DNA of 32,000 bases from the NCBI RefSeq assembly GCF_008065095.1, contig NZ_CP042911.1, positions 2,850,001 to 2,882,000 on the forward strand, read 5' to 3'. Shown piece after piece: positions 1-32,000 of this stretch (position 1 is its first letter; every line of letters begins with the position of its first letter). Origin of the DNA: Gemmata obscuriglobus (GTDB lineage Bacteria > Planctomycetota > Planctomycetia > Gemmatales > Gemmataceae). Below the pieces are notes generated by a model, which worked only from the letters and a program-made list of their open reading frames with translations, was not told where the DNA came from and did no database searches. The position numbers and the translations under genes were made by a program.

Positions 1-810
1 CTCGGCCGTGCGTGCGTTGAGTGCGCCCAGCGCGTCCAGCATCGCGCGCCGGTTGCCCGCGCCCACGCCGTCCGGGTTCTGGACGTACAGGACCGGATCG
101 CCGACGCTGCGGAGCGCGACGCCGCTGAACTTGCCCGGCAGGAACCCGCTGGCCCACATCCGCGAGAACAGCGCCTGCGCCGCGGCGCCGGAACTCCAAG
201 AGGGCGTGAACACCACGAACGCCGGCAGGTCGTTGCTCTCGCTCCCCAGCCCGTAGGAGAGCCACGACCCCACGCTCGGCTTGCCCGGCGTTTCGCTCCC
301 GGTCATCACGAAGGTGCAGGCGGGGTCGTGGTTGATCGCGTTCGTGTGAACGCTCTTCACGAGCGCGATCTCGTCCACCCACTTCGCGGTGTGCGGGAGC
401 AGTTCGCTGACCCACATCCCGCACTGACCGTGTTGCGCGAACTTGAACATGGACGGCGCGACCGGGAGCCGGGACTGCCCGCTGGTCATGGTGGTGATAC
501 GCTGGCCCTTGCGGACGCTCTCCGGCAGGTCCTTGTCGAACTGTTCGGCCAGCTTGGGCTTGTAGTCCCAGGTGTCAAGCTGGCTCGGGCCGCCGTTCAG
601 GTGCAGGTAGATGACGGCTTTCGCTTTTGGCGTGTGGTGCGGGAACCCGGGCAGCGGCGGGTGGACGCGCGGCGCGGCTTCGGCGCCGCGGGCGCGGCCG
701 GCGCCGAGCAGCGCCATCGCCAAGCCGCCGAGCCGGATGCCCGTGGAACCGAAGAACTGCCGGCGGGTGAGGTCGACTTGCTGTTCGTTGAGAAGGTGCA
801 TGGCGGCCAT
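1..810 (-). CDS. DUF1501 domain-containing protein (sulfatase-like), N-terminal about 270 codons; 3' end lies beyond the window
   Basis: Absent from the ORF track because there is no stop inside the window. The reverse frame ending at base 1 reads MAAMHLLNEQQVDLTRRQFFGSTGIRLGG...KAVIYLHLNGGPSQLDTWDYKPK...SVHTNAINHDPACTF...LGALNARTAE. It has a twin-arginine signal (RRQFF) and the NGGPSQ-DTWDYKP motif typical of planctomycete DUF1501 proteins. It lies directly downstream of a DUF1549/DUF1553 gene, which is the usual pairing. ATG at 810 or 801. Confidence 0.85.
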   Translation of the reverse strand, partial: MAAMHLLNEQQVDLTRRQFFGSTGIRLGGLAMALLGAGRARGAEAAPRVHPPLPGFPHHTPKAKAVIYLHLNGGPSQLDTWDYKPKLAEQFDKDLPESVRKGQRITTMTSGQSRLPVAPSMFKFAQHGQCGMWVSELLPHTAKWVDEIALVKSVHTNAINHDPACTFVMTGSETPGKPSVGSWLSYGLGSESNDLPAFVVFTPSWSSGAAAQALFSRMWASGFLPGKFSGVALRSVGDPVLYVQNPDGVGAGNRRAMLDALGALNARTAE

Positions 811-941
811 TTGGTGGAGGGGATGCCGGAGCGCGGGCCTCTGGCCCGCTTCGCGATTCCGGTAGTATCGCTTTGCGGTATTGTCACACGCGACCACAAC
901 TGCGAAGCAAAGCGGGCCAGAGGGCCGCGCTCCGGCGCCGA

Positions 942-3900
942 TCAGTTCCGACTCACGGCTTCATCCAGGTTCAGCACGAGGTTGGCGATCATCGTCCACG
1001 CCGCCACTTCCGCGTCGGCCGCGGCGCCCTTCGGCTTCGACTCGCCCGCGTGAACCACCTTCTTCGCGCCGACCGGGTTCGCCGCGAACAGTTCCCGCTG
1101 TCGCTCCAGGGCGGCGGCGACGAGCTTCACCTCTTCGGCGTCGGGGCGGCGGCTCAGCACCGTGCGGTACAGGAACGCGATCCGCTCCTCGACCTCCTTC
1201 CCGCCCTCGGTGAGGACCCGTTCGGCCAGCGCCCGTGCGGCCTCGAAGTGCTGCACGTCGTTCATCAGTTGCAGGGCCTGGAGCGGCGTGTTGGTGCGGT
1301 CGCGGCCGGCGCACAGTTGCTCGCGGTTGGTCGCGTCGAAGTTCGTCAGGAACGGCGCCGGGGCCGTGCGCTTGATGAACACGTAGAGGCTGCGCCGGTA
1401 CAGCGCCGCGCCGTGGTCCTGGAGGTAGTAGCGGGTGTTGCTGTCGGCGTAGCCCACCGGCTCCCAGATGTTGGGCGGCTGGTACACGTTCACCCCGCGC
1501 CCGCCCATCTCGTGGCTCATCAGCCCGCTCACGAACAGGGCGTTGTCGCGCAACTGCTCGGCGTCGAGCCGGAACCGCGGCCCCCGGCTGAGGAGCCGGT
1601 TCTCCGGGTCCTTCAGGCGCACCGCGGGCGGCTGGGCGGCGTCGCGCTTGAAGGCGTCCGAGGTGACGAGTAGTTTTACGAACTTCTTGGTGTCCCAGGA
1701 TGAGCGGTACTCGCCGGCCAGCCAGTCGAGCAGTTCGGGGTGGCTCGGCGGTTCGCCCTGGGAGCCGAAGTCGGAACTGGTCTTCACCAGCCCGACGCCG
1801 AAGAACTGCTGCCACAGGCGGTTCGCCGCGACGCGGGCCGCGAGCGGGTTCTCGGGGGACGTGATCCAGTTCGCGAGGTCGAGCCGCGTCGCGCGCTTCG
1901 ACGGGTCGGCGAGCTTGAGCGGCGGGAGCGCCGCCGGCACGCCGGGCTGCACCTTGTCGCCCGGCTTGTCATACTGCCCGCGGAGCATCACGAACGAGTC
2001 GCGCGGGACCGGCAGGTCGCGGAACACCATCGTCCCGGGGATCGCGTCCGCGGCGACGGCGTGTTCGGCGCGGGCCGCCTCCCACTCTCGCTGAAGGTTC
2101 GCGAGTGCGGGTGTGGCGCCGCGGGCGACATGCGCGAGATAATAGGCCCGCAGCTTCGCAACGTCCTCGGCCTTCGGGTTCTTCGCCGGGCCGGCGGCAA
2201 CAACAGCGTTCAGACCGGCGGGCAGGCCCGGCGGCGCTTTACCGTTCAGCCCCTTCCACCACACCTGGAACGACGTCCGCGGGTCGGTCGCGGGGTTACT
2301 CGTGCCCGTCAGCGCGACCGCGTCCCAGTACACCACCCCGCCGTGTTCCTGGAGCGTTAGCGATGGGGCCGGCTGCTCTCCCTTCAAACCCAGGTCTTCA
2401 GCGTTGAGAGCGAGCTGAGCCCACGAGCCGGGTTTCGGGAGGTCGCCGACACGTGTGCCCAGCCCGCCTCGCGCGTAAGGGGACTCGGCGGTCGGCTCCT
2501 GGCCCCACCACACCTTCTTCCCGCCGGCGAACTGGACGGTGACGGCGCCGGGCGGCTGCTTCGGGTCGAGGTACACCCACGCCTCGAAACGGGCGCCCGC
2601 GGGGGCGCGGAGCGGGTTCCGGAATTGGATCGTGTCCTGGTGGAAGAACGTGTTCGCCTGGCGCAGCACGCGGCGGCCCGACTTCGCGCCGAACGCCGGG
2701 GCGGTCACCCAGTCGGCGGCGTTACGGGTGGTGTTGCTGCTGGTCGCCCCGGCCGGGAACGTGTCGTCGAGCAGCACCTCGCGCACCGCCACCGCCGGCG
2801 CGTCCGGGGTGGCCGCAGGGTCCGTGTATTCCGCCTTTGCGGCGGCCTCTTCGAGCGCCTTGCGGGCGCCGGCTTCGGCCTTGGCGGCGGCCTCGAGTGC
2901 GGCCTGCTGGGCCGGCGTCGGCACCTTCACGAACGGCCCGGTGGTGCTGACGTTGCTGTCCAGCGCCGGGTCCGCGCCGGAGTAAAAGAACGCGTAGAGC
3001 GAGTAGTACTCTTTGATCGAGATCGGGTCGAACTTGTGGTCGTGGCACACGGCGCACCCGGCGGTCAGGCCGAGGAACGCCTGCGTCGCGGTGCTCGCCC
3101 GGTCCACCGCGTTGCGGTACCGCCACTCGGCGTCGATCGACCCGCCCTCGCCGGTCGTCACGTTGCACCGGCTGAACCCGGTCGCGGTGAGCTGCTCGCT
3201 TGTGGGGTTCGGCAGCAGGTCCCCGGCGAGCTGGTACGTGGCGAACTTGTCGAACGGCAGGTTGTCGTTGAACGCCTTCACCACCCAGTCGCGGTACTTC
3301 CACATCTGCCGCTCGTTGTCGAGGTGGAGGCCGTGGGTGTCGGCGTACCGGGCGACGTCGAGCCAGTGGCGCGCCATCTCCTCGCCGAACCGCGGGTTGG
3401 CGAGGTAGCGGTCTACCATCTTTTCATAAGCGTTGCCGGCCTTGTCCGCGAGGAAGGCGTCGACCTCGGCGACGGTCGGCGGGAGCCCGGTGAGGGCGAA
3501 CGACACGCGGCGGATCAGCGTCTCGCGGTCGGCTTCGGCGGTCGGCTTCAGCCCCTCCTTTTCGAGCCGCGCGCGGATGAACGCGTCCACGGGGTGCCCC
3601 GCGCCGGGAGCCGACTGCCGGGCAACGGGCTCGAACGACCAGTGCTTCTGGTATTTCGCCCCCTGCTCGATCCAGAGCCGGATCGTTTCTTTCTGGGTCG
3701 CGGTGAGCTTCTTGTTCGTGTGCGGCGGCGGCATCACGCTGTCGGCGTCGTCCGTGACGATCCGCTTCCACACCTCGCTCGCGTTCGGGGCGCCGGGCTT
3801 GATGGGGAACGCGCCGTCGCGCTCCGCGAACGCGCCGTCGGGCACGTCGAGCCGGAGCTTGCCCTTGCGCGCCTTCGGGTCGAACCCGTGGCACGCGAAG

Positions 3901-4046
3901 CAGGCGTCCGAGAAGATGGGGCGCACGTCGCGGTTGAACTCGATCGTTCGCGTTGCGGGCGCGGCCGGGGCGGGCTTCTTGACGTCCTCGGCCCGACCGA
4001 CCGAGACCACGCACGCGAGCAGTGCGGTAACGCAGAGCGGCTTCAT
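942..4046 (-). CDS. PSCyt1 / DUF1549 / DUF1553 (PSD1) family planctomycete cytochrome-c-motif protein
   Basis: Tracked ORF 942..4115 (its first codon is TTG). The ATG at 4046 gives a signal peptide MKPLCVTALLACVVSVGRA. It carries the CFACHG heme-like motif and CAVCHDHKFDPI, and has the typical length of about 1035 aa. It is followed by the DUF1501 partner. Confidence 0.9.
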   Translation of the reverse strand: MKPLCVTALLACVVSVGRAEDVKKPAPAAPATRTIEFNRDVRPIFSDACFACHGFDPKARKGKLRLDVPDGAFAERDGAFPIKPGAPNASEVWKRIVTDDADSVMPPPHTNKKLTATQKETIRLWIEQGAKYQKHWSFEPVARQSAPGAGHPVDAFIRARLEKEGLKPTAEADRETLIRRVSFALTGLPPTVAEVDAFLADKAGNAYEKMVDRYLANPRFGEEMARHWLDVARYADTHGLHLDNERQMWKYRDWVVKAFNDNLPFDKFATYQLAGDLLPNPTSEQLTATGFSRCNVTTGEGGSIDAEWRYRNAVDRASTATQAFLGLTAGCAVCHDHKFDPISIKEYYSLYAFFYSGADPALDSNVSTTGPFVKVPTPAQQAALEAAAKAEAGARKALEEAAAKAEYTDPAATPDAPAVAVREVLLDDTFPAGATSSNTTRNAADWVTAPAFGAKSGRRVLRQANTFFHQDTIQFRNPLRAPAGARFEAWVYLDPKQPPGAVTVQFAGGKKVWWGQEPTAESPYARGGLGTRVGDLPKPGSWAQLALNAEDLGLKGEQPAPSLTLQEHGGVVYWDAVALTGTSNPATDPRTSFQVWWKGLNGKAPPGLPAGLNAVVAAGPAKNPKAEDVAKLRAYYLAHVARGATPALANLQREWEAARAEHAVAADAIPGTMVFRDLPVPRDSFVMLRGQYDKPGDKVQPGVPAALPPLKLADPSKRATRLDLANWITSPENPLAARVAANRLWQQFFGVGLVKTSSDFGSQGEPPSHPELLDWLAGEYRSSWDTKKFVKLLVTSDAFKRDAAQPPAVRLKDPENRLLSRGPRFRLDAEQLRDNALFVSGLMSHEMGGRGVNVYQPPNIWEPVGYADSNTRYYLQDHGAALYRRSLYVFIKRTAPAPFLTNFDATNREQLCAGRDRTNTPLQALQLMNDVQHFEAARALAERVLTEGGKEVEERIAFLYRTVLSRRPDAEEVKLVAAALERQRELFAANPVGAKKVVHAGESKPKGAAADAEVAAWTMIANLVLNLDEAVSRN

Positions 4047-4163
4047 TGGCACGGGAACCGGAAGAGTGGTTCGGGCAGGAGGCCTGATACGAACACTTCC
4101 GGAGCCCGTTGTCAACGGTCAATCTCGGTTCACCGGCCCGCGCCCGGCACGGGCGCCGCCGAT

Positions 4164-5546
4164 TCAATCGACGAGGGCGATCAGGTCCGTCACGCTGGTG
4201 AGCGTCTCCAGCTCCCAGCACCGGGCCAGGATCTCGTCGGCCCGCGCCTTCCCGTACCGCGGTTCCGCGACCCGCCGGAACTTGGCCTCGACCTCGGCGT
4301 CGGTCATCGGGTTTCCGGCGTGCCCGCGCGGGAACTCCACTTCCCGAACGAGCGTGCGGCCGTCGTTGAGTGTGACGGTGATTCGGTTCGGGATGCCGTG
4401 CGGGTACCGCGGGTCGAGCGTGCCGTCGTGCGTCACCTTCACCTTGCCGGTGAACGCGACCCGCTTGGCGTCGGTGAAGTGCGGCTCGTCGAACGTTTCG
4501 AGGTACACGTCGCCGTCGTACAGCGCCGCCGCGGTGCAGTACGGCAGCGAGTGGTCGGCCGTCTCCCGGGTCTTGGGCGCCCACGCCTCGGGGTACTTGC
4601 CGATGATGTTGTAGCTGGCCTCGAACGTCGCGATGTCGATCCGCTGCACCTGCGACACGTCGCCGCCGAGTTCTACGCGGATCTGAAGGGCCGCGTCGAT
4701 CGCGCTCTGCGAGTGATATTCGGCGGGCCAGAACTTGATGTACGTCTTGTTGATCATGAACCCGTCGGCGTTGCCCGACTCGCCGCCGAACGGGGCGGGG
4801 GTGAACGCTTCACGCGCCACCAGCTTGAAGAACCCCAGGTCGCCCTCGAAGATCGGGGCCGGGCCGGTCATGCCGTCGGCCGCGAGGGTGGCCGCGAACA
4901 CCCCGTTGCGGGCCGCGTTGGCGAACGCGCACCCCTTCCACATGCTCAGCTCGCCCGACCGCGTTTGCCGCAGCGCGACGTTGCACACGCCCGCCAGCCC
5001 GACCGTATGGGTCAGCTTGGTGACATCGAGCTTCATCAACTTGGCGGCGGCGACGGCCGACGAGATGGCGCCGTAGGTGACGTGATCGACCCCGTGCTTG
5101 CGCAGGCTCGCGGCGTCGCAGAACCGGCACTGGATCTCGTAGGCCAGCACTGCGGCGGTGATGAGGTCCTTGCCCCCCGCCCCGACCGCCTCGCCGACGG
5201 CCAGCACCGCGGCGAGGTTGTCGCTCGGGTGCGCCGGCTCCTTGCTCAGGTAGGTGTCGTTGAAGTCGAGGTAGCGGATCAGCAGCCCGTTGACGAACGT
5301 GGCCCACTCGATGCTCGACTTCCCCCCCCCCAGAAGCGACGCGCCCGGCGTGCTGCTGACCCGCGCGGCGCACTTCTTGGCGATCGCGTAGGCCTCGGCC
5401 GGCATCGCGCCGATGGCGGTGGCGAAGGAGTCGATGAACCGCCGCTTGGTCTCGTGGACGGCTTCCCGGGTGAGCGACTCGAACGTGAGGCCGGCGGCGT
5501 ACCCGGCGAGCCGCGCGGCCAGTGTCGGGGAGGACATCGCGAACAT
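4164..5546 (-). CDS. MmgE/PrpD family protein (2-methylcitrate dehydratase-like)
   Basis: 460-aa ORF. The N-terminus LAGYAAGLTFESLTREAVHETKRRFIDSFATAIGA, the later HPSDNLAAVLAVGEA, and the overall length are characteristic of the MmgE/PrpD family. Confidence 0.88.
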   Translation of the reverse strand: MFAMSSPTLAARLAGYAAGLTFESLTREAVHETKRRFIDSFATAIGAMPAEAYAIAKKCAARVSSTPGASLLGGGKSSIEWATFVNGLLIRYLDFNDTYLSKEPAHPSDNLAAVLAVGEAVGAGGKDLITAAVLAYEIQCRFCDAASLRKHGVDHVTYGAISSAVAAAKLMKLDVTKLTHTVGLAGVCNVALRQTRSGELSMWKGCAFANAARNGVFAATLAADGMTGPAPIFEGDLGFFKLVAREAFTPAPFGGESGNADGFMINKTYIKFWPAEYHSQSAIDAALQIRVELGGDVSQVQRIDIATFEASYNIIGKYPEAWAPKTRETADHSLPYCTAAALYDGDVYLETFDEPHFTDAKRVAFTGKVKVTHDGTLDPRYPHGIPNRITVTLNDGRTLVREVEFPRGHAGNPMTDAEVEAKFRRVAEPRYGKARADEILARCWELETLTSVTDLIALVD

Positions 5547-5633
5547 CCCTGGTGAGGTGGTGACGTGGGGATGTTGTACGAAGCGGCCTGTTCCGCCGGG
5601 CCGGAAGTGCGCGCCCGGACCGGCGGGGCCCGG

Positions 5634-6461
5634 CTACGCGGCGGCGCGCGCCCGCCCGCCGGGGCGGGCGAGTGTGCCGTACCAGTCGAGCGTTTCTTGA
5701 AGCGCTTCGGTAAATGAGGTCTCGGGCGCCCAGCCGAGCGGGTTCGCCGGCGGGGCCACGTCCGGCAGCGTCGGCGCGGCGCCGTTGAACACGTCGCGCA
5801 TGGCCGCCCCGAAGCGCCGGTCGCTCAGCACCCAGCCGCTCCGGAAGGGGTAATCGCCGGGGCCGCGCACCGCCACATCTTCCGCGACCCGCAGGCACGC
5901 CCGCGCGGCGTCGCGCACGAACACGTGGTCGGTCGCCGGCCCGTCGAGGAGGGGCGGCAGCCCTTCGCCCCCGTGGAGCGCCAGGGCGGTTGCGGGGGCC
6001 GTGCGGAACACCTTCCGGTCGCCGGGGCCGAACACCGCCCCGAACCGCGCGACGCTCAGCCCGCCGAGCGGCTCCGCGTGCCCGGTCAGGGTGAACGGCT
6101 GTAACGGCCGGGCCGCCACCACCGGCACCCGGCGCGAGTACAGCCGCACGGCATCGAGCACCGCGGGCGTGCCCCGGTCCGCGGCGAACGGCTCGGCCGC
6201 GGCCAGGTGGAACACCGCCGACACCTCGTGAACCGCCATCGCCGAGTGCAACCGGAACACGTTGTCCGCCCGGCCGCGAACAAAGTGGACGCGGCCGCCC
6301 TGTCCCGGCGCAAAAATGTCCGCCCCGGAACGTTCGTGGATCAACCCGACGACCGCGGCCCCGCGGTCGAACAGTTCGTGGCACACCGCGGCGCCCAGGA
6401 GCCCGGTGCACCCGGTCACCAGCACCCGCCGACCGGCCCACGGGGAAGTTGATTCGCTCAC
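5634..6461 (-). CDS. NAD-dependent epimerase/dehydratase family protein
   Basis: C-terminal part of tracked ORF 5634..7574. A GTG at 6461 is preceded by GGAGG 6 nt upstream. The Rossmann motif RVLVTGCTGLLGAAV lies near the N-terminus. The longer tracked ORF would overlap the opposite-strand gene at 6678-7568. Confidence 0.8.
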   Translation of the reverse strand: MSESTSPWAGRRVLVTGCTGLLGAAVCHELFDRGAAVVGLIHERSGADIFAPGQGGRVHFVRGRADNVFRLHSAMAVHEVSAVFHLAAAEPFAADRGTPAVLDAVRLYSRRVPVVAARPLQPFTLTGHAEPLGGLSVARFGAVFGPGDRKVFRTAPATALALHGGEGLPPLLDGPATDHVFVRDAARACLRVAEDVAVRGPGDYPFRSGWVLSDRRFGAAMRDVFNGAAPTLPDVAPPANPLGWAPETSFTEALQETLDWYGTLARPGGRARAAA

Positions 6462-6677
6462 CGGTGCGCCTCCGTTGCGCGTCGTGACGTGTGTCAAACC
6501 CCAGGGTATCGCCGCGCGCGGCTCCCGGTCAAGGCGGACCGCGGCGCGGTTCCGGCGGTCGGTGGTGGCGGAGGTCGGGTTGCGAAGCGGGGGGACCTCG
6601 GCTATACCGGCCGGTCCACATTCTGGCACACGCGGCAGGCCCTCTCGTGCCGCCGAAGTAACCAAGGAAGGGATGCG

Positions 6678-7568
6678 ATGAGCACCAAGCGCGGCGTTCA
6701 GACGGACGAGTCGCTTGAACAGACCGGCGAACTGGCCGCCTACGAGACCACCCGGTCCGCGGCCGACTCCAGCAGCGACAAGGCGCCGCCCAAGAAGGAC
6801 GAGGAGCACATCTCGGTGTTCTGGCGGGTGTTCGGCGGCACCATCCTGAGCATCGTGGCGCTGGTCGCGGTCACGCTCTACAACAACACGTCGTCCAGTA
6901 TCATCGAGCTGCGCGGGGAAGTGAGTCGCGAGCGCGAGGCGCGGGCCGAACTCGTGAAAAAAGACGAGTTCAACACCCGCACGACGGCCCAGTACGAGCG
7001 GATGCGGGCCATCGACACGATCAAGGTCGAACTGGAGGGCGTTAAGGAAAAGGTGAACACCAACACCGCCACGGTGGACGGGTCGAAGCGCGACACCATC
7101 GCCGCCCTTGATGCCATGCGTAAGGAAGTGGCGGCCCACGCGGACGCCATGAAGAAGGACGCGGCGGCGCTGGAGGTGCTCAAAGAGCGCGTGATACTGG
7201 TCGAGGGGGTCAAAAAAGACGTCGCGGCGATGGAGTCGCTCAAGGAAAAACTCACTACCGCCCTCGCGGACCTGAAAATCGTACACGACAACCTGCAAAA
7301 GCTGAGCACCGACGTGGAGCGGAACAAGCTGTCCGACCTGGAGCGGAAGGCGCTGCGCGATTCGCAGCACAAGCAGGTGGACGAGGCGCTTAAGGAGCTT
7401 CAGAAGGGGCTCCAGGACTGCCGCGAGAAACTGGCCCGGCTGGAAGGGGCACAGCCCAAACCCGGGACCGAGGTGCCGCGGCCGAACAGCGACGCGAACC
7501 GGGCGAAACCGGTCGCGCCCGGCGAGGTGAAGCCCGCCAGCGGCACGAAGCCGCCCGAAGATCAGTAA
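6678..7568 (+). CDS. membrane-anchored coiled-coil protein, function unknown
   Basis: ATG at 6678 is preceded by AAGGAAGGGA. There is one hydrophobic helix (VFGGTILSIVALVAVTLY), followed by about 200 aa of heptad-like K/E/A/L-rich sequence with internal repeats (EGVKEKV / EGVKKDV). GC3-rich codons. Confidence 0.6.
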   Translation: MSTKRGVQTDESLEQTGELAAYETTRSAADSSSDKAPPKKDEEHISVFWRVFGGTILSIVALVAVTLYNNTSSSIIELRGEVSREREARAELVKKDEFNTRTTAQYERMRAIDTIKVELEGVKEKVNTNTATVDGSKRDTIAALDAMRKEVAAHADAMKKDAAALEVLKERVILVEGVKKDVAAMESLKEKLTTALADLKIVHDNLQKLSTDVERNKLSDLERKALRDSQHKQVDEALKELQKGLQDCREKLARLEGAQPKPGTEVPRPNSDANRAKPVAPGEVKPASGTKPPEDQ

Positions 7569-7578
7569 ACGCACACCA

Positions 7579-7602
7579 ACCCGCCTGTGTCAGCAGGCGG
7601 GT
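7579..7602. terminator. stem-loop between convergent genes
   Basis: acccgcctg-tgtcag-caggcgggt: a 9-bp GC-rich stem directly after the stop at 7568, between the convergent coiled-coil and methyltransferase genes. No clear U-tract. Confidence 0.35.
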
Positions 7603-7656
7603 GGCGCTTACAGCCAGCAAAATTCCTGTCCGAGCGCTCGGGCGATTCCTGACTCC

Positions 7657-8529
7657 TTACCGCTTCAACGGCTGGCGCTTCCGCACCGGCGCCACAGCCG
7701 GGACCGGGCGGGCCGGCGCACACGCCTCTCCGAACTCGATCATCTGCAACCGCTTCCGCACGCCGTCCGCGTACTGTTCGGACAGCTCCACCCCGAAGTA
7801 CCGGCGGCCCAACTTCTTCGCGACCGCCAGCGTGGTGCCACTGCCCGCAAAAGGGTCCAGCACCAGGTCACCCGGTTTCGATGCCACCCGGATGACGCGG
7901 TCCAGCACCGCCTCCGGCATCTGGCACTTGTGGCCGGCCTCGTTCCGCTCGTGGAAGGTGCCGCAGATCCGCGGGACGTGCCACGTGTCGCTGTCCGGCG
8001 CGAAGTGCGCGTCGGACTCCTGCGGCCGCAGCACCCAGGTGTCGTCCGGCAGCTTACCGACCGGGTTCGCCCGCTTGTCCGCGTAAGTGGTCATGCGCGC
8101 GGAGGGCACCCGCACCTCGTCCGGAAAGAACTGATGGTTCTTCGGGTCGCGCACGTAATACAGAATGTGTGCGTGGCTCCGGTTGAACTTCTTCGAGCAG
8201 TTCACGCCGAACGTGTAGTGCCACACCACCCAGTTCCGCATGGTGAGTCCGAGCGCGTCGAGTCGCACCTTGTGCTCGGCCACGAACTCGTCGCCAATGG
8301 CCAGGAACAGCGACCCGTGCGGCGCCAGCACCCGGACCGCGGCGGCGAGCCACTTTTCGGTCCAGGTGAGGTAGTCGGCCTTCGCCCGCTTGTCGTCGTA
8401 CACGTCGTACTGGTAGCCGATGTTGAACGGCGGGTCGGCGAACACCAGGTCCGCGCACCCGGCGGGTAAGGTGTTCAGCACCTGAACGCAGTCGCCCTCG
8501 GCCACGTCGTTAAATTCGTCTTTCCGCAT
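7657..8529 (-). CDS. site-specific DNA methyltransferase, beta-class N6A/N4C (N-4/N-6 methylase family)
   Basis: Motif IV DPPFNIGY lies N-terminal and motif I DPFAGSGTTLAVAKKLGR lies C-terminal, which is the beta-class permutation. GTFHERNEAGHKCQMPEAV resembles the conserved HP-TQKP region. The ATG at 8529 has GGAAGGGG upstream. The tracked ORF extends to an ATG at 8574. Confidence 0.85.
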   Translation of the reverse strand: MRKDEFNDVAEGDCVQVLNTLPAGCADLVFADPPFNIGYQYDVYDDKRAKADYLTWTEKWLAAAVRVLAPHGSLFLAIGDEFVAEHKVRLDALGLTMRNWVVWHYTFGVNCSKKFNRSHAHILYYVRDPKNHQFFPDEVRVPSARMTTYADKRANPVGKLPDDTWVLRPQESDAHFAPDSDTWHVPRICGTFHERNEAGHKCQMPEAVLDRVIRVASKPGDLVLDPFAGSGTTLAVAKKLGRRYFGVELSEQYADGVRKRLQMIEFGEACAPARPVPAVAPVRKRQPLKR

Positions 8530-8788
8530 CCCAGACCCCTTCCGGGCACAACCGCGAGTGTCTCGCCCACCCATACAGCTAGAACGCCCCGTACAACCGC
8601 GCCACTTTACTCGCCGCGTGAGCCGGGGAAAAGGTGACCGGTCGCGTTAGCCTGTAGCGGTCGCGTGGGCTGTGCCGGGAAGTTGGCCTAGCGGGGGGCG
8701 GGCGGGGTCGCTAATCTCTCCAGCCCGAGCGGGTCGGGCGCGCCCAATACGCCTCGCCCGCCGCGACCGGTTGCCTGTGGGAGCACGG

Positions 8789-9595
8789 ATGTTCCGCCAC
8801 CTGTCCGCCATCTGGACCGCACGTCATTTCCTGCTCGCGCTGGTGAAGCTGGACCTGCGCCTCCGCTACCGCCGGTCGGTGCTCGGCATCGGCTGGTCGC
8901 TGCTGCACCCGCTGGCCATGACGGCGGTGTTCACGGTGGTGTTCAGCCAACTGTTCGGGGGCGGGGACCCGGTGGGCTACGCCGCGTACGCGCTGGCGGG
9001 GCTGGCCGTGTGGGCGTTCCTGCGGGAGGCCGCGACGCTCGGCAGCAAGGCGTTCCTGCTGAACGAGTCGTACATCCGGCAGAGCCCCATGCCGTACACG
9101 ATTTACACGCTCCGCACCGTCCTGGGGCAGGTCACGCACGCGTGCCTGGCGCTCACGGTGGTGGTGGCGCTGGTGGCCGTCTGGAAGCAGGACGCGGGCG
9201 TGCTGGTGGGGGTGCTGCTGGCGGTCCCCGGGCTGCTCCTGGCGGTCGTCGCCGCGTGGGCGGTCGCCACCATCGGCGCGTTCCTCACCGCGTTCTTCCA
9301 CGACGTGGCGCACCTGCTCGAGGTGGGCGCGCAGATCGGGTTCTACCTCACGCCGATCATGTACCGGCGCAGCGTACTGGACGACCGCGGGCTGGGCTGG
9401 CTCGCGGACATCAACCCGGTGAACATGTTTCTGACGCTGATCCGCGATCCGCTGCTGATCGGCGTGCCGACCGGGGCGCAACTGGCCCAGTGGGGCGGCG
9501 CGTACCTGGCGGCGCTGGCGTTCACCACGGTGCTGGTGGCGCTGGCCGTCGGCATCGTGAGCTGGCTCCAGAAGAAGGTGATTTTCCACCTGTAA
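8789..9595 (+). CDS. ABC-2 type polysaccharide/O-antigen export permease (Wzm/TagG/KpsM-like)
   Basis: From ATG 8789 it reads MFRHLSAIWTARHFLLALVKLDLRLRYRRSVLGIGWSLLHPL, the hallmark N-terminus of ABC-2 permeases. It has about 6 hydrophobic segments and is followed by the cognate ATPase. Confidence 0.85.
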   Translation: MFRHLSAIWTARHFLLALVKLDLRLRYRRSVLGIGWSLLHPLAMTAVFTVVFSQLFGGGDPVGYAAYALAGLAVWAFLREAATLGSKAFLLNESYIRQSPMPYTIYTLRTVLGQVTHACLALTVVVALVAVWKQDAGVLVGVLLAVPGLLLAVVAAWAVATIGAFLTAFFHDVAHLLEVGAQIGFYLTPIMYRRSVLDDRGLGWLADINPVNMFLTLIRDPLLIGVPTGAQLAQWGGAYLAALAFTTVLVALAVGIVSWLQKKVIFHL

Positions 9596-9690
9596 GTCGG
9601 GGCCGGGGACCGGGACGCCGGGGCCGCCCCGCTGCGGCTCTGTTCTCTTACCTCTGTGGCTCTGCCCTCTGACTCCTGAGACCTGCCGCC

Positions 9691-10467
9691 ATGGCGAAGA
9701 TCGAACTCGAGAACGTGTCGGTCACGTTCACCGCGCACCAGCAGAAGCGGGTCAGCTTCAAGGAATACCTCGTCCGCGGACTGTTCTTCGGCTCCCGGAA
9801 CCCGGCCCTGCGGGTGCGGGCGCTGGAAGGCATCAACCTGTCGGCCCGCGACGGCGACCGGATCGGCGTGATCGGGCACAACGGGGCCGGCAAGTCCACG
9901 CTGCTCAAGACGCTCGCCGGGGTGTACCCCCCCACGGGCGGCACCCGCGAGGTCGAGGGGAAGATCTGCTCGTTGTTCGACATCACCCTCGGGTTCGAGT
10001 TCGAGGCCAGCGGGTGGGACAACATCCTCTACCGCGCGTACCTCCAGGGCGAGACCCCGACCAGCGTCCGCGACAAGGTGGACCAGATCGCCGAGTTCTC
10101 GGAACTCGGGGACTTCCTCAACATCGCGGTGCGGAACTACTCGGCCGGGATGCAGATGCGGCTGGCGTTCTCCATCGCCACGGCCATCGAGCCCGAGGTG
10201 CTGCTGATCGACGAGGTGCTCGCGGTCGGCGACCTGGCGTTCCAGAACAAGGCCAAGGCGCGGATGAAGGAGCTGATGAAGTCCTCGCGCCTGATGGTGA
10301 TCGTGGCGCACGACCTCAACGCGATTCTGGACATGTGTACTCGGGTGATCTGGATGGAGCACGGGCAGATCCGGGCCGAAGGGGCGCCGGGGGTGGTTGT
10401 GGAGCAGTACATTGCGGCGTCGGCGGCCAATGCCGGCGTGCTGCAAGAAGAACTCCAGGCCGCGTAA
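9691..10467 (+). CDS. ABC transporter ATP-binding protein (Wzt/TagH-like)
   Basis: Walker A GHNGAGKST, signature YSAGMQMRLAFS, Walker B LLIDEVLAVGD, H-loop VAHD. Confidence 0.92.
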   Translation: MAKIELENVSVTFTAHQQKRVSFKEYLVRGLFFGSRNPALRVRALEGINLSARDGDRIGVIGHNGAGKSTLLKTLAGVYPPTGGTREVEGKICSLFDITLGFEFEASGWDNILYRAYLQGETPTSVRDKVDQIAEFSELGDFLNIAVRNYSAGMQMRLAFSIATAIEPEVLLIDEVLAVGDLAFQNKAKARMKELMKSSRLMVIVAHDLNAILDMCTRVIWMEHGQIRAEGAPGVVVEQYIAASAANAGVLQEELQAA

Positions 10468-10482
10468 CTCAGAGGGTTTTGT

Positions 10483-11673
10483 GTGCGCGTCCTCTTTAAC
10501 GGGGTAACGACTCTCAAGCCGAAGACCGGCATCGCGCACGCGGCGGCGAACCTGCACGCCGCACTGGTCGCGACGTTCCCCGCGGACAACTTCTGGCTGT
10601 ACCCCGGGGCCGGCGTCTCGCGCGCCGCGGGGCGCTTCTTCCGCACCGACGGGGGCGCCCCGGGGGGCGCGGCCCGCGAACCCAGCGCGCTCAAGCAGTT
10701 CGCCAAGCGGACCGCCGGCGCGGCGGCGAAATTGGGCTACGCGACCCACTTTCAGTGGGCCGCCCGAACCGGCCGGTTCGACCTGTACCACGAGCCCAAC
10801 TTCGTCCCCTTCCAGACCGGCCTGCCGCTGGTCGTTACGGTCTTCGACCTCTCGGTGCTGTTGCACCCGGAGTGGCACCCCGCGGAGCGGGTGAAGGCGC
10901 ACGAGAAGGCGTTCGCCCGCGGGCTCGAACTCGCCAACCACGTCCTGGTCGGGACCGAGGCGGTTCGCGCGGAGGCGCAGCGCTACCTGGGGCTGTCGCC
11001 GGACCGGGTGACGGCGATGCTGTGCGGGGTCGGGCCGCAGTTCCGGCCGCAGACGCCGGAAGCGGTTGCCGCGCTCCGGGCGAAGTACGGGTTGCCGCCG
11101 CGGTACACTCTATACGTCGGCACGATCGAGCCGCGGAAGAACATCGCGACTCTGTTGCGGGCGTTCAGCGATCTGCCCGCGCCGGTTCGGGCCGCGTGCC
11201 CTTTAGTGCTGGCCGGCGGGTGGGGGTGGAAGGCGGAGGCCGAGCGCGAACTGTTCCACTCGGAGGCGAAGCCGCGCGGGGCGATTCACCTGGGCTACGT
11301 CCCGGATTCCGACCTCCCGGCGCTGTACGCCGGGGCCGAGGCGCTGCTGTACCCGACCTTTTACGAGGGGTTCGGGATGCCGCCGGTGGAGGCGATGGCG
11401 TGCGGGACGGCCGCCGTCACCTCGACGGCCGACGCGGTGCGCGAGGTGGTCGGCTCGAACGCCCTCACGCTCGACCCCTGCAATCTGGACGGGTGGCGGG
11501 ACGCGCTGTTGCGGATCGCGGACGACCGCGAGTTCCTGAGCTACTACCGGCGCCGCGGTCTCGCGCACGCGGCCACGTTCACCTGGGAAAAGTGCGCGCG
11601 GGTAACGTATGGCGTGTACCGAAAGGTGCTCGGGCTCCCGCAACCGACGGTTGAGACGCGCCGGGCCGCCTGA
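10483..11673 (+). CDS. glycosyltransferase family 4 (GT-B fold)
   Basis: GTG start 16 nt after the ABC ATPase stop. The C-terminal EGFGMPPVEAMACGTAVV motif (E-x7-E region) and GTIEPRKN are typical of GT4/GT1 enzymes. Confidence 0.85.
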   Translation: MRVLFNGVTTLKPKTGIAHAAANLHAALVATFPADNFWLYPGAGVSRAAGRFFRTDGGAPGGAAREPSALKQFAKRTAGAAAKLGYATHFQWAARTGRFDLYHEPNFVPFQTGLPLVVTVFDLSVLLHPEWHPAERVKAHEKAFARGLELANHVLVGTEAVRAEAQRYLGLSPDRVTAMLCGVGPQFRPQTPEAVAALRAKYGLPPRYTLYVGTIEPRKNIATLLRAFSDLPAPVRAACPLVLAGGWGWKAEAERELFHSEAKPRGAIHLGYVPDSDLPALYAGAEALLYPTFYEGFGMPPVEAMACGTAAVTSTADAVREVVGSNALTLDPCNLDGWRDALLRIADDREFLSYYRRRGLAHAATFTWEKCARVTYGVYRKVLGLPQPTVETRRAA

Positions 11674-11698
11674 TTCACGATCCGCTGATTGGTTGCAT

Positions 11699-11743
11699 CT
11701 GTCTCTTGTTGCACAGAGTGGAATGTCTGTGCAACAAAGACAG
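11699..11743. terminator. long hairpin between convergent genes
   Basis: ctgtctcttgttgcacag / ctgtgcaacaaagacag form a stem of about 17 bp (one bulge) around a 10-nt loop. It is AT-richer than its surroundings and lies between the GT4 (+) and CPBP (-) stops. Confidence 0.4.
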
Positions 11744-11794
11744 GAATCAAAACGGACACCGTCGGCCGGATCGGTTTCCCGGCTACTCGTGGGC

Positions 11795-12856
11795 TTACCC
11801 GCGGAGTACGTACACCACGGACACCGCGTTAAACAGCGAGTGGACGAGTACCGGCACGAGCAGCCCGTTGGTGCGGGCGGCGAGGTAGCCGAGCGCCAGC
11901 CCGAGCGCGAACAGCGCGATCGGGTTGGGCCATGTCGGGTGGACCAGTGCGAAAAACGCGGCCGTTGCGTACACCGCGCCCGCCCGCCGTATCCCGGTCC
12001 GTTTGACCCGGTACAGCACGGCCAACCCCACCACCAGCACCGCCGCGAACGTCACCGCCTGCCACTTCCCGCCAAGCGATTCCCCGCCCGGTCCGGCCGC
12101 GGTGACCAGCCCGGCCACGAGGATCACGAGCCAGGGGCGGATTCCCGTCACCGGCTTCACGCCCAGCCCCGGGAAGCGGATTCGGCCCATGCCCCACCAC
12201 AGTATGATCCCGCGGAACAGCACCTCCTCGCTCAGCGGCGCGACCACACACGCCCCCAGCGCGAGCAGAATCTGATCGAGCGGCGGACGCTCTCCCAGTT
12301 TGGTCAGCGAGTGCGTTTCGGGGGGCACGCCGATGGAAACCGCGACCGCGTTCACGACCGCGTTCAACAACAGCACGGCGGGGGTGACCAGGAGCCACGC
12401 GGCGACCGCCAGCGTGATTTTGCTCGGTACGCTTCCGTTGGCAGCGGGGCGCCAGCGCGCGTGGAGCGAGTAACGCACGAGTGCAAGGAGCCCGAGAACG
12501 ATTGGGAGGGCGAACAGGCCTGCCCACAACCCGCGCAGCGTCCACGCTTCGGCCTTCTGTTCGGCCGGCAGATCCTTCGCCCTGAGTGGCGGGAACCCGT
12601 CTCCGTACACGAACTGGAAGAACCCGCCGCTGTCGAGCAACTGAAGAGCTGTGGGCGGTATTACGAAGACGATCGCCAGGAATATGACGGTCACCTCGAA
12701 CCCGCTCCACGGGACCGGAAAGGGTTTCCAGCGCGGGAGGAGCGCTTCGCTTCGGGGGCGGAACGCGTATGCCACCAAACCGACCGGCACCGCGCCGGCC
12801 GCGACCAGTGCGCCGGCCGTTACCATACGCACCACTTCCGACAGATCGATCTGCAC
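11795..12856 (-). CDS. CPBP family intramembrane glutamic endopeptidase (CAAX protease / Abi-like)
   Basis: Polytopic membrane protein with the three CPBP motifs: SEEVLFRG (EExxxR), FFALVH (FxxxH) and VLVHSLFN (HxxxN). Confidence 0.85.
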   Translation of the reverse strand: MQIDLSEVVRMVTAGALVAAGAVPVGLVAYAFRPRSEALLPRWKPFPVPWSGFEVTVIFLAIVFVIPPTALQLLDSGGFFQFVYGDGFPPLRAKDLPAEQKAEAWTLRGLWAGLFALPIVLGLLALVRYSLHARWRPAANGSVPSKITLAVAAWLLVTPAVLLLNAVVNAVAVSIGVPPETHSLTKLGERPPLDQILLALGACVVAPLSEEVLFRGIILWWGMGRIRFPGLGVKPVTGIRPWLVILVAGLVTAAGPGGESLGGKWQAVTFAAVLVVGLAVLYRVKRTGIRRAGAVYATAAFFALVHPTWPNPIALFALGLALGYLAARTNGLLVPVLVHSLFNAVSVVYVLRG

Positions 12857-13034
12857 GTCAAACCCTTGTGAAGCGCCTCACCGGCCGGGCCGCTTCGGTT
12901 AAAATACCTCTTCGCACGAGATCCGCACAGAGAACGATCGTCTCCGTCGCGAGCGGACCCGCGTTGCGGTCGTGCCGACGTGTCGGTTACGATTGAACGG
13001 CCCGGCGCCCGTTCCCGCTCCGAGAGCCGATCCC

Positions 13035-15356
13035 ATGTCTCTCCGCGCCTGTCTGCTCGCTCTTGTCGTGACCGCCTTCGGTTACGCGTCCATCTGCGCC
13101 GACGAAAAAAAGCCTTACACCGGCGCCGCGTGCGCGGCAGAACCCGATTCGTACTTCCGGGACGAGGTGTGGGCCAAGGTCGGGGCGGGCAAGTGCCTCA
13201 CGTGTCACAAACCTGGCGGTGATGCGGCGGACAGCAAGTTCGTACTCAAAGACCCTCGGAAAGCCGAAGGCGCCGCACAAGATGAGGCGCTGCGGCACAA
13301 CCGTGACGCCTTCGCCAGGTTCGCGGCCACGACCGAGAAGGACGCCAAGGGCCAGTCGCGGCTACTGCTGAAACCGCTCGGGAAGCTCGACCACGGCGGC
13401 GGCGAAATCGTTACCGCCGACTCGGCCGAGTACCGCGTGCTGAGCGCCTTCGTGCGCCGGGTGAACAACCCGAAGGGCGCGGAACTCGCCCTCGATCCCA
13501 AGGCGCCGCCGTTCTTCGAGGGGGTCGTGATGTTGGACGACGCCCGGTTGCTCCGGCGCGTCACGTTGCAACTGGCGGGCCGCCTCCCGACCGATGCGGA
13601 ACTCGCCGCGGTCGCAAAAGACGGCCGCAAAGCGCTGCCTGCGGTTCTGGACGCGCTGATGAAGGAAGAGGCGTTCTATCTGCGGCTTCGCGAAGGTTTC
13701 AACGACGTATTCCTGACGGCCGGTGTTGACGGAAATCCGGACCAGTCGGTCCTCTCTTACGAGCACTTCGAGAAGACGCGACTGTGGTATCAGAAGTTCG
13801 ATCTCGGCCACATCAAGGACGAGGCCGAGCGCCGCAAGGCGGGCTACAAACTGGCCGCCGACTACCGCAAGTCGCTGCTCGAAGAGCCGATGCGACTGGT
13901 CGAGTACATCGTCCGTAACAACCGACCGTTTACGGAAGTTGTGACGGCCGATTACATCATTGTGTCGCCGTACTCGGCGCGCGGCTACGGGGTCTTCGAG
14001 CAACTCAAGGGGCAGTTCAAGAACCCCAACGACCCGTTCGAGTTCGTGCCGGTGAAGTTGAACGCGCTTGTGGGGCGCAGCAAGGCCGAGAACCAGGACT
14101 CCGCGACGGGCTATTACCCGCACGCCGGGCTGCTCAGTACCTTCCAGTACCTCGCCCGGTACCCCACGACTGAAACCAACCGCAACCGCCTCCGGGCCAG
14201 GATGTACTACCAGCACTTCCTCGGGGTGGATGTGCTGGAACTGGCGGCGCGCGTCTCGGACGCCGCGACCGCGCAAACGAAGTTCGCGGTGCCGACGATG
14301 CAGGCGCCCGAGTGCGCGGTGTGCCACAAGACGTTGGACCCGGTCGCGGGGCTGTTTCAGGACTACTGGCGGTTCGCCGAACGGGGCGTGTACGGGAAGC
14401 GCAAGGGCGGCTGGTTCACGGACATGTTCGGCGCCGGGTTCGAGGGCGAAGACCTCCCCGCGCCCGAGCGCTGGCGGGCGCTTCAGTGGCTCGGCGAGCG
14501 GACCGCGAAGGACCCGCGGTTCGCGGTCACGATGACGGAACACGTGTACTACGTCCTGACGGGGCGCCGGGCGCTTCTGGCACCGAAGGACATCGAAGAC
14601 CCGCTGTACCCGGCCCGCGTGCGGGCGTACCTCACGCAGCGCAAGGAGGTGGAGCGGATCGCGGCGCAGCTCGCGAAGAGCGGCTTTAACCTCAAAGTGG
14701 CGTTCAAGGAGTGGATCGCATCGGACTTCTACCGGGCCGACGGGCTCGCGACTGTTGCCAAGGACCCGACTCGCCGGACCGAACTGGACGATGTGGGTGT
14801 GGTGCGAATGCTAACGCCTGAGCAACTCGAACGAAAAATCGCCGCCGTGTTCGGCACGCGCTGGAGCCGGCTCGAAGGTGAAATCGCGTCACTATACGGT
14901 GCGATCGACTCCAAGGAAACGACGGACCGTCCGGCGGACCCGAGCGGGGCGATGGGCGCGATCCAGCGCATCATGTCGAACGACGTGGCGTGCAAGAACG
15001 TGGCCCGCGACTTCGCCCGCCCCGCGAAAGAGCGGGTGCTGTTCCCCGGGATCGAGCCCGGGGTGGTTCCGGGCGCGTCGGCCGAAGGCGATCAGCAGAT
15101 CCGTCACGCGATCGCGTACCTGCACCGGCGCGTCCTGGGCCGAGACGACGCCGTCGATTCGAGTGAAGTGAGCCGCACGTTCAAGCTGTTCGCGGCGGTC
15201 GTTTCCGACGCAAAGGCCGCGAAGGGTGTCGAGAAGCGCGAGGCTTACGGGTGCCGACAGGGCGGGGCGCTGGCCGACGACCCGCAGTACACGGTGCGGG
15301 CGTGGCGCGCGGTGGTCACGTACCTGTTGCGACGGTTCGAGTTTTTGTACGAGTAG
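13035..15356 (+). CDS. planctomycete cytochrome-c-motif protein of the DUF1585/1587/1588/1592/1595 type
   Basis: The ATG at 13035 gives the signal peptide MSLRACLLALVVTAFGYASICA. An N-terminal CLTCHK is present, and the internal CAVCHKTLDPVAGLFQDY motif is the one I associate with DUF1588 proteins. About 773 aa. The tracked ORF starts at 12972. Confidence 0.75.
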   Translation: MSLRACLLALVVTAFGYASICADEKKPYTGAACAAEPDSYFRDEVWAKVGAGKCLTCHKPGGDAADSKFVLKDPRKAEGAAQDEALRHNRDAFARFAATTEKDAKGQSRLLLKPLGKLDHGGGEIVTADSAEYRVLSAFVRRVNNPKGAELALDPKAPPFFEGVVMLDDARLLRRVTLQLAGRLPTDAELAAVAKDGRKALPAVLDALMKEEAFYLRLREGFNDVFLTAGVDGNPDQSVLSYEHFEKTRLWYQKFDLGHIKDEAERRKAGYKLAADYRKSLLEEPMRLVEYIVRNNRPFTEVVTADYIIVSPYSARGYGVFEQLKGQFKNPNDPFEFVPVKLNALVGRSKAENQDSATGYYPHAGLLSTFQYLARYPTTETNRNRLRARMYYQHFLGVDVLELAARVSDAATAQTKFAVPTMQAPECAVCHKTLDPVAGLFQDYWRFAERGVYGKRKGGWFTDMFGAGFEGEDLPAPERWRALQWLGERTAKDPRFAVTMTEHVYYVLTGRRALLAPKDIEDPLYPARVRAYLTQRKEVERIAAQLAKSGFNLKVAFKEWIASDFYRADGLATVAKDPTRRTELDDVGVVRMLTPEQLERKIAAVFGTRWSRLEGEIASLYGAIDSKETTDRPADPSGAMGAIQRIMSNDVACKNVARDFARPAKERVLFPGIEPGVVPGASAEGDQQIRHAIAYLHRRVLGRDDAVDSSEVSRTFKLFAAVVSDAKAAKGVEKREAYGCRQGGALADDPQYTVRAWRAVVTYLLRRFEFLYE

Positions 15357-15466
15357 TTTTTGGGGCGCGTGGCTGGGACTTTTAAAACGCGCGGCGGAAC
15401 AGCCCGGCTCGGGGCGCGGTCTGACCGAGGCGGGGCAATGTGGCATAGAGTTTCGATGGAGGGAGT

Positions 15467-15552
15467 AAGGCGAGTTTTGACGGGATCGACAGGATAAACA
15501 GGATTTCAAGATAATCTGTTTTTATCCTGTCGATCCCGTCAAGACTCGCCTT
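15467..15552. repeat. 35-37 nt near-perfect inverted repeat (long hairpin) in a convergent intergenic region
   Basis: Left arm aaggcgagttttgacgggatcgacaggataaacag (15467-15501); right arm ctgtttttatcctgtcgatcccgtcaagactcgcctt (15516-15552). There is one T/C difference (a G-U pair in RNA) and a 2-nt bulge. The 14-nt loop is AT-rich. Confidence 0.85.
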
Positions 15553-15761
15553 CATAAAACGAGGTCCGCATCGGCCGAAAGGAAGTCACTACCAGTCACC
15601 CACTTTACCACTGGTTCTTGGTACGGTCCGCTCGTCCACCGGCACTTGAATCGGGCTCGGCTGAGGACGGGCATCGGTAACCAAGCCAGGAGCACCGCTC
15701 GCGGAGCGAGCGGGCCACATTGAAAACCACAACTCGAACGACACAAATTCGCGCATCTCGG

Positions 15762-17975
15762 TCAGTCGGAGATGTTGGCGAGGTAGTCCTCGTACTTCTT
15801 GCGGGCGGCGAACTCGGCGGCGGTGTGCTGCTTCTCCTTGGCGGTCAGCGCGTCGATCTCCTTCTCCTGGTCGGACAGCTTCTTCAGGTACGTGGCGTAC
15901 ACCTCGGCCTCCCGCGGGGTCTCGCGCAGGTTCTTGCGAATCCGGTCCTGGTCCGCGGTGAGCCGCCGCAACTCCTCCTGCACCTGCCGCAGCTCCCGCG
16001 CCGCCCCGTCCCACCCGTCCTTGATCTGCAGCGCCTCGGCCAGCTTCTTCTTGAGCGCCGGGGTGGCCTCGTTGAGGCTCAAGAAGTACCGGATCTGGTC
16101 CTCGGCCCCGTTGCTCAGCGCGATGGTGGTGGCAACGTCGCGCTGCTCCTTGACGGTGAACGTGGTCGTCCGCCCGGCGGCCACGGGGGCCTGGAACCGG
16201 AGCACCTCGGGGGTGTCGTCGACCGGCTTGGGGGTGTCCACCAGCTTCACCTGCTGGGCCGTGCGGTTCGGGTGCTCGATCAGCACGGTGCGGTCGGTGG
16301 CGCTGCGGTTGGCGATCCGGTACGTCTTCTCCTCGGTCACCTGGGTGACCGTGTGGACGATCCCCTTGACCGCCTTGACGCGGGTGATCTGCTGCTTGCC
16401 GGCCCCGGCCGTGGGGTCCACCTCGGTGCCCAGGTCGATGGCGTAGGACACCAGCCGCTCCTCGTTCGGCTGCACGTCCAGCACCCGGGTGTCGCCCGCG
16501 TACACGCTCCCCTCGAACACCGTCACCGGCCCCTGGTTCAGGTGCGCCCCCGACGTGTTCTTGAACCGCAGCCCCAGGAGCGGGTGCTTGGCCTGCACCG
16601 CCGGGTTGTAGATGCTCACCCGCGCGCCCTCCACCTCCTTGCCCACGATCGGCAGCAGCGCGCTCTTCTGCCGCGGCAGCGTCACCGGGTGGTCGATCGT
16701 GTACTGGAAGAAGTCCCCCAGCGCGCCCGACGTGGCCGCGTTGCCCACCACTCCCTGGTTCATTTTGCTCGCGAGTTCGCGGCCGAAGTCGTTGGCGTAT
16801 CGCTTGCGGTCGGCGGCATCTCGTTTTTCGTCGGTGTCGGCCAGTCGCATTCGGCTTTCAGGTCCACCGCCCGGACCACCGAACCCACCGCCACCGAACC
16901 CGCCGGAACCGGGCGGGGCCGCCGGAGCGGCTGCGATCATCGGCTTGGCAGCCTTGGCATCCGCGGGGCCGTTGTACGCGAGGCCGTTGCTATCCTTGAA
17001 CCCGCCGGAGTACGTAACGGGCCGGAGCGAGGCGAACAGCTCGGGCTCGACGGTGGGGCGGTTGACGTACAGCGGGTTGTACAGGTCCATCTTGAAGCTG
17101 ATGGGGCGCCCCGACACGAGCGCCATCTTGACCCCGGCCCAGTCCTCGTCGGTCGGGTTCTCCACCATGGCCCAGCCCTGCAGGTACGGCTTCTCCTTGT
17201 TGCCCGCGTCCAGCAAGAGCCGGTAGCTGGTCTTCCAGATCGGGGCCTCGGTCACGTACCCCACCTGCACCCGCCGCCGCCCGTCCCCCGCGAAGTGCAG
17301 GCTCACCGCCTTCTTCTGGCTGTCGTGCGACAGCGCCAGCACGTCCAGCGCCCGGCGGAACTCGGACTCGATCACCGGGTTGCTGAACCGCAGCGTCTGC
17401 ACGTCCCCCAGCTTCACCGCCCGCAGCCCCTCCGCGCACCACAGGTTCAGCACCTCGGCGTCGAGCACCTGGGTGCCCGCCGGCACCCGCTGCTTCTCGA
17501 TCCCCACGATGGTGCCGGACAGCTTGCCCGGCTGGTTCGCCGCGGTGGCGCTCACCGCCACCTCCACCCGCTCACCGCGCAACTGCCCCAGGATCCCCGC
17601 CAGCGTCGGGCTCCCGGTCAGGTTGATGGCGAAGCTGGACAGGGTGCGGGCGATCGGCTCCCGGCTGTCGTAGCTCACCGCGCTCACCCGCCCGGTGGTG
17701 CTGAAGTCCTCCAGCACCATGCTCTTGAGCAGGTCGTTCACGTCCCCTTCCGGGAACGTCAGGTCCACCCGCGCGTCACCCTCCACCTCGCCGGATCGCG
17801 AGAAGTACCCGACCCCGCTGTTGAACAGCACCACCCGGCTGATCGGCAGCGTCACCGCCGGCTTCAAGTCCTGCTTCGCCTCGCCGGCGGCGCTGAGCCA
17901 CTGGTCCACGCACACGCCCAGCCCCACCGCGCCCGCCACCGGCGCCGCCCACAGCAGCCATTTCGCCTTAGACAT
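15762..17975 (-). CDS. DUF4139/DUF4140-like (MuiA-like) protein with C-terminal coiled coil; family assignment tentative
   Basis: 737-aa ORF; AAGGAAG precedes the ATG at 17975. It has an N-terminal signal/anchor. SRVVLFNSGVGYFSRSGEVEGDARVDLTFPEGDVNDLLKSM resembles the DUF4140 N-terminus. An internal Gly/Phe-rich linker and a K/E-rich coiled-coil tail are present. Confidence 0.6.
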   Translation of the reverse strand: MSKAKWLLWAAPVAGAVGLGVCVDQWLSAAGEAKQDLKPAVTLPISRVVLFNSGVGYFSRSGEVEGDARVDLTFPEGDVNDLLKSMVLEDFSTTGRVSAVSYDSREPIARTLSSFAINLTGSPTLAGILGQLRGERVEVAVSATAANQPGKLSGTIVGIEKQRVPAGTQVLDAEVLNLWCAEGLRAVKLGDVQTLRFSNPVIESEFRRALDVLALSHDSQKKAVSLHFAGDGRRRVQVGYVTEAPIWKTSYRLLLDAGNKEKPYLQGWAMVENPTDEDWAGVKMALVSGRPISFKMDLYNPLYVNRPTVEPELFASLRPVTYSGGFKDSNGLAYNGPADAKAAKPMIAAAPAAPPGSGGFGGGGFGGPGGGPESRMRLADTDEKRDAADRKRYANDFGRELASKMNQGVVGNAATSGALGDFFQYTIDHPVTLPRQKSALLPIVGKEVEGARVSIYNPAVQAKHPLLGLRFKNTSGAHLNQGPVTVFEGSVYAGDTRVLDVQPNEERLVSYAIDLGTEVDPTAGAGKQQITRVKAVKGIVHTVTQVTEEKTYRIANRSATDRTVLIEHPNRTAQQVKLVDTPKPVDDTPEVLRFQAPVAAGRTTTFTVKEQRDVATTIALSNGAEDQIRYFLSLNEATPALKKKLAEALQIKDGWDGAARELRQVQEELRRLTADQDRIRKNLRETPREAEVYATYLKKLSDQEKEIDALTAKEKQHTAAEFAARKKYEDYLANISD

Positions 17976-18139
17976 GGGAGCTTCCTTTGAGAACGGAGAT
18001 TAACGCGACGCGCCCCGAAGTCCGGGGCGGGTTGAATGTCACCATTTAGACGAGTGAGGCCGTATGGGCGTTGTGCGGAATCGAAATGTTACAATCGCGG
18101 GCGTTCGGATCGGCAGGCAGATTCTTATGAAATCGCGGC

Positions 18140-19396
18140 TTATGACCCAACGTAGGCGGGCTGGCGGACGGCCGAAGTCCAGACATCGTCCAGCCGCTCG
18201 GCGAGCAAATCCCACGAGTAACGCGCCAGCACCCGCTGCCGACCGCTCTCGGCGGTGTCCTGGAGTTGGTCACCGGCGCGGATCGCGGCAAGCGTCGCGT
18301 TCACCATTCCTTCTGGCGTTTCCGCGACGAGCAGGTCGCGATTCGGTTCGAGTTCCAACCCCTCCGCTCCGACGCGGGTGCTGACGACGGGCGTGCCCGC
18401 GGCCAGCGCCTCGAGGATTTTGAGCCGCGACCCCCCGCCGATCCGCAGCGGGACGGTGAGGAACTCGCACCGGGCGAGGAAGGGCCGCACGTCGGGAACG
18501 TCCGCGTGCAGTTCCGCCCCGGGCGTGTCGGCCGCCAGCGCCCGGAGCCATTCGGGCGGGCGCCGGCCCACGAGAACGGCCGTCGCGTGCGGCACTTCCG
18601 CCCGGACCGCCGGCAGGATGTGTGTGAGCAACTGGGCCGCGGCGTCCTGGTTGGGGCGCCAGTCGAGGCTCCCCATGAAGAGCATCTGTGCCGGGGTGCG
18701 CTCGACGTCGCGCTGCGGTCGGAAGTACGCGACATCGACGCCGTTCTCCACCACCCGCACCCGCCTACCGCCGAACTCCGCGCGCATGAGTGCGGCGTCC
18801 TCGCGGCTGACCGCGACGGCGGTCGTGGCGGCGGCGTAGGCCCACCGCTCGAACCGCTCGAACTTCCGCAACTGCTGGCGGATGTACCACCGCTTCATCG
18901 GGTTCTCGGCGGTTTCGGCGTACCGCCGCCAGATGAGCGATTCGACGTTGTGGGCCATCACGGTCCACCGGGCCGATTCCATCTTCGGGCCGAGGGCGGC
19001 GCGCAGCACCTGGGCGTACGGGGTCCACTCGCAGTGCCACACGTCAACGTCTCGCTCCGCGTCGAACGCGCGGGCCGCTTCCGCGAGCGCGGGCGAGGTG
19101 TGCGTGCTGACGGAGTAGGGCAGGGGGGAGAGCAAGTTGCCCGCGAGCCGCGCGTAGAACCCCGGGCCGGACTTCGACGGGACCGCGCGGTCCACGACGA
19201 CGGTTTCGATGCCCGCGTCGCGGAACGCTTCTTCCGCGGCCAGCGCCTCGTCGCGGTCGGGGTTGCGGTGGCACAGCACCGTCACGTTGTGGCGTGGGGC
19301 GAGCCGTGCGAGCAGGTTGAAGGTTCGGATCCGTTTCCCGGACGTGAGCGGGAACGGTAGTTCTTCGTCGAGAACGGCGATGTTCAGTCGGCGCAT
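18140..19396 (-). CDS. glycosyltransferase family 4
   Basis: From ATG 19396 (GGAAGGGA upstream) it reads MRRLNIAVLDEELPFPLTSGKRIRTFNLL. The C-terminal GGGSRLKILEALAAGTPVVST motif is GT4-like. The tracked ORF begins at 19477. Confidence 0.85.
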   Translation of the reverse strand: MRRLNIAVLDEELPFPLTSGKRIRTFNLLARLAPRHNVTVLCHRNPDRDEALAAEEAFRDAGIETVVVDRAVPSKSGPGFYARLAGNLLSPLPYSVSTHTSPALAEAARAFDAERDVDVWHCEWTPYAQVLRAALGPKMESARWTVMAHNVESLIWRRYAETAENPMKRWYIRQQLRKFERFERWAYAAATTAVAVSREDAALMRAEFGGRRVRVVENGVDVAYFRPQRDVERTPAQMLFMGSLDWRPNQDAAAQLLTHILPAVRAEVPHATAVLVGRRPPEWLRALAADTPGAELHADVPDVRPFLARCEFLTVPLRIGGGSRLKILEALAAGTPVVSTRVGAEGLELEPNRDLLVAETPEGMVNATLAAIRAGDQLQDTAESGRQRVLARYSWDLLAERLDDVWTSAVRQPAYVGS

Positions 19397-19537
19397 CCGG
19401 AAATCCCTTCCCAGCTTGTGGGGAGGAATTGTCTCCGAACCGCCGGCCCCTCGCAACCGCAGTTTTTCGGCGTGCAATGCGAGCCGCGGTGTGGTTCGAT
19501 AGCGGCGCCCGGTTCTCTGACACGGAGGATTTTACCC

Positions 19538-19954
19538 ATGCTGCGCGCCTTGATGTTTGCGGCCCCCTTTACGCTTCTTCTCGCTGCCGGCACCCGCACG
19601 AACGCGGCCGACGAAGAGCTTCCCATCGTGAAGATGCTCAAGTCGAAGCTGAAGGACGAGAAGAAGACGTTTGCGATCCTGGTGACCTTCAAGGTCAAGG
19701 CCGGGAACGAGAAGAAGTTCGAAGAGGCGTTCGTTCCGTGCCTGGCCGCCACGCGCAAAGAGGCGGGGTGCGTGGCTTATGTTCTGAACCGCGATACGGA
19801 AGACCCGACCACGTACATCATGTACGAGAGCTTCAAGGGCATTCCCGGGATCGAAGCGCACATGAAGGAGAAGCACACGCAAACGCTTCTCGCGACGGTC
19901 GTGCCGATGTGCGACGGCGAACCGAAGATCAAAGTGCTGACCGTGCCGGAGTAA
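19538..19954 (+). CDS. secreted antibiotic-biosynthesis-monooxygenase (ABM, YgiN-like) fold protein
   Basis: ATG 19538 follows a GGAGGA RBS. It has the signal peptide MLRALMFAAPFTLLLAAGTRTNA. The sequence FAILVTFKVKAGNEKKFEEAF...CVAYVLNRDTEDPTTYIMYESFKGIPGIEAHMKEKH is an ABM ferredoxin-like pattern. Confidence 0.75.
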   Translation: MLRALMFAAPFTLLLAAGTRTNAADEELPIVKMLKSKLKDEKKTFAILVTFKVKAGNEKKFEEAFVPCLAATRKEAGCVAYVLNRDTEDPTTYIMYESFKGIPGIEAHMKEKHTQTLLATVVPMCDGEPKIKVLTVPE

Positions 19955-19986
19955 GGCCGAGAAGCTGAAGAGCATCAGCAACAGAG

Positions 19987-20125
19987 GCAGAAGAGGTTTG
20001 GCCACAAAAAAGCACAAAGGGCACAAAAGAAAACCGAAGACAAAGAGAAGTGCTTTTAAACTCCCTCTTCTGTATTGGTTTTCTTTTGTGCCCTTTGTGC
20101 TTTTTTGTGGCCAAACCTCTTCTGC
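19987..20125. repeat. perfect 49-bp inverted repeat with a 41-nt spacer (cruciform/hairpin-forming palindrome)
   Basis: The arm at 19987-20035, gcagaagaggtttggccacaaaaaagcacaaagggcacaaaagaaaacc, is the exact reverse complement of 20077-20125. It is A/T-rich and lies between the ABM (+) and recN (-) stops. Confidence 0.95.
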
Positions 20126-20161
20126 TTCCTGTCGTCTTTGCGGCCAATCTCTTCCCGCCTC

Positions 20162-21871
20162 TCACCCTGCCCGCAAGAGCTTGGCCGCGTTGAGCATCTC
20201 CGCCGCCTCCTTGCGGGTCGTTTCGCTGCGCGACTCGCCCCGCAGCATGATCGCCAGCTCTTCCACCCGGGATTCATCGGTCAGCAACGGGGTGATCGTG
20301 GTGGCGGTGCGCTTCGTGGTGGACTCCTTACGGATGGTCCACTGGTACCCGGCGTAGCTCGCCACTTGCGGCAAGTGTGTCACGCACAGCACCTGGTGCG
20401 ACTGGCCCAGCGTCGAGAGCTTCTGGCCGAGCATGTCCCCGAGCCGGCCGCCGACGTTCGAGTCGATCTCGTCGAACACCACCAGCGTGCGCACCGGGTC
20501 GTGCGCCGCCAGCACCGTTTTGAGCGCCAGCATGGTGCGCGACAGCTCACCGCCGCTGGCCACCTTCCGGAGCGGCCGGGCCGGTTCGCCCGGGTTCGCC
20601 ATCAGGATCAGTTCCAGTTGATCGATGCCGAACGCCGGGATGTCGCCCGCCATCGGGTCGTCCGGCAGGTTGATGAGTTCAATGACGGCGTCGAGCTTGG
20701 CCTTGGGCATGCCGAGGTCGGCGAGGTGCTTTTGTGCGTCCCCCGCGAGCTTCTTCGCCACCTTGGCCCGTCCCTTACTCAGGACGTTGGCGGCGTCGCG
20801 CATTTCGGCGTAGGCGGCGCGGAGGTGGCCGTCAATTCCGCTCAGGTTGTCTTCCTGCTCCTGAAGTTCCGCTTCCTTTTCGTCGAGGGTGTCGCGGTAC
20901 GCGAGGAGCTCGTCGGGCGTCTTGCCGTAGCGGGTTTGGAGCTTCTTCAGCAGTCCGATGCGTTTTTCGACCTCGCCCAGCCGCTCGGGGTCGGCCTCGA
21001 AACGCTCGGCGAGGTCGCGGCACGTGTCGGCGAGGTCGTCGATCTCCGGGCGCAGGGCGTTGAGCCGCTCGCTCACCTCCGCGAGCTTCGGGTCGAACGA
21101 CGCCCATTTGTGCGCCTCTTTAATCAGGCGGCTCACCACTTCCGAAACGGCCCCGTCGTTGTCCACGAGGCGGGCCGCGACCCCGCTCGTGAACTGGGCG
21201 AGGCTCTGCGCGTGAACGAGCCGCTCGCGCTCTTTCACGAGGGCCGGCAGCTCGCCCGGCGTGAGCTTTGCGGCGTTGAGGTCTTCGCGCTCGAACCGGA
21301 CCAGCGCCAGCTCGCGCTGGCGCGCCGCCCGCGCGTCGGCCAGGTTCTTGAACTGCGACCGCAGCTCGCGCACCTTCTCCGCTTTCTCGAGGTACTTCTT
21401 GCGCAGGTCGGTGAGGCGGCCGAACGCGTCAAGCAGTTCGAGCTGGTACGCGGGCTGGAGGAGCGAGTAGCTCTCGCGCTGGCCGTGAACGTCCACCAGC
21501 ATTTCGCCGATCCGCCGCAGGGTCGAAACGGCGACGGGCACGTCGTTCACGAGGGCCGAACTGCGGCCCGATCGTGAGAGCCGGCGGGTGAGGATGAGGT
21601 CGTCCTCTTCGACGGCCGTTTGGAGGGCCTGGGACGCGGCCTCGCGCTGCTCGGGGCGGGTCAGCTCGAACCGCCCAGTTACGCGCAACTCGTCCGCCCC
21701 GGTGCGGATCAGGTCGGCGCTGCCGCGCTCGCCGAGGAGCAACCCAAGGGCGCCGAGCAGCAGCGACTTGCCGGCCCCGGTCTCGCCGGTCCACGCGCAG
21801 AACCCTGCGTGCAGTTCGACCCGCACGTCTTCGATCAGGGCCAGATTTTGGACGGATACTTCGCGGAGCAT
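20162..21871 (-). CDS. recN: DNA repair protein RecN
   Basis: From ATG 21871 it reads MLREVSVQNLALIEDVRVELHAGFCAWTGETGAGKSLLLGALGLLLG (RecN N-terminus with Walker A). It has a long central coiled coil and a C-terminal ASGGELSRTMLALK signature plus LVFDEIDSNVGG Walker B. Confidence 0.95.
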   Translation of the reverse strand: MLREVSVQNLALIEDVRVELHAGFCAWTGETGAGKSLLLGALGLLLGERGSADLIRTGADELRVTGRFELTRPEQREAASQALQTAVEEDDLILTRRLSRSGRSSALVNDVPVAVSTLRRIGEMLVDVHGQRESYSLLQPAYQLELLDAFGRLTDLRKKYLEKAEKVRELRSQFKNLADARAARQRELALVRFEREDLNAAKLTPGELPALVKERERLVHAQSLAQFTSGVAARLVDNDGAVSEVVSRLIKEAHKWASFDPKLAEVSERLNALRPEIDDLADTCRDLAERFEADPERLGEVEKRIGLLKKLQTRYGKTPDELLAYRDTLDEKEAELQEQEDNLSGIDGHLRAAYAEMRDAANVLSKGRAKVAKKLAGDAQKHLADLGMPKAKLDAVIELINLPDDPMAGDIPAFGIDQLELILMANPGEPARPLRKVASGGELSRTMLALKTVLAAHDPVRTLVVFDEIDSNVGGRLGDMLGQKLSTLGQSHQVLCVTHLPQVASYAGYQWTIRKESTTKRTATTITPLLTDESRVEELAIMLRGESRSETTRKEAAEMLNAAKLLRAG

Positions 21872-22205
21872 ACCGGCATGGTACCCGACCGGCCAAATTT
21901 GCCTACCAAAGCCGGGTTTACCCGGTCTTTTTGGCAGTATACGCCGGTACACAAATCCTTGCAAGCGGTATTAATCGACCTGCAGTGTGGCGAGAAGATG
22001 CCGCCATCACTGGTGCCGAACGGCGGGCGCACTGCCTGACCGAGTGCGACATCCAATTCCAGGGACGACTGCCGAGATCCGAGCGTTGTTGACGCGCATG
22101 CAGGCCGACGAGCACCATTCCGGTGGTCCGGAAGATGTTACCCGCGGGTCTGCGTGACCCTACCATTTTGCTGCGACTGGGCTCCGTGCGAGGGTTCTTG
22201 GCACG

Positions 22206-22397
22206 CCACAGGTCTTTGGGGCCGTTGACCGGTTGTGCGAAGATGACCGCACGCGCTGGGGCGAGCGGCCGCAGTGCACATAGGAGGTGTAGTGCAGGTG
22301 GCGGACCGACTTCTCCCGTGGAGGCAGCATTAATGGCGTCCAGCGGGAGGGCAACTTCGATCAACTTCTTCGGGGCGACAACGGACACGTCAGACAC
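22206..22397 (-). pseudogene. decayed N-terminal remnant of a DUF1156-type (putative DNA methylase) gene
   Basis: The first 64 aa of tracked ORF 21918..22397 read [52 protein letters not shown]. This matches the DUF1156 signature as I remember it ([44 protein letters not shown]), but the conserved GHPS/WWARRP core is deleted or mutated. The remaining roughly 900 aa expected for this family are missing. Confidence 0.6.
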
Positions 22398-22474
22398 GAT
22401 ACATCGCTCAGGCGATTCGCAGTGCGCGGCACGTTTCTTCGTAAGTGGCTTCGAGATCTAACGGGCCGTGCACG

Positions 22475-23782
22475 CAGGGCAAACGCACTCAATCCTCGGG
22501 ATTTTTCAGTAGTACCTGTTCGAGGTAGGTATTATCCCATCCGGCCTTGAGTCGCCGGTTCTTGATCCCACATTTGGCGTTTGCCTTCTTCAACATCGCC
22601 AAGGCGATCTTGCGCACGAGGGCCATATTCTGCGGGCCGTGCCCTTCACGGAGTCGGTGGTCGTCTTCTCGGAACGCGACATCCAGCACCCAATGGCATG
22701 AATTCTCGATGCACCAATGAGCCCGGATCCACGTTTGGAACCGCTTGGCCGATGCCTTCCGCGAGCTGATGTAATACCGCACCTCGTCGCTCGTCCTACC
22801 GGCGACCGTGCGGCTGCTGACGAGCACCACGACGGACCGCAACCGGGGCCACACATTCCGGTCCCGGATCGACTCCAGGTCGTCGATCACGAAGCAGAAC
22901 CGCATCTCCTCGCGCCCGTGGCCCGTTCCTTCGTTGAGGTCGGTCGAGCGGCCCGCGTAGCTCGCCTCTAGGGCCCCCTCGGCCAACCGCTGGATGTCCT
23001 CGAGCAGCCGCGGCTGGTTGTCCTTGACCGCCAGCAGGTAGTCCCCCTTGGCGGCCACGATCTGCTGGGCGATGTCCTTCTGGGTGCCCATCGCGTCGAT
23101 GCTCACCAGGGCCCCCGCGAGGTCCAGCCGCTCCAGCAGTTCCGGGATCGCGGTGATCTCGTTGGACTTCTCGTCGGTCTTCACCTGGGCCAACGTGAGG
23201 CCCAACTGCTGAGCCCATGCGCTGACGATGTGTGTGGCCTTGCGAGCCCCCGTGCCGGTGACCCGCTTGGACCCCCGCATGGTCTTCCCGTCGATCGGGA
23301 TGTGGGGCACCCGGAGGCCCTCGGCGGCGTCCGCGACCCACGCCCGGAAGCACCGCCCGAACGCCTCCGGGCGGACCAGCGCGAACACCCGGTTGAGGGT
23401 GTCGTGGGACGGAATCCCGTTGCGCAGCGTCAGCCCCAGCCGGTCCCGGAACCAGGACTCCTTGGCCCGCGCGAACTCGGCGATCGACACGAAGTCATCG
23501 GCCCCGACGATCGTCCCACAGGTCACGATCATGAGTACATCAATCAAGTCGTGGAAGCACTTCAACTCGACCCGCGGATCCGGGATCTGGGACAGGTACT
23601 CGATTAACGGGCGTGGGCCGGGGGCGGCACTCATCGGCAGACTCCGAGGCGGTGAGGGCGCGCCAGAATCATATGGAGGCGGGGCCGCACATGCGCAGGA
23701 GGCGAGCGATGGCCGCTCGATCACACGCCTCAAAATTAGCTAGAATCCAGCGATTCCTAGGGGATTGAGTGCGTTTGCCCTG
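22475..23782 (-). mobile_element. ISAs1-family insertion sequence, apparently intact (1308 bp)
   Basis: Perfect 21-bp terminal inverted repeats cagggcaaacgcactcaatcc (22475-22495) and ggattgagtgcgtttgccctg (23762-23782). They begin with CAGGG, which I recall as typical for ISAs1 ends. They are flanked by a perfect 10-bp direct repeat gccgtgcacg (22465-22474 and 23783-23792). Confidence 0.9.
22489..23634 (-). CDS. ISAs1 family transposase (H-repeat-associated type)
   Basis: From ATG 23634 it reads LIEYLSQIPDPRVELKCFHDLIDVLMIVTCGTIVGADDFVSIAEFA...GIPSHDTLNRVF (DDE_Tnp_1-associated N-domain), followed by a DDE domain (IDAMGTQKDIA...YYISS...RAHWCIENSCHWVLDVAFRED). Confidence 0.92.
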   Translation of the reverse strand: MSAAPGPRPLIEYLSQIPDPRVELKCFHDLIDVLMIVTCGTIVGADDFVSIAEFARAKESWFRDRLGLTLRNGIPSHDTLNRVFALVRPEAFGRCFRAWVADAAEGLRVPHIPIDGKTMRGSKRVTGTGARKATHIVSAWAQQLGLTLAQVKTDEKSNEITAIPELLERLDLAGALVSIDAMGTQKDIAQQIVAAKGDYLLAVKDNQPRLLEDIQRLAEGALEASYAGRSTDLNEGTGHGREEMRFCFVIDDLESIRDRNVWPRLRSVVVLVSSRTVAGRTSDEVRYYISSRKASAKRFQTWIRAHWCIENSCHWVLDVAFREDDHRLREGHGPQNMALVRKIALAMLKKANAKCGIKNRRLKAGWDNTYLEQVLLKNPED

Positions 23783-23965
23783 GCCGTGCACGTCCTCAGC
23801 GATCCAGATCGGGAGTGTAGACAATAGACCCTGTTCACGATAAGGAACGAATAGACATAAACTCTTTCAGATAAGAGTCTTGAATATAAATTAGCGCATT
23901 TGAATCAAACCAATTGCTGACAAGTAATTCTGCTTATCTTGAACAGGATTTAATGGCTGTCAACG

Positions 23966-23999
23966 AAAAACCCTCGCTGACAATTACTGTCAGCGAGGG
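23966..23999 (-). terminator. intrinsic terminator (minus strand) downstream of the tRNA fragment
   Basis: Perfect 12-bp stem ccctcgctgaca/tgtcagcgaggg with a 5-nt loop (23971-23999). On the minus strand it is followed immediately by TTTTT (23966-23970). It lies 17 nt downstream of the tRNA 3' end. Confidence 0.65.
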
Positions 24000-24016
24000 T
24001 CTCGCGTATCAACAAG

Positions 24017-24058
24017 TCGGGCTGATAGGATTTGAACCTACGACCTCTTGGTCCCGAA
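24017..24058 (-). pseudogene. 3' half of a tRNA-Pro(CGG): anticodon loop through discriminator base, with no 5' half
   Basis: The minus strand reads ttcggga-ccaag-aggtc-gtagg-ttcaaat-cctat-cagcccg-a. That is an anticodon loop (U33, CGG, G37), the 3' anticodon stem, a 5-nt variable loop, a canonical T-arm (GTTCAAATC), the 3' acceptor strand and the discriminator. The 31 nt upstream cannot supply the complementary acceptor (cgggctg), the D-arm or the 5' anticodon stem (cttgg). This holds even after conceptually excising the adjacent IS. Confidence 0.7.
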
Positions 24059-24070
24059 GCACCCCGATCC

Positions 24071-25667
24071 CAGTGCTATGCACATCTTGGATTTGTATAA
24101 CTGATTGCGGATTGCTGATTTAGGGTTTTCACTGCGACGAAATTGGGGTTAACCGAGTGGTCGTGGGACGCGGGGTGGTGCGGGGTCCGCGACCCGGGAC
24201 ATGGAGGTCACCGTGATTCTGCCACCTCATCAGCGCGTCCCACGCTCCCAACCGCACGCGCCCACGGACTTCGCGCGCCAGGTCCTGGAGGGCCTGCCAC
24301 TGGCCCACGCGTCGCTCGCACTCTTCGCCTATGGCGTTCCCGACCCGGTCCTCGCGGACCTCTACGAGCGACATCGGGGACGCGGCTATGAGGACGTCGT
24401 GACCTTCGCCCAACTGGTCACCTGGATCTTCGATGCGCTCATCGAACACCAGGGCTCGGGGCGGCAGGCCCACCTGCGACGCCACCGGCAACCCGACGAC
24501 GGGTGCCACGAAGCGTTCTACGGCAAGCTCCGGCGCATCCCCCGGGGCCTGAGCGAAGCGTTCCTGCGGGACGTCACCGACCGGTTCACCGCCCTGTTCC
24601 CCGAGGTCGTCGCGCACCGCCTTCCGACCTCCTTCGACCGCCTGGAGGTTCTGATCCTCGACGGCAAGAGTCTCAAGAAGGTGGCCAAGCGACTCGTCGA
24701 CACGCGGGGCACACCGGGCAAGCTCTTGGGCGGAAAACTGCTCGTGGCGTACCGGCCCCGTGACGGGTTGGTGCTCGACATGGCGGCCGATCTCGATGGC
24801 GAAACCAACGAGGCCAAACTGATCCCCGATTTGATGCCCCGAGTGCACGCCCGAGGCGGTCCGGCGAAACTGGTGGTCGGGGATCGGTTGTTCTGTGCGT
24901 CGAAGCACTTCGCCGAGTTCACCAAGGACAATGGTCATTTCGTGGTGCGGTACGCGCGGACCCTGTCGTTCGAACCCGACCCGAAGCGCCCCGCGGTCAC
25001 GACCGCGGACCCATCCCAACGAGCCGTGGTCGAAGAATGGGGGTGGGCCGGGAAGCCCAAGGACAAGCTCCGCCGGTACGTCCGGCGGATCACCGTCGCG
25101 CGCCCGGTGGGCGAAGCGATTACAATCCTCACGGACCTGCTCGATTCGGCCCCATACCCGGCGACCGATCTGTTGGACCTGTACCGCATCCGGTGGACCA
25201 TCGAAGGCACGTTCCAAAAGGTGACGGCGATCTTCGCCCTGGGTCGGTTCATCGGTTCGACACCGGAGGCGACCGTGTTTCAGGCGTCGATGTGTTTCGT
25301 CCTCGCGAACGTGGTGCAGGTCCTCCAGGGCTATGTGGTTGCGAAGCGGAAGGTGACCATCGACGACCTCTCGACGGCGCAGTTCTGCACGGACTGGCAT
25401 CGTCAGTTGGCCGCGCTCAAGGAGTTGGTCGAGGTGTCGATGATCGTGTCCCTGATCCCGACGGATCAGACGGCAGAGAGTGTGGGAACGTTGTTGGATC
25501 AGTTATTGGGCACGATGTGGAAGCCGGGCTGGGACAAGACACGCAACAAGGCGCCCCGTGCCCACCCGCACGCCGCGAAACAGAAGGGGGCACACACCTC
25601 CGTCCAACGGCGTCGACAAGCCCACAAGCCCAACGAGGATCCCTGAACTCAGTTGTGCACAGCACTG
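24071..25667 (+). mobile_element. IS4-family insertion sequence, apparently intact (1597 bp)
   Basis: Terminal inverted repeats cagtgctatgcaca (24071-24084) and tgtgcacagcactg (25654-25667) match at 13 of 14 positions. They are flanked by a perfect 9-bp direct repeat ccccgatcc (24062-24070 and 25668-25676). The element has a single transposase ORF. Confidence 0.88.
24201..25646 (+). CDS. IS4-family DDE transposase
   Basis: 481 aa. LILDGKSLKK, LVVGDRLFC and YRIRWTIEGTFQKV (the Y-x2-R-x3-E signature of IS4-type DDE transposases) are present, with a basic C-terminal tail. Confidence 0.9.
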   Translation: MEVTVILPPHQRVPRSQPHAPTDFARQVLEGLPLAHASLALFAYGVPDPVLADLYERHRGRGYEDVVTFAQLVTWIFDALIEHQGSGRQAHLRRHRQPDDGCHEAFYGKLRRIPRGLSEAFLRDVTDRFTALFPEVVAHRLPTSFDRLEVLILDGKSLKKVAKRLVDTRGTPGKLLGGKLLVAYRPRDGLVLDMAADLDGETNEAKLIPDLMPRVHARGGPAKLVVGDRLFCASKHFAEFTKDNGHFVVRYARTLSFEPDPKRPAVTTADPSQRAVVEEWGWAGKPKDKLRRYVRRITVARPVGEAITILTDLLDSAPYPATDLLDLYRIRWTIEGTFQKVTAIFALGRFIGSTPEATVFQASMCFVLANVVQVLQGYVVAKRKVTIDDLSTAQFCTDWHRQLAALKELVEVSMIVSLIPTDQTAESVGTLLDQLLGTMWKPGWDKTRNKAPRAHPHAAKQKGAHTSVQRRRQAHKPNEDP

Positions 25668-25898
25668 CCCCGATCCGTCGTGCCGATCTACCTGAAACGC
25701 CTTGGAATACATGCACTTTATCGCACTGAGCCCGCCGAGGCAAGGCGAGCAGTCCGATGCGATTCGTAGCAGGTTTTCGCAGTACCGCGCACCGAAATCC
25801 AGTACGCGACCTCCATCGGCAAACGGCAACAGCAACCCGAAGCGGGACATCCCGCTCTTGCGCCGCCCGGAGTTCGGCAGCGCGCACGCCGACCCGTC

Positions 25899-25907
25899 TG
25901 GTAGAAT
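25899..25907 (+). promoter_or_regulatory. possible extended -10 promoter element for the nuclease cassette
   Basis: TGgTAGAAT lies 43 nt upstream of ATG 25950. There is no convincing -35, and planctomycete promoter rules are poorly known. Confidence 0.2.
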
Positions 25908-25949
25908 GACGGCGTTCGTGGCCGTGCCTGGTGAGGAGCCGATCCGCAG

Positions 25950-26438
25950 ATGGGCAAGTCGGACTTCGTCGGCGGGCGGGGCGAGGCGATCGCCTTCCCC
26001 CGGCTCACGCGGATCTGCCGGGCCGACGACCTGCCGTACTTCTGGCCCCACTACCTGGGGGAGAAGTGCCCGGCGTTCGACTTCCTGGTCGAGTTGGTCG
26101 ACGCCGGGGAGAAGACGCCGTTCTTCTTCGTGCAGGTGAAGAGCACGCGGAAGGCATACACGACGACCCAGACCCCGCCGCGGCTGCGGGTCGATGTGTC
26201 CGACACCGACGTGCGGCGGTTGGCAGCATTCCCAGCCCCGACGTATGTGGTCGGGGTGTACGAGAAGGACGAGCGGGCGTTCGTCGTCTCCGTACACGGC
26301 GAGATGCGCGAGGCCATCCCGTCGATCACCACCGGGCACGAACTCACCTGCGACACGCTGAAGCTGCTGTGGGACGAGGTGCGGGAGTTCTGGCACGGCC
26401 GCGACATGACGCGGGCCGCGTCCCAGTTCACGAACTGA
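25950..26438 (+). CDS. DUF4365-like PD-(D/E)xK nuclease-fold protein (cassette gene A)
   Basis: A GAGGAG RBS lies 13 nt upstream of the ATG. The layout GGRGEAIA ... PAFDFLVEL ... FFFVQVKSTRK ... PTYVVGVYEKDERAFVVSV matches the DUF4365 pattern (G-x-GE, D-x-hydrophobic-E, vQvK, then 'PvilVvyd...ayw'). Confidence 0.7.
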   Translation: MGKSDFVGGRGEAIAFPRLTRICRADDLPYFWPHYLGEKCPAFDFLVELVDAGEKTPFFFVQVKSTRKAYTTTQTPPRLRVDVSDTDVRRLAAFPAPTYVVGVYEKDERAFVVSVHGEMREAIPSITTGHELTCDTLKLLWDEVREFWHGRDMTRAASQFTN

Positions 26439-26447
26439 GGTGCTGTC

Positions 26448-26924
26448 GTGACGAACGAGTCGAAGGAGCTGTTCATCGCCGACCGGGTGCGGGCGCTGGC
26501 GACCGTCGTCCTGACCCGCCGCGACGACCTGGCCGTCGCCGAGACCAAGCAGAGCACCGGCCTGGACTACCACGTGTACGTCGAGCGCGAGGACAAGCCG
26601 ATGCGGCTCGCGTTCGGCGTCCTCCTGCGCGGCGTGTCCTCCCCCGTGACGGCCGAGCACGCGAACAAGGTGCTTGGGCCGACGATAGGACAGTTCCAGG
26701 GGATGCGGAAGTTCACCTACCCGGTGTGCCTGTTCTTCTTCACCATGCGGGACGAGCAGGCGTTCTTCTCGTGGCTGGCCGAGCCCCGCGTGACCGACGC
26801 CGGGCCGAAGCTCGTCCACCACGATCAGGCGAACTGCGCGCCCCTGACCGACGAGTTGCTCGACGGGATCGTCGAGCAGGTGGTGAGCTGGTACGACGCG
26901 GTGGAGGCCGTCCTCATCGCGTAG
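26448..26924 (+). CDS. DUF4365-like paralogue with an altered catalytic motif (cassette gene B)
   Basis: GTG start 9 nt after the stop of A, with GAGG upstream. It has the same layout as A: TGLDYHVYVERED ... AFGVLLRGV ... YPVCLFFFTMRDEQAFFSWL. By hand alignment the QxK of A is LxR here. Confidence 0.55.
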   Translation: MTNESKELFIADRVRALATVVLTRRDDLAVAETKQSTGLDYHVYVEREDKPMRLAFGVLLRGVSSPVTAEHANKVLGPTIGQFQGMRKFTYPVCLFFFTMRDEQAFFSWLAEPRVTDAGPKLVHHDQANCAPLTDELLDGIVEQVVSWYDAVEAVLIA

Positions 26925-26988
26925 CGACCCTCCGAACGCCCCGGCGGTGTGGAACGCACGCCGCGCGAGGAATGTCGGTCCAGGCGCC

Positions 26989-27390
26989 ATGGCGAGCAAG
27001 CAACCACCGTCGGAACGACAGGCCGGGGCCATGAAGCACGTCAACCTCGATGACTGCGACGAGGCGGTCAAGAACTTCGTCCTGTCCTTCGCGCTCACCC
27101 CGGGCGGGGCCGCGCTGGAACTCGGGGGAAGGCCCATCGCGCACGTGCTGCCGATCTTGGCGACGGGTGAAGCCGCCGACGACTGGGACGCGGCGAAGGA
27201 CGCCCGCCGGTGCGAACTCATCGACCGGGAGATCGCCGGGACGATCACCGGCGGCGAGGCCGCGGAGTTGCAGGCCCTCCAGGCGGCGATGCTCTGGCAC
27301 CGGCGGAAGGTGGCCCCGCTCCCGCTCGACGACGCCCGGCGCTTGCACCGGGAGCTGCTGGCGAAGGCGGCCGGCGGCCCGACCGCATGA
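26989..27390 (+). CDS. small acidic protein, antitoxin-like N-terminus plus helical C-terminus (cassette gene C); start uncertain
   Basis: Tracked ORF 26947..27390; candidate starts are GTG 26947, ATG 26989 and ATG 27031. MKHVNLDDCDEAVKNFVLSFALTPGGAALELGGRPIAHVLP resembles the Phd/YefM-style pattern (...G-x-P-hydrophobic-A-x-hydrophobic-x-P). Its stop overlaps the next ATG (ATGA at 27387-27390). Confidence 0.5.
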   Translation: MASKQPPSERQAGAMKHVNLDDCDEAVKNFVLSFALTPGGAALELGGRPIAHVLPILATGEAADDWDAAKDARRCELIDREIAGTITGGEAAELQALQAAMLWHRRKVAPLPLDDARRLHRELLAKAAGGPTA

Positions 27391-27982
27391 CACCCCCGTT
27401 CGCCTACCCGGCCCTGCCGCACGTCCGCCGCCGCGGGGGTACGCCGACCACGACGGCTACCGGCCGTGGCTCCGGGACGAGTTTGCGTCCCGGTGCGTGT
27501 ACTGCCCGCGGCGGGAGCAGTGGGGGCTGGTGAAGGGCACGTTCGCGGTCGATCACTTCGTCCCCGTAGCCGTCCGCCCCGACGTCGCCACCGACTACGA
27601 CAACCTCGTCTACGTGTGCGCGAGTTGCAACGCGGGGAAGGCGGCCCACGCGCTGCCCGACCCGTGCGAGGTGCTCTTGCGCGACGACGTGCGTGTGGCG
27701 GAGGACGGGGCGATCGAAGGCGACACGCCGGAGGCCCGGCGACTGATCCGCGTCCTCGGCCTCGACGACGCGGAGTACACCGAGTTCCGCTGCCTGTGGA
27801 TCGGCATCGTCGCCCTGGCGGCGAGACACGACCCGGAACTCTTCCGGCGACTGATGGGCTATCCGGCCGACCTGCCTGATCTCGGGGCGTTGAAGCCCCC
27901 GGGCGGGAACACCCGGCCCGGCGGCGTCGCCGCGTCGCACTTCGAGCGACGCGCACGGGGCGAACTGCCCGAGCCCTACTGA
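27387..27982 (+). CDS. HNH endonuclease (cassette gene D), apparently frameshifted near the 5' end
   Basis: The HNH core, in the frame of tracked ORF 27050..27982, reads RCVYCPRRE...FAVDHFVPVA...DYDNLVYVCASCNAGK. The only sensible start is ATG 27387, which overlaps the upstream stop but is in a different frame (MTPPFAYPALPHVRRRGG..., stop at 27533). The HNH frame has no start codon between 27389 and the first Cys. Confidence 0.65.
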
Positions 27983-28240
27983 GTGGAGTGTAAGGCCGGG
28001 AGCGACGTGGGTCCGATGTGCCCGAAGTGCCTGATCCGGCACCTCCTGAGTTGCGGGCAACTCGGCTGAGGGGCCAGATCGTCGTTCGCGGGGAACTGCT
28101 CACCGTCACGAACGCGATGCGGCGACGACTGGAGAGTGGTGCGTGACGCCCCGGCGGTCGCGGTTGCGGGGTACAGGCCAGAGACAGCAACCGCGGCACT
28201 GAGGCTACAGATACCCAACCCACCCCTGTGTACATGACCG

Positions 28241-29513
28241 CTACGGTTTTTCGGCCTTGAGCAGTCGGGCCGTGGCGACGTGACCTGTTCCGGTTCCACT
28301 GTCCCGCGGTGGCCGGGGCTTCTTCGGCCCCCGCGGGCTGGTCACGAAATCGGCCGGCCGCACATGCCCGGCCAGCACGATCAATACCTTCGCCATCCGG
28401 GCTCGACCGCCGTCCCGTGGGCCGCCCGGATGCCGGCCTTGATGCCGGCCAGCACGTTGTACGAGCACAGGGCGACGGCGAACGCGAACAGGGACGCTCG
28501 AGGGTACCCGAGCCCGGCCACCTCACCGTGCAAGGCCGCGGCCAACTCGCCGAACGCGGCCTCGATCCCCCACCGCCCCCGGTACAGTTCGGCCACCCGA
28601 GCCGCCGGCACGCTCGCCGGCAGGTTGGTCTCGCCGGCAGGTTGGTCAGGATGCGGATCTCCCGGTCGCCGTCCCGGGTCGGCGTGTCGAGGGCCACCGT
28701 CACCCGGCGGACCGTCAACTCCCCGCCGGCCCCATCCGACACCCGCACCGCCTCCTCGAACACGGTCCCGGTGTCGGTACGCCCGGCGGCCGTCCGCTCC
28801 CCGACGCCGAGTTCGGTCGGGGTGAGCCCGTGCTGGCGGACGACGAAGCACCCGCACCGACCGGCCGTGCCGACTAGCAGCCGGGTGGTGCAGAAGTTGC
28901 GGTCCCCGACCCACACCGTGGCCGGCTCGGCCCACCCCAGGATGGCCGGGGTGAGGGACCGCTCCTGGGCGTGGGCGTCCTCGCACGGGATGGCGTCGAG
29001 GACCAGCCCGCTCGCCGGCTCGAACAGTACCACCGCCTGACCCGGCAGAGCTCCGGCCCGGGTCCGCCGGAGCGGGCGGAGGCGGTGCTCGGTTCCCGGC
29101 AGGTGGCTCCCGTCGATGACCCGCACACGGTACCCCGGCACCGGCTCCTCGGCGGCCGGGCCGAGGGCCGCGACGACCGGTCCGAGTCGGGCGGCGGTGT
29201 GCCGCACCAAGGCGGCCCCCAGACCTGGCTCGGTGCGGGCAACCTTGGCGTACACCGCCTTGCGGGTCACCCCGAGTTCGGTCGCCCGCTTGCGGATGGC
29301 GGCGTTGAGCGACGGCTGGACGCGGCAGACGACCAACCCCATCAGATCGACCAACTGGGAGAAGAGCAACTCGCGGGTGTACTGCCGCTCGGCGTGCTCG
29401 GCGAACAACTCGTCCACGGCCTCAGCCGGAAGGGCGTGCTCGAACGCCGCTCGGGCCATGACGCTGACCGGGGACTCGGCCGCGAACCGATCGAACACCT
29501 CACCGAAGAGCAT
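28241..29513 (-). pseudogene. IS4-like DDE transposase, disrupted by at least two frame changes
   Basis: The N-terminal about 290 aa (start of tracked ORF 25503..29513) read AEHAERQYTRELLFSQLVDLM, VIDGSHL, VWVGDRNFCT, FVVRQH and REIRILTNLPA. The Y-R-E motif YRGRWGIEAAF continues in the frame of ORF 28381..28986. The basic tail (KKPRPPRDSGTGTGHVATARLL) is in the frame of ORF 28241..28468. Confidence 0.8.
28613..28646. repeat. perfect 17-bp tandem duplication inside the transposase pseudogene
   Basis: ctcgccggcaggttggt occurs at 28613-28629 and is repeated exactly at 28630-28646. Deleting one copy joins ...ILTNLPA to SVPAARVAELYRGRWGIEAAF in frame. Confidence 0.95.
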
Positions 29514-29766
29514 GGCCGTCCATCCGTGCGGGGCAGAACTCCAATCGTCACCAACAGGTTACGACCGCCCACGTCATGTACACAGGGATGAGATACTCAA
29601 CCCTCACCCGGGACGGGGGCTGGCTCACCTCCACTTCGACCGTCCAGAGTGGTCAACCCGGGGCAGCCGACTCCCTTGCCACGGCTGGCCGTTTTGGCCG
29701 TTCATGAGCTTCGAGCTGACGCAGGGCGAGCCGAGGCTCGCCGGCGGTAGTTGGTGTCGATGGCCG

Positions 29767-30204
29767 TCACCCGGCGGCCTTCTTCCTGGATCTCGTACCG
29801 GGTTTCGCGGCAGGGGCTGGCTGCGGCCGCCCGGCCGGGATGCCGAGGGCCGGGAGCACCCGGTGCACGACGTCCCGCAGAACGGGGTCGTCTTCCAGCA
29901 GGAGTGCGTGCAGGCCCAGGTAGTCGTCGGCGGACGACAGCTGGCCGATCCGGCCGATGAGCGTCAGGGCGCGGAGGCGGTGGGGCCGGCGGTTCTTGCG
30001 GTCGACGGCGACCTGCACCAGTCGCGGAACCGGCTTGGTGCCGAACTGCACGAGGAACTCCGCGGCGGCCTCGTTCAGGAGCGGGTCGCTCACCCGGAGG
30101 GCGTGGAACAGGATCTTCAGCAGCAGTTGCGGAGGCGTGCTCGTCGCGGTGCCGGACTCGGCCGGCGCTCCGTCCGGCGGGGCGGCGGTGGGTTGCTCGG
30201 TCAC
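29767..30204 (-). CDS. hypothetical protein, HEAT/armadillo-like helical repeat (tentative)
   Basis: GTG 30204 is preceded by AAAGGAG 7 nt upstream. Third-codon positions are strongly GC-rich. PVPRLVQVAVDRKNRRPHRLRALTLIGRIG resembles a HEAT-like helical hairpin. Confidence 0.6.
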   Translation of the reverse strand: MTEQPTAAPPDGAPAESGTATSTPPQLLLKILFHALRVSDPLLNEAAAEFLVQFGTKPVPRLVQVAVDRKNRRPHRLRALTLIGRIGQLSSADDYLGLHALLLEDDPVLRDVVHRVLPALGIPAGRPQPAPAAKPGTRSRKKAAG

Positions 30205-30358
30205 GTCGGACTCCTTTCCGTACGGGTGGTCACGTCCGCACCGTCACCAGACCGGCTGTGGCATCCGCAGCGAGGAACACCGACGCCGTACTGAAGAAGA
30301 CGAAGCTGCCGCCGAACTCATCGGCTCTTTGCCCGACACAAGCCGTCGGAAGGAGTCG

Positions 30359-30835
30359 GTGGCGAAGAAAGAGTACCTGAGCCTCCGGATGAAGGCCCGC
30401 GAGTTGGGCCTCTGCACGGCCGGAGCAGCCGACGAACTCCGAGAACGACTCGCCGCGCACTACCGCGTTAGACTCATACTGCCGGACCTGCCGGATGAAC
30501 CGCACTGCGAGCGCGGGGCCGAACACGAACCCCTCGTTGAGCAGGAGAGAGGGGCTCTACGTTCTTTCGAGGTTCCGGCACGAATCCACCAACGGCTCGC
30601 ACCAACGCCACAACCAAAGAGTCTGGCACAACGCGACGCCGAGCGCTTCATCACCATCTGGTACGAGAGCAGCACCGCCGCGGAGGCCGCACGGAAGCTC
30701 AACAACCGGTCGGTTCGGTCGATCGCCTCGTTCGCCGAGCACTTGCGGCAACTGGGCGTTCCACTAAAGAAGATGCCCGCGAGGCCAGGGCCACTTGTCC
30801 GGGGCGCCCTCGCCCTCACCCCATCGGCGAACTGA
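30359..30835 (+). CDS. hypothetical protein with SAP-like N-terminal motif (tentative)
   Basis: GTG 30359 follows GGAAGGAG (alternative ATG at 30386). YLSLRMKARELGLCTAGAADELRERLAAHY resembles a SAP helix-extension-helix. The C-terminal AAEAARKLNNRSVRSIASFAEHLRQLG is HTH-like. GC3 is lower than in core genes. Confidence 0.45.
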   Translation: MAKKEYLSLRMKARELGLCTAGAADELRERLAAHYRVRLILPDLPDEPHCERGAEHEPLVEQERGALRSFEVPARIHQRLAPTPQPKSLAQRDAERFITIWYESSTAAEAARKLNNRSVRSIASFAEHLRQLGVPLKKMPARPGPLVRGALALTPSAN

Positions 30836-31235
30836 GGGTTGAGAATGACGCAGTGACGAACTCCAGTTGCATCTTCTCACGGTCGTACCGGAAGCCCAGG
30901 TGCAACGTACCCGAGGCCGTCGATACACGGCCCAAATGAGTCACATTGCCGGACATAAGTTGGTAACCATCTGCGCCGTTTCGGACCGCCTTCACGCGGT
31001 AACCGGTGCCGAGCTCCGCGCTGTGCCGCAGGAGAAAGTCAGCGGCGGCGGCGTGGTTCGTAAGGAGGGGGTCAGATACCAGGGCCTCGCGGTCCTGCCG
31101 TGCTGAGGCCGCCGCAATACGCTCGGTGACCGCCTGCACCTCCTCGTAGCCGGCGGTCCGCCACCGGTAGTAAATGGCCGCAGTCACAACGCCCAGGCAG
31201 ATGAGCGCGAAGGCCCCGATGACGCGAACCCGCAT
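30816..31235 (-). CDS. hypothetical membrane-anchored protein
   Basis: From ATG 31235 it reads MRVRVIGAFALICLGVVTAAIYYRW (single N-terminal helix), then a soluble domain of about 110 aa. Its 3' end overlaps the convergent gene by 20 nt. Confidence 0.5.
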   Translation of the reverse strand: MRVRVIGAFALICLGVVTAAIYYRWRTAGYEEVQAVTERIAAASARQDREALVSDPLLTNHAAAADFLLRHSAELGTGYRVKAVRNGADGYQLMSGNVTHLGRVSTASGTLHLGFRYDREKMQLEFVTASFSTLSSPMG

Positions 31236-31500
31236 GGCACTCGTCCTCGTGACGTTTAGCGCGATTGGGATTGAGACGGAGGGCACCGGGTACACCTCGA
31301 CGATGCTCCCGTAATCACCAAGCACCTTCGACTTCGAGCCGGCTTAGTCCGGCTCATGTTCGTTTCGGACCTTCGCTGGCGCCGCTGGCGAGTCCGTGTA
31401 CGAGTTGCACCTGGAGGAGCGGCTAAGGCAGTAGCGGGAAGTTGATCTACCAGGGTCCTCGGGAACCTGTTACAAGGTATGCCTCGCAACGGAGGCGTCG

Positions 31501-32000
31501 ATGGCGGAACTCACGGACGACTTGCGCCGGACTATCCTGTTGGGCGCAACGCTCCTCACCGGTCATAAGCGGCGCCGGTTCCAAGCCGAGATGGCGAACA
31601 CGTACTGCGGCGGGTCCGCTCGTCGCGCCGAGACCACGTTCGGTTGGGGCCGGGAAGCGGTTCACACCGGGTTGAACGAACTCCGCTCGGGGATCCGGTG
31701 CCTGGAGGCGTTCGAGTCCCGCGGCCGCACGCCCACCGAGGATTTGTACCCCGCGGTGGAGGAGCACATCCGGCGGTTGGTCGATCCACACGCCCAGGCC
31801 GATCCCACGTTCCAGACCCCGTTCGCGTACACGCGGATCACCGCCAAGGCCGTCCGCGAGGCGCTGCTGGCCGTCCCCGAACTGGCCGGCCAGGTGCCGA
31901 CCCGCCAAACGGTCGGTGACATCCTCAACCGCCTCGGCTATAAGCTGCGCCGGGTGCTCAAGGCGCGGCCGCAAAAAAGGTCCCCCAGACCGACGCCATC
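31501..32000 (+). CDS. ISAzo13-family ('Rhodopirellula-type') transposase, N-terminal part; continues beyond the window
   Basis: Absent from the ORF track (no stop in the window). ATG 31501 follows a GGAGG RBS. LTGHKRRRFQAEMANTYCGGSARRAETTFGWGREAVHTGLNELRSGIRCLEAFESRGR...DPTFQTPFAYTRITAKAVREAL...ILNRLGYKLRRV matches the N-terminal region of this family as I recall it. Confidence 0.8.
   Translation, partial: MAELTDDLRRTILLGATLLTGHKRRRFQAEMANTYCGGSARRAETTFGWGREAVHTGLNELRSGIRCLEAFESRGRTPTEDLYPAVEEHIRRLVDPHAQADPTFQTPFAYTRITAKAVREALLAVPELAGQVPTRQTVGDILNRLGYKLRRVLKARPQKRSPRPTP

Follow-up and report, generated by a model that had tools for sequence, protein, structure and literature searches.

Four genes packed tightly on one strand of the Gemmata obscuriglobus chromosome, between two IS elements, raise the question of whether they make up a single system. 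An earlier reading of the DNA, made from the sequence alone, had proposed that they are a defence or addiction cassette composed of a DUF4365-like nuclease (A), its degenerate paralogue (B), an antitoxin-like protein (C) and an HNH endonuclease (D). We followed up this proposal in the window, by which we mean the whole 32,000-nucleotide stretch analysed (NZ_CP042911.1, positions 2,850,001 to 2,882,000), and in homologous loci of other genomes and metagenomes. The features of the locus, in window coordinates, are the following.

Left IS transposase ORF: 24201-25646, + strand, Pfam DDE_Tnp_1 (E 5e-15)
-10-like box GTAGAAT: 25901-25907, + strand, promoter-like, upstream of gene A
Gene A: 25950-26438, + strand, predicted 162-residue DUF4365 (DREN-type) PD-(D/E)xK nuclease, catalytic set intact
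Gene B: 26448-26924, + strand, putative 158-residue divergent DUF4365 paralogue, active site decayed
Junction between modules: 26934-27010, no strand, not homologous to A-B or C-D loci elsewhere
Gene C: 27031-27390, + strand, 119-residue acidic protein, putative partner of D
Gene D, pseudogene: 27387-27982, + strand, HNH endonuclease, frame broken
7-bp deletion site in D: 27436-27437, + strand, frame shift after codon 17
Right IS: 28221-29590, - strand, 18-nt inverted repeats, transposase in two frames

One cassette or two modules

The compact same-strand layout was borne out, with a gap of 9 nt between A and B and an ATGA overlap of C and D (27387-27390). The distance between B and C, earlier given as 22 to 106 nt, is settled at 106 nt: C starts at the ATG at 27031, since its product is then 100% identical to G. 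obscuriglobus GobsT_24450 and most of its homologues have 118 to 119 residues. The GC3 values of A, B and C (0.88-0.96) indicate genuine coding frames, and the motifs quoted for the proteins are all present, namely GE, FDFLVEL and VQVK in A, LLR in B and CVYC..DH..N..CASCN in D. The IS elements reported on both sides are there as well, with a DDE transposase on the left. On the right, the inverted repeat I6 (28221-28238 and 29573-29590) delimits an IS with a DDE_Tnp_1 domain on the 28381-28986 fragment, and the N-terminal part of the transposase is in another frame. Also recovered at the locus were the remnant of a methylase gene, a tRNA scar and several IS elements. A generic promoter and terminator scan of positions 25600-28300 found nothing, and Rfam searches of the window and of the region were negative for RNA families. 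With no terminator detected in the B-C gap, all four genes may be co-transcribed in G. obscuriglobus.

The four genes do not stay together elsewhere. DNA homology to other genomes forms two blocks, 25949-26933 and 27011-27982, and is broken between B and C: the blastn blocks of A-B loci end at 26911-26933, and those of C-D loci begin at 27011-27028. Only in G. obscuriglobus does C or D lie within 4-6 kb of A-B (none of ~23 other A-B loci), and neither A nor B occurs in any of 80 C loci. Clustering of the flanking ORFs identified no third conserved neighbour for either pair; the recurrent ones are abundant WD40, kinase and sigma paralogues only, in varying positions. The sequence-only reading had itself named synteny in other genomes as one of the points on which its cassette would stand or fall, and in every other sampled genome the arrangement A-B-C-D was absent. 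The proposed four-gene defence cassette is thus, as judged from these genome comparisons, two separately conserved two-gene modules, A-B and C-D.

It is accordingly highly improbable that A-B-C-D represent one defence or addiction system combining two nuclease folds with a neutralizer. The close packing on one strand in G. obscuriglobus, the B-C interval devoid of a terminator-like site, and the defence remnants and IS elements nearby would fit such a system, but the counts above, the interruption of DNA homology between B and C, and the maintenance of A-B and C-D each alone in unrelated neighbourhoods all speak against it. The locus as a whole is probably best explained by two autonomous two-gene modules, one made of a nuclease and a decayed paralogue and the other of a small protein and an HNH nuclease. 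Their adjacency would have arisen in an IS-ridden, decaying accessory region and would be specific to G. obscuriglobus. Neither pair is likely to be an IS passenger, since the flanking IS transposases were not found beside C-D or A-B elsewhere. A dense gene arrangement flanked by IS elements can thus look like an operon. Checked for synteny in other genomes, this 'cassette' falls apart into two unrelated modules, and one of them, C-D, already contains a pseudogene in G. obscuriglobus.

A predicted nuclease and its probable decayed paralogue

The proposed assignment of A to the DUF4365 family of PD-(D/E)xK nucleases was confirmed by a match to PF14280 of 30.4 bits (gathering cut-off 24.3, E 4.8e-7). 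We collected 373 homologues of A, and among the 120 listed identities range from 69 to 93%. In the A-family alignment, D44 and E48 are invariant (121/121) and Q62 is present in 119/121 sequences. The catalytic motif of PF14280, D-x3-(D/E)...Q-x-K, is therefore found in A; it corresponds to the published DxGxD...QxK motif and Q62/K64 active site of DUF4365. This domain is the DREN nuclease of SPARDA, in which the Q62/K64 and DxGxD..QxK residues are needed for activity. Based on these features, A is predicted to be a DUF4365/DREN-type PD-(D/E)xK nuclease with a full catalytic set. The structural link to DREN comes from Pfam for A and from modest Foldseek similarity for B (E 9e-3, TM 0.42-0.51).

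Position 64 of the A family is occupied by Lys in 110/121 sequences and by Arg in 11/121. Such an Arg is unusual for a catalytic lysine and is a point against our reading of the locus.

B had been described as a repeat of A with an altered active site. It retains D40, harbours LLR where A has QVK and has an Arg in place of E12 of A. Throughout its family R61 is conserved (121/121) and the D+4 position is Y, S, F or T, so that the DUF4365 catalytic motif is missing. Despite these lost catalytic residues the other positions are almost invariant, and the mean column identity is 82% for B vs 69% for A. The 483 homologues of B include 120 listed ones with identities of 72-87%, nearly all of exactly 158 residues, and the broader B-like family comprises 665 representative clusters. 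B of the window has no Pfam match of its own, and PF14280 was found in 12/32 close and 42/88 distant family members (best E 3.4e-15); B is a divergent relative of PF14280 that lies below the curated threshold for membership. Comparison of shallow A and B alignments using hhalign was not significant (E 0.085). With the B alignment widened by distant representatives, its match to the A family had a probability of 90.9% and an E of 1.1e-6 over 142 columns. The AlphaFold2 model of B (pLDDT 81.7) has its best PDB matches by Foldseek in SPARDA DREN-APAZ chains, with a probability of 0.99.

Family-level Pfam matches, hhalign and Foldseek agree in pointing to B as a degenerate paralogue of A, and an active/inactive pair is the natural reading. 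The LLR state of B appears to be derived, because distant B proteins still have EVK or QVK. We consequently describe B, from its sequence and predicted fold, as a divergent DUF4365 paralogue of A with decayed catalytic residues.

The two genes form a stable pair. In other genomes B directly follows A, with a gap of ~9-50 nt, in 22 of the 23 loci with room for it, and this order is kept in distant relatives, among them Chthonomonadaceae and other MAGs, with identities of 44-47% for A and 28-43% for B. The identities of A and B co-vary (r = 0.92 across 16 loci). These data indicate that A and B travel together, both in many genomes of Gemmatales and in relatives more remote from them. In Fimbriiglobus ruber, B was found with no A within 6 kb; B may act alone in this bacterium, or A may be located elsewhere in the genome. 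A pattern-based scan of a genome collection returned 21 A-B loci and missed that of G. obscuriglobus, and is too insensitive to give a prevalence in Gemmatales.

A -10-like box, GTAGAAT (TGGTAGAAT), lies 49 nt upstream of the A start codon. Among 23 distinct loci, 12 have a box of the form GTA(G/A)(A/G)AT, or a close variant, at a distance of 39-67 nt upstream of A; boxes of this type occur in 2.4% of random 150-nt windows. A generic sigma-70 scan found nothing. Based on its recurrence and position, the box looks like a promoter that travels with A-B.

The defence-island setting noted for this locus does not hold for A-B in general. Elsewhere the pair is mostly found among housekeeping genes, with neighbours including the Suf operon, NAD synthase and acyl-CoA dehydrogenase, and some loci adjoin PIN-MazE, cas genes or IS elements. 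The genomic position of the pair differs in every genome examined. Scans of a viral contig collection detected no relatives of A or C. PADLOC, NCBIfam and PHROGs returned no match for A, B or C, in agreement with the initial impression that no named system is involved; as far as such profile searches can tell, neither A-B nor C-D matches one.

A small protein and a broken HNH nuclease

D is an HNH nuclease, as its motifs had suggested (Pfam HNH, PF01844, E 3.2e-6), and the suspected frameshift is real. Relative to three intact homologues (loci L010, L034 and L035), a 7-bp deletion follows position 27436, visible as a 7-column gap in the alignment; the intact 200-residue homologue of L010 aligns to the window in two frames. 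D begins at 27387 and continues to 27982 in a second frame. An assembly error can be dismissed, since two assemblies from independent read sets (L008 and L009) are 100% identical across the lesion and the same truncated call recurs in each of the three other assemblies that cover the locus. The short-read contig L008 starts at window position 25638, within the left IS transposase ORF. Another short contig covers exactly 26954-28195. The annotators' version of D has 161 residues, starts at the GTG at 27497 and misses the first Cys of the CxxC pair. D is composed of a PtuB-like HNH core and a C-terminal extension of ~100 residues. It belongs to PF01844 by descent, with the domain present but cut off from the start codon by the deletion, and appears from its sequence to be dead in G. 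obscuriglobus, with C intact.

An SMC-like ATPase is encoded at 20162-21964, and we asked whether it could be a PtuA that has been separated from D. Its match to mad3 of MADS has an E of 9e-29, whereas the E for PtuA exceeds 1e-3, and the gene lies on the opposite strand, beyond two IS elements. This candidate was rejected.

C has no match in Pfam or among PDB sequences. Its AlphaFold2 model (pLDDT 82.4) is mostly helical, with a small alpha/beta part at the N-terminus and three helices at the C-terminus, and the sole confident Foldseek match is to the YnzC/UPF0291 helical hairpin (42 residues, 40% identity). The Phd/YefM-like N-terminus suspected from the sequence was not recovered: no such Pfam family was detected in 33 members of the C family (E <= 1) and none appeared in the top 50 Foldseek matches. 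Searches of the PDB with profiles of A, B and C gave chance-level matches only. The C-terminal helical module of C was also found with other N-termini, beside other genes. One C homologue is labelled as an antitoxin by JGI automatic annotation.

With a pI of 5.7, D is not basic. This property and the absence of a known antitoxin fold in C point against a neutralizer reading.

C is translationally coupled to D, and of 69 metagenomic loci 51 have D directly downstream of C. Intact C genes next to a broken or missing D were found in the window and in loci L033, L045, L058, L084, L104 and L106/107; this asymmetry is biased, as the loci were chosen through C. In the proposed arrangement D would be the effector, and C its neutralizer or regulator. 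We infer the neutralizer role of C from gene order, the ATGA coupling and the decay pattern. Alternatively, C might belong to a mobile HNH nuclease, either as its DNA-binding or specificity subunit or as its transcriptional regulator. The recurrence of its helical module with other N-termini and other neighbours would suit such a role, as would the lack of matches to antitoxin families and the non-basic character of D. Nevertheless, the upstream position of C, the ATGA coupling and the repeated pattern of intact C and lost D are what toxin loss would leave behind, and we hold this alternative to be possible, if somewhat doubtful.

Possible roles of A-B and comparison with known systems

Recent work identified DUF4365/DREN as a collateral nuclease that becomes active on tetramerization inside Argonaute filaments. 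[quoted passage not shown] In the proposed mechanism, A and B would form a predicted hetero-oligomer in which A provides the active sites and B contributes non-catalytic protomers. Our best reading of A-B is that of a putative hetero-oligomeric DREN-type nuclease, which might serve as a defence or abortive-infection effector, or as a conserved nucleic acid-processing enzyme.

These two possibilities can be weighed against each other. A-B might be a Gemmatales-wide housekeeping endonuclease, heteromeric and specific for DNA or RNA structures, built from a catalytic and a structural subunit and having no part in defence. The listed homologues, 69-93% identical and of fixed lengths, the hundreds of sequence clusters in several genera, the conserved promoter-like box of its own, the Suf operon, NAD synthase and acyl-CoA dehydrogenase genes next to it and the absence of relatives from the viral contig collection are all in line with this view. 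Nevertheless, the position of A-B varies among all genomes examined, as for accessory genes, and the characterized DUF4365 proteins retrieved in our literature search are all defence effectors or toxins. We therefore regard a housekeeping role as conceivable rather than likely.

A little less credible to us is a toxin-immunity (abortive-infection) pair, in which the decoy B would cap A and block its homo-oligomerization, and loss or sequestration of B would unleash A. The inactivity of DREN before tetramerization, the toxicity in Escherichia coli of the DUF4365 domain within the eCIS toxin EAT16, and the fold shared by A and B with catalytic residues missing from the latter would all be accommodated by such a pair. 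The orphan B of F. ruber is what a leftover immunity gene would look like, and PIN-MazE, cas genes or IS elements adjoin some loci. Typical antitoxins evolve fast, unlike B, which is more conserved than A (82% vs 69%). The mostly housekeeping neighbourhoods, the lack of a PADLOC match and the viral contig collection devoid of A or C relatives do not fit an immunity pair either. More speculative still, and in our opinion improbable, is that A-B constitute an undescribed, self-contained DREN system in which the dead B gates the oligomerization of A, i.e. an Argonaute-free DNA-degradation switch triggered by stress or infection. Such a system would be a two-gene equivalent of the SPARDA effector.

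The hetero-oligomeric reading has consequences beyond this locus. A standalone pair of active and inactive DREN-like proteins would show effector control in the absence of a guide-dependent sensor. A-B, which is ~70-90% identical across a whole planctomycete order, would add a compact two-gene candidate for defence or DNA processing in a phylum that is almost untested in this respect.

Among known systems, type II toxin-antitoxin modules with Phd/YefM antitoxins resemble C-D in being bicistronic, with the small acidic protein encoded first and a stop/start overlap. They differ in that C has neither a Pfam nor a Foldseek match to Phd/YefM and, to our knowledge, HNH proteins are not classical partner toxins of this family. 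Residues ~54-94 of C superimpose on YnzC/UPF0291 of Bacillus subtilis (DUF896; 3bhp) with an rmsd of 0.3-0.7 A over 42 residues and a probability of 1.0. However, YnzC is a protein of ~50 residues and the match covers one hairpin of C, which gives little information on the role of C.

The HNH core of D finds its best PADLOC matches in the PtuB models of Septu (E 1e-8, and 3e-11 for an intact homologue), and it weakly matches the NCBIfam models of PtuB and of the retron-associated HNH protein TIGR02646. In contrast with Septu, no PtuA-like AAA ATPase is encoded next to D; its partner C is a 119-residue protein with no ATPase motif, as in 51 other loci. The alignments extend over ~60-80 residues of the HNH core and no more, and the NCBIfam scores of D are ~20 bits (20.1 for NF041761) vs cut-offs of 150 for PtuB and 52 for TIGR02646.

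Divona, a defence protein from Vibrio integron cassettes, and EAT16 both harbour DUF4365 as a DNA-damaging effector; in EAT16, point mutations in DxGxD..QxK abolished toxicity. Both are single multidomain proteins, in which the domain is combined with an Mrr-like nuclease and crr6 or with a delivery domain, whereas A and B are standalone paralogues.

A-B can also be compared with SPARDA. It differs from SPARDA in the absence of an APAZ domain and an Argonaute, the 162 and 158 residues of A and B corresponding to the nuclease fold only. A has an inactive paralogue as its partner, where SPARDA has a guide-dependent sensor; PADLOC is empty for A and B, and the neighbours of the pair in the window are IS transposases and C/D. 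Nevertheless, A shares with the SPARDA DREN its Pfam family, its catalytic residues and even the Q62/K64 numbering of TmuRE, and the model of B fits best on the DREN-APAZ chains of 9jsz, 9vx6 and 9qcc. The oligomerization-dependent activity of DREN gives a rationale for the two-subunit form of A-B.

The A-B-C-D block and its surroundings

The sequence-only reading had described four ORFs between two IS elements, and at sequence level its observation is accurate: the coordinates, the spacing of A and B, the overlap of C and D and the flanking IS elements were all confirmed. The features of the block and of the region around it are as follows.

25950-26438, + strand: gene A, ORF for a DUF4365 nuclease
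26448-26924, + strand: gene B, ORF for a decayed paralogue of A, 9 nt after A
27031-27390, + strand: gene C, small acidic protein of 119 aa; its real start, ATG at 27031, is the one used by the reference annotation and most homologues
from ATG at 27387, + strand: gene D, HNH nuclease; its ATG overlaps the TGA of C
24201-25646: left IS, DDE transposase
28221-29590, - strand: right IS, 18-nt inverted repeats, split transposase
22475-23782: complete IS, perfect 21-nt terminal inverted repeats, DDE_Tnp_1_assoc + DDE_Tnp_1 transposase
20162-21964, - strand: SMC-like ATPase, 600 aa, matching the MADS defence component mad3 (PADLOC, E 9e-29)
21918-22394, - strand: DUF1156 methylase fragment, 158 aa, N-terminal DUF1156 domain only, ending beside the IS at 22475
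24017-24060, - strand: tRNA 3' half (T-arm and acceptor strand, ...GGTCGTAGGTTCAAATCCTATCAGCCCGA), in AT-rich 23800-24130
19255-19344, + strand: odd tRNA call by ARAGORN, anticodon of two bases, within a glycosyltransferase gene (18140-19477, - strand)

With GC3 values of 0.88-0.96, A, B and C are genuine coding frames. The C protein is 100% identical to GobsT_24450, and the region is matched at 99.9-100% by three other G. obscuriglobus assemblies. The right IS transposase (28381-29513, - strand) lies in two frames, with an N-terminal part at 28630-29513 and a C-terminal DDE part at 28381-28986; this element looks inactivated, or uses frameshifting. In a JGI contig of unrelated origin, a C-D pair is directly followed by a transposase related to that of the 22475-23782 IS.

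The region upstream of the block is a decayed accessory region. The SMC-like ATPase and the DUF1156 fragment look like a MADS-like system broken by IS insertion, and the tRNA 3' half, called by neither ARAGORN nor Rfam, probably marks an island boundary as the scar of an integration site. The tRNA call at 19255-19344, where Rfam finds nothing, is almost certainly a false positive. Given the mad3-like ATPase, the methylase fragment, the IS and the tRNA scar, the block resembles a defence island in G. obscuriglobus. The defence-like setting noted earlier is present here, but it is not common to A-B loci elsewhere, as those of other genomes lack it.

Distribution of the A-B and C-D pairs

Homologous loci were gathered from isolate genomes, MAGs and metagenomes via homologues of A, B and C. 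Wherever A is complete and enough sequence follows it, B comes next after about 9-50 nt, Fimbriiglobus ruber being the exception. This order is kept in core Gemmatales relatives (A 65-79% and B 71-77% identical) and in distant pairs from Chthonomonadaceae and other MAGs (A 44-59% and B 28-43% identical). Neither C nor D was found within 4-6 kb of A-B at any of the collected A-B loci. Of the metagenomic C loci, 69 extend at least 250 nt beyond C, and in 51 of these D lies immediately 3' of it; A or B occurs at none of 80 C loci. One intact C-D pair (L010) has the identical ATGA overlap and a D of 200 aa. DNA-level homology to A-B loci stops at 26911-26933, and that to C-D loci starts at 27011-27028. 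Clustering of flanking ORFs revealed no third conserved partner gene for either pair.

The absence of joint A-B/C-D loci and the split DNA homology therefore refute the proposed single four-gene cassette, which we reject by the refuting condition that the sequence-only reading itself set: in the other genomes sampled, C and D are not at A-B loci, nor A and B at C loci. The block is two modules, A-B and C-D, adjacent only in G. obscuriglobus. The sequence-only reading judged A, B and D correctly as single proteins but was mistaken about the system.

The A-B pair

A matches Pfam DUF4365 above the gathering score, which bears out its assignment to this PD-(D/E)xK family. SPARDA (a DREN-APAZ protein with a short Argonaute) has DUF4365 as its DREN nuclease; the motif conserved in DUF4365 is DxGxD...QxK, and the active site of TmuRE is Q62/K64. 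Across 121 A sequences, D44 and E48 never vary and 119 keep Q62; residue 64 is lysine in 110 of them and arginine in 11.

The B protein encoded in the window matched nothing in Pfam, PADLOC or NCBIfam; weak DUF4365 matches were obtained for 12 of 32 close relatives. Searching 1.84 billion representatives by profile yielded 665 B-like clusters, nearly all of about 160 aa, and 42 of 88 sampled representatives matched DUF4365 (best E 3.4e-15). The widened B profile aligned with the A profile over 142 columns (probability 90.9%, E 1.1e-6). The AlphaFold2 model of B (pLDDT 81.7) has an alpha-beta-beta-beta-alpha-beta core, and in the PDB it most closely matches DREN-APAZ chains of three SPARDA structures. 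B retains the first catalytic aspartate (D40), with LLR in place of the QVK of A and R in place of its E12. EVK or QVK is still present in distant B proteins; the dead site is therefore a derived state, with catalytic positions drifting across the B family. Fixed elsewhere in the family are R13, T23, R25, P92, W109, P113 and Y149. The earlier suggestion of an active/inactive paralogue pair is thus well supported by the profile alignment, the DUF4365 matches in the family and the LLR/QVK difference. A competent DUF4365 protein and its inactive paralogue of the same fold are shown to be inherited jointly as a unit, with correlated divergences (r = 0.92).

The only orphan B seen, 77% identical, is in F. 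ruber (NIDE01000014; L113, 5391-6000), with no A within 6 kb and a short repeated palindromic sequence in the 600 nt 5' of it. Frameshifted A or B genes in MAG assemblies with contig_N-style names (L003/L015, L119, L021, L028) may reflect indels introduced in assembly and not true pseudogenes. In L021 there is a further, partial B about 1.8 kb downstream. Two contigs of one Chthonomonadaceae MAG (L029, L030) bear identical distant A-B pairs; a genome can thus hold two copies of the module or carry it on a repeated element.

In 12 of 23 loci the sequence 39-67 nt 5' of A holds a promoter-like -10 box (GTAGAAT and variants), versus 2.4% of random windows. A second conserved motif, GGATG(T/C)C, precedes the GTA(A/G)(A/G)AT box by about 17-19 nt in a subset of loci (L014, L015, L019-L021, L031, L032, L119; about -77 to -91 from the A start codon) and could be a -35 element or operator. 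The window's A lacks it upstream, with a palindrome, GCGGGACATCCCGC, at 25842-25855 instead.

In isolation the DREN domain is monomeric and inactive, cleaving solely as a D2 tetramer within the Argonaute filament (PMC12205087). Since DREN acts only once it has oligomerised, a hetero-oligomer of A and B, in which A would be the catalytic subunit, is the most likely arrangement. B might complete the active assembly with A, or might cap A and hold the nuclease off, in a toxin-immunity logic.

The pair may serve either a housekeeping role or an accessory or defence role. The 69-93% identity among the homologues listed, their fixed lengths across genera, mostly housekeeping neighbours (e.g. the Suf operon, NAD synthase, acyl-CoA dehydrogenase) and the lack of relatives in the viral contig collection favour housekeeping. 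An accessory or defence role is favoured by a genomic position that differs in each genome, by loci adjoining PIN-MazE, a plasmid RepA gene and type I-U cas genes, or IS elements, and by all characterised DUF4365 proteins found in our literature search being defence effectors or toxins. In four JGI metagenome contigs (L115-L118), A-B sits between a PIN-MazE pair with plasmid RepA_C and Cas_GSU0053, Cas_GSU0054 and Cas3 (type I-U), the sole clearly defence- or plasmid-like A-B neighbourhood found outside G. obscuriglobus.

The C-D pair and comparison with known systems

C matched no sequence family among 33 members. In its AlphaFold2 model (pLDDT 82.4) a short helix and a beta-hairpin are followed by three helices, and the YnzC/UPF0291 hairpin is its only confident structural match. 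The Phd/YefM likeness proposed earlier is unsupported, since no such structure is in the match list either. The C-terminal helical module, W..K..RR..LIDREI..LT..E..EL..LQ....VAPLPL..AR.LH.ELL, also occurs alone or after other N-termini without D (L089, L090, L093, L101, L109, L110, L112), in L093 5' of a gene whose N-terminus, by eye only, looks like DUF262; it may be a portable partner domain.

D has the HNH domain recognized earlier, and its frameshift was traced to a 7-bp deletion after 27436, which shifts the frame after codon 17. The deletion site shows 100% identity in two independent assemblies, and the start of the annotated 161-aa remnant falls inside the first CxxC. D is a pseudogene in G. 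obscuriglobus. In the window and several metagenomic loci, within a sample chosen through C, D is broken or missing while the neighbouring C is intact; this recurrence, the gene order and the ATGA coupling fit a putative effector/neutraliser pair. In L106 (5001-7510) and L107 (2445-4954), C is truncated near residue 97 and some 1.6 kb of inserted DNA lies between it and an intact D, a further natural route of C-D disruption. A Logan contig from SRR9494610 (L009; window 26954-28195) covers exactly the C-D unit, beginning in the B-C spacer; should the run derive from RNA, the contig would point to a C-D transcript of its own.

Searches of PADLOC 2.0, NCBIfam, Pfam and the literature matched neither pair to a named system. 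D resembles PtuB of Septu in its HNH core only, the sole part that aligns with PADLOC PtuB models; against NCBIfam PtuB and retron-HNH models it scores about 20 bits, far under the cut-offs. No ATPase lies alongside D, and C-D is therefore not Septu. C-D is an uncharacterized small HNH module, dead in G. obscuriglobus, and A-B represents a known nuclease family in a new arrangement and merits a biochemical test.
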